From contig JBFGLM010000008.1 of NCBI GenBank assembly GCA_041576165.1, forward strand, positions 1 through 64,000: a stretch of 64,000 nucleotides of DNA, written 5' to 3'. The translations under genes and the position numbers were made by a program. Positions 1 through 64,000 of the stretch are shown here, in pieces; within the stretch, counting starts at the first letter, position 1, and each line of letters begins with the position of its first letter. A model generated the notes under the pieces. It did not search any database, had not been told where the DNA came from, and worked only from the letters and a program-made list of their open reading frames with translations. Source of the stretch: Acidimicrobiia bacterium (GTDB lineage: Bacteria > Actinomycetota > Acidimicrobiia > Spongiisociales > Spongiisociaceae).

Positions 1-847
1 CGGCGCTCAACGTCAACAGCTGATAACGGTCTCGTCGCGCCGCCGACACGGTTACCCACGCCGCGGTGACGCCAGCCAGGAGCCATGCGACCCCCTTGTC
101 AGTCGCCCATGCTCCGACGCTGCCAACGATGGCGGCCCCCATCAGGAGTGCTCCCAGCATGGTCACCGAGGCGAGATACCCGATCCGTACGGCGAGCACG
201 GTCTTGCCGGCGAGCCGGTCGCTGTCGAGATCCGGCAGTTCAAACGCCAGCATCATGGCTAGATGCACTGGCACCAGAACCGCCATCGCCCACGCCAGGC
301 CGGGCTTGATAGATCCGCCGTTTACCAGCGCGCCGACTGCGGGCACCATCCCCGCCACGACGACTGAGGTGACCATCTCTCCCCAGCCGGTCTCCAACAA
401 TCGCACCGGCGGGAATGAGTAACTCCAGGAGACCGCCAGCGCCAGCAGACCCAACAAGGAGGCAACAGGAGTCGCTGCTGCCACGAACGCCGCCAGCAGC
501 ACGGCCAGCCCGGAGGACACCACGGCCGCCCGTAGCGCCACCACCGGCGCCAGCCGTCCGGAGCTGAGGACGCCGCTCCCCCCTGAAAACATCGTACGGT
601 TGGTGACCAGACGATCTGGGCCGACATCGGCATATTCATTGACATAGTGAGCGGTGACTTGAGCGGAAGTCACCATGCCCTGGCCGAGCAGGTAGGCGCC
701 TGGGTTGGTCACGTCACCGCTGAACGCGCCGATCGCATACATCACTGCCCCGCCCACTAGAAAGTGCGGCCGAGTCAGCAGGACGAACGCCCGAACGAAA
801 GCCACGACGCGATTCTCGTCGGCGGGGAACCGTGGCGGGACCGACAC
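1..847 (-). CDS. UbiA/MenA-family prenyltransferase (3' end runs off the window)
   Basis: Manual translation of the minus strand: LLTRPHFL...HYVNEYAD...NRTMFSGGSGVL (NxxxD and SGGS motifs) with multiple TM segments. Absent from the ORF track because no stop lies in the window. Start is 847 or 805. Confidence 0.75.
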   Translation of the reverse strand, partial: MSVPPRFPADENRVVAFVRAFVLLTRPHFLVGGAVMYAIGAFSGDVTNPGAYLLGQGMVTSAQVTAHYVNEYADVGPDRLVTNRTMFSGGSGVLSSGRLAPVVALRAAVVSSGLAVLLAAFVAAATPVASLLGLLALAVSWSYSFPPVRLLETGWGEMVTSVVVAGMVPAVGALVNGGSIKPGLAWAMAVLVPVHLAMMLAFELPDLDSDRLAGKTVLAVRIGYLASVTMLGALLMGAAIVGSVGAWATDKGVAWLLAGVTAAWVTVSAARRDRYQLLTLSA

Positions 848-975
848 GTCAGCACTCGAGCAATCACGGCCCGCGTTCTGTGACCGCCGAGGCAAGAACG
901 GGACTTGCCAACTGCCCGTCGGGGACGGATGCTGCCGAAAAGTGGCGCGCGTGTCACCAGATACGGAGGTTCTGT

Positions 976-1677
976 GTGCGACGTATGAGTACGGCGTTGA
1001 TCGCGGCGCTGATCTCGGCTGGGGGGCTACCGGCTGGGGCAGCACCGCCGCCCGAGGCACCTGCTGCACAGGTCACCCACCTCAACTCTTCCGGTCTGGG
1101 AGCCGCCGCCCAGTGGTCCTCATGCCCAGCCGAGCCGGTTGCGGGAGACGAATGTACTGACACCTTCCTCTCGGCGATCTTCGTCAAGTCCGAGAATCAG
1201 CGCCCCATACGAGAAGACATGGTTCTTCTCGAGCAGTTCACATTCCGCTTCGTGGAGGTTGAGGGAGCCCTCGATTCGATTGTGGTTTCGAGCACGTCGG
1301 CCTCTGGTCCGATCGATCTCGACATCGATCGCAAACTCCAGGCTGCCGAGTTCAGCGCGACGGTTGGTGGGCAGAGATGCATGAGGGTCGACGATGATTT
1401 TGACTGCACGGAAACCACGGTGGATCTCGATGCATCGTGGTCGGCGGACGGAGAAGTGGTCCGCTTCAACGAGCACACCACGCCAACAGGAGGCTTTGGG
1501 CCGCCGTTCCTGATCGTTCACGAGCAAGGCAAGGTGCGCAACGCGTCGGCATCGGTAGGCGGAACATCGGTGCCCGGCGATCTGGTGTTGGCCGAGTTGT
1601 TCGACAGGTCCCGGAGCTTCATCTTGGTGTGCCGTGGTGGGCCGAATGTCGATCCGGCCGATTGCCCCGCCCCATGA
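976..1677 (+). CDS. Secreted hypothetical protein with three Cys pairs
   Basis: GGAGG RBS before GTG at 976; signal-peptide-like N-terminus (RRMSTALIAALISAGGLPAGA); beta-rich-looking body. Confidence 0.7.
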   Translation: MRRMSTALIAALISAGGLPAGAAPPPEAPAAQVTHLNSSGLGAAAQWSSCPAEPVAGDECTDTFLSAIFVKSENQRPIREDMVLLEQFTFRFVEVEGALDSIVVSSTSASGPIDLDIDRKLQAAEFSATVGGQRCMRVDDDFDCTETTVDLDASWSADGEVVRFNEHTTPTGGFGPPFLIVHEQGKVRNASASVGGTSVPGDLVLAELFDRSRSFILVCRGGPNVDPADCPAP

Positions 1678-1720
1678 TGGCGGGTGCACGCGGCCGCCCA
1701 GGAGGCTCCGGCGCGCATGG

Positions 1721-2506
1721 TCAGAACAAGCCGGAGGTAGCTCCCCCGTCAACGCCGATCGCTACACCCTGGATGTGGCGAGCTTCCGGCTTGCACAGAA
1801 ACGCTACGGCTGCGGCCACATCCTCGGGAGTACCCAATCTGCGCACGCCCTGCCGCTCCACAATCCTTTGCTGAAGTTCGTCGGGTGAGGTGCCGGCCGC
1901 TTCGGCCCGAGCCGCCAGCAGGGTCGTGAACCGTTCGGTTCGGGTCTGACCCGGGTGGATGGCATTGACGTTGACATCGTCGCGGAGGCCCTGACCGGCC
2001 AGTGCTTTGGTGAAGTTGGCCAGCGCGGCGTTGACCGCGCCGCCGATCATGATGTCGGGCGCCGGGGTGCGGGCCAGCCCGCCGACGATATTGACGACAG
2101 TGCCGTGTGACGCCACCAGATTGGGCCAGAAGGCCCGGCACACCCGGACGGCCCCGTGGAACTTGAGGGCAAATCCGTCTATCCACGCCTCGTCGTCGAG
2201 TTCCAGGAAGGGACCGGCCTTGGTGGCGCCGGCGTTGTTGATCAGGATGTCGATTGAATCGAATGCCTGGGTGGCGGCCGCGTGCAACGTGGAGACACCT
2301 TCGGCGATCCGCAAATCAACGGCCACGGTCTCGACTCGCCGGCCCGAGTCTGTGCTGATCGACTGAGCCGTTGCGTCGAGGTCTGCCGCGGTGCGGGCCG
2401 CCAAGACCAGATCGGCTCCTTCCGCCGCGAGTCGCCGCGCGATTGCCCGGCCTATTCCCTTGCTCCCTCCCGTGACGATTGCCGTCCTTCCAGCCAGTGC
2501 GCTCAT
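1721..2506 (-). CDS. SDR family oxidoreductase
   Basis: TGGSKGIG, INNAG and C-terminal VDGG motifs; the catalytic Tyr of YxxxK is not evident. Confidence 0.9.
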   Translation of the reverse strand: MSALAGRTAIVTGGSKGIGRAIARRLAAEGADLVLAARTAADLDATAQSISTDSGRRVETVAVDLRIAEGVSTLHAAATQAFDSIDILINNAGATKAGPFLELDDEAWIDGFALKFHGAVRVCRAFWPNLVASHGTVVNIVGGLARTPAPDIMIGGAVNAALANFTKALAGQGLRDDVNVNAIHPGQTRTERFTTLLAARAEAAGTSPDELQQRIVERQGVRRLGTPEDVAAAVAFLCKPEARHIQGVAIGVDGGATSGLF

Positions 2507-2686
2507 TGGGCCACCTCCGTTGAGAGTGACTCAAGCACACGAACGGGCTGCGTGTTGGCAAATGGGTCGGCCGGGACAGCCGTACGTCCGGGTGCAGTCA
2601 ACCCAAGTACTGACTTATGGCCGTGGCGGGCGTTTCGAACCCCCTGATGAAATGGCAGTGAGGCGCAGACGGGAAGCGAGGTTGGT

Positions 2687-3796
2687 ATGGAAACGGACTG
2701 GCAGCGGTTGATCGATGAGCTGGGTCCCGAGAAGGTGGTGTTGCTGACCGACCCCGGGACCGGCCTTCGGGCCGTGTTGGTGGTCGATAACACTGCAGCG
2801 GGTCCCGCCATTGGCGGGGTTCGCATGGCGCCGGACCTGACGCTGGAGGAAGTGTTCCGCCTCGCCCGAGCGATGACCTTCAAGAATGCGGCGGCCAGGC
2901 TTCCCCACGGTGGTGGGAAAGCAGGGATCGTTGGCGACCCCTTGATGCCCGCTGACGAAAAGGAGCGTCTAGTTCGTGCGTTCGCCGGTTCCATCCGGGA
3001 TATCGTCGATTACATCCCGGGACCCGACATGGGCATGACCGAAACGGCCATGGCTTTTGTCATCGACGAGATCGGGCGCGCAGTCGGGCTGCCTGAGGTC
3101 ATGGGCGGTATTCCGCTCGACAAGCTGGGCGCGACCGGATTCGGCCTGGCAATCGCGGCGGAGGTCGCCGAGGAATTCGGATATGTCCGCTTGGACGGCG
3201 CCCGCGTGGTCATTCAGGGATTCGGTGCCGTCGGAAGGCATGTGGCACGATTCCTATCCGAGCGTGGCGCCGTTATCGTCGGCGTGTCTGATAGCCGAGG
3301 CGGCGTCGTGAACCAAGCCGGGCTCGACGTCGACAAGATGGCGCTATGGAAGGAAGCGGGGCACTCGGTTAGCGAGTTTGGTGGCGGGACAGAGGCAAAC
3401 CACCAGCAGCTCGTACATTACCCGTGCGACATTTGGATCCCGGCGGCTCGACCCGATGCCTTCACCGGCGCCAACGCCGCCCTGGTGGAAGCCCGGGTGG
3501 TGTTGCCTGGAGCGAACATTGCAGTGACAGAGCCGGCCGATGAGATCTTCTTCGAGCGAGGGATCCTGTCGTTGCCGGACTTCATCGTGAATGCAGGGGG
3601 CGTGATTTGCGCTGCGGTTGAATACAGCGGCGGCACGGCTTCTCAAGCTTTCCACGTGATCGAGGAGAAGATTCGCGCCAACACCCGTGAGGTGCTGGAG
3701 GCAGCAAGCGGCCAGAACATGGTGCCGGCAGCCGCCGCCCGGCAGCTGGCGCGAAGCCGGGTCGAAGAGGCGATGAGCTACCGGCGGCGCTTTTGA
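2687..3796 (+). CDS. Glu/Leu/Phe/Val dehydrogenase
   Basis: GPAIGGVRM, MTFK, GGGKAGI, PGPDMG, QGFGAVG and PDFIVNAGGV motifs. Confidence 0.92.
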   Translation: METDWQRLIDELGPEKVVLLTDPGTGLRAVLVVDNTAAGPAIGGVRMAPDLTLEEVFRLARAMTFKNAAARLPHGGGKAGIVGDPLMPADEKERLVRAFAGSIRDIVDYIPGPDMGMTETAMAFVIDEIGRAVGLPEVMGGIPLDKLGATGFGLAIAAEVAEEFGYVRLDGARVVIQGFGAVGRHVARFLSERGAVIVGVSDSRGGVVNQAGLDVDKMALWKEAGHSVSEFGGGTEANHQQLVHYPCDIWIPAARPDAFTGANAALVEARVVLPGANIAVTEPADEIFFERGILSLPDFIVNAGGVICAAVEYSGGTASQAFHVIEEKIRANTREVLEAASGQNMVPAAAARQLARSRVEEAMSYRRRF

Positions 3797-3806
3797 GGTC
3801 GATGAG

Positions 3807-3841
3807 AAAAAGGGGGAGGGGCTCCGGCCCTCCCCCTTTTT
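3807..3841. terminator. Bidirectional intrinsic terminator
   Basis: Perfect 14-bp inverted repeat AAAAAGGGGGAGGG-gctccgg-CCCTCCCCCTTTTT between convergent genes. Confidence 0.9.
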
Positions 3842-3855
3842 GATCTCAGGTGCGC

Positions 3856-4164
3856 TCACATCTCGATTGCTTCACGCACTTCGACAGTGCCGCCGGCCGA
3901 GAGATGAGGGCTCGCTTTGGCGAATGCCACCACGTCGTCGATGGAGTCGGCATTGATCAGGCTGTAGCCGTTGAGGCTGGTAGCCGTGTCCGACACCGCG
4001 CCGTCGGCGGACACCGACTTGGCTTGCCCGAGCGGAGCGCCTCCATCGACCAACTTGTCGCCGGCCGAAGCCAGCCACTCGCTCCAAGCCGCCATCACAG
4101 AAGCTTGCTCAGCCTCCGTCTCTGGCATCCCGCCGCCGTGGTACGCGAGCAGGTACTTGGCCAT
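3856..4164 (-). CDS. YciI family protein
   Basis: MAKYLLAYHGG...GYSLINADS...GGTVEVRE pattern; GGAGG RBS. Confidence 0.8.
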   Translation of the reverse strand: MAKYLLAYHGGGMPETEAEQASVMAAWSEWLASAGDKLVDGGAPLGQAKSVSADGAVSDTATSLNGYSLINADSIDDVVAFAKASPHLSAGGTVEVREAIEM

Positions 4165-4368
4165 GATCCCTCCTTGTGGGGCTCGTAGAACCGTCTTCCA
4201 AGGCCGACGTGCAACGACGGCCAATCTCGACAGTCCGTTTTCGTTCCGGGCGGAACAACGACACGGCGTGGTGTGAGACTCTTGTCAGGCCGTCTTGATT
4301 CGGTCGGTAGGGCGGAGGAATGCGGGGTTTGGCGTGCCTCGATCAGTAACGGGTGGGCCCGGGTCCGC

Positions 4369-4620
4369 TCACAGGCCCCCGGCCGTCAAGGAATCGACTA
4401 CTTTCTGGATTGCAGCCGTCAGGCGGGGATGGTCGGCTTCGAATTGGTAGACGGCGTCAGTCAACACCTGGAGCACGCCCTCTCGCGACTCCTCCGAGGT
4501 ATCTCTACCGTCGCCATATTCACCCATGCGGCGCAGCACCTCGCGAGCGCCCTCGTTGCCCTCGTCGGCGGCGTGCCGCAGCTGGCGTAGAAGTTCTTCA
4601 AAGTCTGGGTTGTCGGTCAA
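4369..4620 (-). CDS. Small DUF4404-like protein
   Basis: C-terminus FEADHPRLTAAIQKVVDSLTAGGL; TTG start after a GGGAG RBS. Confidence 0.65.
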   Translation of the reverse strand: MTDNPDFEELLRQLRHAADEGNEGAREVLRRMGEYGDGRDTSEESREGVLQVLTDAVYQFEADHPRLTAAIQKVVDSLTAGGL

Positions 4621-4648
4621 TCGGCTGCTCCCGTCTGTTTGATCCACT

Positions 4649-5402
4649 TTAAGCATGACCTTGAACCTGTCGCCGAGCCGCTCCTCCCTGAATCCGGCGG
4701 TGTTCAGAAACATACTTTCCGAACGCTCGGCGCTCCCGGATCGCGTCGAAACCGGCCACGGCCCGGCCAAATGGGATCACCGTCACTTGGGGACGCAGCT
4801 TGCCATGGTCGTACAGGTTCATGACCCGGCGATACATCTCCCAATAGCCGGCGCGATCGCGCTCGACGGCGAGGCCGGCGTTCACGCCCACCACAGCCGA
4901 ACCTTTCACAGCACCACGTTGTACGGAGAGACTGGATAGTGCCGCCGGCGAAGCCCAAAGCCAGGAGGCGGCCATTCCACGCCATGGCTCTCGCCAGATC
5001 TTCGAAGCCCGCGCCGCCGACGACGTCGACGGCGACATCGACACCGCGCCGGGCCAGCGCCCGGAGGGCAGGGCGCAGATCATCTTTTCCGCGAATCACG
5101 ACGTCGTGGGCGCCGTTCTCATGTGCAAACGCGCCCTTCGCTTCGGTGCCGACGACGGCTATCACCTGGGCACCAAGAGCTCGACCCAGCTGCACCGTGG
5201 CCGAACCCAGAGCGCCGGCGACGCCCGTTACCACCAACGATTCGCCGGATCGGAGTTCCGCTTGCATGAGCAGGTCGGGAAAGTTCATGCCGCTGGCCTC
5301 CATGGTTATGCGCACATGCCCGTGGGGGAGAGGAACTGGTTCCATCTCCCGCAGTTCGAGGTTGCGATGGTCCCCGTAGGCGTCGATCTGCCACGCGTGC
5401 AC
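4649..5402 (-). pseudogene. NADPH:quinone oxidoreductase (MDR family) pseudogene
   Basis: NFPDLLM joins directly to QAELRSGESLVVTGVAGALG, so the GroES-domain middle is missing. A frameshift near 4925 puts the C-terminus (KGSAVVGV...RRAFGKYV) in another frame. Confidence 0.8.
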
Positions 5403-5436
5403 GAGTGGAGGGTGCCAGATCCGCAGCTCGCCCGAC

Positions 5437-6459
5437 TCAAGCCGCGATGTGACCGCGCTCGAGCTGATCTTGGACGGTGGCGGCGATTGTTTCATCAAGC
5501 GGCCGGTACCTCACACCCAGCTCGTCCTGCACCCGCGACGCATCAAATGTCGTCGGGCTTCCGAGGTTGGCGTGCAGGAACTGGCGTACGCCTTTGGGCT
5601 GCACATATGCCAGCAGCCTGACAACAGCGCTGCCGGCAGCGTTGTCGAGCGGAAGCCTGGGCAACTTCGGATGGTCGTGAATGGCCCGCGCCGCGGCGAC
5701 GGAATCTCGCATGCTGATCTGGCCGGCGCAGGCTATGTAACGGCCCGATGCGTTTTGGGTCTCGGCTGCTGACTGGTGGACCTCGGCCAAGTCGCGGACG
5801 TCGACGACATTGAATGTCAAATCCATCAGAGCCGGCCACTTGCCCGCGTACATGTCCCGAATCATCCTTGTCGACTCGCTCAGCCGGGGACCGAGCGCGG
5901 GGCCCCACACAAAGACCGGCTGGACCGCGATGAGATCGAAATCGGGCTGCCACTCCTCCATGAACGCCCACGCTGCCTTCTCGGCCATCGTCTTCGAATA
6001 TGCGTACGCGCCGTGTGTGAGCGACGAGTCGGTGTTCCAGGTGTTGTGATCTACCAATCGCCCATCCCGGCGTCCTCCCAGAGCGGCGACAGACGAGGTC
6101 TGCACGACGCGTTTCACGGTCCCGGCACGCCGGCTCGCATCGAGCACAGCCTCGGTGCCGTTGACGGCTGGGTCCACGAGGTCGCGCTGGGGGTCATCGA
6201 CAGTGAGTTGCAGCGGGCTCGCAACATGGAACACCAATTCGGATCCAGCGATCGCGGTGTCGAAGGACCCCGGATCCATGAGGTCGGCTTCGAACAAACT
6301 CAGCCGGTCGAAACCGTCGAGATGGGAAAGGAACCCGGAGCGAGCACGATCGGCGTCGCGAACGGTCCCCCGCACCTCATAACCTTGATCGAGCAGACGC
6401 TGAACGACGTGCGACCCGATGAACCCGGTGGCGCCCGTGACGCACGCGGTAGCCGGCAC
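5437..6459 (-). CDS. NAD-dependent epimerase/dehydratase (aldehyde/dihydroflavonol reductase-like extended SDR)
   Basis: VTGATGFIG, FHVASP, TSS and YAYSK motifs. Confidence 0.9.
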   Translation of the reverse strand: MPATACVTGATGFIGSHVVQRLLDQGYEVRGTVRDADRARSGFLSHLDGFDRLSLFEADLMDPGSFDTAIAGSELVFHVASPLQLTVDDPQRDLVDPAVNGTEAVLDASRRAGTVKRVVQTSSVAALGGRRDGRLVDHNTWNTDSSLTHGAYAYSKTMAEKAAWAFMEEWQPDFDLIAVQPVFVWGPALGPRLSESTRMIRDMYAGKWPALMDLTFNVVDVRDLAEVHQSAAETQNASGRYIACAGQISMRDSVAAARAIHDHPKLPRLPLDNAAGSAVVRLLAYVQPKGVRQFLHANLGSPTTFDASRVQDELGVRYRPLDETIAATVQDQLERGHIAA

Positions 6460-6522
6460 GTTTCCTCCCTCCGGCGCAGACTGCTGAGCTTATCGAAGCG
6501 GTCCGTTCGTGGCATGAACGCA

Positions 6523-8175
6523 TCATGGGCCGGAAGCGGCGTGGCGGTACACCTCCACGTCAACTGGGGCCAGCGGCGTGTTGCCCAGGATCAAGTCGGC
6601 CGCCTTCTCAGCGATCATCATGACGGGCGCATAGATGTTGCCGTTGGTCACGTAGGGCATGACCGAAGCATCGACAACCCGCAGATTGTCGACGCCGTAG
6701 ACGCGCATCGATCCCGGATCGACCACGGCCACGTCATCTGCGCCCATCCGGGCCGTACACGAGGGGTGCAGGGCCGTCTCTGCATCCCTTTTGACCCATT
6801 CCAGGATTTCTGGGTCCGACTCTACTTCGTGGCCCGGCGACAGCTCGCCGCCGTTGTAGCGGTCGAACGCGGGCTGATTCAGGAGCCGTCGGGCCACCCG
6901 CACGGCCTCGACCCACTCCCAACGATCCTGGTCCGTCGACAGGTAGTTGAACTGCAACGCCGGGTGCACTCTCGGGTCGTCGGACTTGAGCTTGACCGAG
7001 CCGCGTGCGTCGGAGTTCATCGGCCCAACGTGGACCTGGTATCCATGGCCGCCGGCCGGTGATGTGCCGTCATAGCGTATGGCGATCGGCAGGAAGTGGA
7101 ACATCAGGTTGGGATACGCGACCTCTTCGTTGCTCCGTACGAATCCGCCCGCCTCGAAGTGATTCGAGGCACCGAGACCGCGACGGCCAAACAACCACTC
7201 CCCTCCGATTATCGGGCGCCGCCACCAGGCAAGACCTGGAGCGATCGAGACCGGCAGCTTCGATCGGTACTGGATGTACACCTCGAGATGGTCCTGGAGG
7301 TTCTCGCCCACGCCGGGGACGTCGGCGACGGGTCTGATGCCCAACGCCTTCAGCTCGACGGCGTTGCCAACACCCGAAAGCTGCAACAACTGGGGCGAGT
7401 TGATCGCCCCCCCGCATAGGATCACCTCCCCGGCGGTCACCGTGTGGGACCGGCCGCGGTGCTCGTAGTCGACCCCGGTAGCACGGGGTCCGTCAAACCG
7501 AATGCGGGTTGTGAATGCTCGGGTCCTGACCTCTAGGTTGGGCCGGCGGATCACAGGGCGGAGATACGCCACCGACGCGCTGTGTCGCCGGCCGCGGGAG
7601 ATGTTGCGGTCGAATGCGGCGAAACCCTCCTGCTTGTAGCCGTTGACGTCATCGGTGAGGTCGTATCCCGCCTGCTGGACTGCTTCGAAAAAGGCATCGA
7701 ACAGCGGATTGGTGGCCGGCCCCCGCTCGAGAATCAGTGGTCCTTCGCCACCGCGGTACTCGTCGGCTCCGGCGAGGCACGTCTCCATCCGCTTGAAGTA
7801 GGGCAGACAGTGGGCATAATCCCAGGCCTCCATGCCGGAATCTCGCGCCCACTTGTCGTAGTCCATCGGGTTGCCACGTTGGAAGATCATGCCATTGATG
7901 CTGCTCGACCCGCCGAGCACCTTGCCCCGGGCGTGATAGATGCGCCGTCCGTTCATGCACGGCTCGGGCTCGGACTCGTAGCGCCAGTCGTAGAAACGGC
8001 TTCCGATCGGAAAGGCCAGCGCGGCCGGCATGTGGATGAATACGTCCCAGCGGTAGTCCGGGCGACCGGCCTCCAGCACCAGGACGCGGGTGGCCCGGTC
8101 GGCGCTCAGCCGGTTGGCCAGCACGCATCCGGCGGAACCCCCGCCCACGATCACAAAGTCGAATCGGTCCGTCAC
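6523..8175 (-). CDS. betA: Choline dehydrogenase (GMC oxidoreductase)
   Basis: [44 protein letters not shown] and TNGNIYAP motifs; GTG start overlaps the merR stop. Confidence 0.9.
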
Positions 8176-8606
8176 GGGTGCGCCGCCACCGTCTCGTTTC
8201 TTGGCGGCGGACTTTCGATCACGTGGCACACGCAGGTATCCGGCCATGCGTCGGTCACGTTGGCGGCTGCGGTTTGCAGGTGGCCGAGCTCGGCCCGAAG
8301 GCGCTGCAGGTCTTCGATGCGTCTGTCGATCGCAGCCGCCTCTCTCGCCATCGAGTTGCGCACCGTGGCGCACGGCGCCTTCCCCTCAGTGCGAAGGCCC
8401 ACGATCTCGCGAATGTCGTCCAGCGGCAGCCCCAGCGAGCGCAACCGCCTGACGAAGCGCAGTAGGTCGACTTCATCGCGGCCGTAATCGCGATAACCGG
8501 CCGTGGTTCGACAGGGCGGGGGGGTCACGCCGTTTGATTCGTAGAAGCGTATGGCCGAAGCCTCCAGGCCTGAGAGTCGGGCAGCTTCTCCGATGCGCAC
8601 AGTCAC
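8172..8606 (-). CDS. MerR-family heavy-metal-responsive regulator
   Basis: [24 protein letters not shown]; Cys in APCATV plus C-terminal TCVCH. Confidence 0.9.
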
Positions 8607-8629
8607 CTCCGTGATCGGCCGGATCCTAA

Positions 8630-8650
8630 ACCTTCTAGCAGATTCAAGGT
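8630..8650 (-). promoter_or_regulatory. MerR/CueR-type operator upstream of the merR gene
   Basis: ACCTTGA-N7-AGAAGGT dyad followed by -10 TAGGAT; resembles the 9483-9503 site; -35 is weak. Confidence 0.65.
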
Positions 8651-9468
8651 AGGGGGATACCAGTCATCTGCGGAGCGACTGAGATGAAGAAGAACCAGCC
8701 TCCCACGACCACCATGACCCAGCCGCTCCATCGCTTCACGGCGGGGCCGGCCATACGAAGAGGTTGGATGGCGTCCGCTGCGAGCCGCGGCACTGCCACG
8801 GCTGCCACCACCAGAAGCGCCGCAAACACCATGGCGGCGGTGGCAAACGCCCAAGCTGTCGCGACCGGGCCGGAAACGAGGCTCTGTGAGGCCAGACCGG
8901 CCAGCAGCGGCCCCGTTCACCCGAACCCGATCAGCAGGTAGGCGGCCCCATAGAGAAAATCCCGACTCCCAAGGCTCCGATGGCGCATCATGTCGAGGCG
9001 GGAGCCGGCCGCACCTGCGATCCGGTCGAGCCATGAGCCGCCAGCCAGCAGGCGACCGGCCTGGCGCAGTCCCAGCAGAACCAGAAACGTTCCGACTGCG
9101 ATCCGAAACGCCCTGCCGGCGCTGGATTCCGACCCGACGATGTTTCCCGCGGCTAATCCGCCCGCGACGAAGATGACTGTTATCGCGCCGAATGTGACGG
9201 TCACGCCGGCGGCGATTCGTGCGACGCGAGCCGCCGAGCCCGAGCCGCTCGGCGGCCGAGCGAGGATGGTCAGCAGCAGGGGGAACGAGCAGGGGGAGAA
9301 GAATGCTCCGAACCCAGTGGCAGCCGCCAACACCATGGCGCCGCCCGCGGCGTCGCCACCTGGAACGCTGCGGGAGGCGATGAATCCGGCCAGCCCGGCC
9401 AGCAGCACACCGCCGGCGACGATCAGGAACCGAATGCGCCCCCGGCGGCGTTGCGTGAGGTCGTCCAT
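8644..9468 (-). CDS. CcdA/DsbD-beta-like membrane protein, predicted selenoprotein (UGA at 8917-8919)
   Basis: First motif FFSPCSFPLL. ORFs 8917..9468 and 8644..8832 are in one frame, separated by a single TGA in IGFG-U-TGPLL, the second catalytic Cys position. A SECIS-like hairpin follows. Confidence 0.78.
8884..8919 (-). promoter_or_regulatory. Putative bacterial SECIS element
   Basis: UGA ACG GGG CCG CUG CUG GCC GGU CUG GCC UCA CAG; GGCC/GGCC stem with GGUCU loop starting at +19, extendable by CUG/CAG pairing. Confidence 0.65.
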
Positions 9469-9475
9469 CTGAGCG

Positions 9476-9506
9476 ACGCTAGACCTTCAAGTCACTGGAA
9501 GGTCAA
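9476..9506 (-). promoter_or_regulatory. MerR-type promoter with 19-bp spacer and operator
   Basis: TTGACC-19 bp-TAGCGT with ACCTTCC-N7-TGAAGGT dyad (9483-9503); ATG lies 7 nt after the -10, so probably leaderless. Confidence 0.85.
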
Positions 9507-9543
9507 CGGTCCAGGCGGCCGTTTCTATGACCCGGCCACGGAA

Positions 9544-9570
9544 TTAGCACCTTCTTAGGAAGAGTTTGAG
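9544..9570 (+). promoter_or_regulatory. 11-bp-periodic direct repeats (OmpR-type box candidate)
   Basis: TTAG-N7-TTAG-N7-TTGA upstream of the repeat-protein gene. Confidence 0.5.
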
Positions 9571-9633
9571 GCATCCACAGGGCCGCATCTGTGACACTTG
9601 TCCGCAGTTAGCAGACAGTCAGGAGCCCAACCC

Positions 9634-10173
9634 GTGGTGATAGCCAAAAAGTGGAAGGTCGTATCGGGAGGTTTGTCGCTCACCGTCGCCCTCGGCGGCG
9701 GTGCCGCCTGGGCAAATGCCGAGGATGTGACAGTTGAACCCGATGAAACCACCATTCCCACCTTGGCCGATGTGGTCCAGGACAAGTTGACCGAGACGAC
9801 GGTTGTCACCGTCGGCGGTGAGGATGTTCGAGTCAAGATGCCGGGCGATTCGCCGCTGGACCCGCTGACGGTCACGGTTTCGCCTGTGGAGGAGTCGCCA
9901 GTCACGGTTTCGCCTGTGGAGGAGTCGCCAGTCACGGTTTCGCCTGTGGAGGAGTCGCCAGTCACGGTTTCGCCTGTGGAGGAGTCGCCAGTCACGGTTT
10001 CGCCGGTGGAGGAGTCGCCAGTCACGGTTTCGCCGGTGGAGGAGTCGCCAGTCACGGTTTCGCCGGTGGAGGAGTCGCCAGTCACGGTTTCGCCTGTGGA
10101 GGAGTCGCCGAAGACGGTGTCGCCTGCGACAGCAACGCCGGATACCGCATCGCCCGATACATCTGACGACTGA
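9634..10173 (+). CDS. Secreted acidic Ser-Pro repeat protein
   Basis: AGGAG RBS, GTG start; KKWK plus hydrophobic core plus AWA signal; (VTVSPVEESP)x8; ends TPDTASPDTSDD. Confidence 0.85.
   Translation: MVIAKKWKVVSGGLSLTVALGGGAAWANAEDVTVEPDETTIPTLADVVQDKLTETTVVTVGGEDVRVKMPGDSPLDPLTVTVSPVEESPVTVSPVEESPVTVSPVEESPVTVSPVEESPVTVSPVEESPVTVSPVEESPVTVSPVEESPVTVSPVEESPKTVSPATATPDTASPDTSDD
9871..10110 (+). repeat. Coding tandem repeat, 30 bp x 8
   Basis: Unit GTCACGGTTTCGCC(T/G)GTGGAGGAGTCGCCA, contiguous with no spacers; only synonymous differences between units. Confidence 0.98.
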
Positions 10174-11366
10174 TGGCGTTGAGGGCGGTTGACGAACCAG
10201 CCGCCACCGGGGGTTCCCTCGTAGCGGAGCTGCTCGGAGACGGGGCGGTCGATGTGCTCAGCAGTCTCCTCGCGGAGGATGGGCGCACATTGATCTCCGC
10301 TCGTCCCTGGCAGGTCCGCTATCGCCCCCCGGACGCAGTCCGGGTCGTGTACCACGTCGACTGCGAACGTGACGGTCGGGCTGCAACAACGTTCCTTGCG
10401 TTGGAGGCCGGACGTCGATACAAGGGCGGCGTCATCCTCCAGCGAGGATTCGACCAGCTTGTGGCCTGGGAGTATCCCAATGATCCGCGCTTGCCCGGGT
10501 TGGCGAGCATTGTCGAGCGCGAGAAACTGGCACCGATCATCGCTCAGGTCGGCTTCGACCAGGAAATCGTCTCGATCCGCGTCCGTTCCTACCGGGCGAG
10601 CAAACGCGCCGTCGCCGAGGTCACGGGCACGACCAAGCGGGTGTTCGTCAAGGCCGTGAGACCGTCGGCCGCGGAGGAACTGCAACGTCGACACGTGGAA
10701 CTCACCCCGTATCTACCGGTGCCGCACAGTCTGGGATGGTCTGAGGAGCTCGGGATCGTCATCCTGGAAGCGTTGCCGGGCCGGACTCTACGCGACGCCC
10801 TTGCTGATGGGGGACCGGCGGGAGTCGATGTCCGGCCGCTTATTGCAGCTTTGGACCGACTCCCGCCGGCAAGCTCTGATGCGCCGTCAGCGCACGATCC
10901 ATTGGCGGCTACGAGCTCGTATGCCCGCCTGGTTGCCAACGCCACACCCGAGCTAGCACACCTCGCTGGGGAGATCGCCGAGAGGTCGCAGCGGCTCGAT
11001 CGAACCGCTGATCGATGGGTTCACGGCGACTTCCATCTGGCCCAGGTGATGGTCGGCGCTGAGGGAATGACTGGAATCGTCGATGTCGATCGGGCGGGCG
11101 CCGGTGACCCGCGCGACGACCTGGCGACCCTCATTGCCCATGCCCACAGTACGGCACTCGGTGTGACGAACCCCGCGCCCGTAGCCGAGCTCGGGCAGCA
11201 GGCGCTGGCGGTCGCCGAGGACCGCTACGACCGCGACGATATCCGGACGCGCGTTGCGGCGGTGATGCTCGGTTTCGCCGTAGGACCCTTCTCCTCGTAC
11301 GCCGAGGATTGGAGGAGCGACTTGAAAATCAAGCTGGCGGCGGCCTGTGAATGGCTCCCCGCATGA
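10173..11366 (+). CDS. APH/choline-kinase-fold phosphotransferase with N-terminal extension
   Basis: VFVK, VHGDFHLAQV and IVDVD motifs; DPRLPGL motif; TGATG coupling to the upstream gene. Confidence 0.88.
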   Translation: MALRAVDEPAATGGSLVAELLGDGAVDVLSSLLAEDGRTLISARPWQVRYRPPDAVRVVYHVDCERDGRAATTFLALEAGRRYKGGVILQRGFDQLVAWEYPNDPRLPGLASIVEREKLAPIIAQVGFDQEIVSIRVRSYRASKRAVAEVTGTTKRVFVKAVRPSAAEELQRRHVELTPYLPVPHSLGWSEELGIVILEALPGRTLRDALADGGPAGVDVRPLIAALDRLPPASSDAPSAHDPLAATSSYARLVANATPELAHLAGEIAERSQRLDRTADRWVHGDFHLAQVMVGAEGMTGIVDVDRAGAGDPRDDLATLIAHAHSTALGVTNPAPVAELGQQALAVAEDRYDRDDIRTRVAAVMLGFAVGPFSSYAEDWRSDLKIKLAAACEWLPA

Positions 11367-11402
11367 CCTGTGGGATTGAAAGGACGCGTGCGAGGCCCCG
11401 GA

Positions 11403-11463
11403 AGGTACCGGTCCCCGTCGGTACCTAACGAGCGGAGGGCCGGAGCCCTTGCCCGGCCCTCCG
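11403..11463. other. Twin hairpins with C-rich loops (terminator or small-RNA candidate)
   Basis: AGGTACCG-gtccccgt-CGGTACCT then CGGAGGGCCGG-agcccttgc-CCGGCCCTCCG. Confidence 0.5.
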
Positions 11464-11609
11464 TATCTGGCAGGCCACTCCGTGCGCGGAGCCGGCCCGC
11501 AGTTCGACCTCACTGACTCAAAGTGAGAATCGGGCACGAAAGACCACTGAAAGTGATGATCGTCGCCGGGCGGGTGTCGGCTTTCGTGCGCGATAGCCGC
11601 GACGTCGGT

Positions 11610-11725
11610 CCGTGGGGTGACCTGTGGCGGCCTTCTCGGCGATGCCCAGCTGCGATGTGTTGTTGCTCCATCCCTCGGCCACCAATGTGGGCACCTCACG
11701 CTCCTTGTCGGTCAGGTGGAACGCT
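11610..11725 (-). pseudogene. LuxR-type HTH remnant
   Basis: LTDKEREVPTLVAEGWSN-NTSQLGIAEKAATGH resembles LTxRExEVLxLVAxGxSNxEIAxxLxISxxTV with a small deletion. Confidence 0.6.
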
Positions 11726-11823
11726 CGGGCGGAGTGTCTTGCGTTGACCGGTGCGCTGCCGGCACGTCTGTCCAACGACGACTCGCCGCGAGCGGCCGCA
11801 GGGCGAATGGGTCCGGGCCTGGC

Positions 11824-12525
11824 TCAGCCGTCCTCGGCTTCGGTGGGTTTGGTCTCTGTTTCCGGCTCTTCCTCGTCCGGTTCTTCTTTGATGTCGATGT
11901 CCCACCCGCCGGATCCGCGTTCGATCTTGAGCTCAGATTCGTGGTGATCGGCTTCGAACTTGACCTCCAGCTCGTCGCCGTCCACCTCGTCTTGCATCGA
12001 GAATCCCGAGTTGGGCCGGGCCCAGATCAGCAGCACTGTGTCCGGTCCCAGCTCTACCTGGGCTGAGCCGCCCACGAGGTTGAAGGTGCGGATCTCGGGG
12101 GTCGGCGGCGCCACCGCCGGGGAAGCTTCGGCCGTAGTGGTTGTCGGCGTGGTAGTGGCGGTCGTGGGCTCGGTGGTTGCGATCGTGCCGGCCGCAACGA
12201 CCTCCGTCTCCGCGAACGTCACGGTCGTCGTGGACGCTGCGCTCGTAGGAGCCGGCACGCTGGTCGTGGACGTGATGCTCGTAGTCGTGGTCGGCGCCTC
12301 GGCGGGCTTTTCCTCGGGTTCAATCGGTTTGGCCGGGAGGGCAATGGCTGTCGCGTCGAGCGACGTCGTGGAAACGGGTAGTGCGCTGACCTCGGCTGCG
12401 GTGAGCGGTTGGACCGGTCCGTCGACTGCCTGAGCAGCGGCGAGCTGCACGACGCCCCAGGCCAGCGCGCCTGTGCTGACGGTGGCAACCAGCCACGAGA
12501 CAACCATGCCGAGGTTCCGCCTCAC
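11824..12525 (-). CDS. Membrane-anchored/secreted protein with Thr-rich linker and acidic C-terminal domain
   Basis: N-terminal TM segment, T/P/A-rich linker, GGSAQV...WARPNSGF...ELEVKFE; divergent from the two-component system. Confidence 0.8.
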   Translation of the reverse strand: MRRNLGMVVSWLVATVSTGALAWGVVQLAAAQAVDGPVQPLTAAEVSALPVSTTSLDATAIALPAKPIEPEEKPAEAPTTTTSITSTTSVPAPTSAASTTTVTFAETEVVAAGTIATTEPTTATTTPTTTTAEASPAVAPPTPEIRTFNLVGGSAQVELGPDTVLLIWARPNSGFSMQDEVDGDELEVKFEADHHESELKIERGSGGWDIDIKEEPDEEEPETETKPTEAEDG

Positions 12526-12561
12526 GATCCACATTCTGGTGGAGCTGGCGTCATGAGCGGG

Positions 12562-12598
12562 TCAAATGGTGGTTATGGAGTTCCTAAAACGCTATTAA
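12562..12598 (-). promoter_or_regulatory. 11-bp-periodic direct repeats (OmpR-type boxes)
   Basis: Minus strand TTAA-N7-TTAG-N7-ATAA-N7-TTGA in the divergent intergenic region next to the response regulator. Confidence 0.6.
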
Positions 12599-12629
12599 CA
12601 GCGGATGGTGTTGGTCTATCGTCCCGCGA

Positions 12630-13313
12630 GTGGCGTCGGTTCTGATCATTGAAGACGAACAACGCATTCGCGAGCTCCTGTGTAGCGCCCTGGCCCGTTT
12701 CGGACACGACGCTCAAGCGACCGCGACCGCGATGGAAGGCCTCCAAGCGGTGGTCGAAGATCGGCCGGAACTCGTCATCCTCGATCTCGGCCTGCCTGAT
12801 CTCGACGGCCTCGAACTGCTGAAGATGATCAGGGCCGTCAGCGACGTGCCGGTGATCGTCGCCACGGCCCGGGGGCAGGAGACGGATGTGGTCGCAGCGC
12901 TCGACGCCGGTGCGGACGACTACGTGGTGAAGCCGTTCGCAGCCGGGGAGATGGAAGCTCGGGTGCGGGCGGTGCTGCGGCGGTCAGCCGCGCAGGGCGA
13001 GATGGGGCTGATCCGTGTCGGACAGCTCGAGATCGACGCTCGGGGCCGGGTCGCCAGCCTCAACGGCACTGCGCTCGAGCTGAGCCCGAAAGAGTTCGAC
13101 GTCCTGGTGTGCCTAGCCGAACGAGCGGGTGAGGTCGTTTCCAAGCGTGAGTTGCTGGCTGAGGTGTGGCGGGAGCCGTACGGTGGCAGCGAGAAGACAG
13201 TGGATGTCCATCTCTCGTGGCTGCGCAAGAAGCTGGGTGAGGCCGCGTCGAACCCTCGCTACCTGCACACTGTGTTCGGCGTGGGCGTCAAGCTGGTGGA
13301 CCCTGAATTGTGA
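12630..13313 (+). CDS. OmpR-family response regulator
   Basis: IIEDE, ILDLGLPDLDG, GADDYVVKPF and winged-helix TVDVHLSWLRKKL. Confidence 0.95.
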   Translation: MASVLIIEDEQRIRELLCSALARFGHDAQATATAMEGLQAVVEDRPELVILDLGLPDLDGLELLKMIRAVSDVPVIVATARGQETDVVAALDAGADDYVVKPFAAGEMEARVRAVLRRSAAQGEMGLIRVGQLEIDARGRVASLNGTALELSPKEFDVLVCLAERAGEVVSKRELLAEVWREPYGGSEKTVDVHLSWLRKKLGEAASNPRYLHTVFGVGVKLVDPEL

Positions 13314-14638
13314 GGCGCCACGTCAATCTCGTAGCGCTCGCCATCTCCTCGATGGTGGTACTGGCATTCACCGTGCCGCTCGGCCTGCAGATTCGCCAGC
13401 AAACCTTCGATCGAGCCCTATCAGTCGCACAACGGGAAGCGCAATCGATCGCCACTGCCTTTGCAGTTGGCGCGTCGAGCAACGCCGATGCAGACGAGAT
13501 ACGTTTGCTCGCCTCATCGGTCATCAACTCGTTCGGTGGGAATGCCGAAGTCACGATCTTCCTGCCCGACGGAACCACCGAGGGCGCCGGGGCGGTTACA
13601 AACGACAACGTGCGGCGGGCGCAGAGCGGAGCGGCCTTCACCGCTGAGTTGGACCAAGGCGCCGAGGTCCTGGTCCCGATCGCCTTCTCTGAAGGTCAAG
13701 CAGTGGTGCGTGCGTTCGTTCCGAGCGCAGAATTGGAGCGCGGTGTCAGGCCCGCCTGGGCGCTTCTGGCGCTGCTGGGTCTCGCTCTGGTCACCGTCTC
13801 GTTGTGGGTGGCGGACCGGCTCGGCCGCTCCGTCACCGCGCCCGTGCTCGACGTGGCCGAAGCCACCCGTCGGGTGGGAGCGGGGGAGCGGTCGGTTCGG
13901 GCTCCGGTCGAGGGTCCCCCTGAGGTGCAGGAGGTCGCGGCGGCCTTCAACGACCTCGCCGACCGGCTCGATGACTTGCTCAAGGCCGAACGAGAATCGG
14001 TGGCCGACCTCTCTCACCGGCTGCGCACACCCCTCACTGCGTTGCGGCTCCAAGCAGAGGCACTGGATGATGCAGAGGCCGTCGCTGCGCTCATGCCAGA
14101 GATCGAGGGGCTGGAACGCGCCGTAACCCGCTTGATCGAGGACGCCCGCGCTCCCAACCCCGGAGCTGCCGCAGGCCGTTGTGACGTCCGGGCTTTGCTC
14201 ACCCATCGACTTCGCTTCTGGAAGATCCTCGCCCGGGAACAGAACCGACCGCTCCATATAGACGTGCCGGACGAGCTGACCCTGGTCGCGCTATCGGGCG
14301 ATGAACTGGGCGCCGCGCTCGATGTCTTGTTCGAAAACTTCTTCGCGCATACGCCGGCAGGCACCTCCCTATATGTGAAGCTGACGAGCGCGCCCTTCGA
14401 GGTCACCTTGCGATTCGAGGACAATGGCCCCGGCTTTTCGCAGCTGCGAACGTTGACCCGTGGCATGAGCGGGTCCGGCTCGACCGGCCTCGGATTGGAC
14501 ATCGTTCGCAGAGTGGCGGAGAAGGTCGGCGGCCAGATCCGCGTCGCCAATCGGCCGGGGGGAGGCGCCGTCATCGAGATGCGTCTACCCGCTGCAACTC
14601 CTGTTCCAGAGCCGATTTCTCCCGATCCAGCGAAGTGA
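13310..14638 (+). CDS. HAMP-domain sensor histidine kinase
   Basis: Two TM segments, HAMP, H-box DLSHRLRTPL, DNGPG and GSTGLGL. Confidence 0.95.
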   Translation: MRRHVNLVALAISSMVVLAFTVPLGLQIRQQTFDRALSVAQREAQSIATAFAVGASSNADADEIRLLASSVINSFGGNAEVTIFLPDGTTEGAGAVTNDNVRRAQSGAAFTAELDQGAEVLVPIAFSEGQAVVRAFVPSAELERGVRPAWALLALLGLALVTVSLWVADRLGRSVTAPVLDVAEATRRVGAGERSVRAPVEGPPEVQEVAAAFNDLADRLDDLLKAERESVADLSHRLRTPLTALRLQAEALDDAEAVAALMPEIEGLERAVTRLIEDARAPNPGAAAGRCDVRALLTHRLRFWKILAREQNRPLHIDVPDELTLVALSGDELGAALDVLFENFFAHTPAGTSLYVKLTSAPFEVTLRFEDNGPGFSQLRTLTRGMSGSGSTGLGLDIVRRVAEKVGGQIRVANRPGGGAVIEMRLPAATPVPEPISPDPAK

Positions 14639-14829
14639 TTCATACCCGGGAATCGCCGGTCATCGGGCAACGGCCTAAAAGGAACATATTTGACTTTCTC
14701 GTGCCGGGGGGCTTATGCTTCCGTCCGACGATTTCGCAGCGGGAGAAGCCAGGAGGATCTTGCTGCAGAACATGAACGGGGCGGTCAAGGACGGCGACGT
14801 GTTCACCGTCACGATCGGAGCGGGCTGAA

Positions 14830-15306
14830 ATGCGATTCCGGGGGCTAGTAATCACATTCGTGCTGGCGGCGGTCCTCCCGTTCGGGGGCGCCGTGCTCGC
14901 TCATGCGGACATCACCGACGTGTCACCCGCGCCCGGGGCGCATCTCGACTCCCCGCCGGAGCAGATCCTCGTTCGGTTCGAGGCCGAGCTGCACGCCGCC
15001 GACAGCGGACTCATTCTGCATGGCCCGGACGGGTTCGTGGCTGAGGGCTTGGTCGACCCGGATCACCGGTCCATGCGCATAAGCGACCTGCCGGATCTGG
15101 CCGATGGGCGGTATGAAGTCGAATGGACTGCAGCCGCCGCGCCAGATGGCGACGTGACGTCCGGTGTGATCGAATTTGTGGTCGGGACACCCGCGGCGCA
15201 GACGGCTAGCCGAACCGAACCGGTGCTGGCGGCGATCCTGGTGACCTTCTCTGTTGGTCTGGTAGTGATTGCGGGCCGGTACCAACGAGCGGAGGTGTCG
15301 GTATGA
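14830..15306 (+). CDS. copC: CopC-family copper-binding protein with C-terminal TM
   Basis: Signal peptide then His1 (AHADITDVSP), GRYEVEW; the DGH motif appears as DGD. Confidence 0.8.
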   Translation: MRFRGLVITFVLAAVLPFGGAVLAHADITDVSPAPGAHLDSPPEQILVRFEAELHAADSGLILHGPDGFVAEGLVDPDHRSMRISDLPDLADGRYEVEWTAAAAPDGDVTSGVIEFVVGTPAAQTASRTEPVLAAILVTFSVGLVVIAGRYQRAEVSV

Positions 15307-15610
15307 GCGGGCGCCGGCTGGGTTTGGTCCTGCTGGTGCTGGCGCCGTCCAGCATGGGCAATCGCTCACGTCGACCTAGTCGATTCTTCGCCGTCCACGG
15401 GATCGACCTGGTCAGAACCGAGAGATGTTGTTCGTGATCATTGGCGCCGCGGCGGGCGTCGTGATCCAGTTCGTACGCCTGTTCTTGGATGCCGCTTCGC
15501 TCCAGGCCGCCGGAGGCGTCGCTGGCGCTACGCCCAGCCGCTCCGCTTCAGCTCTGCCGGTCGCTGGATCGCGACCGGGGCGACGCTTCTGGCAGCAATC
15601 CTGGTGGTGA
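15303..15610 (+). pseudogene. Degraded CopC/CopD-like gene
   Basis: Signal-like start coupled to copC, then out-of-frame AWAIAHVDLVDSSPSTG (CopC N-terminus), then a hydrophobic fragment. Confidence 0.5.
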
Positions 15611-15950
15611 GAATCCTCAGCAGGGAGATGGGCAGCGGTGCCAGGCTCAGAGCCCCCAGCCGCGGGACTTACACATGTGGGGGCAGCCTCATCTGGAGGG
15701 GGGTGATCGTCGGGCCGGCGGCCGATAGCAGCGGCCGCCGCCCCACGATCGGCGAAAGACCTTGACCCCGGTCGCGGTGACGGTCTCGACCATGTCGATC
15801 GCAGCCAGCCTGTTCGCCATCGGTGAAGGGTCCGGCTGATCGATGGGCTGCCGGCCACGCTCGGCTAGGACGTTTTCGAACCAACCGAACGCGATGGCGA
15901 GATAGGTTACTGTGATCGCCCTCGATTTGGCGGGCTGATCCGGCCGCCAC

Positions 15951-16508
15951 CTAGCCCGGGTTGCGGCCGCTCAGGGCGATCGTCTGGTCGAGCGGTGAGG
16001 CGTCGTCGGGCACTGTCACCGGGTCGGCGAACGCATCTCCGCGCGCACCCTCGCGGGCCTGTGCGACGATCTGGTGCACCACTGCCGCGATGTCGTCATC
16101 GACCGAGTAGGACGTCCCAGACGACATGGCGAGGTCCCAGCCATGAACGACCAGCTCCAGCAGTGTAATACTCGCCGCGTACTCGGCCGGCAACTCCCCT
16201 GGACCGAACTGCACTGTGCCCGCAGTGGCTCCCGGCTGCGACCAGGCATCGGCGAGGTCGCTCGCCAGGTGAGCGAACGTCTCAGGCCAATCGGGATCGG
16301 CGGCAAAATTGGGTGCCTCACCCTCCATCTCCGGACCCCGCCGAGCAGAGTTCGCGGAATAGCCAAGGAAACTCGTCAGATGGTTCGCCAGTTCGGCGAA
16401 ATCGAACTTGGCACACGTGGTTGGTGACGACAGGTCGGGCACATCCATCGCGCGGACCATAGCGCTGGTATTGGCGGCCGACCTGGCGATCATCTCAGGC
16501 ATTGACAT
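15951..16508 (-). CDS. TIGR03086-like (DinB/MDMPI superfamily) metal-binding protein
   Basis: PTTCAKFDFAELANH, ELVVHGWDLA and LSGRNP motifs. Confidence 0.85.
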   Translation of the reverse strand: MSMPEMIARSAANTSAMVRAMDVPDLSSPTTCAKFDFAELANHLTSFLGYSANSARRGPEMEGEAPNFAADPDWPETFAHLASDLADAWSQPGATAGTVQFGPGELPAEYAASITLLELVVHGWDLAMSSGTSYSVDDDIAAVVHQIVAQAREGARGDAFADPVTVPDDASPLDQTIALSGRNPG

Positions 16509-16762
16509 GGGCTCACTCCTCTATCCGCCTGCGGGCAGTTTCGCACGTATCGACGCAGCATGTCCGGGCGGATCGACATCGGATTGGTTCCCGCCGTCCA
16601 TCAGCACCGTGGCTTGCCTGCGACGGCGACGGCGCTTCCGATCCCCGGCGAGCCGAATCCAACCTGGGAGCGTTCGCCATAGGGTTGGTCGAGCGGCTCG
16701 CCCTCGACAACTACGTCAGCCCATGCGGGCATTCACCCGGTCACTGGCGTTGCCCTCGATCG

Positions 16763-18214
16763 TCAGGCGGCCGGATTGGACCCGGCGCTGCCCTCGGCCG
16801 CCGGCTCCGTGCCCGACAATGCTGCGGCTGCGGCACGGGCTGCGTCACCCCCGGCCAGTAGATCGTCGGTGATTGAGTCAATGTCGAGGTCGGCGGCGGC
16901 TACGACGCCGGACCAGTCAACCGTCCACCTCCGCTCCGGACCCGCCAGATGCACAACCGCCGCTCGGATGTACGGTCGCAGACCCTCGGAGTCGCCGGAG
17001 ATAGTGAACGTCTGGGAGAGGTCCCGCCGCAGGCCAGCCTGGTCGCCCGCCGCCAATCTGGTGAGGAATGCCGTGGCGGCATCTCCATTGCCACCGCCGG
17101 CTACCCGCACGACCTCGCTGCCCGCTTCGGCGCGAGCGTCACGGAGGAAGGGGCCCGCGTCCTGCCACTCGACCGAGGTCAACTGTGCTTCCGGGTTGTA
17201 GACGAGAGTGGTCGCAGTCATCTCAAACTCTTCGGGTCGATGGAGCAGTTCGCGGGCGGGACGCCGATCGGCGGTGTGATTGTTCACGGGAAGCGACCGG
17301 ATTGCTGCGACTCGTTCCTTTGCCGGCGGGTGCGTGTCATATGGGGAGGGTTCGGTCGGGTGTTCTTCGAGAAACTCGGTGATCTGGGCCTGGCGCTCCT
17401 CATCGGCGAGCAATGCGCGATAGCCCTCGAACAGATTGCGCGGTCGGCGGTCGCTTGCGGCCAGAGGGGCGACGTAGGCGTTCATGAGCAGGCTGTAGGC
17501 GGCTGAGGCACGGTCGATCTTCTCGAGGGCGGAGGCAGCTGCCTCGGTCCCCCCGATATCTGCAGCCCAGCGGTCGGCGGCCAGCTCCTGCGCCCGGCTC
17601 GTCTTACCGCTGACCCGCAGATAGAACTTGGCGTAGGCCATGAACAGGGCCCGCACAATGCCCTGGCCCATGGAGTTGACTGCACGGACGATCGATTCCC
17701 ATCCGCGGTAGGCGACAGCGCCAAGACGGGTGTCCGACCCGGCGTAGTGCCCGAACTCGTGGGCGATCACAGCTTCGAGTTGGTCGACCTCCAGCGCGTT
17801 CATCAGGCCGACGCCGACGGTCAGGATGCGTCGACGACTGATCAGCCCCAGCATCGCCGTGTCCTCGACAACATAGGCGTTGACATCGGGGATCAGATAA
17901 ACCTCGTCGGGCATGGTCGTGTCCATTTGCTCCGCGATCTTTTCGATCGACCGGAACAGCTCGGGCTGGTCGGCGGCTGAGATGCGGAGACCGTTGGTGG
18001 GAGGCTCGACGCCGCCCTTGACGAATACGACGGCTCGGAGGAGCAGGATGGCGATCACCACGGTGGCGATTGCCAACCGGGGGCTGATCCGGCCGGCGTT
18101 CCACAACAGAACGTTGAAGCCGGCGAGCGCGCCGACAACGCCGAACGTCAGCGCATAGAACCCCAACAACAAGCCGATCGAAGTTGCCGCCCGGCCCGAC
18201 TTTGACGCATCCAT
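16763..18214 (-). CDS. M48 family membrane zinc metalloprotease
   Basis: VNAYV, AHEFGH, ELAAD and DTHPPAKERV motifs. Confidence 0.9.
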   Translation of the reverse strand: MDASKSGRAATSIGLLLGFYALTFGVVGALAGFNVLLWNAGRISPRLAIATVVIAILLLRAVVFVKGGVEPPTNGLRISAADQPELFRSIEKIAEQMDTTMPDEVYLIPDVNAYVVEDTAMLGLISRRRILTVGVGLMNALEVDQLEAVIAHEFGHYAGSDTRLGAVAYRGWESIVRAVNSMGQGIVRALFMAYAKFYLRVSGKTSRAQELAADRWAADIGGTEAAASALEKIDRASAAYSLLMNAYVAPLAASDRRPRNLFEGYRALLADEERQAQITEFLEEHPTEPSPYDTHPPAKERVAAIRSLPVNNHTADRRPARELLHRPEEFEMTATTLVYNPEAQLTSVEWQDAGPFLRDARAEAGSEVVRVAGGGNGDAATAFLTRLAAGDQAGLRRDLSQTFTISGDSEGLRPYIRAAVVHLAGPERRWTVDWSGVVAAADLDIDSITDDLLAGGDAARAAAAALSGTEPAAEGSAGSNPAA

Positions 18215-18245
18215 ACCCACTCACCGTATGAAGGACCCAGATGCT

Positions 18246-18273
18246 GGATCGGCGCTGGGGCCGGGCGGCTTGA
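18246..18273 (-). promoter_or_regulatory. Sigma-28 (FliA/WhiG)-like promoter for the M48 gene
   Basis: TCAA-N16-GCCGATCC. Confidence 0.6.
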
Positions 18274-18305
18274 GCGAAGGTGTCCGAGAGCCTTGGTCGG
18301 TGCGC

Positions 18306-18332
18306 TCCAGTTCCTCCCAGCGCCGCCGATAT
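18306..18332 (+). promoter_or_regulatory. Sigma-28-like promoter
   Basis: TCCA-N15-GCCGATAT; ATG 7 nt downstream. Confidence 0.5.
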
Positions 18333-18339
18333 TCCCTAC

Positions 18340-19164
18340 ATGGGTCGAATGGCAAACTCGATAGAAATCGCCAAAGCCTCCTGGCAGGTACTCAAGGCCG
18401 ACAAGGAACTCCTGGTGCTGCCGGTTATCTCCGCCGTGGCGTCGATCATCGTGGCGGTGACGTTCATAGTGCCGCTAGCCATCTCCGGCGGATTCGAGGA
18501 GGGGAGCTTGTCACCAATGTCCTACGTGGTGATGTTCCTCATGTATGTGGTGCTGGCCTACATCACGATCTTCTTCAACGCGGCCCTCGTGGATGCCGCC
18601 AACGACCGGCTGAAAGGCGGTGATCCCACGGCGGGAACCGCCCTGGCCGGCGCCCGGCTGCGAGCCGGCAAGATCCTGCCTTGGGCGATCGTCTCGGCCA
18701 CGGTCTCGGTCATCCTGCGGGCGATCGAAGAGCGGGCCGGGTTCGTGGGCCAGATCATCGCCGGCCTGGCCGGGCTGGCGTGGACCGTGGTCACGTTCCT
18801 GGTGCTGCCGATCATCGTGATAGAAGGGTTGAGTGTCGGGGACGCGATCAAGAAGTCCTCCGAGCTGTTCAAACGCACATGGGGTGAGAACCTGGCAGCG
18901 CAGGTGGGGTTCAGCATCCTTGGCTTTGTGGCAATCCTGCCGGCCGTGGCGCTGGTGTTCCTCGGTGCTGCGTTGGGAAGTGCCGGGATCGCAGTTGGGA
19001 TCGGCTTGGGGGTGGTCTGGGTGATCGTGGTGGCGGTCGTGCTTGCGGCCCTCAGCGTTGTGTTCCAGACCGCCCTGTACCACTTTGCCGCCACCGGCCA
19101 GGTCCCGGGCGCCTACTTCGGTCCGACCACCCTGCAACAGGCTTTCGCCCCCCGCCGCCGATGA
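18340..19164 (+). CDS. DUF6159-like membrane protein
   Basis: SWQVLKADKELLVLP, FFNAAL and LFKRTWGE; several TM segments. Confidence 0.82.
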   Translation: MGRMANSIEIAKASWQVLKADKELLVLPVISAVASIIVAVTFIVPLAISGGFEEGSLSPMSYVVMFLMYVVLAYITIFFNAALVDAANDRLKGGDPTAGTALAGARLRAGKILPWAIVSATVSVILRAIEERAGFVGQIIAGLAGLAWTVVTFLVLPIIVIEGLSVGDAIKKSSELFKRTWGENLAAQVGFSILGFVAILPAVALVFLGAALGSAGIAVGIGLGVVWVIVVAVVLAALSVVFQTALYHFAATGQVPGAYFGPTTLQQAFAPRRR

Positions 19165-19242
19165 CGTCGGCGGCCGCTGAAAATCTGAGAACTTTTACCA
19201 CTTCTCGCCGTCTGAACGGCGGTCAAAGTGTGGGAGGAGCAT

Positions 19243-19665
19243 ATGGCCGCCATAGACACAATTGAAGGCGTTGGACCTGCGTACGCCAGGAAGCTGCGCC
19301 AAGCGGGAATACGGACGTGCGAGGCACTTTTGAAGCGAGGGGCCTCGAAGAAGGGTCGGAAGCAGATTGCTGAAGCGACCGGGTTCTCCGCTGCCACCGT
19401 CCTCGAGTGGGTCAACCGGGCGGATCTGATGCGGGTCAGAGGTGTGGGTTCGGAATACAGCGATCTGCTAGAGGCCGCCGGAGTCGACACGGTGAAAGAG
19501 TTGCGCAACCGCAATGCGATGAACCTGACCGCTGCCATGGTGCAGGCCAATCAGGAGAAGATCGCGTTGACAGGCCGCTCGATCGTTCGTCGGGTGCCGG
19601 CCATCTCGATGGTCGAGCGCTGGGTGGAGCACGCGAAGCAGCTCGAGCCGGTCGTCACTTATTGA
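19243..19665 (+). CDS. DUF4332-like (HhH) protein
   Basis: IEGVGPAYARKL, WVNRADLMRVRGVG, LLEAAGVDTVKEL; GGAGG RBS. Confidence 0.85.
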   Translation: MAAIDTIEGVGPAYARKLRQAGIRTCEALLKRGASKKGRKQIAEATGFSAATVLEWVNRADLMRVRGVGSEYSDLLEAAGVDTVKELRNRNAMNLTAAMVQANQEKIALTGRSIVRRVPAISMVERWVEHAKQLEPVVTY

Positions 19666-19748
19666 TCCACGGCCGGACGAGACCGCGTCGCAGCCGGCGA
19701 CCCCGCGTGGAACAGACCACGAAGTGATGGTGGGGACATCGGCCGTGA

Positions 19749-20408
19749 TGGCTGATCGCCTGGCTGCGAGATAGCGGCGTCACCGGCGCCACGGTCGCTG
19801 CGGATGGGATCGAGCACCCGCATATCCTCACGGCGGTGCATGCGGGCCCAGAGCCCGTCGATCGTGAGGCCGTCAAAGAGTTGTTCTTCAGAGCCGCCGC
19901 CACTCGCAAGGTGGCCATCTTGTTCTCGACGGCAGGTTTCAGCCGGTTGGCTGCTCGCTGGGCCGCTGCCGCAGACGTCGGCCTGGTGGCAACCTCGGCG
20001 GGGTGTAGTCCCAAGCCCGATCCGCGGGCGGGCGTGCTCGCAATGCAGAGCGACGAGGGCTGGCGGCGGCTCCTGGTGTCGCTTCTCCACCTGCCCCGGG
20101 CCGGATCAGTGGAGGGTGTTGCTCTCGCAGCAGATTCCTCCTGGCGAATCGTGCGTCTTGGGTGGCGTGAGTATCAACTCGACACCGACCCGGACGGTGC
20201 TGCTCCGAACCTGCGCCCCGTGCGCAACCTCCGCGGAAGACCGGAGAGTGTGGTCGACGCGCTGCGCACCATGCTCACCGGACCGCTCGAGGACCTCGCC
20301 CGGTTTTCCCCGGCGGTGATTGGTAGCCGGTGCTTTCCCCGGCGGTGGTGCGGCATCGCCGGCGCAGGTATCCCGGGCGTCACGACCAGAGGGGCTGATC
20401 GATCGTGA
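19749..20408 (+). pseudogene. Degenerate Mrr-like restriction endonuclease domain
   Basis: VDREAVKEL...AILFSTAGFSRLAARWAAAADVGL resembles the Mrr_cat C-terminus; upstream in-frame stops and no good start. Confidence 0.4.
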
Positions 20409-21024
20409 AGCTCAGATCGTGGCCCCAGTGGTCGGCATAGGCGATCTCGTGGGCGGGACGCCGTTTCGCCAGGCCCCAACGGCCGAGTGGATAGCCGCAC
20501 GATACGCCGGCATTGAGCATCCAACCCTTCTCTGTAGGAACCGAGAGCAGGTCCGCTACCTCCGACTGCTTGAAGATGCCGAGGACGGTTGTGAGGCACG
20601 TCCCGACGCCGTGACCGCGTGCAGCCAGCATCGCACTCCACACACTCGGATAGATGGAGGCGCCGCTCGGATCGTTACGCGAATACGCCATCAGCCACAT
20701 TGGCACTTGTTCGAAGTTCTCCGCCAACCAGTCACTCGAACCCAGCACCCGCAAGGTGTCCCGATCGCCATGCGCCAATGCGGCTTCGCGGCGGCCTTTG
20801 TACAGCGTCTCGTGGAGCTGCTGCCAGGCGTCCCGATACAGCGGTCCGAGCTCGGCTCGTAGGTCCGGGTCGGTCACGACGACAAACCGCCAGTTTTGAC
20901 TGTTTCCACCTGACGGAGCTCGGACGGCTGCGTCGAGGATTGAAGCGACGACGTGCTCCGGGATGGGGTCAGGCCTCACCCGACGCATCGCCCGGGTCGT
21001 GTAGAGCGCTTCGGTCAGATCCAC
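20380..21024 (-). CDS. Nitroreductase family protein
   Basis: TTRAMRR, APSGGNSQNWRF and LAARGHGVGT motifs. Confidence 0.9.
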   Translation of the reverse strand: MDLTEALYTTRAMRRVRPDPIPEHVVASILDAAVRAPSGGNSQNWRFVVVTDPDLRAELGPLYRDAWQQLHETLYKGRREAALAHGDRDTLRVLGSSDWLAENFEQVPMWLMAYSRNDPSGASIYPSVWSAMLAARGHGVGTCLTTVLGIFKQSEVADLLSVPTEKGWMLNAGVSCGYPLGRWGLAKRRPAHEIAYADHWGHDLSFTIDQPLWS

Positions 21025-21057
21025 AATCGAGCTCCTTTGATGCCACGGCGCCCGGCC

Positions 21058-21834
21058 TCAGCCGGCGCCACCGGATTGGGACGCAGCGGCCGTTGTCGGC
21101 TTGTCCAGAGACGGCCCGTACAGCTCCACTGGCCGATTGCGGCGAAGGCGGATGTTGAGGAGCTCCACGAGGACCGAGAATGCCATGGCGAAATAGATGT
21201 AGCCCTTGGGGATCTCGACGTGGAACGCCTCCATCACCAGCGAGGCACCGATCAAGAGCAGGAAGCTGAGCGCCAGCATCTTGACGGTGGGATGCCGCTC
21301 CACGAAGTCCGCGATGGGTTTGGCCAGCACCATCATGACCAGGACGGCCACGATGACCGCCGCCACCATGACCGCGATCTCCTCGGCCAGCCCTATTGCC
21401 GTGATGACCGAATCCAGCGAGAACACAATGTCGATCAGCAGGATCTGGATGATGACCGAGGCAAAACTCGCCGCCACTGTCGGTCCGTGCCCATGCTCTG
21501 CCCCCTCCAGGCTGCCGTGGATCTCCCACGTGGCTTTGCCCAGCAGGAACAGACCGCCTGCCAGCAGGATCAGGCCCTGCCCGGATATCTCGGTGTTGAA
21601 CAGCTCGAACAGAGGTTCTGTGAGTCCCAACAGCCAGCCCAGCGACAGCAACAGCAGGACGCGCATGCCCATCGCGAGTGACAGGCCGACAATCTGCCCG
21701 CGTCGTTGCTGCTCGACGGGCAGTTTGCCGGTGAGGACCGTGATGAAGACGATGTTGTCGATGCCAAGCACGATCTCGAGCACCGCCAGCGTGACGAACG
21801 AGATCCACACTTCAGGATTGGTCAAGAGTTCCAC
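21058..21834 (-). CDS. TerC family membrane protein
   Basis: LEIVLGIDN, DIVFSLDSVITA and PKGYIYFAMAFS motifs. Confidence 0.95.
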   Translation of the reverse strand: MELLTNPEVWISFVTLAVLEIVLGIDNIVFITVLTGKLPVEQQRRGQIVGLSLAMGMRVLLLLSLGWLLGLTEPLFELFNTEISGQGLILLAGGLFLLGKATWEIHGSLEGAEHGHGPTVAASFASVIIQILLIDIVFSLDSVITAIGLAEEIAVMVAAVIVAVLVMMVLAKPIADFVERHPTVKMLALSFLLLIGASLVMEAFHVEIPKGYIYFAMAFSVLVELLNIRLRRNRPVELYGPSLDKPTTAAASQSGGAG

Positions 21835-21980
21835 GGGCAGAGAAGCTAGGCCCTCGCGCGCGTCGACTCAACTTCGAGGGCGGCTCAATCGAGCAGGCCG
21901 GGGTCGGGTCGGAGCAGCAACATGCCACGACGTGCGATAACGTGCCTGTCTAATCCAGCGCCCCACCACGGAGGTACGAG

Positions 21981-23192
21981 GTGACCACCGGAGCCTTTCT
22001 GCATCCTTTCGCGCCGCCCCGGCAGACCGACTTCTTGCGGATCGTTGGCGGCGAGGGCTCGACCGTGTGGGACGACGCAGGGAATCGGTATCTCGATGCG
22101 ATGGCGAGCCTGTGGTACATGAACGTCGGCCACGGCCGTCCGGAGATGGTCGAGGCCATTCGGGCTCAGGCCGAGACGCTGGCCAGCTATCACACCTTCA
22201 GTCCCTTTTCCAACCGGCCGGCTGAGGAACTGGCAGAAAAGATCGCGTCGCTGGCCCCGATGCCCGATTCGAGAGTCTTCTTTTGCGATTCGGGATCCGA
22301 GGCGGTCGACTCGGCGATGAAGATCGCCCGTATCGCCCAGCGGGAAGCAGGCTGGCACGATCGACAGGTGATCATCAGCCGCGAGCACGGCTACCACGGG
22401 GTGAACTACGGCGGTACGAGCGCCCAGGGAATCCCGATCAACCGTGAGGGGTTTGGACCGTTGGTGGGCGGAGTGGTCAATGTGCCGGCGGGCAACACCG
22501 AAGCCATCGCGCAGGTGTTTGCAGAATATGAGGATGAGGTGGCGGCGGTGCTCACTGAACCGGTGCAGGGCGCCGGCGGCGTCTATCCGCCTCCCGAGGG
22601 CTACCTTCAAGCCCTGCGCCAGCTGTGCGACACCCACAATGCCTATTTGATCGTCGACGAGGTCATCACTGGTTTCGGGCGCCTGGGGGAGTGGTTCGGC
22701 TCAGAGTTCTACGGAATCGCCCCGGACATGATCACCTTCGCCAAGGCGGTCACCTCCGGCTACCAGCCGCTGGGCGGAGTCATCGTGGGTGCCAAGGTGC
22801 GGGCGGCGTTGGAAGCCAACGAGGGTTTCGTTCTGAAGCATGGCTACACGTATTCCGGCCATCCGACCGCCACCGCTGCTGGGTTGGAGGCGATTGCCAT
22901 CCAGGAGCGAGAGGGTTTGGTCGAGCGCGCCCGTCACGTGGGCGAAAGACTCGCCAAGGGCCTGTACAGCTTGGCTGACGACGGCCTGATAGCTGAAGTG
23001 CGGGGTGTCGGTGCGGTGTGGGCAGTGGCGCTCACCGAATCTCACGACGCGGATACGGTGCGGGACGAGGTCCTGGCAAAGGGTGTGATCGTTCGGCCGC
23101 TGGGCAACAGCCTCGCCATGTGCCCGCCCCTGGTCATGACCGATGACGAAGTCGACCGGGTTGTCGACGTCCTGGCGGACACACTGGCCTGA
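21981..23192 (+). CDS. Class III PLP-dependent aminotransferase
   Basis: SGSEAVD, GYHG, EPVQGAGG, DEVITGFGR and FAKAVTSG motifs. Confidence 0.93.
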   Translation: MTTGAFLHPFAPPRQTDFLRIVGGEGSTVWDDAGNRYLDAMASLWYMNVGHGRPEMVEAIRAQAETLASYHTFSPFSNRPAEELAEKIASLAPMPDSRVFFCDSGSEAVDSAMKIARIAQREAGWHDRQVIISREHGYHGVNYGGTSAQGIPINREGFGPLVGGVVNVPAGNTEAIAQVFAEYEDEVAAVLTEPVQGAGGVYPPPEGYLQALRQLCDTHNAYLIVDEVITGFGRLGEWFGSEFYGIAPDMITFAKAVTSGYQPLGGVIVGAKVRAALEANEGFVLKHGYTYSGHPTATAAGLEAIAIQEREGLVERARHVGERLAKGLYSLADDGLIAEVRGVGAVWAVALTESHDADTVRDEVLAKGVIVRPLGNSLAMCPPLVMTDDEVDRVVDVLADTLA

Positions 23193-23232
23193 AGCGAGAG
23201 TCCTGCACGCTCCAGCGGTCCGTCGCCAACCC

Positions 23233-23260
23233 TCAAGCACTGTCGCAAATGGGCCGATCA
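23233..23260 (+). promoter_or_regulatory. Sigma-28-like promoter
   Basis: TCAA-N16-GCCGATCA; ATG 7 nt downstream. Confidence 0.65.
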
Positions 23261-23267
23261 ACCCAGC

Positions 23268-24923
23268 ATGGGAAGACGGGTGCGGTTCGTCGCATTTGGG
23301 ACGCTTCTGTTGCTGCAGGCAGCAACCATCTTCGCGCTCTGGTCGGTGTCCGGTCAGGCGAGCGCCGACGCGGTTGAACAGCATCTCGAGGCACTCCTCC
23401 TCACTGCAGCCGAGGAAGCCGCGATCCACACCACCGAGTTCATCGGTCCGGCCGAGGACACCATCACCGTTACAGCCGGCTTGGTGGGTGAGGCCGTAAT
23501 TGATGCTCCGAACCTCGAAGAAGCCTTCCTGCAGCAGCTCTTGCGTAACCCTCAACTGGCCGGGCTGTATGTCGCGTCGATGAATGGAGACTTCTATTTC
23601 GTCTCGCGAACGCCAGGCGGGATCCAGACCAAGGTGATCTCCCACGGGGATGGCGGGCGCCGCGTGGAGATCACCAGCCGGGATGAGCAAGGTCGGGGGC
23701 CGCAAACCATGATCGAGCCTGACGACGGTTATGACCCCCGGACCCGTCCTTGGTTTGAACTGGCGATGGCCGCCGACGGGGAGATCAGCTGGACCGATCC
23801 TTATGTGTTCTTCACCTCACGGCGCCTGGGAACGACCGCCTCTGTGCCGGTGGTCGTGGACGGGTCCGTCGTCGGAGTTGTTGGAGCCGACATCGAACTG
23901 GATGCGCTCTCCGAGTTCTTGACGACGCTGCGCATCGGCGAGCGGGGCGGGGCCGTGATCACGACGTCGAAAGGGACGGTGGTCGCCCACCCGGATCCCA
24001 GTCAGACTCGCAGCTTGGGGCCGCTGGGGATTCTCGAACCCACGATGTTGTCGGATCTCCCCGACGAGACGGCGCGGCTGGCTGCACAGGTAGTGCGGGC
24101 TGGGGGGAGCAACGCAGTAGCGAAGGTCCTGCCGTTCGAAGCCGCCGGCGGCAGCTTCCGGGCGGTCGGACGAAACATCGCCACTGGCGATTCCACATGG
24201 TCGATCGTGATCCACGCTGACGAGTCGGATTTCGTCGGAACGATTCAGCAGGCCCAGCAGCGTGACCGGCAACTGCTGCTGGGTATCGGCGTGCTTGCTC
24301 TGGCACTCGGCGCGGGAGCGCTGTTCCCTGCGACGAAGCCGCTCGAACGCCTGGCCTTGCAGGCGGCCACCGATCCGCTCACACAGCTGGATAATCGACG
24401 CACGATCATGGCCAAGGCAGACATTGCCGCGCGCGACAACTGCGACCGGTGCTTCGTGATCATTGATCTCGATCGTTTCAAGCGAGTGAACGACCGGCAC
24501 GGCCACGTCATCGGAGACCAGGTGCTCGAGGCGGTGGCCGGGCGGCTGGTACGGGCGATCCGTCCCACTGACTCGGTCGGCCGGATCGGTGGAGAGGAAT
24601 TCCTGATGATTCTCAACGGGGCCACATGGGAGCAGGCCGAGCCGATTGTCGATCGAGCACGGAATGCGATCCGGTCGACACCGATTCATACGGCCGCCGG
24701 CGTGCTCGACCTGACGGCTTCCTTTGGCGTAGCACACGCTACAGAGGCCAGCGAACGGGCGGTGCTGCTGAGCGTCGCCGACGAAGCGTTGCTGCAAGCC
24801 AAACGCCTGGGCCGGGACCGCGTGCGGGTGGTGCAGGTGAGCGACACCCCGAGCCGGGTCACTATCGACCTCACCGAGACCACGTCGGTCACCCGTGTCG
24901 CCCCGGCCGATCCCGATCTATAA
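23268..24923 (+). CDS. Diguanylate cyclase with dCache sensor
   Basis: TM, Cache domain (YDPRTRPWF, WTDPY), TM, then TDPLT, DLDRFKRVND, RPTD I-site and GGEEF. Confidence 0.93.
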   Translation: MGRRVRFVAFGTLLLLQAATIFALWSVSGQASADAVEQHLEALLLTAAEEAAIHTTEFIGPAEDTITVTAGLVGEAVIDAPNLEEAFLQQLLRNPQLAGLYVASMNGDFYFVSRTPGGIQTKVISHGDGGRRVEITSRDEQGRGPQTMIEPDDGYDPRTRPWFELAMAADGEISWTDPYVFFTSRRLGTTASVPVVVDGSVVGVVGADIELDALSEFLTTLRIGERGGAVITTSKGTVVAHPDPSQTRSLGPLGILEPTMLSDLPDETARLAAQVVRAGGSNAVAKVLPFEAAGGSFRAVGRNIATGDSTWSIVIHADESDFVGTIQQAQQRDRQLLLGIGVLALALGAGALFPATKPLERLALQAATDPLTQLDNRRTIMAKADIAARDNCDRCFVIIDLDRFKRVNDRHGHVIGDQVLEAVAGRLVRAIRPTDSVGRIGGEEFLMILNGATWEQAEPIVDRARNAIRSTPIHTAAGVLDLTASFGVAHATEASERAVLLSVADEALLQAKRLGRDRVRVVQVSDTPSRVTIDLTETTSVTRVAPADPDL

Positions 24924-25045
24924 CCCAGGTCGAGCTGAGCCTTCCCCTGGCCACAGTGCCGGAGCGCAATGTCAATCCGATGTACCTGAGGCGCGCCCCG
25001 GCTCCACCGATTAGCGTGCCGTCGACTTGCATCAAGGGGGATGCG

Positions 25046-26029
25046 GTGAAGATCTTCCTGACCGGGGCGTCCGGCTTCGTCGGCGGCGCCCTCTTGCGCT
25101 CGTTCTCGAGCGAATATCATGTGCTGGCGATGGCTCGCACCCCGGCGGCCGAAGAGTCAGTCGGTGCCAACGGTGCTGAACCAGTTCCCGTCGCCTTGTC
25201 GAATGTGACGGCCGCTGACCTGGCCGGCTGCGACGTGGTCGTCCATTGCGCGGCACTGACCGACGAGTGGGCCCCTCCGGCTGAGTATCTCTCGGTGAAC
25301 GCAATCGGTACCCGACGGCTGCTCCAGGCAGCTCGGCGGGCGGGCGCTCACCGTTTCGTGCACATCAGCAGCGACTCGGCACTCTTCCGCGGAAAACCCA
25401 TGGTCGGCGTGAACGAGGATTGGCCGCTGGCCACGGACTCGCCATACGGGTATGCGCGGTCCAAAGCACTGGCCGAGTTGGCTGTCCGCCAAGCCAATGA
25501 CCCGGGGGCCGGCTTCGAAACAATCGTTATCCGACCTCTTCTGGTGTGGGGTCCGGGTGACCGGGCGGTACTGCCCCAATTGGCGGAGATGGCTGCGCGA
25601 GATGCTTTTGTGTGGATAGGAGGCGGGCGCGCCCGGCTGACCGCGACCCACATCGACAATCTGATCCACGGCATCCGGCTGGCCATCGAACGCGGATTCC
25701 CGGGCGAGGTGTACTTCATCACCGACCGTGAGACGCATACGATCCGCACGTTCCTGACCCGCTATGCCCGGGCCGCCGGCGTCACCTTGCCCCAGCGGTC
25801 GGCGCCGGCGTGGGTGGTTCGCCCGGTTGCCTGGATGGTCGAGTCGCTCTGGCGTGTGTTCCGCCCCGGGGCTGCGCCCCCGCTCAGCCGATTCGCGGCA
25901 GCAACGCTGAGTTGCGACGTCACGGTCGCCAGCGACAAAGCAGCCCGCCACCTCGGCTATTCACCGGTTATCGGCTTCGAGGCCGGTCTGGACGGGATGA
26001 CTGCGGGCGGTCGAGCAGCACCGGCCTGA
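25046..26029 (+). CDS. NAD-dependent epimerase / 3-beta-HSD-like SDR
   Basis: LTGASGFVG, YARSK and RPLLVWGPGD motifs. Confidence 0.9.
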   Translation: MKIFLTGASGFVGGALLRSFSSEYHVLAMARTPAAEESVGANGAEPVPVALSNVTAADLAGCDVVVHCAALTDEWAPPAEYLSVNAIGTRRLLQAARRAGAHRFVHISSDSALFRGKPMVGVNEDWPLATDSPYGYARSKALAELAVRQANDPGAGFETIVIRPLLVWGPGDRAVLPQLAEMAARDAFVWIGGGRARLTATHIDNLIHGIRLAIERGFPGEVYFITDRETHTIRTFLTRYARAAGVTLPQRSAPAWVVRPVAWMVESLWRVFRPGAAPPLSRFAAATLSCDVTVASDKAARHLGYSPVIGFEAGLDGMTAGGRAAPA

Positions 26030-26057
26030 GAGCGCCGCCGGGCGTCCCGCCGCAGGG

Positions 26058-26489
26058 TCACTGGGTGATGTACCGCTCCAGGTCGACGATCAGCGATTGC
26101 TGGGACTCGATGATGGAACGGACGACGTCTCCGATCGAGATCACTCCCACCACCGCGCCATCCTCCACCACCGGCAGGTGGCGGAACCGGCCTTCGGTCA
26201 TGAGCTCCATGCACCGCTCGACATCGTCATCCAACCCGACGGTCGTAACGAGGCTGGTCATGATGGCGGCGACCTTGGTCTGGGCCGAGGTCCGCTGCTC
26301 GAGGATCACCTTGCGCGCGTAGTCGCGCTCGGACATGATGCCGGCCAGCTGGTCGCCATCCATCACGATGACTGCGCCGATATTGTGTTCGGCCATCACC
26401 TTGAGCGCGTCGTAGACGGTGGAATCCGGTGCCACTGCCAGAACGTCACTACCTTTGCGGTCGATTAGCCCTCTAACGGTCCTACGCAC
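26058..26489 (-). CDS. CBS-domain pair protein
   Basis: GIMSERDY, RHLPVV and SIGDVV motifs. Confidence 0.92.
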   Translation of the reverse strand: MRRTVRGLIDRKGSDVLAVAPDSTVYDALKVMAEHNIGAVIVMDGDQLAGIMSERDYARKVILEQRTSAQTKVAAIMTSLVTTVGLDDDVERCMELMTEGRFRHLPVVEDGAVVGVISIGDVVRSIIESQQSLIVDLERYITQ

Positions 26490-26591
26490 AGCTTCACCTC
26501 GCCTGACGAGTGACCCAAAAGTAGCGAAATTACCCCGGCTTGGAAGCCAGAGGCGCGAAATTGTGTCGAGAATGGCGCGTCGAGCAAGGGA

Positions 26592-28043
26592 CTAGTCCCT
26601 GATCGGGCGTGTAACCATCATGCTGCCGCGGGGGCCTCTCGCCCAGGTGGATATGATCCCGCTGAACAGGCCGGCGTCGCTTCCTACTCGCACCAGCGAT
26701 AGACCGTCGGGAGGGAATTTGGCGATCGGCCTCTCCGCCGGGCCGCTGAGCTTGTGGGCTGCTTCCAGAGTGAGGCCCTCTGCCATGCCGTCCGCCCCAC
26801 GCAGGCGATCGGCGGCCGGGCTTTCAGTGAGCTCCAGTATTCGCGCCAGGGTGTGGTGCTTCGACCAACCCCCGTGCACGAAGACCCGCATGTGCTCTGG
26901 TGACATTGCGATGAGGGCGTCGAACGCCATCGCCAGTTTGGGATGCCCCACCGTCTGCAGCGTTCTGGCGAAGGTGCGGGCCAGCGACTCGGGTTCCCGC
27001 GACAGCTGATCAACCACCGGGGTCGGCCCCTGTCCGGCGATGACCGTGACGGCACTGGCACCTGGCGGAACACCTCGGTCGGTGGCCAGCGACGGCCACG
27101 GGGAGTCCTCCTCGCGTTCGGCCACACACAACCCCCACTTGGCCGGGTGGCCCATGGTCGAGCGGTCGACCCCACCGGGGACTGCGCCCCCGATATTGCG
27201 GACGACCAGGTTTACCGCCCGGCCGATCGTGGCATTGGCCCGGTTGCCTGGCCCGAATGCGTTGTATGTCGAGTTCATACCGATGCGAGAGGCGATCGGT
27301 CCGTTCACGATGATCACCGGGCCAGAGAAGAAGGTCGTAGCGGCGACGCCGTGCATGTTGAACTCGTCGGTACAGATCGCCTCGATCGCAGTAATCACCA
27401 CCGGCAGGTACTCGGGCCGGCACCCTGCCATCACTGCATTGACCGCAATCTTTTCCACGGTGGCTGGGGCGTAGTTGGGCGGAACGTCGGCGATCTGCGT
27501 TTGTGGGGCCAGCTTCGTTCCGCTCAGCATGTGGTCCACGCGCTGCGGAGTGGGCGGGATCAGGGGGAGTCCGTCCGACCAGCCGCGCGCGAACATCGCT
27601 TCGAACTCGTCCTCGTCGGATCCGAGCTCGATACGGCGTGAAGTCAGGTCGGCGCCGCTCTCGCCGGCGAGTCTCCTCTGCACCGCCGGGTCCATCGTCA
27701 TGCTGCCGCAGCCGGGACGGTGCGGTGGCAGGTTGGCACCGAGGTCGGGCCGGTCGGTGTGACGCCTCCATTCATCTCGGTTCCAGCCGAAGGTGAGCTC
27801 AACGGCTTCTCCGTCGGTGATGCGATACAACGTCGGAGTCACCTGCGTTCCCAGGTTCCAGGAGATGGCCAGATCCTCATCGTGCACCACCGTCATGCCG
27901 GACGGGAATTCGGGATCGTCTTGGGAGACAACCGTCAAGCCGGCAGACTCCAGTTCTGCGAGCGCCGGCACGATCTCCACGCAGGTCTCACAGTCGTGCT
28001 TGACGACGGCAACCAGCCCGTCGCTCAGGCCGTGACCGGTCAT
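26592..28043 (-). CDS. Thioredoxin-like CxxC domain fused to the domain associated with UGSC proteins
   Basis: KHDCETC, PGCGS, WSDGLPLIPPT, NAVMAGC, GNRANATIGRA; ATGA overlap with the upstream UGSC gene. Confidence 0.8.
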   Translation of the reverse strand: MTGHGLSDGLVAVVKHDCETCVEIVPALAELESAGLTVVSQDDPEFPSGMTVVHDEDLAISWNLGTQVTPTLYRITDGEAVELTFGWNRDEWRRHTDRPDLGANLPPHRPGCGSMTMDPAVQRRLAGESGADLTSRRIELGSDEDEFEAMFARGWSDGLPLIPPTPQRVDHMLSGTKLAPQTQIADVPPNYAPATVEKIAVNAVMAGCRPEYLPVVITAIEAICTDEFNMHGVAATTFFSGPVIIVNGPIASRIGMNSTYNAFGPGNRANATIGRAVNLVVRNIGGAVPGGVDRSTMGHPAKWGLCVAEREEDSPWPSLATDRGVPPGASAVTVIAGQGPTPVVDQLSREPESLARTFARTLQTVGHPKLAMAFDALIAMSPEHMRVFVHGGWSKHHTLARILELTESPAADRLRGADGMAEGLTLEAAHKLSGPAERPIAKFPPDGLSLVRVGSDAGLFSGIISTWARGPRGSMMVTRPIRD

Positions 28044-28555
28044 TGGGTCAATGCCGCGACGATCGCTTCGACACTTTCGTGGGCCAAGGTCCGCAGTTCC
28101 TCGTCGGTGCGGTCCTGAATCGGGTGCGGCAGCCACACAACGGCGGGATCGACGCCAAGGGCGTTGGCCTGCGCCTCACGCGCGCTTGTGAACGGCTCAG
28201 TGGCGACGAAAACGGACGGTATACCCCGCTCTTCGAGATCGGCGACGTCGTGCACACTGCACGACACGCACGAGCCTCAGTCGGCCAGGGCTTCGATCAC
28301 CGCCCCGCAGTTCGCCGCGATCTCCGCTCTGAGGTCCGCGGGGGCGGGCTTGGCATGGGTGGGTTTGGTGTACCGGACGATCTGAGCTCCCCGGGCCGTG
28401 AGCAGGGGACCCAGGGCGTCGAGGTAGACGTTTCCCCGGGGCTTGGAGATATCGAGCAGGCCGATCCGGGCGTCTGCAATGGACGTCAGCCGTGCGGCGG
28501 GGGCGCGAGTAGCGGCGGCGGTCTCCGCGGTGGGGTCGAGTAAGACGCGTTCCAT
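28040..28555 (-). CDS. UGSC-family selenoprotein (UGA at 28277-28279)
   Basis: ALAD-TGA-GSCVSC; the two ORF halves are in frame; SECIS-like hairpin present. Confidence 0.88.
28241..28279 (-). promoter_or_regulatory. Putative bacterial SECIS element
   Basis: Perfect 8-bp stem GUCGUGCA-GUG-UGCACGAC with loop G at +20 after UGA. Confidence 0.75.
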
Positions 28556-28712
28556 GGCCGGCACGCTAGCCCAAACGACGACCGAAGACTCAGCTGGCGC
28601 GGATACAACACACCGGCCCGAGTAGCCTTTGAGTCGCAGCGAAGCGTCGGGATGCCGCTCACCCGGGGTGCCATCCGCAGGCGCACAGCAGGGAATCCAG
28701 CCAGGAGAACTC

Positions 28713-29774
28713 GTGAATATCAAGCATGTGGCCGCACTGATGAGCCTGATCCTCGTGATGGCAGCGTGTGGGGGCGGCGACGATCCGACCGCTGACGATC
28801 CATCCCAGCAAAGGACGGAAGCGTCAGGGGTGGAAACAACAACCGCTGCGACCGCGGAGACGACGACTTCGATGGCCGCCACCGAGACGACGCAGGATGC
28901 CGCCACCGGAACCGGGGACGGCACCGCGGCCGGGGCCGGAGACGGCGACGCTACCGCACCCGGCAGCAACACCCTGGGCGCTGCGCTCCTTTCGGGTAGC
29001 GAGGCGGAGGTCACCTCGGCCCGGTTTGAGGCGAGCTTCACCTTCGTTCCCGAACCCGGCTCAGAACTCGAATTCCCCGATGCGGCGATTGTGATGGAAG
29101 GCGAGTTCGACAGCGCCACCGGTAATGCCCGCTTTCTGATGGACTTCGGCGCGTTTCTCTCCGCAGCTCCGACCGAAGATCTGGAAGGCATGCCCCCGGA
29201 GATGCTCGACGTCTTCGCCGAGCCGCTCGAACTGATCACGGTGGGCGACACGGCCTACATGAAGTGGGGGTTTTTCAATGCGCTCCTCGGTGCCGATGGA
29301 TGGGTCGAACTCCCAACCGACGAGGCCGGAACCGTGACCGGGCAGTTCGGGATGGGAGCGGAGGCGACCTCACCGACCCAGATGCTCGAGCAGCTTCGCG
29401 ACGCCAACGCCACCATCGAGGAGCTCGGCACCGAGACGATCCGCGGGGTCAGCACCACGCATTACCGGGCAACACTCAATCTCAAAGAACTGGCAGAGAC
29501 ACTTCCCCCTGACGAGCAGGCCGAACTGGAGAGCCAGTTTGGTGACACCGGCATCGAAGAGCTGCCGATGGAGATCTGGGTTGGGGACGACGGCCTGGTC
29601 TACCGATACACGATGGAGGTCGACGCGAGCTCGGCAGACACTGGAATGCCCGGTCTCCAATCCATGAGGATGGAGTTCGATATGTACGACTACGGGGCGG
29701 AGATCATCGTCGAACCTCCCGACCCGTCAGAGGTCACCACGATCGATCAGTTCGGGGGCCTGGCCGGCAGCTGA
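28713..29774 (+). CDS. LppX/LprAFG-like lipoprotein
   Basis: Lipobox MAAC, T/A/G-rich linker, GTETIRGVSTTHY and IWVGDDGLV. Confidence 0.82.
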   Translation: MNIKHVAALMSLILVMAACGGGDDPTADDPSQQRTEASGVETTTAATAETTTSMAATETTQDAATGTGDGTAAGAGDGDATAPGSNTLGAALLSGSEAEVTSARFEASFTFVPEPGSELEFPDAAIVMEGEFDSATGNARFLMDFGAFLSAAPTEDLEGMPPEMLDVFAEPLELITVGDTAYMKWGFFNALLGADGWVELPTDEAGTVTGQFGMGAEATSPTQMLEQLRDANATIEELGTETIRGVSTTHYRATLNLKELAETLPPDEQAELESQFGDTGIEELPMEIWVGDDGLVYRYTMEVDASSADTGMPGLQSMRMEFDMYDYGAEIIVEPPDPSEVTTIDQFGGLAGS

Positions 29775-29962
29775 CCCGGACCAGGACCAGTTGTCCGGAG
29801 CATGGACGTGAGTCTGCGTGAAGCTCCCGAGAGTCGACTGCTCGAGTGGCCTGGAGCCGGCACGGGCCGTTCGCCGCGGTCTGGATGGCTGCGACCACCG
29901 ATCCCTGGTTGACTCTCGACGGTCGTTGTACCCACCCCGTCCAGCTGGGACCATGGTGGGCC

Positions 29963-30640
29963 ATGGATCCGCGAGAGGAGCAAAAGCGTCGCGCCGGGGA
30001 GGCGGCGGCGAACCTGGTTACGAGCCAGATGCTGGTGGGTCTGGGCACGGGCACCACCGTGCGATACTTCATCGAGGCGATTGCCGAACGCATCCGGCTG
30101 GGCGATATCGCGGGGGTTTCTGGTGTGCCGACCTCTCGCGCCACCGCCGAGCTTGCACTCGATCGCGGGATCGCGTTGGTGGACCTCGAGGGTCCGCTCG
30201 ACCTGGCCGTCGACGGGGCCGACGAGGTAGCTGCGGACCTGTCACTGACGAAGGGCGGTGGGGGAGCGCTGCTGCGGGAGAAGATCGTGGCTGCGGCCGC
30301 CGACAGGTTCGTGGTTGTGGTCGACGCTGCCAAGAGCGTCGAGGTGCTCGGCAGCACATTCCGCCTGCCCGTCGAGATTTCCCGATTTGGCCACATCACC
30401 ACGGTTGAGCGTCTTCAGCGATTCGGTGACGCCGCCCTGCGCGGGGGCGCGCAGCCGACGGTGACCGACAACGGCAACTACATCGTGGATGTGGACACGG
30501 GTCCGATCGCCGAACCCGGCGCCCTGGATGGGGAGCTGTCCATCCTGCCGGGCGTGTTGTGCACGGGCCTTTTCGTCGGCTTGACCGACCTCGTATTCGT
30601 CGGCGTCGACGACGGAGTGGAGCAGCGGACACCGGCTTGA
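29963..30640 (+). CDS. rpiA: Ribose-5-phosphate isomerase A
   Basis: GLGTGTT, DGADEV, KGGGGALLREK and TDNGN motifs. Confidence 0.95.
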   Translation: MDPREEQKRRAGEAAANLVTSQMLVGLGTGTTVRYFIEAIAERIRLGDIAGVSGVPTSRATAELALDRGIALVDLEGPLDLAVDGADEVAADLSLTKGGGGALLREKIVAAAADRFVVVVDAAKSVEVLGSTFRLPVEISRFGHITTVERLQRFGDAALRGGAQPTVTDNGNYIVDVDTGPIAEPGALDGELSILPGVLCTGLFVGLTDLVFVGVDDGVEQRTPA

Positions 30641-30652
30641 TCGAGAGACATT

Positions 30653-31573
30653 TCAGCCGTTGCCGGCGCCCGTGAGGTCGATCAGCTGAAGGAGTGTGTC
30701 GGCAACGGCCCGAAACTCGGCGGCGGCCGCCGTGAATGTGGAGAGGCCTGCTCGGCGCAACTCCCCGGTATCGGGGGCCTTCAGGCCTTCCACCATGTTG
30801 TTCGCGGCCCGCTGAAGCGTGGCGGCCGAGGACACCAGCCGGTTGTGGCTCTCAGGACTCAGGCCCGCCGGCGGTGTTTGTAGACCCAGGCGCGAGTTGA
30901 TGTCGGCCATGTCTCCGGCGAGTGACTCGAGCGCGGCCAGGGTCTCCTGGAAATCGGCTTGCTCGTCCTCCCACCTATTGTTGATCAGCGTCGCCTGCTC
31001 GCTCAGCCCGTCCACGTCGTCGGCGAGCTCACCGACGAGTGATCCATACATCTCCGCTTCCAAACCACCGACGAGCGTTGTGCTCACCTCCGGTGTTTCT
31101 TCTTCGCCGCCGCGCAGAAACGTGAGTATGACGATGACCACCGCCGCCAGTCCCAGCAGAGCCCACGCGGCGAGCCGTATGGTCTCGCGGGGATCGCGGC
31201 CGGGCTGCGCAGGAACGTCGTGCTCGGCGGCGGCATCCGCCTCGCTTTCAAATGGGCGCCGCGTGCGGGTCTCAGCAGAGTCCGGATCCCACCAGCCCTC
31301 GTCGGCGGCGTCGCCTACGTAGTCGAGTGCAGACTCATCGTCGGGTGATTGGCCGGGCGCAGACTCGCGCAGCCGGGACCCACACTGCAGGCAGTATGTG
31401 GCCGAAGGAGGATTGTGCTCCCCGCACACGTGGCAGACCGGCCCGCCGGGCTCGGCCTGTCGCGGCGCCGGGCTGGGATTGATCATCGCGTCCGTGACCG
31501 GCTCCGGCTCAGCGGGTGCTATCCCGTCCCGAAAGGAGCCCTCCTGCTCGCGGCCATCGCGTGGAGAAGTCAT
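30653..31573 (-). CDS. Zinc-ribbon membrane protein
   Basis: CHVCG-x8-CLQCG, acidic linker, single TM segment, helical C-terminal domain. Confidence 0.8.
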   Translation of the reverse strand: MTSPRDGREQEGSFRDGIAPAEPEPVTDAMINPSPAPRQAEPGGPVCHVCGEHNPPSATYCLQCGSRLRESAPGQSPDDESALDYVGDAADEGWWDPDSAETRTRRPFESEADAAAEHDVPAQPGRDPRETIRLAAWALLGLAAVVIVILTFLRGGEEETPEVSTTLVGGLEAEMYGSLVGELADDVDGLSEQATLINNRWEDEQADFQETLAALESLAGDMADINSRLGLQTPPAGLSPESHNRLVSSAATLQRAANNMVEGLKAPDTGELRRAGLSTFTAAAAEFRAVADTLLQLIDLTGAGNG

Positions 31574-31662
31574 TTGCTCCGTCTCTCAGCGGTTTTGAGC
31601 CTAGTTTCCCGGGCCGTTCGAACGTCGGATATCGGGCAGAGACACCGAGCGCAGCGCGCGGC

Positions 31663-32622
31663 TCAGTGGTGGGCGGCCGTGGCGAGGTATTTCTGTAACA
31701 CGGTCCACACCGCTGGTTCGGCAAGCCGGCTCCGGAGCCCGGTCAGGGTTCGTATGAACGACGGGACGGCGGCGTCGGCATCCATAGGATTGGGCCGCAT
31801 CGATGAGAGCGCGCCAGGTGGTGGTTCGAGAACCAGGATCTCAGTGTCGGGCCACTCGGCGCGGATCAGCCCGAGCTCCTCTTCCAGCGCCCGGACCCCG
31901 ACGCCGTCGAACACGGATTCGAAGAAGGTTCCACCATCACGCCGTTCCGGCAGAGCCAGCGGGGCCATGACAATGATCAAATCGAGCGGATCGCCGTAGC
32001 CGAGCAGCAAATCTGCGTGCGTGCCGGACGCAACACCCCCGTCTACGTACAGCCGGCCGTCGATTGCATACGGATTGAAGACCAGCGGGATGGCCGACGA
32101 CGCAGCGACCGCGTCGGCTATCCCGGCTTCCGGAGCGCCGACGGTGCCGAATGCGACACGGCGTTTGGAGGCAACGTCGACCGCCACTACTGCGGTTGGC
32201 CGGTCGGGCCATTGATCCCCGGCGCCGTCGCCGATCTGGGCCCGGACCCAGTCGGCTACACCCCCGGCGTCGTACACCGCGGGGGTACCGATGGTGAACG
32301 TGACGCCCGGGGAAAGAACACCGGCGAGAACGCCGTGCCGGAGCCAGTTCACGACTTGGCGTTTTCCGCCCCGCCGGTAGATGGTCCGGCGAATTCGTCC
32401 CGCTACCTGGTCGCGGGTTTCGTGCGGCCGGACTATCGCGTCGACGTTGAGCTTTCCGAACCGCACCGTGGCCGCGACCGAGGAGCCGGCGGAGGTGCCG
32501 ACGATCACCTCTGCGTCGTTCGGATCCCATCCGGTGGCAAGCTGCACCGCCATGAGCGCCCCGAGTTGGTACGCGGCGCCGGTGATGCCGCCGCCACCAA
32601 GGACGAGCCCTACCCTGTGCAT
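31663..32622 (-). CDS. Patatin-like phospholipase
   Basis: LGGGG, GTSAG and DGG motifs. Confidence 0.92.
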   Translation of the reverse strand: MHRVGLVLGGGGITGAAYQLGALMAVQLATGWDPNDAEVIVGTSAGSSVAATVRFGKLNVDAIVRPHETRDQVAGRIRRTIYRRGGKRQVVNWLRHGVLAGVLSPGVTFTIGTPAVYDAGGVADWVRAQIGDGAGDQWPDRPTAVVAVDVASKRRVAFGTVGAPEAGIADAVAASSAIPLVFNPYAIDGRLYVDGGVASGTHADLLLGYGDPLDLIIVMAPLALPERRDGGTFFESVFDGVGVRALEEELGLIRAEWPDTEILVLEPPPGALSSMRPNPMDADAAVPSFIRTLTGLRSRLAEPAVWTVLQKYLATAAHH

Positions 32623-32722
32623 ATAGCGAGCTTAGGCAAGGTCGTGTGCGCTTTCGTAGTGTCTAGTCAGCCCATTTGTAGAGTTAGTCAGCCGATTCGC
32701 ACAGCTGGCCGGAACGCAGCCA

Positions 32723-33637
32723 ATGGTGCGTGAGCTGCGTGAGCTACGCACGCCGGACGACCTGCCGCAATTGGAACACCTCTTTCGAGCTGTGCATGCG
32801 GCGGACGGCCACTGGCCACTCGGAGAGCAGAAATACCTCGACCTTCAGCGGGGGCTCGGCCGGGAGTCGGAAGGGGTGGTCGCGCTGGTCGATGGCCGCA
32901 TCCACGGTTACTTGCATCTGACACCAAATCGGGATCCGGGCGGCTGGGGGATGGAACTAGCCATCGACCCCGACGTTCGTGACCGACCCGTCCTGGAAGC
33001 GCTGCTGGCCGCCGCTCAGGGGCGCGTGCGGGCGGCGGATGGGAGTTCCCTCAGCTACTGGCTGTACAACCAGGAGCCACCGCCTGCGCTGGCAGAGCAT
33101 GGGTTTGAGCCAGACCGTGAACTTCACCAGCTGCGGCGACGGCTGCCGGTTGATGAACAGGCTGTGGTCCCGGCCGGATTCGAAGTCCGTGGTTTCCGGC
33201 CCGGTCACGACGAGGAGCAATGGCTCAGGGTCAACAACCGCGCGTTTGCCGGCCATCCTGAGAATGGCAACTGGACGGCGGCCATCCTGGCCGAGCGAAT
33301 GGCGGTCGACTGGTTCGATCCAGATGGACTTCGCACTGCGTGGCACGGCGATCAAATGGCTGCGTTCAATTGGACAAAAGTGCATCACGACGGCTCGGGC
33401 GAGATCTACGTCATCGCCGTCCACCCCGAGTTCCAGGGCCAGGGGTTAGGGCGGGCAATCGCAGTCGATGGCCTCGATCATCTACACCGGGTTGGCGGCT
33501 GCGGGGAGGCATCGCTGTATGTCGACGCCGCCAACGTCGGTGGGCTGGCGCTGTACAACCGGCTGGGATTTGAGCTCGATCACACCGATCGGGCGTTCCG
33601 CTGGACGGTTCCGACCGCCGATGTCAGGGAACAGTGA
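32723..33637 (+). CDS. mshD: Mycothiol synthase
   Basis: Tandem GNAT domains: VNNRAFAGHPE, WFDPDG, WTKVH, GEIYVIAV, LYVDAAN. Confidence 0.9.
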   Translation: MVRELRELRTPDDLPQLEHLFRAVHAADGHWPLGEQKYLDLQRGLGRESEGVVALVDGRIHGYLHLTPNRDPGGWGMELAIDPDVRDRPVLEALLAAAQGRVRAADGSSLSYWLYNQEPPPALAEHGFEPDRELHQLRRRLPVDEQAVVPAGFEVRGFRPGHDEEQWLRVNNRAFAGHPENGNWTAAILAERMAVDWFDPDGLRTAWHGDQMAAFNWTKVHHDGSGEIYVIAVHPEFQGQGLGRAIAVDGLDHLHRVGGCGEASLYVDAANVGGLALYNRLGFELDHTDRAFRWTVPTADVREQ

Positions 33638-33836
33638 TCGAGTCCAGCCTGCCGAACGCACGTCCACAATCCTGGCAGTGAGTGTCCGTCTCGAGTGTCG
33701 CCGCGCGGCACCAAGGACAGGGCAGGTCCGCCGAGGCCGCCGATCGCACCCGTCTGCCGCCGGTTCGGGCAAGGTTCCCCCGGATGGTTATGACTGCGGC
33801 CGCCAGTACCGCACAGGTCAACAGCAGTTCGAACAT
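33624..33836 (-). CDS. Small membrane-anchored zinc-ribbon protein
   Basis: AGGAG RBS; N-terminal TM segment; CPWC...HCQDCG. Confidence 0.7.
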   Translation of the reverse strand: MFELLLTCAVLAAAVITIRGNLARTGGRRVRSAASADLPCPWCRAATLETDTHCQDCGRAFGRLDSITVP

Positions 33837-33942
33837 GTGCTCTCCTCGCTCGGGCCAGCCGCACGCTACCGCTGGTCGCGCTGAGAGTGGTGGATTTCGC
33901 GCTGTACACGTTCGCGACCGGGGTGGGAGCGCGAGCCGGGCG

Positions 33943-34770
33943 TCACTCCACCATCACAGAGAGTTGATCGACCATGTAGGCCAGGTCGGTCAGTGGACCG
34001 TCTCTCGTTTCCGCCTGGGTGAGGAGATACGAGCCGGCGTGATAGGCGACCCAGGACCGCATCGCGTCGTCGCTCATCATGCGCCCGTAGCCCTCGGTGA
34101 GCGCCTCACCGGCGTGAACCCCCACGTCGAGGCTCGTCATCCACACAGCCAGCGAATAGTCCCACTCTGGCGGTGCCAGAGTTGCCCAGCCCCAATTGAT
34201 CAGTGTCACTCGACCGTCGTCGGCCACCAGGAACTTGGCTGGCGTCGGGCGAGTATGGGCGGCGCGAGGCTCAGAAGCAATCGGTGGCGGCGCTGCGAGA
34301 GCGCTGTCGATCAGCTCGGCCGGCAGATTGAGCCGCCGCCGGTAGCGGCGGAGCCGGTCGAACACGGTGACGAACTCGGATCGCAGCCAGTATTCGTCGA
34401 TTCCGCCGGCGAGGTTGGTCAGTAGACCGGGATCGGCCTCGTGGAGGCGCCGCAGGATGGCGCCGGCTTTGCGAGCCGACGTCATGTTCTCTGGCATTGT
34501 CTGCAGGCTCCACTTGCCGCCATCGACGAATTGGGCCCACCAGTACTCGCCTTCGTTGCCGCGGTCCAGCACCTCGGGCACTCCGTCGATGCCGCCGAGA
34601 GCATCGAGCGCATGCTGCTCCCGCCTATACCGGCCATCATTGCCGTAGATCTTGACGATCGTGGTTCCACCGGTCGACCAGAGGCGGTAGTGGGTATCGG
34701 CACCGCTGGTCAACTGCTGGTATCGACCACCCTGCGCAATACGTCTGACGATGTCTTCCATCTTTTCCAT
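33943..34770 (-). CDS. APH-fold protein with degenerate catalytic motifs
   Basis: IVKIY, AILRRLH; HTRPTPAKFL in place of HGDxxxxN; INWGWA in place of IDW. Confidence 0.75.
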   Translation of the reverse strand: MEKMEDIVRRIAQGGRYQQLTSGADTHYRLWSTGGTTIVKIYGNDGRYRREQHALDALGGIDGVPEVLDRGNEGEYWWAQFVDGGKWSLQTMPENMTSARKAGAILRRLHEADPGLLTNLAGGIDEYWLRSEFVTVFDRLRRYRRRLNLPAELIDSALAAPPPIASEPRAAHTRPTPAKFLVADDGRVTLINWGWATLAPPEWDYSLAVWMTSLDVGVHAGEALTEGYGRMMSDDAMRSWVAYHAGSYLLTQAETRDGPLTDLAYMVDQLSVMVE

Positions 34771-34850
34771 GGGCGCCCTCGTTGAAAACTCGGCAAAGTG
34801 GCCGCGGTCGCTCGATTACCCTACCGACTCCTTATCGAACAGTTGGAGCG

Positions 34851-36788
34851 ATGGCTATAGAGCTCACTTATCCCGACGGCAGCACCGCAGAATTCGAGGA
34901 TGGAACCTCCGGTGCTGACGTTGCGGCCTCCATCGGCCCGCGCCTCGCCAGGGCCGCGGTGGCAGTGAAGCTCGATGGCGAGCTACTCGACCTCGACCGT
35001 CCGCTACCAAATGGGGGCAGGTTCGAAGTGGTTACGGATTCAACCGACGAAGGTCGCTCGGTCCTGCGGCATTCGGCCGCCCATGTTCTGGCCCAAGCGG
35101 TGCTCGCCCTGTTCGACAACGCCACCTTTGCGATCGGGCCGCCCATCACGGACGGCTTCTACTACGACTTCGACATTGGCCGGCCGTTCACGCCCGAGGA
35201 TATCGACGCCATCGAGGAGAAGATGCAAGAGATCATTGCGGCGGACCAGCCATTCATCCGCGATGAGATGTCACGGGACGAAGGCCTCCGGCTGTTTGCC
35301 GAACATCCCTTCAAACGCGAGATCATCGAATCGGTCGACGAAAGCGAGGTTGGGGCGGGCGGGACCGTCTCGGTGTACCGCAACAATGGCTTCGTCGACC
35401 TGTGCCGCGGCCCGCATGTCCCGTCGACCGGCCATCTCCAGGCGGTGAAGCTGCTGCGCTCGGCCGGCGCGTACTGGCGCGGTGACGAACACCGGCCTCA
35501 GCTCCAACGAATCTACGGCACTGCCTGGGAATCCCCGCAGGCACTCGCGGACTATCTCCACCGCCTCGAGGAAGCCGAGAAACGCGACCATCGCAAACTC
35601 GGCCGGGAACTCGACCTCTATTCGTTTCCCCCCAACCTGGGCGGTGGGCTGGCGGTATGGCACCCGAAAGGCGGCATGCTCCGCAAACAGGTCGAGGACT
35701 ACAGCCGCCGGATCCATGAGGAATTCGACTTCGATTTCGTCTATTCGCCCCACCTCGCCCGCTCCCAGCTGTGGCAGACATCGGGGCATCTGGACTTCTA
35801 CGCCGAGCTGATGTATCCGGGCATGGAGCTCGACGAGTCGGAGGAGTATCGGGTCAAGCCCATGAACTGCCCGTTCCACGTGATGATCTACCAATCGGAG
35901 GCGCGGTCGTATCGCGATCTACCGCTGCGCTTGGGTGAGTTGGGTGCGGTCTATCGCTATGAGATGTCGGGTGTACTGCACGGGTTGTTGCGTGCCCGCG
36001 GCTTCACCCAGGACGATTCGCACACTTTCTGTACGAGCGAACAAATGGCGGACGAGCTCGCAATGCACCTCGACTTCGTTCTGAGCCTGCTGCGCGATTT
36101 CGGTTTCGAGGAATTCGAGGCGGACCTGTCGACTCGCCCGGACGACAAGTGGGTGGGGACAATCGAGGAGTGGGACAGGGCTACCGAGGCGCTGAGGCAG
36201 GCGCTGGAGGGCAGTCCACTTCCGTCATTCCGCATCGCCGAGGGGGAGGGCGCCTTCTACGGGCCCAAGATCGACATTCACATAACCGATGCGATCGGCC
36301 GCCGCTGGCAGATGTCGACCATCCAGGTGGACTTCAACCTGCCGCAGCGGTTCGAGCTGGAATACATCACCGCCGCCGACACCCGGGAGCGGCCGGTGAT
36401 GATCCACTCCGCCAAGTTCGGATCGCTGGAGCGCTTCATAGGCATTCTCGTGGAGCACTACGCAGGGGCTTTTCCGATGTGGCTCTCACCGGTGCAGGCG
36501 GTGGTGGTACCGGTCGCCGACCGCCACGTCGAATACGCAGGGCGAGTGGCGGGTCAGCTCCGCGAACGGGGAGGTCTGCGGGTGGAGGTTGAGGCCGGGT
36601 CGGGCAAGCTGGGTGAAAAGGTCCGACGGGCTATCACCACCAAGACCCCGGCCATCCTCGTCGTGGGAGACAGCGACGTGGACAATTCCACTGCCGGCCT
36701 GCGCTTGCGCGGGGAAGACGAGGAGCGGGGGGTCGGACTGGACGATGTCGTCCAGCGGCTCAGCAAGGCAGCCGCGCCACCCCGCTGA
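34851..36788 (+). CDS. thrS: Threonine--tRNA ligase
   Basis: TGS domain, RHSAAH, DLCRGPH, RDHRKLG, KPMNCP and AFYGPKID motifs. Confidence 0.98.
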   Translation: MAIELTYPDGSTAEFEDGTSGADVAASIGPRLARAAVAVKLDGELLDLDRPLPNGGRFEVVTDSTDEGRSVLRHSAAHVLAQAVLALFDNATFAIGPPITDGFYYDFDIGRPFTPEDIDAIEEKMQEIIAADQPFIRDEMSRDEGLRLFAEHPFKREIIESVDESEVGAGGTVSVYRNNGFVDLCRGPHVPSTGHLQAVKLLRSAGAYWRGDEHRPQLQRIYGTAWESPQALADYLHRLEEAEKRDHRKLGRELDLYSFPPNLGGGLAVWHPKGGMLRKQVEDYSRRIHEEFDFDFVYSPHLARSQLWQTSGHLDFYAELMYPGMELDESEEYRVKPMNCPFHVMIYQSEARSYRDLPLRLGELGAVYRYEMSGVLHGLLRARGFTQDDSHTFCTSEQMADELAMHLDFVLSLLRDFGFEEFEADLSTRPDDKWVGTIEEWDRATEALRQALEGSPLPSFRIAEGEGAFYGPKIDIHITDAIGRRWQMSTIQVDFNLPQRFELEYITAADTRERPVMIHSAKFGSLERFIGILVEHYAGAFPMWLSPVQAVVVPVADRHVEYAGRVAGQLRERGGLRVEVEAGSGKLGEKVRRAITTKTPAILVVGDSDVDNSTAGLRLRGEDEERGVGLDDVVQRLSKAAAPPR

Positions 36789-36829
36789 CCCACCCGGATG
36801 ACCGGCCCGAGTCGGCGGGTCGGCGTGCC

Positions 36830-37294
36830 TCAGATGGCCTCGACGTAGGGAGCATCGACTAGGTCGCCGCTTTGCCCGTCCAACCGCACCAGCGCTCGCT
36901 GGGATGGCGGCTCGTCGGCTGCGTACACGATCACGTTCCACACCGGTTTCGAACGCCATCCTTCGAAGCCGACGGCGGCTGATACATGTCCGACGGGGAA
37001 CTCGATGGCCCGGGCCGCCCGGCCGAGTGCGTCTTCTTGTCGAATCGCCAGGTCCCACGCCGATATCCAGTGGTACGCCGCCAGCAGTACGAAGCCAGCG
37101 CAGATCGCCCGGTAGCCGGGCGTGACCGCAGCTGTCGCCCACCCGGCGAACGCCGCCCCGGCCAGGTACAAGTACGCAGCGAGCCGCCGGCGACGCGGAT
37201 TCGGGAACGCGTACGGACCGACGATGCTGGAGTCGAGATCCTCTGGCACGCCTTCTGCGTCGGCGATCTCCTGGGGGATCTCGATCGGTTCCAT
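36830..37294 (-). CDS. Hypothetical membrane protein
   Basis: Two TM segments; coupled to the gltA stop. Confidence 0.75.
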   Translation of the reverse strand: MEPIEIPQEIADAEGVPEDLDSSIVGPYAFPNPRRRRLAAYLYLAGAAFAGWATAAVTPGYRAICAGFVLLAAYHWISAWDLAIRQEDALGRAARAIEFPVGHVSAAVGFEGWRSKPVWNVIVYAADEPPSQRALVRLDGQSGDLVDAPYVEAI

Positions 37295-38583
37295 CAGCGC
37301 TGATCTATCGGGACGTAGTCCCGCAGCGGGACACCGGTGTACACCTGGCGGGGTCGCTGGATGCGGGTGTTCGGATTCACGATCATCTCTCGCCACTGGG
37401 CGAGCCATCCCGGCAGGCGACCAATCGCAAACAGCACTGTGAACATCTCGACCGGGAATCCCATCGCCCGGTAGATGATGCCCGAGTAGAAGTCGACGTT
37501 CGGATAGAGCTTGCGCTCCGCGAAGTAGTCGTCTTCGAGCGCGACTTGCTCGAGTTCGAGCGCCATCTCCAGCACTGGGTCGTGCATGTGGAGCTCGTCG
37601 AGGACCTCCTGGGCGTATCCCTTGATCAGCCGCGCCCGAGGATCGAAGTTTTTGTACACCCGATGTCCGAAGCCCATCAACCGGAACGGGTCATCGCGAT
37701 CCTTGGCCTTGGCGATGTATTTCTGGGTGTCACCCCCCTCGGCGATCATCGCGTCCAGCATCTCGAGCACCCGCTGGTTGGCGCCGCCGTGCAGTGGGCC
37801 GGAGAGCGCGTGGATGCCGGATGCGATGCAGGAAAACACATTGGCCTGGCCGGACCCGACCAGCCGCACAGCCGACGTCGACAGGTTCTGACCGTGGTCG
37901 GCGTGCAGGATGAACAGCACGTCGAGGGCCCGAGCCATGGCGGGGCTCACCTTGAACTCCTCAACGGGTAGAGCGAACATCATGTGGAGAAAATTCGTCG
38001 AATAATCCAGATCGTTCCGCGGATAGACGTAGGCCTGTGACATCCGATACTTGTAGGCCCAGGCGCTGATCGTTGGCAGCTTGGCGAGGAGCCGACGAGC
38101 CGATATGTCTCGGGCCTCAGCGTCGAGCGGATCGAGGGCATCTGGGTAGTACGAAGCCAAAGCAGAGACCGCCGAGGCGACCATCTGCATCGGATGGGCC
38201 CCGGTCGGGAACGCTTCAAACAGGTGACGCATGTCCTCGCGGATCAGGGTATGGGTATGGATATCTTGCACCCATGCGCCGAGCTCCGTGGGTGTCGGGA
38301 GCTCGCCGTGATACAGCAAGTACGCCACCTCGAGGAACGAGCTGTGTTCCACCAGCTGCTCGATGGGATACCCCCCATGACGTAGGATCCCGGCTTCTCC
38401 GTCCAGGTACGTCACCGAACTCTCGGTTTCGGCAGTGTTGGCGTAGCCCCTGTCGAAAGTTATCAAGCCGGTCTCGGAGCGCAGCCGGCTGATGTCGATC
38501 GCCTTCTCGGTAGTAGTCGACTCCACTACGGGCAAGTGAGCGGACGTGTCGCCAAACTCGAGTGTGGCCTCCGGATTACTCAT
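37294..38583 (-). CDS. gltA: Citrate synthase
   Basis: LHADH, GPLHGGAN, GFGHRVYK and PNVDFYSG motifs. Confidence 0.97.
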   Translation of the reverse strand: MSNPEATLEFGDTSAHLPVVESTTTEKAIDISRLRSETGLITFDRGYANTAETESSVTYLDGEAGILRHGGYPIEQLVEHSSFLEVAYLLYHGELPTPTELGAWVQDIHTHTLIREDMRHLFEAFPTGAHPMQMVASAVSALASYYPDALDPLDAEARDISARRLLAKLPTISAWAYKYRMSQAYVYPRNDLDYSTNFLHMMFALPVEEFKVSPAMARALDVLFILHADHGQNLSTSAVRLVGSGQANVFSCIASGIHALSGPLHGGANQRVLEMLDAMIAEGGDTQKYIAKAKDRDDPFRLMGFGHRVYKNFDPRARLIKGYAQEVLDELHMHDPVLEMALELEQVALEDDYFAERKLYPNVDFYSGIIYRAMGFPVEMFTVLFAIGRLPGWLAQWREMIVNPNTRIQRPRQVYTGVPLRDYVPIDQR

Positions 38584-38604
38584 TGATGCTCGTTCTCCCT
38601 CAGA

Positions 38605-40653
38605 TCACTCGTCTGTCACTTTGGCCGCAGCCACCACTCGATCTACCACCTGTGGTGGCGCCGGCTCGTAGTGCGAAAACTCGATGGTAAAGGTGCCGCG
38701 ACCACCGGTCATCGAGCGAAGATCAACCGAGTACCGTTGCATCTCGCCCATCGGAACCTCCGCCGAGACTATTCGCCCCCCGCCCTCAGCGTCCATGCCG
38801 AGCACCCGGCCGCGTTTGGCATTGATGTCGCCGATCACGTCCCCCGTGTATTCGTCGGGCACCCGGACCGACACCCGACCAATCGGTTCGAGGATCGTCG
38901 GGCTCAGCTGCCGGCCGGCCTCCCGCACCGCCATGATCCCGGCCATCCGAAACGACATCTCGTCCGAGTCCACCGAGTGGTACTTGCCGTCGTACACCGT
39001 CGCCTTTACGTCGACGACCTGGTATCCAGCGATGATCCCGCGCCGTAGCGCCTCCTGGATGCCCTTGTCGACCGCCGGAATCAGGTTGCGGGGAATGGAT
39101 CCGCCTTTGATGGCATCGACGAACTCGTAGCCAGACCCGCGTTCGTTGGGCTCGAACTTCACGTAGGCCACTCCGAATTGACCGCGTCCACCGGACTGTT
39201 TCTTGTGTTTGCCCTCCACGTCGGCCTGACCGAGGATGGTTTCACGGTACGGAATTGTCGGGATGCCGGTGGTGATCTCCACACCGAACTTGCGGGCGAT
39301 GCGGGCGAGTGTGACATCGACATGCGCCTCTCCCAGCCCCGACATCACCGTTTCGTTGGATTCGGCGCGACGCTCCACAATCAAAGTGGGATCCTCTTCC
39401 TGGGCCCTCGACAGAGCGGTGGAGAGTTTGTCCTCGTCCTGATTTGACTTAGGGGCGACCGTCACCTCGTGGACCGGCCTGGGCATAGTGACCGGCTCGA
39501 TCACAACGTCGCTCCCCGGCGAGCGAAGTGTGTCACCGACCCTGACATCATCCAGCTTGGCAACTGCGGCGATGTCCCCGGTGCCGACGGTCTTGGTGTC
39601 GTTGTGTTCTTTGCCGTGCACGAAGAACAAGTTGGACATCTTGACGCGGCCGCCACCAGCCCGCTCCAGATCAGCATCAGCTGAGACGGTGCCCGAGTAC
39701 ACCCGGAACAAATTGATCCGCCCGACGTATTGGTCGCCGGTGGTCTTGAACACATATGCGGCCGACGGACCGCCGCTCACGGCTGTCAGTTCGCCCGCCG
39801 AGGTCTTCGGCATCGGTACTTCGAGCGGATTGGGACCGAAGTCGATGACGAACTCGGCGAGCGTGTCGATCCCGATCATCTTTCCGGCCGATCCGACCAT
39901 GACCGGATAGATGTCGCCCTTGAGCAGGCCGGCGTGGATGACCTCCACCATCTTGTCGCGGCTGGGCTCCTCACCTTCGAAATACGCTTCGAGCAGTTCG
40001 TCATCGGTTTCGACCACTGCCTCTACCAGGGCGGTGTGCGCTTCCTCCACCGTTTTGGCGACCGAGTCGGGCATCTCTGCTGCACTGCCCGTCGGTGAAC
40101 CGGCCGTATAGGTATACGCACGCTGCGATACCACCCTGACGATCCCGCTGAGATCGTCCTCCTCACCGATCGGCACCTGGATTGGGGCGACCCGCTTCCC
40201 GAAGATGTTTTTGAGCTGATCGAGGGTGCGGGTGAAAGAGGCCCGCTCGCGATCGAGCTTGTTGATGAAGATCGCCCGGGCGATCCCCTCCTGGCCGGCG
40301 ATGTCCCACAGCAGCTCGGTCTGAACCTCGACACCGTCGACTGCTGAAACCACGAAGACGGCAAGGTCGGCGGCCCGCAGGGCGGATCGAGCGTCGCCAA
40401 TGAAGTCGGCGTAACCAGGAGAGTCGATGATGTTGACCTTGTGGCCGCTGCGTTCGATCGAGGCGACGGACAGTCCGAGCGAGATCTTGCGTTCGATTTC
40501 CTCCGGTTCGTAGTCCATCACAGTGTTGCCGTCGTCCACGCGTCCGGCCCGGGTGGTCCGGCCTGCCGCAAACAGCAGTGTTTCAGCGATTGAGGTCTTG
40601 CCTGAGCCGCCGTGTCCGACCAGGGCGATATTGCGGATCTTCTCGGGGTCCAC
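38605..40653 (-). CDS. Elongation factor G paralog (EF-G2 type)
   Basis: GHGGSGKT, DSPGYADF (Tyr for His), NKLD, KKQSGGRGQF and YHSVDS; outside the str operon. Confidence 0.92.
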   Translation of the reverse strand: MDPEKIRNIALVGHGGSGKTSIAETLLFAAGRTTRAGRVDDGNTVMDYEPEEIERKISLGLSVASIERSGHKVNIIDSPGYADFIGDARSALRAADLAVFVVSAVDGVEVQTELLWDIAGQEGIARAIFINKLDRERASFTRTLDQLKNIFGKRVAPIQVPIGEEDDLSGIVRVVSQRAYTYTAGSPTGSAAEMPDSVAKTVEEAHTALVEAVVETDDELLEAYFEGEEPSRDKMVEVIHAGLLKGDIYPVMVGSAGKMIGIDTLAEFVIDFGPNPLEVPMPKTSAGELTAVSGGPSAAYVFKTTGDQYVGRINLFRVYSGTVSADADLERAGGGRVKMSNLFFVHGKEHNDTKTVGTGDIAAVAKLDDVRVGDTLRSPGSDVVIEPVTMPRPVHEVTVAPKSNQDEDKLSTALSRAQEEDPTLIVERRAESNETVMSGLGEAHVDVTLARIARKFGVEITTGIPTIPYRETILGQADVEGKHKKQSGGRGQFGVAYVKFEPNERGSGYEFVDAIKGGSIPRNLIPAVDKGIQEALRRGIIAGYQVVDVKATVYDGKYHSVDSDEMSFRMAGIMAVREAGRQLSPTILEPIGRVSVRVPDEYTGDVIGDINAKRGRVLGMDAEGGGRIVSAEVPMGEMQRYSVDLRSMTGGRGTFTIEFSHYEPAPPQVVDRVVAAAKVTDE

Positions 40654-40743
40654 CTCTTCTCCTTACCTCAACCGTGCCAGGAGTGTAGTGATGCCTTTCG
40701 GGTCGGGGACCTGTGGTACCTTGACGTGTCCAAGGGAGGTCTC

Positions 40744-41337
40744 TTGATCGAACTCCGGGTCCGGCATCGGATCGACATCATCGTCATTCCGATCGGGCAA
40801 ACCCTCGCCAAGATCGGGATCCGGCCGATTCATCTGACCCTGGGCGGCCTGTTCGTCACATTGCTCGGGGCCGTGCTCCTGGCCTCGGGGGAGACCATCG
40901 TCGGCCCGATCTTGATGCTCGGCGGTTCTGCACTCGATGGTCTCGACGGGGCGGTGGCACGGGCCGCCGGCACCGCGTCGGCGCGTGGCGCCTTGATTGA
41001 TTCGATATCGGATCGGATCGGTGAAACCGCCATGTTCGCGGCCTGTGCATTCTGGCTGACCTCCAAGGCCAGCCCCAGCGAAGGGGACCCGGCGCTGGTC
41101 CTCTTGACCGTGTTGAGCTTGGGGGCGGCCCTGCTGGTGTCGTACATGCGGGCGAAAGCCGAGACGACCGGAGTTGACGGTCGGGGTGGTCTCATGGGCC
41201 GGGCAGAACGGGTCATCCTGTTCACCGCGGGTTTCATGTCGGGACAAGTGACGGTCATGTTGTGGCTCATGGCCATCCTCACGTGGTTGACCGTCGGACA
41301 GCGCTTCTGGAAGACCTGGCAGCAGCTCGAAGGGTGA
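40744..41337 (+). CDS. pgsA: CDP-alcohol phosphatidyltransferase (PI/PIP synthase)
   Basis: DGLDGAVAR...GALIDSISDR signature; operon with patA and pimA. Confidence 0.9.
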   Translation: MIELRVRHRIDIIVIPIGQTLAKIGIRPIHLTLGGLFVTLLGAVLLASGETIVGPILMLGGSALDGLDGAVARAAGTASARGALIDSISDRIGETAMFAACAFWLTSKASPSEGDPALVLLTVLSLGAALLVSYMRAKAETTGVDGRGGLMGRAERVILFTAGFMSGQVTVMLWLMAILTWLTVGQRFWKTWQQLEG

Positions 41338-42233
41338 AGGATCGGCTCGTCTACGCCGCCTACCGTACCGGCTCCGCCTTCGTGGGCGCACTCCCGGAGC
41401 CGGTCATTCGCTGGGGAGGTTCGTTGATCGGCCGGCTGGCGTGGACATGGGCGGATAGTCGCAAGACGATGGCCCGCCGGCACATGGCCCGGGTAGTGGG
41501 CGACGGACCCCAGGCAGAACGTGCTGCGCGCCGGGTCTTTGCGGCCTACGGTCGCTACTGGGCCGAGGTGTTCTGGTACCGCCCCCGCCGATTCGCCCAG
41601 GTAGAGCAAAAGGTCCGGATCGATGGTCTCGACCACTTACGGCAGGCGGTCGACGCCGGACGCCCTGTGATCCTGACCCTGCCCCATCTCGGCAACTGGG
41701 AGATGGCTGCCACGGCGGCAGAGCGGGCCGGCGTCCGGATAACCGCTGTGGCCGAGTCGCTCGGAAACCCGCTCATCACCCAGTGGTTCCTCCGCGTGCG
41801 GAGGAAGCTGGCGATTGACATCGTCCTGACCGGCCAAGGTGGCGGCGCCACTCGGAAGCTCATCGAAGCGCTCCGCTCGGGGCAAACGGTTGCCCTACTG
41901 AGCGACCGGGACCTGACCGGCCGCGGGGTCGAGGTCGAGTTCTTCGGGGAAAGGACAACGTTACCGGCCGGCCCGGCGGCCCTGGCCGTTCGAACCGGCG
42001 CGGCCATCATCCCGGTGGCCTGCTACTTCCAGGACGGTGCCGGGCATCATGCGGTCATCGAGCCCGAGCTCGAAGTACCGGTCGAAGGTTCGACCGAGGA
42101 ACGTGTGAATGCAACGACGCAGCGGCTGGCCGGGATTCTCGAACTCCAGATCCGCCGCCACCCCGATCAGTGGCACCTGGTGCAGCCCAACTGGCCGTCC
42201 GACCGCGAGCTGCTAGTTGAGGTCGGCCCGTGA
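41334..42233 (+). CDS. patA: Phosphatidylinositol mannoside acyltransferase
   Basis: RYWAE, PHLGNWE, DRDL, VEFFGE and QWH motifs; gene context. Confidence 0.88.
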   Translation: MKDRLVYAAYRTGSAFVGALPEPVIRWGGSLIGRLAWTWADSRKTMARRHMARVVGDGPQAERAARRVFAAYGRYWAEVFWYRPRRFAQVEQKVRIDGLDHLRQAVDAGRPVILTLPHLGNWEMAATAAERAGVRITAVAESLGNPLITQWFLRVRRKLAIDIVLTGQGGGATRKLIEALRSGQTVALLSDRDLTGRGVEVEFFGERTTLPAGPAALAVRTGAAIIPVACYFQDGAGHHAVIEPELEVPVEGSTEERVNATTQRLAGILELQIRRHPDQWHLVQPNWPSDRELLVEVGP

Positions 42234-43285
42234 AAGTCGCGGTCGTCTGCCCCTATGCGCTTGATCAGCCCGGCGGCGTGCAGTCGCAGACTCGCGAGCT
42301 GGTCCTCCGCCTGCTGACAGCAGGCGACGATGCGTGGCTGGTTGGTCCGGGGACGGACCCGGGCGACGTTCCCATGCGGTCCGTGGGCGGCAGCGTACGC
42401 GTGCCTGCCAACAAGTCGGTTGCTCCCATCTCGCTCGCCCCGGGCGCCGCCGCTCGCGTGCGAACAGCACTGGCGGGCGCCGACGTGATTCACGTCCACG
42501 AGCCCCTGATTCCGGTCGTGGCGTGGGCAGCGGTGCGGGCGCGGCCGGCGGTGCACACGTTTCACGCGGACCCTTCGGCCTTGGTCCGCCGGATCTACCG
42601 CGTGTTCGGCCCTGCGCTGGCCCGGCTCATGGCGGGGGCCACGGCCACCGCCGTGAGCGAGGTGGCCGCAAGCGCCATCCGACCCTTCATGGACTGCTCA
42701 GAAATCATCCCGAACGGCGTCGACGTGGCGTCATACCGCTCTTCTGAGATGGCCAGAACACCCGGGCGGGTGGCGTTCCTAGGGCGCAACGAGCCGCGCA
42801 AGGGGCTCGATGTGCTGGAGTCGGCCTGGCCCTCGATCAGCATGGCGGTGCCCGGCGCGACCCTGCACGTACTTGGTGCCTCCGGGTCCGACCGGGATGG
42901 GATCCGTTACCTCGGCCGGGTAGACGAGTCGACCAAACGCTCCGAACTGGCGGCCGCAAGCGTGTTTTGTGCGCCGAACCGCGGAGGCGAGAGCTTCGGG
43001 ATCACTCTCGTCGAAGGCATGGCGGCTGGCTGCGCCGTGGTGGCATCGGACCTCGAATCGTTCCGGGCAGTGGCCGGTGACGCTGCTCTGTTCGTGCGTC
43101 CAGGGGAACCGGCGGCTCTGGCCGATGGGGTGATCTCGCTGCTCCGCAACGAGCCGCGCGCCAAGGGGCTGGCGGGCGCTGGTATGCAGCGCGCCCGGCG
43201 GTACGATTGGGATGCAATAGTGCCGCGCTACCGTCGGCTGTATCAGCAGGTCGTTGCGGAACTGCATCCGCCCGGCGGGCGTTAA
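42230..43285 (+). CDS. pimA: GT4 glycosyltransferase (phosphatidyl-myo-inositol mannosyltransferase)
   Basis: CPY..PGGVQ, HVHEP, EPRKG and GESFGITLVEGMAAG motifs. Confidence 0.88.
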   Translation: MKVAVVCPYALDQPGGVQSQTRELVLRLLTAGDDAWLVGPGTDPGDVPMRSVGGSVRVPANKSVAPISLAPGAAARVRTALAGADVIHVHEPLIPVVAWAAVRARPAVHTFHADPSALVRRIYRVFGPALARLMAGATATAVSEVAASAIRPFMDCSEIIPNGVDVASYRSSEMARTPGRVAFLGRNEPRKGLDVLESAWPSISMAVPGATLHVLGASGSDRDGIRYLGRVDESTKRSELAAASVFCAPNRGGESFGITLVEGMAAGCAVVASDLESFRAVAGDAALFVRPGEPAALADGVISLLRNEPRAKGLAGAGMQRARRYDWDAIVPRYRRLYQQVVAELHPPGGR

Positions 43286-43331
43286 ACCGCCGCAACACGT
43301 TCCGACCCTCTTCGAGCTCCATGGAGTGCCC

Positions 43332-44393
43332 GTGAAACGCATCGCCACCGTTCTCGTGTGTTTGGCCGTCGCTTCCGCTGCCTGCGGTGGCGGCGGGGCC
43401 GAGGCGACCGACCAGACAACGACGCCAACTACTCGCGCAACCACCACCTCCAGTACCGAACCAGCTTCCACCACGGCACCGTCGACCCCGAGCACCACGC
43501 TGGCCGGCCCCGGCGACGGCTGGTATTGGTCCGGCGAGCGGCTGGAGGCCGGCGAGAACCCGGCCAGTACCGAAGTACTCATCGCCAAATACTCCAACGC
43601 GCCCAAGTCCCGACCCCAGCAAGGACTGGGGGCGGCCGACATGGCGTTTGAGGTCCTGGTCGAGGGTGGCGTCGTTCGGATCCTGGCCGTATTCCAATCC
43701 GAGATCCCGGACGTCATCGGTCCGCTCCGCAGCGCCCGCGAGGTCGATCCGAAACTGATCGAGCCCTTCAACGCCTTCTACGCCAGCTCCGGTGGCCAGC
43801 CGGCCGTAATGCGCGACATCGGCGCCGTTGCGGTAGATGTCAGCGACGGGCCTGGGCCCGGCTATTTCCGGCAGTCGGGCCGATCGGCTCCGTACAACCT
43901 GTTCGTGAACACCGCCCCACTCCTGGAAGTCGCTGAACTCAATCCCACCCCCAACCAATGGGTCACCTTCGACGAAACCGCACCCGACGGGGAGCAGGCG
44001 TTATCGGTCGAGGTAGACATCTCGAGTTTTCACACCGCCAACTATCGATACTCGGCCGCCGACGGCGGGTACCTGCGGTTCAACGGCGAACAACCCCATA
44101 CGACGGTTGACGAGACCCAGCTTGTCGCATCGACCGTGGTGGTCTTGTTCGTCGAGCCCTTGTCGACGGGACGGGTCGACGGCTCGGGCACACCGGTCCC
44201 AGACTTCGAAGTCCTGGGTACCGGCGACGCAATAGTGTTCCGCGACTCGGTCGCCATCCCGGGTACCTGGGAGCGGGGACGGTCCTCGGATTTCTTCCGA
44301 CTGTTTGACGCCGACGGCACCGAGGTACCTTTGAAACCGGGGCAGATCTGGTTCGAGCTGGTCCCGAACGGCCGCACCGTGGAGTGGCAGTAG
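43332..44393 (+). CDS. DUF3048-like lipoprotein
   Basis: Lipobox SAAC; [29 protein letters not shown]. Confidence 0.87.
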
Positions 44394-45307
44394 AATCGGT
44401 CCCGGCACAGTCAGGAGCACGAGTCGTGGAACAAGGGACTGATCGCGTAAAGCGAGGTTTGGCGGAGATGTTGAAGGGCGGCGTCATCATGGACGTCGTG
44501 ACGCCCGAGCAGGCCACCATCGCCGAGGAAGCCGGAGCCGTTTCGGTGATGGCCCTCGAGCGTGTGCCGGCCGACATCCGCCAGCATGGAGGGGTCGCTC
44601 GGATGGCCGACCCCACTGTGATCGACCAGATCATGGCCGCGGTGAGCATCCCGGTGATGGCGAAGGCCCGGATCGGACATTTCGTCGAAGCCCAGGTGCT
44701 GCAGGCGCTGGGGGTCGACTACATCGACGAGTCGGAGGTCCTGACGCCGGCCGACATGAACCTCCACATCGACAAGTGGGCATTCACGACCCCGTTCGTG
44801 TGCGGTGCTCGGAACCTGGGTGAGGCTCTGCGCCGCATCGGGGAAGGGGCAGCCATGATCCGCACCAAGGGCGAACCCGGTACCGGAAACATCGTGGAAG
44901 CCGTCACCCACATGCGGGCGATGAACGACGAGATCCGGCGGCTCTCCACCCTCACGTCAGAGGAACTCATGGCCGCCGCCCGGGACCTCAAGGCCCCCTA
45001 CGAGCTGGTCAAAGAGGTCGCCGAGACCGGGCGCCTACCGGTGGTGAACTTTGCCGCCGGTGGCATCGCCACGCCGGCCGACGCGGCCCTCATGATGCAG
45101 CTCGGCTGTGACGGTGTGTTCGTGGGATCGGGCATCTTCAAGAGCGGCGACCCGGCCCAACGGGCGCGGGCAATCGTTGAAGCGACAACGTTCTATCGGG
45201 ATCCGCAGATCATCGCCAAGGTTTCCCGCGGGCTGGGCGAGGCGATGGTCGGAATCAACATCGACGACATCCCCGCCGAGCAGCGGATGGCCGAGCGAGG
45301 CTGGTAG
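44384..45307 (+). CDS. pdxS: Pyridoxal 5'-phosphate synthase lyase subunit
   Basis: [18 protein letters not shown] and [16 protein letters not shown] motifs; start may be 44426. Confidence 0.98.
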
Positions 45308-45901
45308 ATGCGGATCGGCGTTCTGGCGCTCCAGGGCGACTTCCGTGAGCACAAACAGGCGGTCGAGGCGCTGGGCCACGAGCCGGTGGAGGTGCGCCTG
45401 CCCGAGGAGCTGGACACGCTCGACGCGCTGGTCGTCCCGGGCGGCGAGTCGACCGCAATTGGGAAGCTCGCCACGATGTACGGGCTCATCGAACCCCTCC
45501 AAAAGCACATCCAGTCGGGCCTACCTGTGCTCGGAACGTGTGCCGGCATGATCTTGCTGGCCGCGGGGGTCACGGATGGGGAGCAATCCCAGCTCGGGGT
45601 GCTGGATGCGGTGGTTGAAAGGAACGCATACGGCCGCCAAAACGAGTCGTTTGAAGCCGACATCGAGATCCGGGGTTTTGACCGACCGGTGCGGGCGGTG
45701 TTCATCCGGGCTCCCCGGATTGCAGCGCACGGCGAGGGTGTCGAGGTGTTGGGATCCGTCGATGGCCACCCGGTCGCGGTGCGGCAGGGGCACGTGCTGG
45801 CGATATCGTTTCACCCTGAACTGACTGAAGATCGCAGGTTTCACCAGATGCTGATTGAGATGGCAGGCAGGAAGACCGTGGGCGACGGAGCGCATGACTG
45901 A
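45308..45901 (+). CDS. pdxT: PLP synthase glutaminase subunit
   Basis: ALQGDF, PGGEST, GTCAG and FHPE motifs. Confidence 0.97.
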   Translation: MRIGVLALQGDFREHKQAVEALGHEPVEVRLPEELDTLDALVVPGGESTAIGKLATMYGLIEPLQKHIQSGLPVLGTCAGMILLAAGVTDGEQSQLGVLDAVVERNAYGRQNESFEADIEIRGFDRPVRAVFIRAPRIAAHGEGVEVLGSVDGHPVAVRQGHVLAISFHPELTEDRRFHQMLIEMAGRKTVGDGAHD

Positions 45902-46644
45902 TGGCCGGGCATTCGAAATGGGCCAACATCAAGCACCGCAAAGGACGCCAGGACGCAGCCCGCGGCAAGCTGTTTGCCAAGCTGTGCCGGGTGGTTGAGG
46001 CGGCGGCCCGAGCTGGCGGAGGAGATCCGGCCTCCAACGCATCGCTCGCCACAGCGATCGAGAAAGCCAAGTCGGCTTCGGTACCCAAAGACAACATCGA
46101 GCGCGCCATCAAACGAGGTGTCGGCGAACTCGATTCCGAGCAGCTCGAAGAGGTCTTTTATGAGGGCTACGCACCAGGAGGCGTCGCCTTGTATGTGCAG
46201 ATCCTGACCGACAACCGCAATCGGGCCGCGTCGGATGTTCGCTCAGTCTTCTCCAAGAATGGCGGCAACCTGGGCGAGCCCGGCTCGGTGGCGTACCTGT
46301 TCGACCAGAAGGGATATCTGCTGGTGAGCGGGGACGAGGACGAGGTCATGCTGGCCGCGCTCGAAGCGGGAGCCGAGGATGTCCGCCCCTCAGGGGAACA
46401 GTTCGAGGTGATCACCGCCCCCACGGACTTCAGCAGCGTCCGGGACTCGCTGGTCGCCGCCGGGATCGAACCGGAAGAGGCATCGGTCACCCAGCTTCCT
46501 TCGACGACCGTGCCGGTGGACGAGAAGACCGCCGGGCAGGTGTTGCGGCTGGTCGACGCCCTGGATGACCTCGACGATGTCCAGGAGGTCTTCGGCAATT
46601 TCGACATCCCGGACGAGGTGCTGGGGAAGCTGGCCGACGCTTGA
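45901..46644 (+). CDS. yebC: YebC/PmpR family protein
   Basis: MAGHSKWANIKHRK and TDNRNR motifs. Confidence 0.97.
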   Translation: MAGHSKWANIKHRKGRQDAARGKLFAKLCRVVEAAARAGGGDPASNASLATAIEKAKSASVPKDNIERAIKRGVGELDSEQLEEVFYEGYAPGGVALYVQILTDNRNRAASDVRSVFSKNGGNLGEPGSVAYLFDQKGYLLVSGDEDEVMLAALEAGAEDVRPSGEQFEVITAPTDFSSVRDSLVAAGIEPEEASVTQLPSTTVPVDEKTAGQVLRLVDALDDLDDVQEVFGNFDIPDEVLGKLADA

Positions 46645-46942
46645 ACATCCAGGAACTCCTCCGGCCTGGCGAGTCCGAACCTCCGCGGCGGCCCGGGTGC
46701 GAGATGGTCCGTGCTGTTACGGCTCCCGCCCGACTCATTCGCCTACTGCCCGCAGGCTCTCGGTCAACCACTTTGAAGTGGTCCGGTGGGTGATTGGTAG
46801 GGTCTGACGCCCCATCCGAATCCGGATCGGCCCGCTCCGCCCGTTCGGCCACGTACGGCATCCTCCTGCCATCCGTGGCTCGCCGACCCCCCTCGCAAAA
46901 GACGAATTGCCACCGCCCGAGAACCGGTGACGATACACTCCC

Positions 46943-46956
46943 CAAACATATGTTCG
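46943..46956. promoter_or_regulatory. LexA (SOS) box candidate over the ruvC start
   Basis: C-AAAC-ATAT-GTTC-G versus the Gram-positive consensus CGAAC-N4-GTTCG; -10 TACACT just upstream. Confidence 0.7.
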
Positions 46957-47450
46957 TATTGGGGATCGATCCGGGTTTGACCACGACCGGCTACGGAGGC
47001 GTGCGACGGGAGCGGGGCCGGCTCCACGCTGTCACGGTCGGTGTGATCCGCACAGATCCGCGACGATCTGTTGCCGAGCGGTTGGCGGAGCTGCACCGGG
47101 ACATCACCTCAGTGCTCGAGGAGCAGCAGCCTGATGTTGTCGCCATCGAGCAGGTGTTCGTCAACCGGAACCTGCAGACAGCTATGTCCGTGGCCCGAGC
47201 CACCGGGGTGATACTGCTGGCTGCGACGCAAAGCGGGCTGGCCACCGCCGAGTACACCCCGTCATCAGTGAAGGCCGCGATCGCCGGTTACGGCTCGGCG
47301 CCGAAGGACCAAGTCCAGAAGATGGTGGTCAGCCGTCTCCGACTGGCCACGGTCCCGCAACCAACGGACGCGGCCGACGCGCTCGCCATCGCCCTGTGTC
47401 ACCTCCAGTCGCACCGGCATCTCGCCATTCAGCAGAAAGGAACAGCATGA
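46950..47450 (+). CDS. ruvC: Holliday junction resolvase
   Basis: LGIDPG, AIEQVF, GYGSAPK and DAADALA motifs. Confidence 0.96.
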   Translation: MFVLGIDPGLTTTGYGGVRRERGRLHAVTVGVIRTDPRRSVAERLAELHRDITSVLEEQQPDVVAIEQVFVNRNLQTAMSVARATGVILLAATQSGLATAEYTPSSVKAAIAGYGSAPKDQVQKMVVSRLRLATVPQPTDAADALAIALCHLQSHRHLAIQQKGTA

Positions 47451-48025
47451 TCGGCCGCCTGCGCGGAACACTGGTCGCACGAACCGGGGAGTGCGTGATC
47501 GTCGATGTCGGCGGGGTCGGGTACGAGGTCGTGGTGACCCCACGCGATGCGGCCGAGCTGCCCGGGGTCGGCGAAGAGATCGTGGTGCACACTCACCTCC
47601 ACGTACGCGAAGACATCATGGCTGTTTACGGGTTTGTCAGCTCGGCAGCGCGGGATCTCTTCCGGGTGCTGATCAGCACCTCCGGCATCGGACCCAAGGT
47701 GGCGATGGCGATGCTGGCCAGTTACCGCCCCGACCAGCTTCGGGCCGCGGTCGCGACGGAGGACCTGGATGCCCTGAGCGCAATCCCCGGTATCGGGAAG
47801 CGAACGGCCCAGAAACTCATCCTCGAACTCCGGCCCCGGCTGGCCGACCTCGACGCGGAAACATTGGTGGGATCGGATGAATCTCCGACCGGACGCATCC
47901 GGGAGGCGCTCGAGGGGCTTGGCTACTCGCCGGCGGAGATCCGGACCGTGGTCGGCAGCCTACCGGCGGACGCTCCGCTCCAAGAACAGCTTCGTCAAGC
48001 CCTCCAGACCCTGGGGCGCCGTTGA
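47447..48025 (+). CDS. ruvA: Holliday junction branch migration protein
   Basis: DVGGVGY, HVRED, SGIGPK and PGIGKRTA motifs. Confidence 0.96.
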   Translation: MIGRLRGTLVARTGECVIVDVGGVGYEVVVTPRDAAELPGVGEEIVVHTHLHVREDIMAVYGFVSSAARDLFRVLISTSGIGPKVAMAMLASYRPDQLRAAVATEDLDALSAIPGIGKRTAQKLILELRPRLADLDAETLVGSDESPTGRIREALEGLGYSPAEIRTVVGSLPADAPLQEQLRQALQTLGRR

Positions 48026-48043
48026 TGACGAGAGGAGCCCGTT

Positions 48044-49066
48044 GTGCGTGAAGAAGGGCTGCTGGTTGCCGGGTCACTGCCCGGTGACGACGCAATCGAG
48101 ACAACGCTGCGGCCGCAATCACTGGACCAGTTCGTCGGACAGCCCAAGCTCAAGGAACGGCTGGGGATCTCCCTCGACGCCGCCCGCACTCTGCGCAAGC
48201 CACTCGACCACATGTTGTTGTCGGGACCTCCCGGCCTCGGCAAGACGACGCTGGCCCGCATCATCGCTCACGAGTTGGATACCCACATGCGGCCGACATC
48301 GGGACCGGCGATCGAACGCCCGGGCGACCTGGCCTCGATGCTGTCGAACCTCGACAACGGCGACGTGTTCTTCATCGACGAGATCCACCGCTTGCCTCGG
48401 GCGATCGAGGAGGTCTTGTACTCGGCGATGGAAGACTTCGAACTGGACATCGTGCTGGGCAAAGGTCCGGCGGCGCAATCAATCCGGCTAGAGCTCGCTC
48501 GCTTCACATTGGTCGGCGCCACCACCCGAATGGGAACGGTCGCCGCTCCGCTACGCGATCGGTTCGGGATCGTCGACCGTCTGGATTATTACGACGCGGA
48601 TGATCTGGGCAAGATCGTGAGTCGCTCCGCCGCAATCCTCGGCGTGGACATCACGGCCGAAGGAGCTGCGATCATCGCCGGCCGCAGCCGCGGGACGCCC
48701 CGGATCGCCAACCGGCTACTGGCCCGGGTCCGCGAGTATTCGGTGGCTCGAGCCGATGGGATCGTCGATGGGGAAACGGCCAACCGAGCGCTCGCCATCT
48801 GGGAGGTGGACGCAATGGGGCTGGACAAGGTGGACAGAGCCATTCTCACGGCGATCATCGACACATTTGAAGGGGGTCCGGTAGGGCTCTCCACTCTGGC
48901 TATCGCTGTCGGAGAAGAACCCGAGACGGTCGAAGCGGCCTACGAGCCCTTCTTGCTGCAGCGCGGCTTGCTACAGCGGACTCCCCGGGGGCGGGTGGCG
49001 ACCGCGGCGGCCTACGAGCATCTCGGGTTCGAGCCGCCCGCACCGGGCCAGCCCTCGCTGCTCTGA
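48044..49066 (+). CDS. ruvB: Holliday junction DNA helicase
   Basis: [21 protein letters not shown] and RTPRGR motifs. Confidence 0.98.
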
Positions 49067-49194
49067 CGCTCACCTCGGCTCCGCCGTCGTCGCCCTTCGT
49101 TGCGAGCCGCGCCGGCGAGCCAAACCAGCCTCCTCGAGCGTCCGGCGTCCTGGAGAATAACGCCGGGGCGTGCTTCCATTTCTGCTGCTCTGCA

Positions 49195-51331
<2,137 letters not shown>

Positions 51332-51374
51332 GTCCTCGCCCGCTGGCTGCGGGCTTTTTCGTGGAAGGAACCAG

Positions 51375-51677
51375 ATGTTGGTCTTGGCCCAGGAGACGAG
51401 CGCAGGCAGCGGCATTGCCGGCCTGCTGCTCCCGCTCCTGCTTTTCGGCGGAATCTTCTACTTCCTGATCATCCGACCGCAACGCAACCGGGTGCGCAAA
51501 CAACAGGAGCTGGCGCAGGCGATGGAGATTGGCGATCACGTCCGTACCTACGGTGGCGTCTTTGGCGTCGTCCTAGCCATCGACGACGAAGCTGTAGTGC
51601 TCGGCCTGGAGGAGGGTCGGATGCGGGTCGCCAAACAGGCGATCGCCGCTCGTTTGAACAACGAAACCGAAGGCTGA
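51375..51677 (+). CDS. yajC: Preprotein translocase subunit YajC
   Basis: FYFLIIRPQ and GDHVRTYGG motifs. Confidence 0.93.
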   Translation: MLVLAQETSAGSGIAGLLLPLLLFGGIFYFLIIRPQRNRVRKQQELAQAMEIGDHVRTYGGVFGVVLAIDDEAVVLGLEEGRMRVAKQAIAARLNNETEG

Positions 51678-51678
51678 C

Positions 51679-53205
51679 GTGCGCCGCCGCCTCATCACAA
51701 TGCTGATCGTGATAGTCATCGCGTGGGGTGGCATGGCGGCCGCGCTGGCCGCGGGGATGGGGCCGCGGTTGGGACTCGACCTGCGGGGTGGGACCAGTGT
51801 GATCCTGACCGCTCCCGACGGCACCCCGGAGGAGCTGGTCGGCACTGCGGTCGACATCATGCGCCGGCGGATAGAAGACTTTGGCGACGTCCAGGAACCG
51901 GAGATCTCGATATCCGGGGGCACCAGCGTGCTGGTCAGCCTGCCGGGTGTGACCGACCAAGAACGCGCTCTGGATGCCATCGGACAGACCGGTGAGCTGT
52001 CGTTCCGTCCGGTCCTCGACCAGGGCCCGATCAGCCCGCTGCTGTTCGAACAGTTCCTGCAGCAGGCGGAGGAGGAGGGTGCGACGACCGACACCACTCT
52101 GGGCGAGGGTGAAAACACGACCGACGCAGCGGAAGAGTTGCCGCCGGTCGAGGTTCCGCCGGGGGTCGACCCCGATACCGGCCTCACCATCTCCGACAGT
52201 CCCGACCTTCCGGCCGCCTGGCTCCCGGAACTCGACGAAAACAACCAGCCAGTGGCCGTGTACGAGGTCGGGCAGGCCGCGCTGGGCGGCAGCGACGTCG
52301 CCGACGCGCTGGCGTTGTTCGGTCAGAGCCTGGGCAGCGGCTGGACGGTGCAACTGAACCTGACCGGCGATGGCGCAGAGAAATTCGCCGATATCACGGC
52401 TCAGCTGGCGGGCGAGCCACTCGGCAGCCCCACCCGGCAGCTCGCCATCGTGCTCGACGGAGTGGTGGTGGCGGCGCCGCAGGTGAACGAGACGGTGAGC
52501 CCGGCGACAGGTATCACGGGAGGGACGGCCGTGATAACCCTCGGCGGAGACGAGCAGGAGGCCCGTGATCTGGCGACGGTGCTCCGGTATGGCTCATTGC
52601 CGGTCGCCTTCGAGCGGTCATCAGTACAAAAGGTGTCGGCGACGCTGGGTTCCGACGCGCTGGCTGCCGGCCTCGCGGCCGGTATCGGAGGTCTCGTGCT
52701 GGTGATCCTCTTCCTGCTCTTCTACTACCGGGCACTGGGGCTGGTCACGCTGGTCGGCATCACCGTGTTCGGCTCGCTACTCGTTCTTGCGTTCTCGCTG
52801 CTCGGGGAGATCCAGGGGCTTACGCTGACGTTGTCCGGCGTGGCCGGCGTGATTGTTGCGATCGGCATCACGGCTGATTCGTACATCGTGTATTTCGAGC
52901 GATTGAAAGAAGAAGCCCGGGGCGGCCGAACGATCGCAGACGCGTCGGACGAGGCGTTCCGGCACGCGTTCCGGACGATCCTCACGGCCGACTTCGTCTC
53001 ATTCATGGGGGCAGCGCTGCTGTGGGCCCTCTCGGTCGGCGCAGTGAAAGGATTCGCGCTCGCGCTGGGCATTGCAACCGTCCTCGACGTGATCGTCGCG
53101 TACTTCTTCACCCGCAACTTCGTGGCCTTGCTGGCCCGGAGCGGCGCGGCCGAGGGCGGCGCATTCAGCATCAGGGCCGCCACCGGTACGGGAGCGGCAG
53201 CGTGA
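51679..53205 (+). CDS. secD: Protein translocase subunit SecD
   Basis: LGLDLRGG, LAIVLDG, LRYGSLP and ADSYIVYFER motifs. Confidence 0.96.
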   Translation: MRRRLITMLIVIVIAWGGMAAALAAGMGPRLGLDLRGGTSVILTAPDGTPEELVGTAVDIMRRRIEDFGDVQEPEISISGGTSVLVSLPGVTDQERALDAIGQTGELSFRPVLDQGPISPLLFEQFLQQAEEEGATTDTTLGEGENTTDAAEELPPVEVPPGVDPDTGLTISDSPDLPAAWLPELDENNQPVAVYEVGQAALGGSDVADALALFGQSLGSGWTVQLNLTGDGAEKFADITAQLAGEPLGSPTRQLAIVLDGVVVAAPQVNETVSPATGITGGTAVITLGGDEQEARDLATVLRYGSLPVAFERSSVQKVSATLGSDALAAGLAAGIGGLVLVILFLLFYYRALGLVTLVGITVFGSLLVLAFSLLGEIQGLTLTLSGVAGVIVAIGITADSYIVYFERLKEEARGGRTIADASDEAFRHAFRTILTADFVSFMGAALLWALSVGAVKGFALALGIATVLDVIVAYFFTRNFVALLARSGAAEGGAFSIRAATGTGAAA

Positions 53206-54287
53206 GCGTCATTCAGCGGCTCTTCCAGGGCCGAACCGATTTCGATTTTGTCGGCGCTGCGAAGCGGCGATGGCTCATCGTGTCCGGAGCGGCGATCGTC
53301 ATCTGTCTTCTCAGTCTCGGATTTCGCGGGTTGAACCTGAGCCTCGATTTTCTCGGTGGAATCTCGGTTGACGTGCCAAATGCGGCCGGGGCGAGCATCG
53401 GCGACGTGCGGGACGCAGTGACGGCTCTGGGCATAGACGATGCCCGCATTCAGCTCATCGACGACGGGGCGGAACTGCGGGTCCGCACCGGAACGGTGGA
53501 CACCGCGGTTCAAGACCAGCTGACCCAGGCGGTGGCGGGGGTGGTCGGTGTCACGATCGACGACACGAACGTCGAATCGGTCGGCCCGACGTTCGGCGAG
53601 GACATCACGCGGCGAGCTATTCGCGCCCTCGTCGTGTTCCTGATCGTCGTCGTGATCTTCATCTCTCTGCGTTTCGAGTGGAAGATGGCACTCGCGGCGC
53701 TGGCCGCCTTGGCGCACGACCTCATCCTCACCTTCGGCGCCTATTCGGTGATCGGATTCGAGGTCACCCCGGCGACCGTCGTGGCTATCCTCACGATCCT
53801 CGGGTATTCGCTGTACGACACGGTGGTCGTCTTCGACAAGGTCAAGGAGAACATCGACCTGTACCGAGACGAGAAGACCATCACCGGCATCGTCAACCTG
53901 TCCATGAACCAGGTGCTGATGCGATCGATCAATACCTCTCTGACCAGCCTGCTCCCGGTGGGTTCTCTGTTGTTCGTGGGGTCCTTGCTCCTCGGGGCCG
54001 GCACGTTGCGAGAATTCGCGCTGGCCCTGTTCGTGGGCATCGGTGCAGGCACCTATTCATCGCTGTTCGTTGCGTCACCTCTGCTGGCCATTTGGAAGGA
54101 ACGCGAAGACGAGTGGGGCCGGCGCCGGTATCGCACCGAGAAGAAGGCGGAACAGCGCGTCGTGTCCGAGAAGGCATCGAGGTCTGCCTCCCAGCGCCTC
54201 TCGTCACAGGGACAGAGGTCGGCCGGGGGCCGGCCACCGGGAGGTTCGGGTGCCGCGCCGCGGCCCCCCAAGAAACGCAAACGCTGA
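53202..54287 (+). CDS. secF: Protein translocase subunit SecF
   Basis: LDFLGG, VGPTFG, GYSLYDTVVVFD and RSINTS motifs. Confidence 0.96.
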   Translation: MSVIQRLFQGRTDFDFVGAAKRRWLIVSGAAIVICLLSLGFRGLNLSLDFLGGISVDVPNAAGASIGDVRDAVTALGIDDARIQLIDDGAELRVRTGTVDTAVQDQLTQAVAGVVGVTIDDTNVESVGPTFGEDITRRAIRALVVFLIVVVIFISLRFEWKMALAALAALAHDLILTFGAYSVIGFEVTPATVVAILTILGYSLYDTVVVFDKVKENIDLYRDEKTITGIVNLSMNQVLMRSINTSLTSLLPVGSLLFVGSLLLGAGTLREFALALFVGIGAGTYSSLFVASPLLAIWKEREDEWGRRRYRTEKKAEQRVVSEKASRSASQRLSSQGQRSAGGRPPGGSGAAPRPPKKRKR

Positions 54288-54373
54288 GCGGGCGGTCTCG
54301 ATCGACATCCACGAATCCCAAACCCGGCCGCATACCGCACAGGGAACCCACCAGCGGATCTAACATTCAGGGC

Positions 54374-54895
54374 ATGAACGCCGCCGAGCTGTCCTCATTG
54401 GTTCGGGATATTCCCGACTTTCCCGAGCCGGGGATCATCTTCAAGGACATCACGCCCGTGTTGAGCGACCGGGAGGCGTTCACCGCGCTCATCGACCACT
54501 TGGCGGCTCCTTTCTACGGTGAAGTCGATGCGGTAGCGGGCATCGAGGCGCGTGGTTTCATGCTCGCCACCCCGGTGGCTCGAGCGCTCGACACCGGGTT
54601 CGTCCCGTTGCGGAAGCCGGGCAAACTGCCATATGACGTGCATCGCGAGGAGTACGCGCTCGAGTACGGCACCGACGCCCTCGAAATGCATACAGACGCC
54701 GTCCGTGACGGCGACCGAATACTCGTCGTTGATGACGTGATCGCGACGGGCGGCACCGCAGAAGCTGCGGTCAGTCTGCTCAACGCAGCCGGCGCGCACG
54801 CCGTCGGCGTAGCGGTATTCATCGAGCTCGCCTTCCTCAACGGCAAGGACCGGCTCGGCTCAACTCCGCTGCATGCGATCACCGTCTATGACTGA
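54374..54895 (+). CDS. apt: Adenine phosphoribosyltransferase
   Basis: DFPEPGIIFKDIT, EARGF, LEYG and VDDVIATGGT motifs. Confidence 0.97.
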   Translation: MNAAELSSLVRDIPDFPEPGIIFKDITPVLSDREAFTALIDHLAAPFYGEVDAVAGIEARGFMLATPVARALDTGFVPLRKPGKLPYDVHREEYALEYGTDALEMHTDAVRDGDRILVVDDVIATGGTAEAAVSLLNAAGAHAVGVAVFIELAFLNGKDRLGSTPLHAITVYD

Positions 54896-57077
54896 ACCCT
54901 CTTCCTACGACGTCGCCGCCTCGGCCGAACTGGCCCCTGTGCTGGCGGCTCTGCGGCGCCATTACGCCAACCCGGATGAGAGCGTCGTCACGGCCGCATA
55001 CGAAGTAGCCCGCCGCAGCCATCAGGGTCAGTTCCGCAAGTCGGGGGAGCCGTTCATCACCCACCCGCTGGCCGTCGCCCAGATCCTGGCCGACTACGGC
55101 CTCGATGCCGACACGCTGGCTGCTGCCCTGCTCCACGACACGGTCGAGGACACCGATCTCACCTTGGAGGACGTGGAACGCCAATTCGGGCCGGATGTTG
55201 CGCGCATCACCGACGGCGTCACCAAGCTCGATCGGATCAAGTTCAACACTCGCGAGGAGGCCCAGGCGGCGACCATCCGCAAGATGGTCGTGGCGATGGC
55301 CCAGGACGTGCGGGTGTTGATCATCAAGCTGGCAGACCGTCTTCACAACATCCGCACCATCTCCTCCCTCCCCGAAGAAAAGCAACGCGAGAAGGCCACT
55401 GAGACGCTCGAGATCTATGCGCCGCTGGCTCACCGACTGGGCGTCCAAGAGATCAAGCACGAGATGGAGAATCGTTCGTTCGCGATCCTCCATCCCCGCC
55501 GGTTCCAGGAAATCAAGGATCTCATCCAGCAACGCGCCCCGGAACGGGAGGCCGTCATCGACAAGGTGATCGGGGAAGTCCAAGCGATCCTCGACAAGGC
55601 CGGCATCGAGGCGCAGATCACCGGCCGCCCGAAGCACCACTACTCGATCTATCGCAAGATGGTCGATACGGGCCAGTCCTTCGAGGACATCCATGACCTG
55701 ATCGGAGTGCGGGTCGTCGTAGGGAGCGAGCGTGACTCTTACGCCGTCCTCGGGATGATCCATGCCGTGTGGCCACCGGTGCATGGGCGGTTCAAGGATT
55801 ACATCGCGATGCCCAAGTTCAACCTGTACCAGAGCATCCACACCACGGTGGTCGGCCCCGACGGCAAACCGCTCGAAGTGCAGATTCGCACCACCGAAAT
55901 GCACCAGCGCGCCGAGTTCGGTATCGCCGCCCACTGGCGGTACAAGGAAGGGGCGGACACCGATTTGCCTTGGATGGCGGACCTACGTCGTCTCCAGGAG
56001 GACTATGACGATCCCACAGAATTCCTCGACGAGCTGAAGCTCGATCTCTATCAGGATGAGGTCTTCGTCCTGACCCCCGCAGGTGACGTGAAGGTCCTGC
56101 CGCGGGGCGCCACACCGGTCGACTTCGCTTACTCGATCCATACCGAGGTCGGACATCGATGTTCGGGAGCCCGTGTGAACGGCCGGCTCGTGCCCCTGGC
56201 TACGGGGCTGGAGTCTGGCGACATCGTCGAGATCATCACGACCCGATCGGTGGATGCCGGACCCACCCGCGACTGGCTGGGCTTCGTTCGCACCGCCAAA
56301 GCCCGTTCGAAGATCAAGCAATGGTTCACTCGGGAGCGGCGGGAGACCTCAACTGCTCAGGGGCGGGAGAAGGTCTACGCGCTGCTGCGCCGCGAGCAGC
56401 TTGGAGGAGATGCCGATGCTCGGGATTCCGCGCTGGTGGAGGTCGCAGAGGCACTGAACTACAAAGATCGTGATGCCATGTTCGCAGCCGTGGGGGATGG
56501 CGGGCTTTCTCCAACGACCGTCGTCTCTCGGGTTCGCCGGCTCCGGGAAGCGGACACGACCGAGGAGATGGAAGCGCTGGCGCCGGTTCGCCAGCGGGCC
56601 AGCCGGCCGCTGGGTGAAGGGATCATTGTCGAGGGTCTCGACGACGTCTGGGTGAGAGTGGCGCGTTGCTGCAACCCCGTGCCGGGCGATGACATCGTGG
56701 GCTTCGTGACCATCGGACGAGGGGTGTCGGTCCATCGAGCCGATTGCGGCAACGTGGTGGCGCTCGGCGAACGGGCCGAGCGCATGATCGAGGTGGCCTG
56801 GGCGCCACACCGCGTCGGGAGTTTCACTGTCTGGTTTCAGGTCGAGGCCCTGGACCGGCCCAACCTGCTGCGCGACGTGACCGGCGCCATCTCCGATGTC
56901 GGGGGCAATATCGTGGCGTCCTCGACGTCCACCGACGCCGACCGGGTGGCGATCCTTCGGTACGAGGTGGAGCTGTCAGATCCGTCGCAAGTGGACCGGG
57001 TGCTAGCCGACATGCGGAGCGTGGAGTCGGTCTACGACGCGTTCCGGTTGGTGCCGCGCGGCGACCGGGCGAACTAG
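54888..57077 (+). CDS. relA: Bifunctional (p)ppGpp synthetase/hydrolase
   Basis: HD motif LHDTVED, RFKD synthetase motif, TGS, CC and ACT domains. Confidence 0.97.
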   Translation: MTEPSSYDVAASAELAPVLAALRRHYANPDESVVTAAYEVARRSHQGQFRKSGEPFITHPLAVAQILADYGLDADTLAAALLHDTVEDTDLTLEDVERQFGPDVARITDGVTKLDRIKFNTREEAQAATIRKMVVAMAQDVRVLIIKLADRLHNIRTISSLPEEKQREKATETLEIYAPLAHRLGVQEIKHEMENRSFAILHPRRFQEIKDLIQQRAPEREAVIDKVIGEVQAILDKAGIEAQITGRPKHHYSIYRKMVDTGQSFEDIHDLIGVRVVVGSERDSYAVLGMIHAVWPPVHGRFKDYIAMPKFNLYQSIHTTVVGPDGKPLEVQIRTTEMHQRAEFGIAAHWRYKEGADTDLPWMADLRRLQEDYDDPTEFLDELKLDLYQDEVFVLTPAGDVKVLPRGATPVDFAYSIHTEVGHRCSGARVNGRLVPLATGLESGDIVEIITTRSVDAGPTRDWLGFVRTAKARSKIKQWFTRERRETSTAQGREKVYALLRREQLGGDADARDSALVEVAEALNYKDRDAMFAAVGDGGLSPTTVVSRVRRLREADTTEEMEALAPVRQRASRPLGEGIIVEGLDDVWVRVARCCNPVPGDDIVGFVTIGRGVSVHRADCGNVVALGERAERMIEVAWAPHRVGSFTVWFQVEALDRPNLLRDVTGAISDVGGNIVASSTSTDADRVAILRYEVELSDPSQVDRVLADMRSVESVYDAFRLVPRGDRAN

Positions 57078-57197
57078 TCATCGCTGCTTTGGTCTTCGTC
57101 CGCTGATCCAGACCTGGGAGTCGTAGGGCCCTCCAGCGGTCCAGGGCAGCGCCGGCGTGCGGTGGACTAGTCACCACTTTGGGTGGTTGAATAGCGC

Positions 57198-57225
57198 TCA
57201 AAATACCACTGTTCGTGGTCGATAC
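57198..57225 (+). promoter_or_regulatory. Sigma-28-like promoter
   Basis: TCAA-N16-GTCGATAC; ATG 7 nt downstream. Confidence 0.55.
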
Positions 57226-57232
57226 GAGCAGT

Positions 57233-59206
57233 ATGAACATTCTGCGTTCCCGCGCCAGCGCCCGACTGGTAGCCGATGGGGGCTTCACGATCATGGAATC
57301 GGTCGTGGCGCTCGTGATCATCTTCGGGCTGATCCTGGTGATGGTCCGCACCTTCGACACCAGCACCGACGTCCTGGTGCAGTCCAACCGCCGCTCCGCC
57401 GCCAACGCGCTCGCCTCCGAGCTACTCGAGCGCTCCCGCTCGCTGGAGTGGGAACACATGGGCCTGACCGCCAACGCCAATGGGTCCGCCTGCCCCGACG
57501 ACGTGGCGTGTGCCTCCCATCCGCCGAGCGTCAGTTCCGAAGTCACGGTCAACGCGAACGGGAACTATGCGTTCGACGGTGAAGAGATCGTGTTTGCCAA
57601 CGGTGACACATTCGATCCCTTTCTCTCGTTCAACGACCAGGTCACTCGGGACGACGTCGTCTACGAGCGCTACCTCTTCGTGACGTCGGTGCGAGACGAT
57701 CCGCTGGATCCTGCGACCGAGCGCCTCCGCCGCATCACTGCGATCGTCCGGTGGCAAGCCCCCAACGGGTTCCCTGAGGAGATTCGCATGGCGACCTTGG
57801 TCGCCGAGTTCATTGAGCCGTCCCAGCCGTTCATGACTGGCGAGGTGGCCTTCGACGGCGGCACGGTGAATCTGCGGGGCAGCGAGAGCCGCTGTGCGTC
57901 GGATCCGCAGTGCGGGGCGTTTGTGGAGGGGACGTCCGATCTCGCCGCAGGTCTTCCGAGAGAGGATCTTCAGCTCGATCTGTACTTCCCCGACCTTCTG
58001 CTGTCCGCCACGACCGACTACGTGTCCCAGGGTTCGTATCGGGGGTCGAGCTCCACGGCCGACATCCGCTGGGCCGGGCCCGACGGTCTCGTCACCACTG
58101 CCGACGACATCTTCACGCAGATCTTGCCGGTGGAGGAGGAGACCTACGTGGATGACGATGCGTCGTCTCTGCCCGTGCTCAACGAGCCCCGCACGGTTGC
58201 GGTCGATCTGCTGCCCCTGTTCCAGTCATCGGCGGCCCCGCCATATGATGTAGTACTGGCCGATCTGGACAGGGTTGGGGATCTGAACCTCTCGGTGAAC
58301 CCGGATCTCGAGTACGCCACGGTGGACGGCGAGGCCTGGATCCGGCACGACATCGACCCCGGACCCGCTGTCGACGACGGACTGCCCTATACGGCATCCG
58401 AGCTAGGCAGTTCCGACACCACCAGGGTCGGGTTTCGGGAGTACGAGGACCCTGCAGCTCGGGCTGCGTACGAGATCTGGCTGGCCGCTCCGCTCGACGA
58501 CCCGGTCTACGAGTTCACGTTCGCCCGCATGGGCGACACCACCAACGTCGATGCACTCGCCTTCGACGGTCACGTCGACCGGTTGGACGACGCTTCGGAC
58601 AACCGGCAGGTGCACGCCGACTTCGACTGGTCCGGCGAGAAGCTGCACTTGTTCGACGACACGGTCATTCCGAAACAGCCGGGGTCGACCGACTTCGAAG
58701 GCTGGGTGCGGGTCACCCTCCCCGCGTTGAGCGCCACGACGCCGTTCCAGGCCGGCGAAAGCGCCGCGTTCCCGCCCGCGACAACGATCACCGGCGACCT
58801 GATTGTGGAGTTCTGGAACGCTCCGGACAAGCGCTACGACACAGCGTTTTCGGGTTTCGCCGGCATGGAGTGCGCAGCCAGTTCGACAACGGTCTCTTTC
58901 ACGTCTGTGATCGGCGGGCCTCAGTCGCTGTCGCTGTCTCTGCCGGACGAGCCGCGGGTGACCTACGAGGTCGATGCGGAAGTGACCATTCGCCCGTTCT
59001 GCCCGTCCCACACCCTCGACCCGAACGGCGACGTAGCCCAGGCCGACGTGTCATTCGCCCAGATGGTCACCGGCACCGTGTCGTACAAGGTGACCGATGA
59101 CCTCATGGCGCTGTTCCTGGGCGATGGGCTGCTGTACGACCTGGCGCTGGACTTCGACGCCGGCGGAGTGGACACCACAGTCATCTTCGTGAATCCGGAA
59201 GCGTGA
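57233..59206 (+). CDS. Large type IV minor pilin-like protein (PilV-like N-terminus)
   Basis: Class III signal G|FTIMESVVAL with E5; long acidic C-terminal region. Confidence 0.8.
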   Translation: MNILRSRASARLVADGGFTIMESVVALVIIFGLILVMVRTFDTSTDVLVQSNRRSAANALASELLERSRSLEWEHMGLTANANGSACPDDVACASHPPSVSSEVTVNANGNYAFDGEEIVFANGDTFDPFLSFNDQVTRDDVVYERYLFVTSVRDDPLDPATERLRRITAIVRWQAPNGFPEEIRMATLVAEFIEPSQPFMTGEVAFDGGTVNLRGSESRCASDPQCGAFVEGTSDLAAGLPREDLQLDLYFPDLLLSATTDYVSQGSYRGSSSTADIRWAGPDGLVTTADDIFTQILPVEEETYVDDDASSLPVLNEPRTVAVDLLPLFQSSAAPPYDVVLADLDRVGDLNLSVNPDLEYATVDGEAWIRHDIDPGPAVDDGLPYTASELGSSDTTRVGFREYEDPAARAAYEIWLAAPLDDPVYEFTFARMGDTTNVDALAFDGHVDRLDDASDNRQVHADFDWSGEKLHLFDDTVIPKQPGSTDFEGWVRVTLPALSATTPFQAGESAAFPPATTITGDLIVEFWNAPDKRYDTAFSGFAGMECAASSTTVSFTSVIGGPQSLSLSLPDEPRVTYEVDAEVTIRPFCPSHTLDPNGDVAQADVSFAQMVTGTVSYKVTDDLMALFLGDGLLYDLALDFDAGGVDTTVIFVNPEA

Positions 59207-59814
59207 TCATGCTGCACCGCATTCGACAGATCAAGGACGACGAGCGGGGTCTCACGCTCACCGAATTGATGGTCTCGGTGATGCTGCTGACCATTGTTTC
59301 AGTCATCCTCACCAGCACGTTGGTGTCCACGACGCTGGCGACTCGAGATGTCCAAAACGCCGCCGTGAGCAACGACAACGTCCGCCTGGTCATCCAAACC
59401 CTCGACCGGGAAGTCAGGTCGGCCGAACGTATCTGCTTGCCAACGCCTGGTACGTCGGGGAACACGCTCTCGTTCCGCACGAGAGCCTGGGTAGCCGCGC
59501 CGCCGCCGCTGGGTTATCGCGACATCATCTACCAGCTCAACCCCGATGCAGGCGGGGACCTGACGGTTCTACAGAAATCCGAGGACAACGGCGTCACTTG
59601 GCGCACGGTGATCGAAAACGTCGAGAACGTGAGCATCGGAGACGACCTGTTCGAGAACCAGGGCGATGTGACGACGGCCTTGCCCAGCCAGGGCAAGGTG
59701 ATCACGGTCCGCGCGTGGGTGGATTCCAACCCCAATGACCGGGTCGGGGCCGAGCTTGCAACGACCGAGATCTCGGGTCGAAACATTTGGACGCCAAGCG
59801 CGCAGGGCTGCTGA
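59203..59814 (+). CDS. Type IV minor pilin (PilW/GspJ-like)
   Basis: ERG|LTLTELMVSV; LDREVRSA. Confidence 0.85.
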   Translation: MIMLHRIRQIKDDERGLTLTELMVSVMLLTIVSVILTSTLVSTTLATRDVQNAAVSNDNVRLVIQTLDREVRSAERICLPTPGTSGNTLSFRTRAWVAAPPPLGYRDIIYQLNPDAGGDLTVLQKSEDNGVTWRTVIENVENVSIGDDLFENQGDVTTALPSQGKVITVRAWVDSNPNDRVGAELATTEISGRNIWTPSAQGC

Positions 59815-59898
59815 GGTGACTAGGACGCCCGCGCCTCAGTCAGATGACACTCCGGAAATCCGGTTCGATCTGCCGACCTCATTAGTGGAGGTTCAGAA

Positions 59899-61428
59899 AT
59901 GAAATCACTGATCTCGCTGCTCAGAGGCGACCGAGGCGTAGGCATGGTGACTGCCCTTTCCGTGTCCTTCGTCGTGACCTCGCTGGCCGTCACTTGGTAC
60001 GCGATAGGGGTCCACGAACTGGACGAGGTCGCCTTCGATGCCAACCGGACGGGCGCGATCAACATGGCGGAAGCCGGCGCCCGTGAGGCGATGTACCTGC
60101 TGGCCAACGACCAGACCTTCCGGGACGACGCTCTACTTGCGGACGGGGCCAACACGGGCATCACTGCCGGAGTGTGCCAGCTGACGCCGGTTGATAGCCG
60201 GGTCAACGGCACCCCCCGTCAAATCGGTGAGTACTGGTACCGGGCCACCAAAGTGGACCCGGCCGACCCCGTCGACTTGCGCTATCTGATCGAGTCGTGG
60301 GGTTGGGCGCCCGCTCACGATCGCCGTCAGTCCAGTGCCAAGAAGATCGAGTTCGAGATCGAGTTGCAGCCCTATGGGGGAGGCTTCTACCACGCCCTCT
60401 TTGCCTCCGGGGGCGGCCTGACGGCCGGCAACCGCAAAGAGATCTATGGCGACGCCTACTCCGGACAAAACGTATCGATCAACAACATCAGCCGGATCTA
60501 TGCGAACGACGGCGGCTACCCGGGTGACGGCAACCTGGACATATACGGCGATCTCGAGATCGGTGGCGGGTCCAACGTCGACATCGAGGGCTACGTCAAG
60601 GTCAACGGTTACATCCAGGATGACAAAGTTGGCACGGTTTACCGCAAAGATGCCATCGTCCTGCACGACAACCTGGTCTCACCGTACGTGAACACCTGGT
60701 TCCGCAATGCGACCGTGAATCAGACCCTTTTCGCCGCTGCTCCCGCGAGCGACGTGACCGGCACGGTGGCGGCCGGCACCGAAGTCTACGACGCGACCGG
60801 AATCGCGCCGGTTCCCGACGTCGGGCTTCCGAGCTTCACGTGGGATGCCACCGAATACTCCCCTGCCGGCACCGTCTGGGCCACGTGGGCCGATTTCGAT
60901 GCGTGGTACGACGCCAACGACAACGACCTCAAGGGAGCGCATTACGTACAAGACACGGGCTCCTACGTTCTCGACCTCGGCGGTTCTTACCTCACAGGAC
61001 ATTTCGTGCTGGCCTTCGACGGCAACGTCACGGTGAAGCGGACTCCGTCAGGTTCGTCACAGCCGGGGGGCGGGCCGGCCCAGATCGTCCTCGCCGGTCT
61101 GCAGACGACCAGCGACGTGGTCCTAGCCCAATCCTCAGACTCAATCGAGGGCGTCGTCCATCATCTGATCGTCACCCGGGGCAATTTCGGGGCTGCAAAT
61201 CAGTCGACCATATATGGCGCGATCTACGGCTACGGCGACATCTCTTCCAACCGGCTGGAAGTCCACTTCCGCCCACCCGTCGAAGAAACAGTCGTCGGCT
61301 TCGAATTCGATCCCAGCCTGGCCGACCAGTTCCGGCCCGAGCCCGGTGTGTGGCGGGAGACGGCGCCGTCGGTCGACTCGGTGGGCCTGAAGAAGCCGAC
61401 CACCGGGTATTGGTGCAACCTGCCGTAG
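59899..61428 (+). CDS. PilX/GspK-like minor pilin
   Basis: DRG|VGMVTAL without E5; A..MAEAG motif; beta-rich Gly/Asn region; C-terminal PGVWRE. Confidence 0.75.
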   Translation: MKSLISLLRGDRGVGMVTALSVSFVVTSLAVTWYAIGVHELDEVAFDANRTGAINMAEAGAREAMYLLANDQTFRDDALLADGANTGITAGVCQLTPVDSRVNGTPRQIGEYWYRATKVDPADPVDLRYLIESWGWAPAHDRRQSSAKKIEFEIELQPYGGGFYHALFASGGGLTAGNRKEIYGDAYSGQNVSINNISRIYANDGGYPGDGNLDIYGDLEIGGGSNVDIEGYVKVNGYIQDDKVGTVYRKDAIVLHDNLVSPYVNTWFRNATVNQTLFAAAPASDVTGTVAAGTEVYDATGIAPVPDVGLPSFTWDATEYSPAGTVWATWADFDAWYDANDNDLKGAHYVQDTGSYVLDLGGSYLTGHFVLAFDGNVTVKRTPSGSSQPGGGPAQIVLAGLQTTSDVVLAQSSDSIEGVVHHLIVTRGNFGAANQSTIYGAIYGYGDISSNRLEVHFRPPVEETVVGFEFDPSLADQFRPEPGVWRETAPSVDSVGLKKPTTGYWCNLP

Positions 61429-61539
61429 GCAACCCATCGGGGGAGAACCTCAGGGGTCGCTCCAGCGCCACCGAGGCCGCAGCCGGGTAGGCCGTAACTC
61501 GACCAGACCACCACCGGTGGCTGACTACCCTGGTGGGCC

Positions 61540-62184
61540 GTGCTGATCGATGGAACCTCCTTGTGGGTCGCACAAACCAACACGTACGTGATCGCGCCCG
61601 AGCCCGGAGGTGCGGCCGTGGTAGTCGACGCGCCGCCCGACCCGGCCGGGATCGCCCGGCTACTGGCCCGCCACGACCTCACGCCGGTCGCGCTCCTCGT
61701 CACGCACGGCCACATCGATCACGTCGGCGGCGCAGGCTCTTTGGTGCGCTCGACCGGAGTGACGGCATATGTCCACCCCGACGACGACTACCTGACCATG
61801 GATCCCGAGGGCCAGCTTCGCGGTTTGTTCGGGATGGCCATCGAAGGTGACTTCTCGCCGCCGGAGCGATTCGAGGCATTGGAAGACGGACAGAAGCTCG
61901 ACCTGGGCGGGGTCAGCTTCGAGGTAGTGCTCACGCCCGGCCACACGCCAGGGCACTGCTGCTTCCTGTTGCGTGACGAGGGGATACTGTTGTCCGGCGA
62001 CCAGCTGTTTGCCGGCTCGATCGGCCGAACCGACCTGCCGGGCGGCGACTTCGACACCCTGATCCAGAGCATGAAGGACAAGATCCTGACTCTCGACGAC
62101 GACATCGACGTCCTGCCGGGCCATGGCCCCCGCACAACCATCGGTCTGGAGCGGCGGACCAACCCCTTCCTGGTCGGACTCTGA
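61540..62184 (+). CDS. MBL-fold hydrolase (glyoxalase II-like)
   Basis: THGHIDH, PGHTPG, GD.LFAGSIGRTD and PGHG motifs. Confidence 0.93.
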   Translation: MLIDGTSLWVAQTNTYVIAPEPGGAAVVVDAPPDPAGIARLLARHDLTPVALLVTHGHIDHVGGAGSLVRSTGVTAYVHPDDDYLTMDPEGQLRGLFGMAIEGDFSPPERFEALEDGQKLDLGGVSFEVVLTPGHTPGHCCFLLRDEGILLSGDQLFAGSIGRTDLPGGDFDTLIQSMKDKILTLDDDIDVLPGHGPRTTIGLERRTNPFLVGL

Positions 62185-63413
62185 TGGCGCTGCGGGCACC
62201 CAAAGGGACCGATGACGTCCTCCCGCCGGTTTCGCGCCGGTGGCGATGGCTGCTTCGTTTGTGGGATGAGCTGACCGAGCGATATGGCTACGAGCTGGTG
62301 ATGACGCCTGTGTTCGAGCTGACCGAAGTATTCGCTCGCGGAGTGGGCGAGGCAACCGAGGTCGTCGAAAAACAGATGTATACGTTCGAGGACAAAGCCG
62401 GGCGGTCGCTCACCCTGCGGCCCGAGAACACGGCTGGGGTCGTGCGGGCGTACATCCAGGATGGCCGCAGCGGCGTGTTCAAAGGCGCCTACTCCGGAGC
62501 CATGTTCCGTTATGAGCAGCCGCAGCAGGGGAGGCGGCGACAGTTCTGGCAACTGGGAGTCGAATACATCGGAGAAGAAGCTGTAGAAGCCGATCTGGAG
62601 GTCATCGAAGTTGGATACCGATACCTCCACGCGGCTGGCCTGCGAGACGTGGAGGTGCTGGTCAACTCGATCGGCGATCCGGCCGATCGGGCGGCCTACA
62701 TCGACATCCTGCGGGTCTACCTCGAGTCGAAGCGGGCGCAACTGTCCGTCGATGCCCAACGCCGCATCGCCACGAACCCGCTGCGGGTTCTGGACAGCAA
62801 GCCCGACGTTGAGGTGTTGGCGGACGCGCCGACCCCGGTCGAACACCTGAGCGCGGAGACTAAGCAGCACTTCGAGCTGCTCCTGGCCGGGCTGGACGAG
62901 CGCCGGATCCCCTACGTGATCGAACCCGGGTTGGTGCGGGGACTCGACTATTACAACCGGACGGTGTTCGAATATGTCCCCCGTTCGTACGAGGCCGCCC
63001 AGAGCGCAGTCGGGGGCGGAGGTCGCTACGACGGTCTCGCCGAGCTGCTGGGAGGTCCCCACGTTCCCTCCACCGGCCTGGCACTGGGCCTGGATCGCAT
63101 ACTGGCTGCGCTCGGGGAGCAGCCAGCCTTGCCGGCACTCGATGCATTCGTGGTGGTCGCCGCTCCCGAGCGACGTCCGGCCGCACAACAGCTGATCCAC
63201 CAACTGCGAGAGCGGGGATTGCGAGTGGATTCGGTTGCGTCGGACCGCTCCGTCAAAGCCCAATTCCGCGCAGCCGACCGCCGCGATGCGTCCGCGGTGG
63301 TGTTGGTGGGTGACGAATGGGATCAGGGTCTGGTGAAGCTCAAGATGCTCCAGACCGGAGAAGAAGAGCAGGTACCCGTGGCGGACGTCCCCGCCCGCTT
63401 GGAGAAGATATGA
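62184..63413 (+). CDS. hisS: Histidine--tRNA ligase
   Basis: LRPENTA, FRYEQPQQGR, LVRGLDYY and GGGRYD motifs. Confidence 0.97.
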   Translation: MALRAPKGTDDVLPPVSRRWRWLLRLWDELTERYGYELVMTPVFELTEVFARGVGEATEVVEKQMYTFEDKAGRSLTLRPENTAGVVRAYIQDGRSGVFKGAYSGAMFRYEQPQQGRRRQFWQLGVEYIGEEAVEADLEVIEVGYRYLHAAGLRDVEVLVNSIGDPADRAAYIDILRVYLESKRAQLSVDAQRRIATNPLRVLDSKPDVEVLADAPTPVEHLSAETKQHFELLLAGLDERRIPYVIEPGLVRGLDYYNRTVFEYVPRSYEAAQSAVGGGGRYDGLAELLGGPHVPSTGLALGLDRILAALGEQPALPALDAFVVVAAPERRPAAQQLIHQLRERGLRVDSVASDRSVKAQFRAADRRDASAVVLVGDEWDQGLVKLKMLQTGEEEQVPVADVPARLEKI

Positions 63414-64000
63414 CAGCGTTTCGCACCGCCTACGCCGGACGCCTCGGAGATGAACACATTGGCGACACGGTCAGGGTGGCCGGGTGGGTGGTTCGCCCAC
63501 GCGATCACGGTGGCATCGTGTTCTTCGAGTTGCGGGATGCGTCGGGCCTGGTACAGGTCGTGGCGGACCCTGCACAGATTGCCGCAGCGGATCAGTTGCG
63601 GATGGAGTGGTGTGTATCCGTCGAGGGAACCCTCCAGGCCCGCCCCGAGGGGATGCAAAACCCGGACCTGCCCACGGGGACCATTGAGGTTCATGCCAGT
63701 TCATTGTCGGTCCTGAGCCCGGCCGAGGTGCTGCCGTTCATGGTGGAGGACAGGACCGAGGCCGACGAACGCGTGCGGCTGCAGTACCGATACCTGGATC
63801 TACGGCGGCCGCGGATGACCGCCAACGTGCGGGCCCGGTCAGCGGGGATTGCCGCCATCCGGCGCACCCTGGACGAGCTTGGGTTTCTCGACATCGAGAC
63901 CCCGACGCTGATCAACTCAACGCCAGAGGGCGCTCGCGATTTTCTGGTGCCCAGCCGGCTCCGGCCCGGGCATTTCTACGCGCTGCCCCAGTCGCCCCAG
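63410..64000 (+). CDS. aspS: Aspartate--tRNA ligase (5' part; runs off the window)
   Basis: Manual translation: VAGWV..RDHGG..F..LRD, YRYLDLRR, ETPTL..STPEGARDFLVP, FYALPQSPQ. Confidence 0.96.
   Translation, partial: MTAFRTAYAGRLGDEHIGDTVRVAGWVVRPRDHGGIVFFELRDASGLVQVVADPAQIAAADQLRMEWCVSVEGTLQARPEGMQNPDLPTGTIEVHASSLSVLSPAEVLPFMVEDRTEADERVRLQYRYLDLRRPRMTANVRARSAGIAAIRRTLDELGFLDIETPTLINSTPEGARDFLVPSRLRPGHFYALPQSPQ

Follow-up and report, generated by a model that had tools for sequence, protein, structure and literature searches.

In silico analyses of the window, i.e. the whole stretch of 64,000 nucleotides under study, point to a MerR-type unit activated by a soft metal, whose main target would be a membrane selenoprotein; the metal is most probably Hg(II) and the protein likely a metal carrier, a reading to which we give a probability of ca. 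60%. The unit is best read as an Hg(II)-type inducible module in which both the metal that induces it and the direction of transport are predicted at most, and the pairing of a metal sensor with a selenoprotein gene probably belongs to an unusual mercury defence. The features concerned are the following:

6523..8175, minus strand: GMC-family oxidoreductase gene (Pfam GMC_oxred_N and GMC_oxred_C)
8172..8600, minus strand: MerR-family metal-type regulator, 142 aa from GTG 8600, with an alternative GTG at 8606 (144 aa)
8623..8653, minus strand: operator 2, with dyad ACCTT-N11-AAGGT, 19-nt spacing and -10 TAGGAT (sequence read directly)
8644..9468, minus strand: selenoprotein gene, 274 codons plus a TGA stop, Sec184 at the TGA 8919..8917 (GFG-U-TGP)
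8874..8918, minus strand: SECIS-like hairpin directly after the UGA, apical stem GGCC/GGCC and loop GGUCU at 8898..8894 (from folding)
9476..9506, minus strand: promoter/operator 1, -35, 19-nt spacer and -10 with a dyad within the spacer (sequence read directly)

The switch and its genomic context

Both the selenoprotein gene and merR have a dyad of the form ACCTT-N11-AAGGT upstream on the minus strand. At site 1, the -35 box TTGACC (9506..9501) is separated from the -10 box TAGCGT (9481..9476) by a spacer of exactly 19 nt (9500..9482), inside which lies the dyad ACCTTCC-N7-TGAAGGT (9503..9483); its arms are perfect over 6 bp (ACCTTC/GAAGGT with N9 between them), the seventh position being unpaired. 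This is the full architecture of a MerR-type promoter (-35 and -10 boxes 19-20 bp apart with a dyad in the spacer), and every element occurs where the sequence-only reading had placed it. The ATG of the selenoprotein gene (9468) stands 7 nt past this -10 box so that its mRNA would be leaderless or nearly so. The second dyad reported earlier, ACCTTGA-N7-AGAAGGT, is also present (8650..8630, with perfect arms of 5 bp) and takes in the TGA stop of the selenoprotein gene (8646..8644). At this site the architecture is partial, with a 19-nt spacer before a -10 box (TAGGAT, 8628..8623) but a poor, decayed -35 box that reads CCTACC (8653..8648). The initial description of two matching MerR operators can be retained for the dyads and for both operators, with the correction that the -35 box of site 2, then unmentioned, has decayed.

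Exact copies of ACCTT-N11-AAGGT number two in the window against 0.03 expected, at least two copies being reached in none of 100 shuffles, and allowing up to one mismatch yields just the same two sites. A genome-wide scan for the dyad, which had been suggested as a check, was run on the whole assembly (5,115,095 bases in 161 contigs, ca. 5.1 Mb) and returned three exact sites, the two in the window and one on contig C59. A fourth genome site of similar architecture (C17:15813) was rejected as a member of the regulon: it precedes a TipA-like MerR gene and has another half-site. No terminator-like site was found in 5000..10500 by a scan for terminators and sigma-70 consensus promoters; the latter takes only spacers of 16-18 bp and is thus blind to MerR-type promoters, and its sole promoter-like match (7793, plus strand) is unrelated.

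The regulatory link is made much stronger by comparative data from 80 related loci than it could be by one genome. A strict promoter scan over 437 kb detected 32 sites: site 1 of the window, 13 upstream of the selenoprotein gene in relatives, 10 at its stop and 8 others. Those upstream (TTGAC-19/20-TAnnnT with the same half-site) are found in 13/80 loci, while in 10/80 a full TTGACC-19-TAnnnT promoter is located at the stop of the selenoprotein gene, before merR, and in nine of these ten the TGA of TTGACC is itself the stop codon. Six further sites lie before merR-merA (L037, L042) or before selenoprotein genes missed by the motif search (L049, L057 and, twice, L077), and two of the 32 are unexplained. 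A MerR homologue occurs within 3 kb of the selenoprotein gene in 38/80 loci, either directly downstream or divergent upstream, and the order selenoprotein gene, merR, DF gene, rhodanese gene was found in L026, L028, L031, L034, L036 and L047. The link between selenoprotein and MerR proposed from this stretch alone is borne out by this conservation, the pairing recurring in many uncultured actinobacteria.

In the window, the GTG start of the GMC oxidoreductase gene overlaps the merR stop (GTGA) and the two genes are probably co-transcribed here. No homologue of the oxidoreductase was detected in any of the 80 related loci, and comparison of these sequences places the gene outside the conserved module. 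A further operator, on contig C84, precedes a gene for a DF-family thioredoxin-like protein and one for a rhodanese-CBS protein with two selenocysteines, neither of which displays a signal peptide or membrane anchor when its N-terminus is read. These two genes directly follow merR in the closest relatives. With 7.5% contamination in this MAG, C84 and C59 can only be assumed to come from the same cell; the contigs are not told apart by their GC content.

No MerA was found in this assembly, at 96.5% completeness, the best score with TIGR02053 being 304 bits against a cut-off of 454. MerA proteins typically end in a C-terminal Cys pair; the four best MerA-like genes were all under the cut-off, none ends in such a pair, and they were discarded as MerA candidates. 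MerA above the TIGR02053 cut-off was detected in 5/80 related loci (L032, L037, L042, L045 and L089) and MerB-like genes in 5/80. In L032, L037 and L042, merA is preceded by same-clade regulators that share the operator, and in L037 and L045 the selenoprotein gene is positioned directly after merA. N-terminal HMA fusions were recognised in the selenoprotein family by Pfam (P0030 and P0033), with seven more among 150 representatives identified by their CxxC N-termini. In a set that combined this genome with those of 120 relatives and excluded one unpublished genome, MerA occurs in 4/9 carriers of the family versus 9/111 non-carriers (Fisher p = 0.008, kin not being independent). The other five carriers have no MerA, some of them being rated 100% and 98% complete, which indicates that feeding MerA cannot be the general role of the module.

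The membrane selenoprotein

The product of the selenoprotein gene has 274 aa and about seven helices, with Cys60 (codon at 9291..9289) in the motif FFSPCSFP. At the position of Sec184, the related loci have TGA in 73/80 cases and TGC or TGT (Cys) in 2/80, the remaining five not being matched by the Sec-site motif search. Relatives of the protein either stop at GFG or have Cys at this position, and the frame is conserved past the TGA. Bacterial SECIS elements are hairpins that occur just downstream of the UGA and have a G in the apical loop. Here, the GGUCU loop is located 18 nt past the UGA and is invariant in an alignment of 71 sequences, in which 84.7% of the cells of the stem pair and double changes occur at six of the seven pairs. 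The covariation score is 0.307 versus 0.139 in shuffles and was reached by none of 500, with slid controls at 0.136 or below; RNAalifold chooses the same helix. The fold energy of the window hairpin alone is ordinary (z = -0.06). Genes of the Sec machinery were all detected above cut-offs in the genome, with two copies of selA, two of selB, one of selD and two strong tRNA-Sec. On this sequence evidence, namely the conserved TGA/Cys position, the covarying hairpin and the Sec machinery, the TGA at 8919..8917 is identified as a selenocysteine codon, in agreement with the initial prediction of a selenoprotein. The selD gene of this genome itself carries a TGA.

Gene callers split or truncate the genes of this family: database proteins have 183-202 aa and terminate at GFG, and 65 of the best 150 cluster representatives end exactly at the Sec codon (135 representatives score E <= 1e-30 to the family). 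A catalogue from 2026 that covers 119 selenoprotein families does not include this one, and no CcdA-like selenoprotein was found in the literature consulted, which includes the main texts of PMC13188914, PMC13326102, PMC12013277 and two bioRxiv preprints, whose supplements could hold candidates. A tblastn search of the protein against 72,556 plasmid records gave no match at E <= 1e-3.

Profile searches with Pfam and NCBIfam returned no match for the window protein, for Pfam not even at E <= 10, while PF02683 is matched by 6/53 family members (best E 4.2e-6), the window protein not among them. FFSPCSFP and GFG-U-TGP align over the full length with both motifs of the Thermus thermophilus CcdA (5vkv), but weakly (E = 1.2). 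The same structure is the top Foldseek match of the AF2 model (pLDDT 83.1), with E 0.011, a probability of 0.99 and TM 0.33/0.39. VIA-align against about 48,000 chains gave generic helical-bundle matches only, CcdA being at rank 33 with a Z of 5.7 that is not discriminating. In a protein-atlas comparison, for which a natural Cys-form homologue took the place of the recoded selenoprotein, this homologue matched DsbD_TM clusters with TM 0.65-0.70. From sequence and model, the protein is probably a remote CcdA/DsbD-type membrane protein with a predicted Cys60/Sec184 pair. It would share with CcdA and the DsbD transmembrane domain (PF02683) the six-helix core and the mid-membrane SPCxxP and xxCxGP motifs, which that family has in core helices 1 and 4, but has Sec for the second Cys and an extra N-terminal helix, reaches no Pfam threshold and occurs in a metal-sensing context rather than one of cytochrome c maturation.

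Two published sets of proteins come close to this arrangement. Table 4 of PMC12195606 has CcdA-domain "mercury transporter" entries from Gordonia and Mycobacterium; as far as that source goes, the CcdA-/TrxA/TlpA-domain genes of this name in Gram-positive and actinomycete mer operons likewise put a CcdA-type membrane protein into mercury-resistance clusters, but as Cys proteins with a secreted thioredoxin-like partner, in contrast to the Sec protein and the cytoplasmic DF and rhodanese-CBS proteins found here. In Table 1 of PMC13188914, a mercury-linked Sec membrane protein is listed together with a rhodanese (U-x4-U) fused to a DsbD-like membrane domain. The same two parts, rhodanese and DsbD-like membrane protein, are seen here as neighbouring genes and not as a fusion; the local rhodanese scores 31 bits with NF045694 (cut-off 805) and has a CBS domain in place of the membrane domain, and the window protein is of another fold than MerT and matches no NCBIfam model.

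The nearest characterised relative of the membrane protein, by profile and by fold the sole one, is CcdA, which moves electrons and not metals. This speaks against a metal carrier and for an alternative in which the same switch would control a CcdA-like protein that passes reducing equivalents through a Cys-Sec selenylsulfide, for the repair or protection of envelope thiols under metal stress, without any metal being moved. The full-length alignment of 5vkv with both motifs, its first rank in Foldseek and the DsbD_TM matches of the Cys-form homologue all suit such a function, as do the redox-type folds of the partners (rhodanese and thioredoxin-like DF) and the five carrier genomes without MerA. 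We nevertheless regard it as unlikely: the module encodes no extracytoplasmic thioredoxin-like acceptor, the DF and rhodanese proteins being devoid of signal peptide or anchor, and the HMA fusions and the positions right after merA (L037, L045) better suit the hand-over of a metal.

The regulator and its metal

Alignment with all 38 relatives suggests that the second GTG (8600) is the start of the regulator gene, which has GGAGG 5 nt 5' of its start. In the numbering of the 144-aa form, the cysteines are Cys79, where the dimerisation helix begins, and C134-V-C136-H137 near the C-terminus, as previously read from the sequence; from the second GTG, the same residues are C77, C132, C134 and H135. 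The regulator belongs to the MerR family, the profiles for the helix-turn-helix and for the coiled-coil dimerisation helix being above their cut-offs: PF13411 (MerR_1) scores 66 bits (cut-off 21.6), PF09278 (MerR-DNA-bind) 62.2 (25.4) and PF00376 41.8 (28.2). Its best NCBIfam matches are CueR, CadR, ZntR and MerR, every one under its cut-off, with the highest score for the CueR equivalog TIGR02044 (91.7 bits, cut-off 147.4) and 76.8 bits for the Hg(II) MerR equivalog TIGR02051 (cut-off 150.85). Among solved structures, CueR comes first with 69 bits, and the Bacillus-type MerR 4ua1 scores 67.8 bits.

The residue of E. coli CueR that aligns with Cys79 is Ser77, and the position is Cys in all 39 aligned homologues, in keeping with the earlier statement that this Cys is placed as in ZntR/MerR rather than CueR. 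The position of CueR Cys112 is not Cys in the regulator while that of Cys120 is. Three cysteines are thus present, C79, C134 and C136; the latter two have a C-x-C spacing that differs from solved MerR proteins, and a known ligand position is matched by only one. C-x-C-H is found in the clade of the window regulator, and together with the longer loop this arrangement resembles no solved metal site.

When compared to MerR and Pmer of Tn21/Tn501 and Bacillus-type mer operons, the system has in common a predicted MerR-family dimer, a dyad in a 19-bp spacer, putative merR autoregulation, a Cys where the dimerisation helix starts followed by two C-terminal Cys, and, in L032, L037 and L042, a merA gene that would be under the same control. 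It differs in that merR lies downstream of its target in the same direction, with a second operator at the stop of the target, whereas mer has one divergent operator; the half-site is another one, a longer loop carries the two C-terminal Cys next to each other (C-x-C-H), the TIGR02051 score is about half its cut-off, the targets are selenoproteins and MerA is missing from this genome.

Likeness to E. coli CueR and copA is the basis of a second alternative, in which the regulator would sense Cu(I), Ag(I) or Au(I) and the module would serve for copper and not mercury. Site 1, TTGACCTTCCAGTGACTTGAAGGTCTAGCGT, comes very close to the copA promoter of E. coli, TTGACCTTCCCCTTGCTGGAAGGTTTAACCT, with which it shares TTGACC and the 19-bp spacing; it differs from the CueR box (ACCTTCC-N7-GGAAGGT) at one position of the 7-nt arms, which weighs against an Hg(II) module. 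CueR is moreover the best NCBIfam and PDB match of the regulator, and some of the fused relatives bear the name CopZ/CcdA in the source they come from. In CueR and ZntR structures, +1 ions are associated with Ser at the CueR-77 position, +2 ions with Cys. The regulator has the Cys in 39/39 aligned sequences, no counterpart of Cys112 and a loop 5 residues longer, same-clade regulators precede merA, and the neighbours of this family are mer-type genes, with no copper ATPase among 89 neighbouring ORFs scanned; we hold the copper alternative to be distinctly improbable. An artefact, in which the TGA would really end the protein or mark a pseudogene and both dyads would resemble each other by chance, is hardly credible, since, against the split or truncated gene calls and the ordinary fold energy of the hairpin, 73 loci keep an open, conserved frame beyond the TGA and two have Cys instead, the hairpin covaries, the genome has the Sec machinery, and both the statistics and the conservation of the dyads oppose chance.

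The presence of same-clade regulators with the same operator before merA makes Hg(II) the leading candidate, which narrows the Hg/Cd/Zn list of the sequence-only reading; the lack of MerA in the genome and a site 1 that is nearly a CueR box keep it at the rank of a candidate.

Proposed mechanism and meaning

As predicted from sequence, which applies to DNA binding, the inducing metal, the transport of metal rather than electrons and its direction, the regulator dimer would bind ACCTT-N11-AAGGT inside the over-long 19-bp spacer, as its family does. A tri-cysteine site may be built from Cys79 in one subunit together with C134 and C136 in its partner; it would most probably be filled by Hg(II), and the filled site would re-align the -35 and -10 boxes and switch on the leaderless mRNA of the selenoprotein gene. 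The second dyad, at the 3' end of this gene, would govern merR itself; because its -35 box has decayed in the window, merR probably relies largely on read-through from promoter 1, which would create a positive feedback loop. The dyad copy on C84 would drive the DF gene and the double-Sec rhodanese-CBS gene. In the membrane protein, C60 and U184 would sit at the two conserved mid-membrane CcdA/DsbD motifs, and the protein would most likely move the metal ion across the membrane, held between S and Se. The ion may be handed to or received from cytoplasmic thiol/selenol proteins, i.e. the rhodanese, DF, the HMA domain to which the protein is fused in some relatives, and MerA in the genomes that have it. 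It counts against this reading that import of the ion would do harm to a cell with no reductase.

Selenolates bind Hg(II) more tightly than thiols. A tentative and rather doubtful extension is that Acidimicrobiia and some Chloroflexota possess their own selenoprotein defence against mercury (or soft metals) that can work without mercuric reductase: one MerR-type sensor would control a Cys/Sec carrier of CcdA fold, a U-x4-U rhodanese-CBS protein and a DF thiol protein, and Hg(II) would be captured on selenolates and expelled or immobilised (e.g. as Hg-Se/S) instead of being reduced.

The switch as such is textbook MerR biology, which its target, a widespread family of CcdA-like membrane selenoproteins, is not. 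The operator ties this family and the double-Sec rhodanese-CBS protein to metal sensing, which gives a testable function to two uncharacterised selenoprotein families, and its conservation means that a simple motif scan of MAGs could bring up the remaining regulon members. Should mercury be the metal, actinobacteria that are abundant but uncultured in marine and sediment habitats would have a second way of handling it, based on selenium, and the cycles of selenium and mercury would be directly connected at the molecular level.

Predicted operators flanking the Sec gene

Two predicted MerR operators flank the Sec gene, a 274-codon gene for a membrane selenoprotein (Cys60/Sec184), and both dyads were found where the sequence-only reading had located them. 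The features concerned are as follows.

Features around the Sec gene in the window
9506..9501 to 9481..9476, minus strand: promoter 1, 5' of the Sec gene, TTGACC, exactly 19 nt, TAGCGT
Within promoter 1, minus strand: site 1 dyad, ACCTTC-N9-GAAGGT
ATG 9468 to TGA 8646..8644, minus strand: Sec gene ORF, 274 codons, in-frame TGA 8919..8917 to be read through
8650..8630, minus strand: site 2 dyad, ACCTTGA-N7-AGAAGGT, including the Sec gene stop codon
Downstream of site 2, minus strand: TAGGAT after a 19-nt spacer counted from the -35 position, then GGAGG and the merR start
GTG 8600 (or 8606) to stop 8174..8172, minus strand: MerR-family gene, 3' of the Sec gene
GTG start overlapping the merR stop (GTGA, 8172-8175), minus strand: GMC oxidoreductase gene

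The window has two exact matches to ACCTT-N11-AAGGT where 0.03 would be expected, a count reached in none of 100 shuffles, and no further site appears there when one mismatch is allowed. At the second operator the dyad, the 19-nt spacing and TAGGAT are present, but the -35 position reads CCTACC, which the sequence-only reading did not mention. The Sec gene ATG lies 7 nt past the -10 of promoter 1, so that the transcript should be leaderless, a layout that agrees with the start predicted near 9468.

Scanning the whole 5.1-Mb assembly for the dyad (161 contigs; MAG, completeness rated at 96.5%, contamination at 7.5%) gave three exact sites, and contig C84 has a nearly exact copy set within a complete promoter (TTGACCTTCAAGCAGGTTGAAGCTGTATGTT). 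The third exact site, on contig C59 (ca. 4000-4100, minus strand; L113), has a perfect promoter, TTGACC-19-TAACGT (TTGACCTTCGAGTCGCTTGAAGGTTTAACGT), and stands before a decayed merR remnant (MRIGQALV..., stop after 30 codons); together they look like what remains of a further module copy. A palindromic promoter with a 19-bp spacer on contig C17 (ca. 15813, minus strand; TTGACCCTCACGTAACGTGAGGGTGTATCTT) has a different half-site and is unrelated to the regulon; the gene behind it encodes a TipA-like MerR whose C-terminal domain is long.

Divergent from the Sec gene, positions 9598-10173 (plus strand) encode a 191-aa protein; its N-terminus is hydrophobic, it contains ca. nine tandem 10-residue units VTVSPVEESP (30-nt DNA repeats), and its sole Pfam match, to Extensin_1, is weak and sub-threshold (44.7 bits versus a cut-off of 105).

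Conservation of the link and partner genes

The comparison set was 80 related loci in public genomes; most of these are MAGs of Acidimicrobiia, and some are Chloroflexota. A MerR homologue occurs within 3 kb of the Sec gene in 38 of the 80. In L023, L026, L028, L029, L031, L034, L036 and L047 this homologue is the next gene downstream, co-directional with the Sec gene, and shares 60-70% identity with the window regulator. The classical layout, with a divergent homologue upstream, is seen in many loci that are more distant. A strict promoter scan (T[TC]GAC, 20 nt, TAnnn[TC], five or more of the 7 dyad pairs) covering 437 kb detected 32 sites. Of these, 14 precede the Sec gene (one in the window, 13 in relatives) and 10 lie at its stop codon; the other eight correspond to six before merR-merA operons or Sec genes missed by the motif and two unexplained. 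Both sites occur together, as in the window, in three relatives (L028, L031 and L047). These sequence comparisons indicate that the regulatory link between the Sec gene and MerR is conserved, and they support the metal control that had been proposed.

In nine relatives the Sec gene terminates at the TGA contained in TTGACC of the second promoter; the window differs in these bases, and its frame continues for two more codons, to a TGA within the dyad. Since the relatives' stop-codon promoters are intact and the window's bases are changed, the second operator looks ancestral and partly decayed in the window, where merR expression probably relies on read-through from promoter 1.

In the closest relatives (L026, L028, L031, L034, L036 and L047) the order is Sec gene, merR, a gene for a DF-family (seleno)protein and rhodanese-CBS. 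In the genome under study the last two are located on C84, behind a separate operator copy.

C84 1975-3122 (L112:1975-3122), plus strand: MerR-type promoter TTGACCTTCAAGCAGGTTGAAGCTGTATGTT and two genes

The first gene encodes a Cys form of the DF-family protein (NF049942, 68.1 bits versus a cut-off of 70) and the second a rhodanese-CBS protein with two in-frame TGA codons (VVVY-U-HDGL-U), both of which are kept in 11 of the 80 related loci as well as here; ArsR, DUF3237 and MerB-like genes adjoin the pair. U-x4-U is the motif given for TsoB (PMC13188914), in which a rhodanese and a DsbD-like membrane domain form one protein, and this fusion in another family suggests that the rhodanese and the CcdA-like Sec protein may act together.

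The GMC oxidoreductase gene that follows merR in the window has no homologue in any of the 80 related loci and is unrelated to the module. The window MerR has a C-terminal tail that, past CVCHVIES, exceeds those of its relatives in length; this and the GTGA overlap fit a rearrangement here in which the DF and rhodanese genes were replaced.

A MerB-domain gene (PF03243, 70 bits; no NCBIfam match) on contig C42 (9712-10416, plus strand; L114:1712-2416) carries an in-frame TGA in 'WWDDIAET-U-RTIRF', for which the MerB-like protein on C84 has Cys in the alignment, and a strong GGUC-loop hairpin comes after it; considered as a single sequence, it may be the Sec form of an organomercurial-lyase-like protein.

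Recoding and identity of the membrane protein

The genome encodes selA, selB, selD and tRNA-Sec, each above its family cut-off, and selD holds an in-frame TGA, making SelD itself a selenoprotein. Two copies each of selA, selB and tRNA-Sec are present on different contigs (with selD: C1, C24, C100 and C145), which, given the 7.5% contamination, may reflect two strains and not true duplication.

Database homologues of the Sec protein either end exactly at G-F-G or go on with Cys (GFG-C-TGP). Across the 80 related loci the Sec codon is TGA in 73, TGC in one and TGT in one, the motif being unmatched in five. A hairpin with an invariant GGUCU loop lies 3' of the TGA and is common to 71 distinct sequences, in which 84.7% of cells pair and six of seven pairs show double changes; its covariation score of 0.307 is attained by none of 500 shuffles (0.139) and by no slid control (0.136 or less), and RNAalifold recovered the same helix. 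The argument is carried by covariation and not by the folding energy of the window's own hairpin, which is unexceptional for its G+C content (z = -0.06). The predicted selenoprotein is thereby upheld, and on sequence evidence the target of the switch is a genuine selenoprotein gene.

The Sec protein has no match in Pfam or NCBIfam. When 53 family members were combined in a profile, the alignment to CcdA (5vkv), an electron transporter, was full-length, although at E = 1.2 only, with FFSPCSFP placed on the first CcdA Cys motif and GFG-U-TGP on the second; six of the 53 match PF02683. With the AlphaFold model (pLDDT 83.1, pTM 0.74), Foldseek returned 5vkv as top match (E 0.011, probability 0.99, TM 0.33/0.39), while a structure search independent of Foldseek was not discriminating; a natural Cys-form homologue matches DsbD_TM clusters with TM 0.65-0.70. 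Because of these profile, fold and domain matches the predicted protein is called CcdA/DsbD-like. The family is large: 1,995 cluster representatives reach E <= 1e-3, and 135 of these reach E <= 1e-30; among the best 150, 65 end at G-x-G (Sec forms), 35 have Cys at the motif, two have another residue and 48 are fragments or more distant.

Candidate metal and proposed working

Mercury is favoured by several features. MerA exceeds the TIGR02053 cut-off (523-565 bits versus 454) in five of the 80 loci, ordered as follows.

L032: Sec gene, operator, merA, operator, merR
L037: merR, merA, Cys form of the membrane protein
L045: merB, merA, Sec gene; merR divergent
L042 and L089: the remaining two MerA-bearing loci

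MerB-like genes also occur in five of the 80, and some Sec-protein family members have N-terminal HMA metal-binding domains. Among this genome and 120 relatives (one unpublished genome omitted), MerA is found in 4 of 9 carriers of the Sec-gene family versus 9 of 111 non-carriers (Fisher p = 0.008, the relatives not being independent). The regulator has Cys in place of CueR Ser77, invariant across 39 aligned homologues, and two further Cys arranged as C-x-C-H. Against mercury, no MerA was found in this assembly or in 5 of the 9 carriers, no metal-specific NCBIfam model was passed by the regulator, CueR scoring best, and site 1 is almost identical to the E. coli copA promoter retrieved for comparison. 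On balance we put the probability that Hg(II) is the inducer at a little over one half, and cross-response to other soft metals is likely.

In the relative genome G037, a MerA paralogue with one in-frame TGA (contig C16, 200235-201584, plus strand; 375 bits, under the cut-off) directly follows a bona fide merA.

Anatomy, conservation, recoding signals and neighbourhoods are observed; the working proposed on them draws on the MerR family and on context. A MerR dimer would sit on the dyad and, on binding metal, re-align the two promoter boxes. The Cys60/Sec184 pair would then ferry a soft metal ion across the membrane by the alternating-access movement with which CcdA performs disulfide exchange, cytoplasmic selenol and thiol proteins being partners of the membrane carrier. 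Where MerA is present, delivery inwards to it would be a fitting direction of transport; in the half of the carrier genomes that lack it, import does not fit and export or sequestration fits better. The main rival to metal transport is a CcdA-like role in which the Sec protein simply transfers reducing power.

Among the 119 selenoprotein families tabulated in a 2026 review (Table 1 of PMC13188914) are a MerT-type protein for mercuric transport and the rhodanese/DsbD fusion TsoB, and a CcdA-like family of the present kind is absent; further literature searches, covering main texts, found none. The switch is of the ordinary MerR kind, in a tandem arrangement that is uncommon, and what sets it apart is its targets, a CcdA-like selenoprotein family and a double-Sec rhodanese-CBS protein, which make a link between metal and selenium open to direct testing.

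Follow-up and report, generated by a model that had tools for sequence, protein, structure and literature searches.

The question raised by this locus is whether a single in-frame TGA, in a gene read on the minus strand of the window (by which we mean the whole stretch of DNA that was analysed, 64,000 nucleotides long), ends one protein and leaves a second fragment behind it, or encodes a selenocysteine (Sec) within a membrane protein and, if so, what such a protein might do. The preliminary description of this DNA opted for Sec, proposing a hidden selenoprotein of the CcdA/DsbD type that standard pipelines would split or mistake for a pseudogene. Its reading of the frame was accurate: one TGA, in GFG-TGA-TGPLL, is all that interrupts it, and read-through gives a protein of 274 aa whose first motif is SPCSFP (Table 1). 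Its forecast about annotation also came true, as standard gene calling reports the 183-aa upstream piece only, and databases store both fragments as separate proteins. The read-through product has no match in Pfam or NCBIfam, and no Rfam family reaches its gathering threshold in the window. Nearby, on the plus strand (9598-10173), lies a gene whose product looks secreted and repeats VTVSPVEESP about nine times in tandem.

Table 1. Features of the locus and a second selenoprotein gene, with positions in the window.
Feature	Position	Strand	Remarks
Predicted CcdA/DsbD-TM-like selenoprotein gene	8644..9468	minus	274 aa; predicted six-helix core of CcdA type, preceded by an additional membrane helix at the N-terminus
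Cys60 codon in FFSPCSFP	9289..9291	minus	First CcdA active-site position; invariant in family alignment; aligns with FLSPC of 5VKV
In-frame TGA, codon 184, read as Sec184 (GFG-U-TGPLL)	8917..8919	minus	Second CcdA active-site position
SECIS upper hairpin	8889..8903	minus	nt 17-31 (U of UGA = 1); fdhF-type, with GGUCU as the loop on a 5-bp stem
MerR-family promoter/operator	9476..9506	minus	TTGACC, 19-bp spacer with ACCTT-N11-AAGGT dyad, TAGCGT
Second operator copy, over the selenoprotein stop codon and ahead of merR	8623..8652	minus	-35 degenerate here, intact in relatives
MerR-family regulator	8172..8606	minus	144 aa; Cys79, Cys125, Cys127 (C-terminal CxC); Pfam MerR_1 and MerR-DNA-bind
UGSC-family selenoprotein gene	28040-28555	minus	TGA 28277-28279; NF041046 141 bits vs cut-off 125; hairpin z -2.05; known family

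Homologues speak first to the nature of the TGA. Protein searches returned 181 of them besides the query, of which 82 end exactly at residue 183 (judged from their protein records, not their DNA), 67 have Cys184, one has Trp and three, with frame problems, another residue; the remaining 28 leave the site uncovered. The protein with Trp at the Sec position (P0157) is fused to an HMA domain and has lost Cys60, and is possibly a decayed copy. For DNA, 168 loci were fetched, a sample biased toward close relatives (eight from relatives, the window being one of these; from GTDB, the best 80 among 168 confirmed matches; and from metagenomes, the best 80 among 303), and codon 184 is TGA in 164, TGC or TGT in four and TAA or TAG in none. 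After merging at 95% identity, TGA stands in 125 of 128 loci and a Cys codon in three, a conservation that, judged from these sequences, is far above chance. Behind the TGA, 120/124 loci keep the frame open for 87-94 codons (90 in the window), and beyond the hairpin the sequences diverge with a third-position bias (0.36/0.24/0.57 by codon position). The TGA is thus no peculiarity of one strain, being conserved across phyla, and the residue aligned with it in homologues that read through is Cys. Among the GTDB matches, the named hosts are mostly Acidimicrobiia and Chloroflexota metagenome-assembled genomes (MAGs), and the host of the window is itself probably an acidimicrobiian. The family is well delimited: its profile gives the window protein 228 bits and generic CcdA homologues at most 123, and in a sample of 401 genomes from the phylum it has 11 matches above 220 bits (ten with one TGA and one without), the next being at 123 bits. 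Genomes G043; G111, G156, G196, G227 and G440 (unpublished) count in the relative and phylum totals only, none of them being a family match. The metagenome matches came from an alignment-based scan, a single-protein pattern scan of the metagenomes giving none, and a tblastn search of plasmids with two family members found no relative.

The RNA behind the TGA is constrained as well. The preliminary description had likened the GGUCUG at +19 to that of the Escherichia coli fdhF SECIS, and comparison of the two sequences gave the same offset, GGTCTG starting 19 nt after the TGA in both. Codons +6 to +8 are frozen, with GCC for 119 of 121 Ala, GGT for 123 of 124 Gly and CTG for 124 of 125 Leu; upstream in the same genes, these codons are used at 40%, 22% and 40%, respectively. 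In 37 sequences hand-picked for diversity, 97.8% of cells in the stem (nt 17-21/27-31) are paired and double changes number 17; none of 500 shuffles scored as high. The wobble pair 18-30 is Watson-Crick in 102/125 loci, where 44.5 were expected, and its mutual information (1.02) is the highest of all third-position pairs in these 125 loci, the next being 0.46. In the 5.1-Mb genome, TGA-N15 followed by the 11-nt core occurs twice only, in this gene and in a formate-dehydrogenase-like (FdhA-like) UHAP gene on contig C58. The GGCC/GGCC stem proposed earlier is therefore upheld by covariation, although the hairpin is missing from the minimum-energy fold of the window sequence taken by itself (z -0.17). 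The folding z of E. coli fdhF is likewise not significant, which is why covariation is preferred to energy here. The 5-bp stem and the GGUCU loop at +19 also agree with the bacterial SECIS model, which has a stem of 4-16 bp and a loop of 3-9 nt that starts with G, 16-37 nt after the UGA (PMC13188914).

As for the machinery, the genome has selA (two copies), selB (two copies), two genes for tRNA-Sec (selC) and a selD with an in-frame TGA of its own, although with 7.5% contamination the duplicate sel genes may not all belong to it. The two selA-selB pairs (C24:55512-58621 and C100:605-3619) and the two tRNA-Sec genes (C1:33378 and C145:1292) could reflect either duplication or contamination of the bin. 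That this genome decodes Sec had been deduced from a second Sec gene in the window; the deduction was sound, and the second gene is a member of the UGSC family, above the cut-off of its NF041046 model (Table 1). Across genomes, selA is found in 49/50 genomes with the family (50 of the 80 GTDB loci) but also in 58/61 relatives, so its co-occurrence has little power.

A true stop or a pseudogene lesion, with two separate fragments being made, is scarcely tenable: it could draw on the separate database entries for the two fragments, on the hairpin missing from the minimum-energy fold and on a 98%-complete genome (G039) that has the TGA form with no match to selA or selB, but that genome has tRNA-Sec and a Sec-form selD, the site holds TGA or Cys codons and never TAA or TAG, the long open frame diverges at third positions, and the hairpin covaries. 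A genome-wide reassignment of TGA to Trp was rejected, the gene and its neighbours ending in TGA and the aligned residue being Cys. We therefore regard it as almost certain that UGA184 is decoded as Sec through an fdhF-type SECIS, which would yield a protein of CcdA fold with a Cys60 (TM1)/Sec184 (TM4) pair, that is, the hidden selenoprotein with Sec at the second catalytic site that had been proposed.

The CcdA fold itself was approached by profile and by structure. Searched against the PDB, the full-length family profile has one match, CcdA of Thermus thermophilus (5VKV, E 7.4e-9), in which Cys60 falls on the Cys of FLSPC and Sec184 on that of WTPCIGPIL; a profile of the N-terminal part only has no PDB match. 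The Pfam domain DsbD_TM (PF02683) is matched by 17/44 members. For the predicted structure (pLDDT 83.8), 5VKV is again the top Foldseek match (probability 0.98, E 0.083, TM 0.40/0.47), and in VIA-align it reaches Z 6.3 over 181 residues with an rmsd of 5.1, at rank 21, the best Z (7.5) going to unrelated helical proteins. CcdA has been described as a six-helix elevator in which the TM1 and TM4 cysteines move by about 12 Å (PMC7329351). From the positive-inside charge bias, the N-terminus of the family protein would be cytoplasmic.

A possible history of Sec in this fold is suggested by a FastTree tree of 143 rows (approximately every second locus, full-length Cys homologues and 17 generic CcdA, with a midpoint root). 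All 62 Sec rows lie inside one group of 73 with support 100, which has Chloroflexota at its base, and the 11 Cys rows of this group fall into six nested lineages. The simplest reading would be one origin of Sec followed by several reversions. Those Cys loci for which DNA is available keep GGT at codon +7, as expected of recent reversions. In Cys relatives, the motif C-x-G-P-x-x-A-G-L already spells the peptide encoded by an fdhF-type SECIS, which suggests that the switch from Cys to Sec could arise easily. The approximately six later reversions offer natural Sec/Cys pairs for comparison.

The promoter provides the first clue to function. Upstream of the selenoprotein gene, and together with a MerR-family gene, stand the -35 and -10 elements and the 19-bp spacer with its dyad of a MerR-regulated gene, nearly identical in sequence to the E. 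coli copA promoter, with which it was compared. The -10 and the ATG are 7 nt apart, which makes a leaderless mRNA probable. A promoter with a 19-bp spacer lies directly upstream in 47/110 loci (spacers of 17 or 18 bp in none, of 20 bp in 14), and the coding control gave 0/110. Of the three perfect dyads in the genome, two lie around the selenoprotein gene, and a dyad is present at the place of the second operator, ahead of merR, in 18/124 loci. The third perfect operator (C59, approximately 4060-4091, minus strand) precedes a truncated merR remnant. These elements strongly indicate, as far as DNA sequence goes, that expression of the selenoprotein is turned on through a metal sensor of the MerR family, and the product of the adjacent MerR-family gene is the likely activator. 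This regulator falls below the cut-offs of the NCBIfam CueR, CadR, ZntR and MerR models alike, CueR being the best. It has Cys at the position-79 site, which we take to be the mark of divalent-ion sensors, the corresponding residue of CueR presumably being Ser.

The neighbourhood points the same way. For the 55 loci whose flanks are both at least 1.4 kb long, the genes found within 1.5 kb encode MerR (23 loci), the DF thioredoxin-like protein (nine), HMA domains (eight), a double-Sec rhodanese-CBS protein (eight), MerB (seven), MerA (four) and TlpA (four), and 33/55 have at least one of MerR, MerA, MerB or HMA. Generic CcdA loci differ on both counts, with TlpA beside 17/19 and MerR beside 0/19, and no TlpA gene lies beside the gene in the window. 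Within 2 kb, in 128 loci, there are nine MerB, five MerA and one P1B ATPase. In three loci (L018, L024 and L032) the family gene adjoins a merA on the same strand with a C-terminal CC pair, and 11/182 aligned proteins are fused to an HMA domain, N-terminally in ten. The pattern is not uniform, in that neither the promoter nor a metal gene is seen in 15/65 loci with flanks of at least 1 kb. On another contig of this genome (C84), a merB of canonical motif and arsR are found with the same operator ahead of DF and rhodanese genes, in an order that is also seen around the family gene in L103. Gene content agrees in part: a MerB-domain gene is present in 7/7 relatives with the family and 10/54 others, and MerA in 4/7 and 6/54, respectively. 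In the 50 other family genomes, a MerB-domain match is found in 27 (many such matches being TGA-containing MerB-like proteins rather than canonical MerB) and MerA scores over its cut-off in nine, against a background of 10/61. Hence 41/50 family genomes have no MerA over the cut-off, although MerA may be undercounted since these are mostly incomplete MAGs (and kin, not independent), and this 96.5%-complete genome gave no MerA match.

Several genes, some of them neighbours of family members, are unusual in their own right. The rhodanese-CBS genes have two in-frame TGA (Y-U-HDGL-U-DMS), are split by gene callers and lie under the same operator (L214:2346-3122 on C84 of this genome, G000; G000 C86, approximately 10273-10953; L009:2342-3037); roughly a dozen loci have this motif unchanged, and none of the NCBIfam models is matched above its cut-off. 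MerB-like proteins with a TGA in WWDD-x-x-x-T-U-x-T (G000 C42, approximately 9975-10400; L225; L226) are common in the host's order, and with a motif that differs from the CU of SaoL they may be a further selenoprotein subfamily. Beside one family gene (L056:3206-4564, plus strand) is a flavoprotein resembling MerA and lipoamide dehydrogenase, whose redox CxxxxC has TGA in place of its first Cys codon (GGA-U-VNEGC) and which lacks a C-terminal CC, and similar matches with one TGA occur in G037, G066 and G092. Another family gene adjoins an HMA domain with MH-U-AGC (L081, approximately 2458-2649, plus strand).

What, then, would a Sec-bearing CcdA do under a metal sensor? The preliminary description had offered a Cys/Sec transmembrane shuttle of either electrons or metal. 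The promoter, the flanking genes and the fused domains connect the gene with a heavy-metal regulon and not with the making of cytochrome c, and they are compatible with either cargo. Our tentative preference, held with somewhat less than even confidence, is for a Cys/Sec CcdA-type elevator that exports Hg-type ions under MerR-type control, in which substrate, direction and cargo are all read from genomic context. The CcdA elevator would have been repurposed so that (i) a soft metal ion is gripped between Cys and Sec, Hg(II) or an organomercurial being the likeliest and Cd, Ag or Cu possible, (ii) the ion is taken from a cytoplasmic donor, which could be an HMA domain, MerB or low-molecular thiols, and (iii) it is released on the outer face, the protein being mainly an exporter. 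Selenium would raise both the affinity of capture and the rate of exchange. HMA domains fused at the N-terminus suggest that metal is handed over and, together with the scarcity of exported thioredoxins, favour metal over electrons as cargo, and the usual lack of MerA makes export preferable to import. Against metal export, a retained CcdA Cys pair with a Sec substitution is the usual signature of redox chemistry, and the DF thioredoxin-like protein is a frequent neighbour (9/55); against mercury in particular, the operator resembles a CueR box. The 15/65 loci with neither promoter nor metal gene also count against this reading, as does a MerB-domain match in no more than 27/50 family genomes, and very tight Hg-Se binding could hinder release.

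The close rival, nearly as likely as metal export and in our view a serious possibility, would keep the chemistry of CcdA proper: a thiol/selenol-disulfide elevator that, during metal stress, passes electrons outward from the cytoplasmic thioredoxin-like DF protein, the electrons serving the repair or recycling of thiols in the envelope or of a metal trap. It would explain why both CcdA active-site positions are kept and why DF and double-Sec rhodanese genes share the regulon, and it has parallels in TsoB, where a UxxxxU rhodanese and a DsbD-like domain are joined in one protein, and in the CcdA-thioredoxin sets found in ars operons (PMC2963123). However, an exported thioredoxin that could act as acceptor is missing from the surroundings of 51/55 loci, Gly stands in place of the Pro that precedes the second Cys in CcdA, HMA domains are fused at the N-terminus, and the genome has two other, ordinary CcdA-like genes.

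That the protein replaces MerT and imports Hg(II) for a cytoplasmic HMA domain and MerA is improbable. Such a role would suit the loci where the family gene adjoins merA, the enrichment of MerA in family-bearing relatives and the actinomycete CcdA-domain proteins that are annotated (by annotation only) as mercury transporters in Table 4 of PMC12195606, but import would be harmful to cells that have no reductase, and MerA gave no match in this genome and, counted over its cut-off, is about as frequent in the family genomes, mostly incomplete MAGs, as in the background. More improbable still is membership of a copper/silver regulon, moving or reducing Cu(I) or Ag(I), for which the near match to the copA CueR box, the best (if sub-threshold) score of the regulator and the CopZ-like domains and Cu-type P1B ATPases near some loci would speak, since this regulator and nearly all adjacent ones keep Cys at the position-79 site and MerB and MerA outnumber P1B ATPases within 2 kb.

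Returning to export of Hg-type ions, a narrower version can be drawn, in which the Sec-armed elevator exports Hg(II), including that released by MerB, from cells without mercuric reductase. We hold it to be unlikely in this full form, and yet it would have consequences. About half of the genomes with merB are reported to have no merA, the fate of Hg(II) in them being called unexplained (PMC8261052), and such an exporter would be one answer to this puzzle, offering Acidimicrobiia and Chloroflexota a route of mercury detoxification that is independent of MerA. More generally, if mercury is what is moved, the family bears on the survival of organisms with MerB only and on mercury-selenium cycling in sediments.

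Whatever its cargo, the family is apparently uncatalogued, a member of the CcdA/DsbD superfamily that is probably under heavy-metal control. It is absent from Table 1 of a 2026 catalogue of 119 families (PMC13188914), where TsoB, with UxxxxU, is the only DsbD entry, and NCBIfam release 20 has no model for it. The texts on deep-Sep (PMC12013277) and BSepDB (PMC13326102) mention neither DsbD nor cytochrome, although their supplements could list the family, CcdA/DsbD is not mentioned in the Haft and Gwadz preprint or the Actinomarina preprint, and a literature search on selenoproteins with CcdA, cytochrome c biogenesis or DsbD found no paper on it. The family adds a selenoprotein whose Sec lies in the active site that the CcdA/DsbD fold holds within the membrane, a location absent from that table of 119 families, and it corrects a systematic split in annotation, seen in the 82/181 homologues that end exactly before Sec. 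As its SECIS matches that of E. coli, a laboratory strain should be a suitable host for work on the gene.

How does the family compare with known systems? With CcdA (5VKV) it shares both Cys sites, which align, and the SPC of the first. It differs in having (i) Sec at the second site, in GxG-U (GFG-U in the window) instead of after Pro, (ii) an extra N-terminal helix, a MerR-type promoter and occasional HMA fusions and (iii) a TlpA/ResA-type partner in only 4/55 loci, as opposed to 17/19 for generic CcdA. TsoB (NF045694) is likewise a selenoprotein with a DsbD-like domain, and its profile is matched weakly by 7/86 family members, with a best E of 7e-8 and scores well short of the cut-off (805), while the window protein gives no match. 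A further link is that the UxxxxU rhodanese, a frequent neighbour of the family, matches the rhodanese region of TsoB. However, TsoB is a rhodanese-DsbD-thioredoxin fusion whose two Sec lie in UxxxxU, filed as a rhodanese form in the catalogue table (PMC13188914), whereas the Sec of the family is in the membrane domain.

Catalogued membrane selenoproteins from heavy-metal contexts also have Sec in a membrane protein, but their folds and motifs differ, and the membrane domain of the family matches none of their profiles; nor does it match any Pfam or NCBIfam model of the Mer transporters MerT, MerC, MerE and MerF. The actinomycete CcdA-domain 'mercury transporters' (Table 4 of PMC12195606), compared here by annotation, are similarly tied to mercury resistance in that annotation, but are Cys forms encoded beside thioredoxin-domain 'mercury transporters'. 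Finally, ArsG (NF040495), an organoarsenical efflux permease described as an efflux transporter (PMC9144182), has a related membrane fold and a role in metalloid efflux, and is among the top feature neighbours in Atlas. Its profile is matched weakly by 2/86 members, far below cut-off (the window protein giving no match), and it differs in its arsenic context and in having no catalogued Sec form. As a distant relative by profile, ArsG would nonetheless be a precedent, by analogy, for efflux through a CcdA-related fold.

Follow-up and report, generated by a model that had tools for sequence, protein, structure and literature searches.

The window, i.e., the whole 64,000-nucleotide stretch of DNA that was analyzed, carries on its forward strand a gene for a secreted acidic repeat protein, directly followed by a gene for a kinase of the aminoglycoside phosphotransferase (APH) fold. 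The features of the locus are presented in Table 1.

Table 1. Features of the repeat-protein and kinase genes in the window.
Feature	Position	Strand	Basis or remark
Shine-Dalgarno-like AGGAG	9621..9625	+	8 nt ahead of the GTG start; read from the sequence
Secreted acidic repeat-protein gene	9634..10173	+	179 aa precursor; ORF list and translation
Putative signal peptide, 29 aa	9634..9720	+	Motif K-K-W-K-V-V-S-G, cleavage-type A-N-A; read by eye
Semi-conserved mature N-region	9721..9870	+	L-A-D-V-V (family consensus LDDVV); partner alignments
D-S-P-L-D in the mature N-region	9847-9861	+	Family consensus DDSLASPFD; partner alignments
Eight tandem 30-bp repeats, (VTVSPVEESP)x8	9871..10110	+	Tandem Repeats Finder
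C-terminal tail KTVSPATATPDTASPDTSDD	10111..10170	+	Ser/Asp-rich end, typical of partner proteins
TGATG stop/start overlap	10171..10175	+	TGA and ATG have the A in common; translational-coupling arrangement
APH-fold (eukaryotic-like) kinase gene, 397 aa	10173..11366	+	Pfam PF01636
N-terminal cap domain, residues about 12-100	10206..10472	+	Secondary structure of the models
Lys160	10650..10652	+	Presumed ATP-binding beta-3 Lys; 90% or more conserved in the kinase alignment
Catalytic loop H284-G-D286-F-H-L-A-Q291	11022..11045	+	H284, D286 and Q291 invariant in 79/79 aligned sequences
Asp304	11082..11084	+	Equivalent of the DFG metal-binding Asp; invariant in 79/79 sequences

Given the AGGAG located 8 nt upstream, the GTG at 9634 was preferred over the TTG at 9598 as the start of the repeat protein. 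An earlier note on this DNA had described a signal-peptide protein with eight copies of VTVSPVEESP, and all eight were recovered as a single array by Tandem Repeats Finder (9871-10109, period 30, 8.0 copies, 99% matches). The repeat DNA occurs in two block-wise variants, with CCT in units 1-4 and 8 and CCG in units 5-7. When four public DNA runs were mapped on the stretch, neither joints nor indels were found, and the short-read contigs stop at the two array edges (near 9900 and 10080); therefore, the copy number of eight rests on the window's own assembly. A pattern scan of positions 9300-11900, covering the sigma-70 and intrinsic-terminator consensus, found no promoter or terminator.

The mature repeat protein has 150 aa, with 20 S/T-P sites (19 SP and 1 TP), 11 D, 21 E, 3 K and 1 R, while F, W, Y, C and H are all missing. 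A net charge of -28 and a pI of about 4.05 agree with the strongly acidic character reported earlier; the number of S/T-P sites and the lack of aromatic and Cys residues also agree with the earlier note. In Pfam, it yields a sub-threshold match to the low-complexity family Extensin_1 (44.9 vs 105 bits), and it matches neither PF18884 (TSP3) nor PF00395 (SLH), both of which are matched by relatives. The window repeat is less acidic than those of most partners and has a Pro after each Ser; unlike in other clade-A partners (see below), acid residues around its Ser are not enriched at one fixed offset. Tails rich in S, D and E, comparable to that of the window protein, were also seen in partners at other loci.

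The kinase matches the Pfam APH family with 52 bits (cut-off 23.2) over residues 153-328, in line with the APH-fold kinase that the earlier note had placed across the TGATG overlap. At E up to 0.01, the Pfam scan of the kinase returned APH alone, with no CotH-family or Hanks-type profile. The best NCBIfam match is a weak one to LxmK (NF038156, 29.1 bits, E 5e-7, cut-off 315), the maltokinase model TIGR02457 reaches 11.9 of the required 375 bits, and a search with Mak_N_cap (PF18085) that allowed E values up to 1 yielded zero matches in the genome of the window but did match a control genome. The source names of homologues are generic ("aminoglycoside phosphotransferase", "phosphotransferase" or "hypothetical"), and the ESM Atlas matches are "phosphotransferase family protein" clusters only.

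The AF2 model of the kinase (pLDDT 94.2) presents a bilobal kinase fold. Residues 105-397 match many APH-type kinases with Z of 16-20; against PsiK, VIA yielded a Z of 20.4 and an rmsd of 3.7 over 277 residues, and further VIA matches include methylthioribose kinase (Z 20.2) and APH(4) (Z 18.6). Peptide-hydroxyl kinases are also found among the structural matches, namely LxmK (9dk3, Z 17.6) and the capreomycin/viomycin kinases (8i85, Z 17.7). About 100 additional residues precede the APH part, which corresponds to the extra N-terminal region noticed earlier. In the models, they form a cap domain with two helices, three long antiparallel strands and a short hairpin, a topology that fits the maltokinase cap as described in passages of PMC4306142. 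Taken alone, the cap domain resembles NTF2-like, VirB8-like and cystatin-like folds with Z no higher than 6.9; against 48,161 chains it had no match with Z >= 8, and the maltokinase cap is absent among the matches listed.

The motifs that the earlier note had called intact, HGD (residues 284-286) and a downstream Asp (304), contain H284, D286 and D304, which are invariant in the 79 aligned sequences (Table 1). APH-type kinases have a catalytic loop H-x-D-x-x-x-x-N followed by a downstream metal-binding Asp; the position that is usually Asn is Gln (Q291) in 79/79 sequences here. Judged from the fold, Lys160 is probably the beta-3 Lys, and this presumed ATP-binding residue is Arg in clade-B kinases. 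Given the invariance of H284, D286, Q291 and D304 and the confident model, the kinase looks catalytically active. The charge of the kinases was also considered as a possible sign of an acid-binding enzyme, and this was dropped, as net charge and pI differ too widely among the kinases (pI 4.7-11.0, median 6.6, vs a background median of 5.3).

The survey of kinase-homologue neighborhoods for secreted acidic frames, which the earlier note had proposed, was strongly positive. Out of 266 loci with a confirmed kinase homologue, the 80 best were surveyed; they come from Acidimicrobiia, from Actinomycetota outside this class and from Chloroflexota, and their carriers include genomes labelled sponge-associated. 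Among the cultured carriers are Pseudonocardia sp. CNS-004 (L032), Saccharomonospora sp. NPDC046836 (L034) and Jiangella asiatica 5K138 (L035), in the last of which the contig stops and no partner is seen. The kinase family itself is larger: an E limit of 1e-30 admits 173 clusters and one of 1e-10 admits 722 (representatives clustered at 50% identity). An acidic, Ser/Thr-rich repeat protein with a signal peptide is adjacent or fused to the kinase at 71/80 loci, three loci are cut by the contig end, and six are partnerless. The automatic test, which looked for an adjacent, same-strand, acidic S/T/P-rich frame, was passed by 62/80 loci, and nine more were added by inspection: L050, L082 and L088 (upstream), L032 (downstream), L025 and L030 (divergent), and L070, L076 and L084 (fused). 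A second pair exists in the window's own genome (G000:C79, L015), where the repeat is (SIESE)x8.

In the window's own genome (G000), 184 of 42,130 open frames (0.44%) pass the same automatic test. When the filter was reduced to acidity only, 67/80 loci still scored, and the median S+T content in their acidic windows was 26%. The own genome contains 723 acidic windows with a median of 8%, and about 1% of them reach 26%. Hence, the hydroxyl richness of the partners is not an artefact of the filter.

In a quick tree, the kinases fall into two clades. Of the 23 rows of clade A, 14 have the partner downstream, five upstream and two divergent, while one has none and one is contig-cut; of the 57 rows of clade B, 48 have it upstream and three fused. 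At these three loci kinase and partner form one frame, and nine of the best 120 protein clusters have lengths of 579-706 aa. The fused forms carry the kinase downstream of an N-terminal hydrophobic signal/anchor segment and acidic repeats, and they form a single clade with a support of 100. In an all-against-all comparison of flanking ORFs, the kinase occurs at 80/80 loci, the largest partner cluster at 42 and the next unrelated family at only nine. There is no third conserved gene in the flanks of the 80 loci, be it a protease, transporter, lyase, cyclase, glycosyltransferase or sugar-pathway gene.

These results bear on whether the two genes are linked in function at all. The pair could be inherited synteny, or a chance neighbor of a fast-evolving surface-protein gene: many loci come from related metagenome-assembled genomes, so that the 71 loci are not independent events, and acidic low-complexity proteins are fairly common, as the 184 frames of G000 indicate. 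Yet the two genes stay together in two phyla whether the partner is upstream, downstream, divergent or fused, i.e., in four arrangements, while the other neighbors all change, the fusions exist, and 71/80 loci stand against a background of 0.44%, which makes a purely accidental pairing hardly credible. The 71/80 paired loci, the several gene orders and the lack of a conserved third gene thus give good support to a dedicated functional link of the two proteins. The recurrence of this two-gene unit across two bacterial phyla suggests phosphorylation of the exported protein by the kinase.

The partners range from 120 to 750 aa, contain no Cys and may present TSP3, SLH or fn3 domains: TSP3_bac (x6) was matched in L002 and L005, and SLH in L008. 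DxDG-like repeats were read by eye in partners, and the clade-A partners show a [D/E]-S-x-[D/E] periodicity. W7 and V10 are invariant in 14/14 aligned partners, and the partner alignments present the linear motifs KWKVV, LDDVV and DDSLASPFD, while the non-repeat parts are unrelated between the two kinase clades. Export of the partner by Tat or by hitchhiking was considered and dropped, as K-W-K is unlike the twin-arginine pattern and RR was seen, by eye, in some partners only.

Conserved motifs of this kind, together with the S/D tails, could serve for docking, and the kinase-fold protein might then be mainly a binder. It would serve in the cytoplasm as holdase or timing factor while the highly charged, disordered partner awaits export; alternatively, the partner would regulate the kinase via the cap domain. 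The stop/start overlap, which suggests matched amounts of the two proteins, is consistent with such a role, as is the proposal, in passages of PMC4306142, that the maltokinase cap is a protein-docking or regulatory site whose pocket could take a linear peptide. The invariance of the catalytic His, Asp and Asp in 79/79 sequences argues for catalysis instead, and the unrelated non-repeat parts in the partners of the two clades fit recognition of composition better than one docking motif. Hence, we regard binding as an improbable main function. A complex prediction of the kinase with the partner precursor, run without controls, gave scores of 0.12 and 0.02, where the mark is 0.32, and counts neither way.

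The earlier note had read the gene pair by the logic of RiPPs, in which case the repeats would be multiple cores, phosphorylated and then eliminated to dehydro-amino acids or cut into peptides, as for class V lanthipeptides and thioamitides. LxmK, the class V lanthipeptide kinase, and Cph/Vph, which act on capreomycin and viomycin, are indeed APH-fold enzymes that phosphorylate peptide hydroxyls; LxmK is both the best NCBIfam match and a structural match of the window kinase, TvaE with its leader peptide (8jsu) appears at Foldseek rank 48, and the repeated cores behind a conserved N-terminal region look superficially leader-like. However, the NF038156 score is far under its cut-off, the vicinity lacks any conserved gene for a lyase, cyclase, protease or transporter, and the HopA1-family lyase (HopA1/LxmY type, PF17914) has 0 matches in the own genome, which is 96.5% complete. 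In addition, the conserved N-terminus has the make-up of a Sec-type signal peptide, AxA site included, the mature window partner contains no Cys, and the putative substrates are whole secreted proteins, which reach 750 aa and carry SLH, TSP3 and fn3 domains. A RiPP-type pathway is therefore very improbable, and this part of the earlier interpretation is not supported.

The linkage is read most economically as phosphorylation of the repeats, and we give about an even chance to the claim that the dedicated kinase phosphorylates Ser/Thr in the acidic repeats of its partner. The kinase, with its APH fold and maltokinase-like cap, would be made in step with the repeat protein by means of the overlapping stop and start codons, and would put phosphate on Ser/Thr of the acidic repeat region, most likely in the cytoplasm, ahead of Sec export and signal-peptide cleavage. 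The product would be a strongly negative, phosphate-bearing polymer, secreted or associated with the wall, which in many relatives would also bear Ca-binding-type repeats; cation binding, protease resistance or cell-surface shaping are its likely roles. Several observations count against phosphorylation of the repeats: the Gln in the catalytic loop throughout the family and the Arg in place of the presumed Lys in clade B, the combination of kinases free of signal peptides with partners that have them, the six of 80 loci with no partner, and the lower acidity of the window repeat with its Ser-Pro context.

The fold itself points partly elsewhere. The best-scoring solved relatives are all small-molecule kinases, and the top full-length Foldseek match is the mycobacterial maltokinase 4u94 (E 6.4e-12, 452 aligned columns), to whose overall architecture, a cystatin-like N-terminal cap and an APH/ELK kinase core, the window kinase seems to conform; this, too, counts against protein phosphorylation. 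O-glycosylation typically targets Ser/Thr/Pro-rich secreted regions. The substrate may thus be a small molecule or sugar, possibly a sugar on the Ser/Thr-rich protein, with the partner acting as acceptor, scaffold or user of the product, e.g., by O-glycan phosphorylation of a mucin-like surface protein. A maltokinase-like glucosamine kinase family in Actinobacteria is the subject of PMC6520443, and clade-B kinases share the D-F-E motif of maltokinase (Mak/Pep2) given in PMC4306142. The likeness to maltokinase has its bounds, nevertheless: both maltokinase signatures fail (TIGR02457, PF18085), the cap alone yields generic matches with Z at or below 6.9, and treS or glgE is not a conserved neighbor in the 80 loci. 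Furthermore, the partner is a secreted repeat protein rather than an enzyme, a metabolic kinase is hard to square with fusion to a non-enzymatic acidic repeat protein, and the pair has neither a glycosyltransferase nor a sugar-pathway gene, nor any other, as a conserved neighbor. We consider a small-molecule or sugar substrate unlikely, given these points.

Phosphorylation of the repeats has a close functional parallel in CotH with CotG/CotB, where a dedicated atypical Ser/Thr kinase places multiple phosphates on the Ser-rich tandem repeats found in structural proteins of a surface layer. In contrast with the acidic repeats here, those of CotB/CotG are basic (Ser/Lys/Arg), and CotH acts inside the mother cell, where Sec export is not involved. 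CotH also belongs to another kinase family, the window kinase matching APH only, and to other taxa. The phosphorylation of the serine-rich repeats of CotB by CotH is described in 10.1101/469122.

For the order of modification and export, the parallel is SdgA/SdgB with the staphylococcal Ser-Asp-repeat (SDR) proteins, where the modifier gene adjoins that of a signal-peptide surface protein with acidic, Ser-containing repeats. According to passages of PMC3794999, SdgA and SdgB are encoded beside the SDR-protein genes, are made with no signal sequence and presumably work on cytoplasmic, not yet exported substrates, and their modification protects the SDR proteins from proteolysis. This system differs in transferring GlcNAc rather than phosphate, and its substrates are sortase-anchored adhesins of Firmicutes. 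The earlier note had reasoned that the kinase has no signal peptide, so that modification would have to precede export; the first point agrees with the translation of the window kinase and with 0/8 of the unfused, long-N-terminus homologues checked. The second is plausible by the SdgA/SdgB precedent and is complicated by the fused lineage, in which the kinase, located behind the partner's signal/anchor segment, would be either exported or export-blocking.

The fused lineage also opens the case for extracellular phosphorylation, with the kinase exported with or within its partner as a surface ecto-kinase. The three fused loci and the nine of the best 120 clusters have the kinase in frame behind the signal/anchor segment and acidic repeats, an order that by the positive-inside rule would predict export of the whole chain, and the partners have wall-binding or extracellular domains. 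ATP supply outside a monoderm cell is doubtful, though, and the unfused kinases, free of signal peptides as far as checked, are the great majority; the fused lineage is a single clade that may be a special case or use an internal start. We consider an ecto-kinase quite unlikely.

Fam20C is a eukaryotic, Golgi-lumen, acidophilic kinase of an unrelated family that makes poly-phosphorylated, acidic, disordered, Ca-binding secreted proteins such as casein, osteopontin and dentin phosphoprotein. As a functional analogy only, the [D/E]-S-x-[D/E] periodicity of clade-A partners is reminiscent of its S-x-E sites. The metal-binding or mineral-templating polymer envisaged by the earlier note remains speculative, its one line of backing being the Ca-binding-type TSP3 repeats or DxDG-like repeats of many partners. 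A bolder and doubtful extension is that monoderm marine and soil bacteria of two phyla make secretory phosphoproteins of their own, in which a cap-bearing kinase would load dozens of phosphates onto acidic Ser/Thr repeats of exported proteins, many of them with Ca-binding-type repeats, to form a phosphate-rich, cation-binding polymer, surface-bound or secreted, as a counterpart of the casein/phosphophoryn type, with kinase and substrate fused, and possibly exported, in one lineage.

The earlier note knew of no characterized system of this kind, and our search of the open-access literature likewise found no description of a module of kinase and acidic repeat protein. Should the repeat protein prove to be modified by its kinase, bacteria would possess a widespread, hitherto undescribed phosphate decoration of exported proteins, and substrate-dedicated protein phosphorylation would extend past signalling and spore coats. 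The fused lineage raises the question of a bacterial kinase working outside the cell. Phosphorylation of the repeats, if true, would also bear on the handling of cations (Ca, Fe), on surface charge and on attachment to hosts or particles in marine Acidimicrobiia and Chloroflexota, and it would give a testable non-resistance role to many proteins annotated just as "aminoglycoside phosphotransferase family".

The repeat protein gene is read from the GTG at 9634 in preference to the TTG at 9598 given by the ORF lister, because an AGGAG lies 8 nt 5' of the former. Read by eye, the first 29 residues of its product resemble a Sec signal peptide, with K-K-W-K ahead of a hydrophobic core and then A-N-A. 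The mature protein of 150 aa presents eight exact copies of VTVSPVEESP, 20 S/T-P sites, 32 acidic versus 4 basic residues and a pI of about 4.05; it lacks Phe, Trp, Tyr, Cys and His. The units vary at one synonymous base only (CCT in units 1-4 and 8, CCG in units 5-7), a blockwise pattern that fits the expectation for recent duplication. Given that short-read contigs from four public DNA runs end at both array edges, the copy number of eight rests solely on the window assembly, and it may be variable or mis-assembled. In all likelihood, the open frame opposite this gene, which reads GDSSTGETVT repeats, mirrors the forward-strand repeats and is no gene. The coordinates of all features are presented in the table.

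Coordinates of the module, its relatives and neighbouring features (window coordinates unless a locus or contig is named)
Feature	Position	Strand	Remarks
Repeat protein gene	GTG 9634 to TGA 10171-10173	+	179 aa encoded
Tandem repeat array	9871-10109 (units to 10110)	+	Tandem Repeats Finder: single array, period 30, 8.0 copies, 99% matches
APH-fold kinase gene	10173-11366	+	397 aa; Pfam APH 52 bits, cut-off 23.2
K160 codon	10650-10652		presumed ATP-binding Lys
Catalytic loop with Q291	11022-11045
Second module copy (L015)	G000:C79 264-713 and 720-1961	+	same genome, other contig
Fused frame, L070	148-2136		one open frame
Fused frame, L076	2858-5002		one open frame
Fused frame, L084	2948-4927		one open frame
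Frame opposite repeat gene	9555-10694	-	379 aa
MerR-family regulator	8172-8606	-
Hydrophobic protein	8917-9468	-	183 aa
Thr/Pro/Ala-rich protein	11824-12534	-	236 aa
OmpR-type response regulator	12630-13313		divergent
Histidine kinase	13310-14638

The stop codon of the repeat gene and the kinase ATG have one base in common (TGATG). The kinase retains H-G-D at 284-286 and Asp at 304, and its residues 12-100 form a domain of their own in the AlphaFold model (pLDDT 94.2). The earlier note's description of a strongly acidic secreted repeat protein, lacking aromatic residues and Cys and overlapping an APH-fold kinase with intact motifs and an extra N-terminal region, is therefore accurate in all its elements.

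In all twelve loci read (L002-L012 and L015), a signal-peptide protein with acidic Ser/Thr/Asp/Pro repeats adjoins the kinase on the same strand; it precedes the kinase in nine of them and follows it in three. One of these loci, L015, is a second copy in the window's own genome: its kinase is 38% identical to that of the window, and its partner carries (SIESE)x8 and the shared N-terminal motif, here R-K-W-R-L-V. The earlier note had suggested surveying kinase neighbourhoods for upstream secreted S/D/P-rich frames. A kinase alignment was run against one genome per GTDB species. Of the 266 relatives confirmed in this way, the 80 best were kept (L018-L097, a few on the same contigs as the loci already read). 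A partner was called automatically for a same-strand frame at most 700 bp away having a 50-aa window with D+E of at least 20%, S+T+P of at least 30% and K+R of at most 4%. This test was passed by 62 of the 80 loci, in comparison with 184 of the 42,130 open frames of at least 70 aa in the window's genome (0.44%). Inspection of the 18 failing loci added nine partners: upstream in L050, L082 and L088, downstream in an overlapping frame in L032, divergent members of the same family in L025 and L030, and fused with the kinase into one open frame in L070, L076 and L084. The total is thus 71 of the best 80 of 266, loci which are not independent since many belong to related Dehalococcoidia genomes. 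Six loci have no nearby partner (L037, L045, L066, L067, L081 and L086), and three (L035, L036 and L093), cut short by a contig end, count neither way.

An all-against-all comparison of flank ORFs at the 80 loci found no third conserved gene beside the pair: the kinase cluster takes in all 80; among partners the largest cluster reaches 42, and the next unrelated family, an ABC ATPase, nine at scattered positions. An ECF-type sigma-factor-like ORF lies downstream of the pair in four loci (L021, L022, L023 and L043) and may be linked to its regulation in a single sub-lineage. In the window, neither Pfam nor NCBIfam gives a match for the hydrophobic protein immediately 5' of the module; neither this protein nor the adjoining MerR-family regulator is conserved beside the module at the 80 loci. 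The protein encoded between the module and the two-component pair likewise matches no Pfam or NCBIfam family. It has a hydrophobic N-terminal segment, a long stretch rich in Thr, Pro and Ala, and an acidic C-terminal region.

A quick unrooted maximum-likelihood tree of 81 kinases presents two deep clades. Clade A (23 rows, the window included) is entirely Actinomycetota, with the partner downstream in 14, upstream in five and divergent in two. Clade B (57 rows) is mostly Chloroflexota with some Acidimicrobiia nested, and has the partner upstream in 48 and fused in three. Given these varied positions, the kinase-partner link has outlasted several rearrangements while other neighbours changed. 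The nested Acidimicrobiia kinases (L039, L041, L046, L052, L054, L070, L076 and L084) also have TDNDG-type partners, which, with their placement in this quick tree, may reflect an inter-phylum transfer of the complete module.

The front end is common to clade-A partners: their signal peptide carries M-x-(I/V)-P-x-K-W-K-(L/V)-V-(A/S/G)-G, and an AxA site, a motif resembling L-D-D-V-V and D-D-S-L-A-S-P-F-D (D-S-P-L-D in the window) are also conserved. The acidic repeat that follows is wholly variable: SIESE, DSPDSV, SPED, TPTPDEE, DSADSD, and VTVSPVEESP in the window. The window repeat is atypical, as each Ser is followed by Pro and acid residues are fewer than in its relatives. In clade B the partners' repeats are of T-D-N-D-G-x-D type and T-P, and a Ser/Asp/Glu tail closes the protein. 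Pfam matches comprise six bacterial TSP3 repeats each in L002 and L005, an SLH domain (L008) and a weak fn3 (L040). From their sequences, the partners are extracellular or wall-associated proteins, many with Ca-binding-type repeats. When the filter is reduced to acidity only, 67 of 80 loci still score and their acidic windows have a median Ser+Thr of 26%, versus 8% in 723 such windows taken from the window's genome, only about 1% of which reach 26%. Hence, the hydroxyl richness is genuine and not produced by the partner filter. The positions of acid residues relative to Ser/Thr are fixed (-1, +2 and -4 in clade A; +1, +3 and -4 in clade B), which in part re-expresses the repeat sequences.

Among 1.84 billion representatives, the kinase family has 1,886 members at E<=0.001, 722 at E<=1e-10 and 173 at E<=1e-30, annotated at source solely as "aminoglycoside phosphotransferase", "phosphotransferase" or "hypothetical"; homologues occur in 14 of the 41 related genomes searched, the window's own included, and none of the conclusions depends on the unpublished genome G028. 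In an alignment of 79 kinases, H284, D286, Q291 and D304 never vary and K160 hardly does; in the clade-B sequences read, Arg takes the K160 position throughout. Q291 occupies, in all 79, the catalytic-loop position where Asn is usual. Residues 105-397 match PsiK (Z 20.4), methylthioribose kinase (20.2), APH(4) (18.6), capreomycin kinase (17.7) and LxmK (17.6); since these APH-type kinases match at similar Z, the fold does not tell the substrate class.

The main rival to a protein substrate is that the kinase acts on a sugar or glycan, which we consider unlikely. The closest solved relatives of the kinase are small-molecule kinases, and its architecture resembles that of a sugar kinase: mycobacterial maltokinase (4u94) heads the full-length Foldseek matches, with E 6.4e-12 over 452 aligned columns. 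By sequence the window kinase is no maltokinase (TIGR02457 11.9 bits versus a cut-off of 375; PF18085 has no match in the genome). The modelled N-terminal domain (two helices, three long antiparallel strands and a short hairpin) gives only generic matches as a lone query (Z <= 6.9); its topology fits the cystatin-like cap described in the maltokinase report, in which the cap is proposed to dock the partner protein TreS, to restrain the phosphate-binding loop and to contain a pocket able to accommodate a linear peptide; clade-B kinases also have the D-F-E motif found there (PMC4306142).

The earlier note's appeal to RiPP logic did not hold. The best NCBIfam match, to LxmK, lies far below its cut-off, at 29 bits versus 315. 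The 80 loci have no conserved lyase, protease or transporter next to the pair, no HopA1-type lyase was found in the window's genome (96.5% complete), and the partners are secreted proteins of full size that lack Cys, so the analogy fails its defining tests.

In the simplest reading, which we regard as about evenly balanced against all others combined, the kinase has the repeat protein as its substrate. This reading is favoured by a two-gene unit without other conserved genes, by coupled translation through the overlapping stop and start, by fusion of both proteins, by the retained catalytic residues, and by Ser/Thr embedded in acid being the sole property common to the partners. Peptide hydroxyls are known phosphorylation targets of APH-fold enzymes, LxmK and the capreomycin/viomycin kinases, among the structural matches, being examples. 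Topology and the atypical window repeat count against it. Of the 120 best clusters related to L076, nine have the fused form (P0163-P0168, P0170, P0172 and P0182; 579-706 aa), which is a single clade in the kinase tree (support 100). The order of the fused form is an N-terminal hydrophobic segment (signal or anchor), acidic repeats, a Ser/Asp tail, a very basic R/K linker and the kinase last. Together with the positive-inside rule, this order predicts export of the whole chain, and it points to an extracellular kinase, internal initiation or a membrane-tethered arrangement. None of the eight unfused kinases checked has a signal peptide. As for the role of the partners, their TSP3 repeats and DxDG-like repeats, the latter read by eye, make cation binding plausible; mineral templating is speculation.

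No description of such a kinase/repeat-protein module was found by the full-text searches made in an open-access library. SdgA and SdgB, which lack signal sequences and whose genes adjoin sdr genes, glycosylate Ser-Asp repeats and protect those proteins against proteolysis (PMC3794999), and CotH phosphorylates the serine-rich repeats of CotB (10.1101/469122), the nearest kinase precedent for the proposed chemistry. As with SdgA/SdgB, the signal-less kinase would modify the repeats of a surface protein encoded by the neighbouring gene before its export. Enzymes dedicated to modifying surface proteins with repeats are a known kind of system, to which the module would belong.
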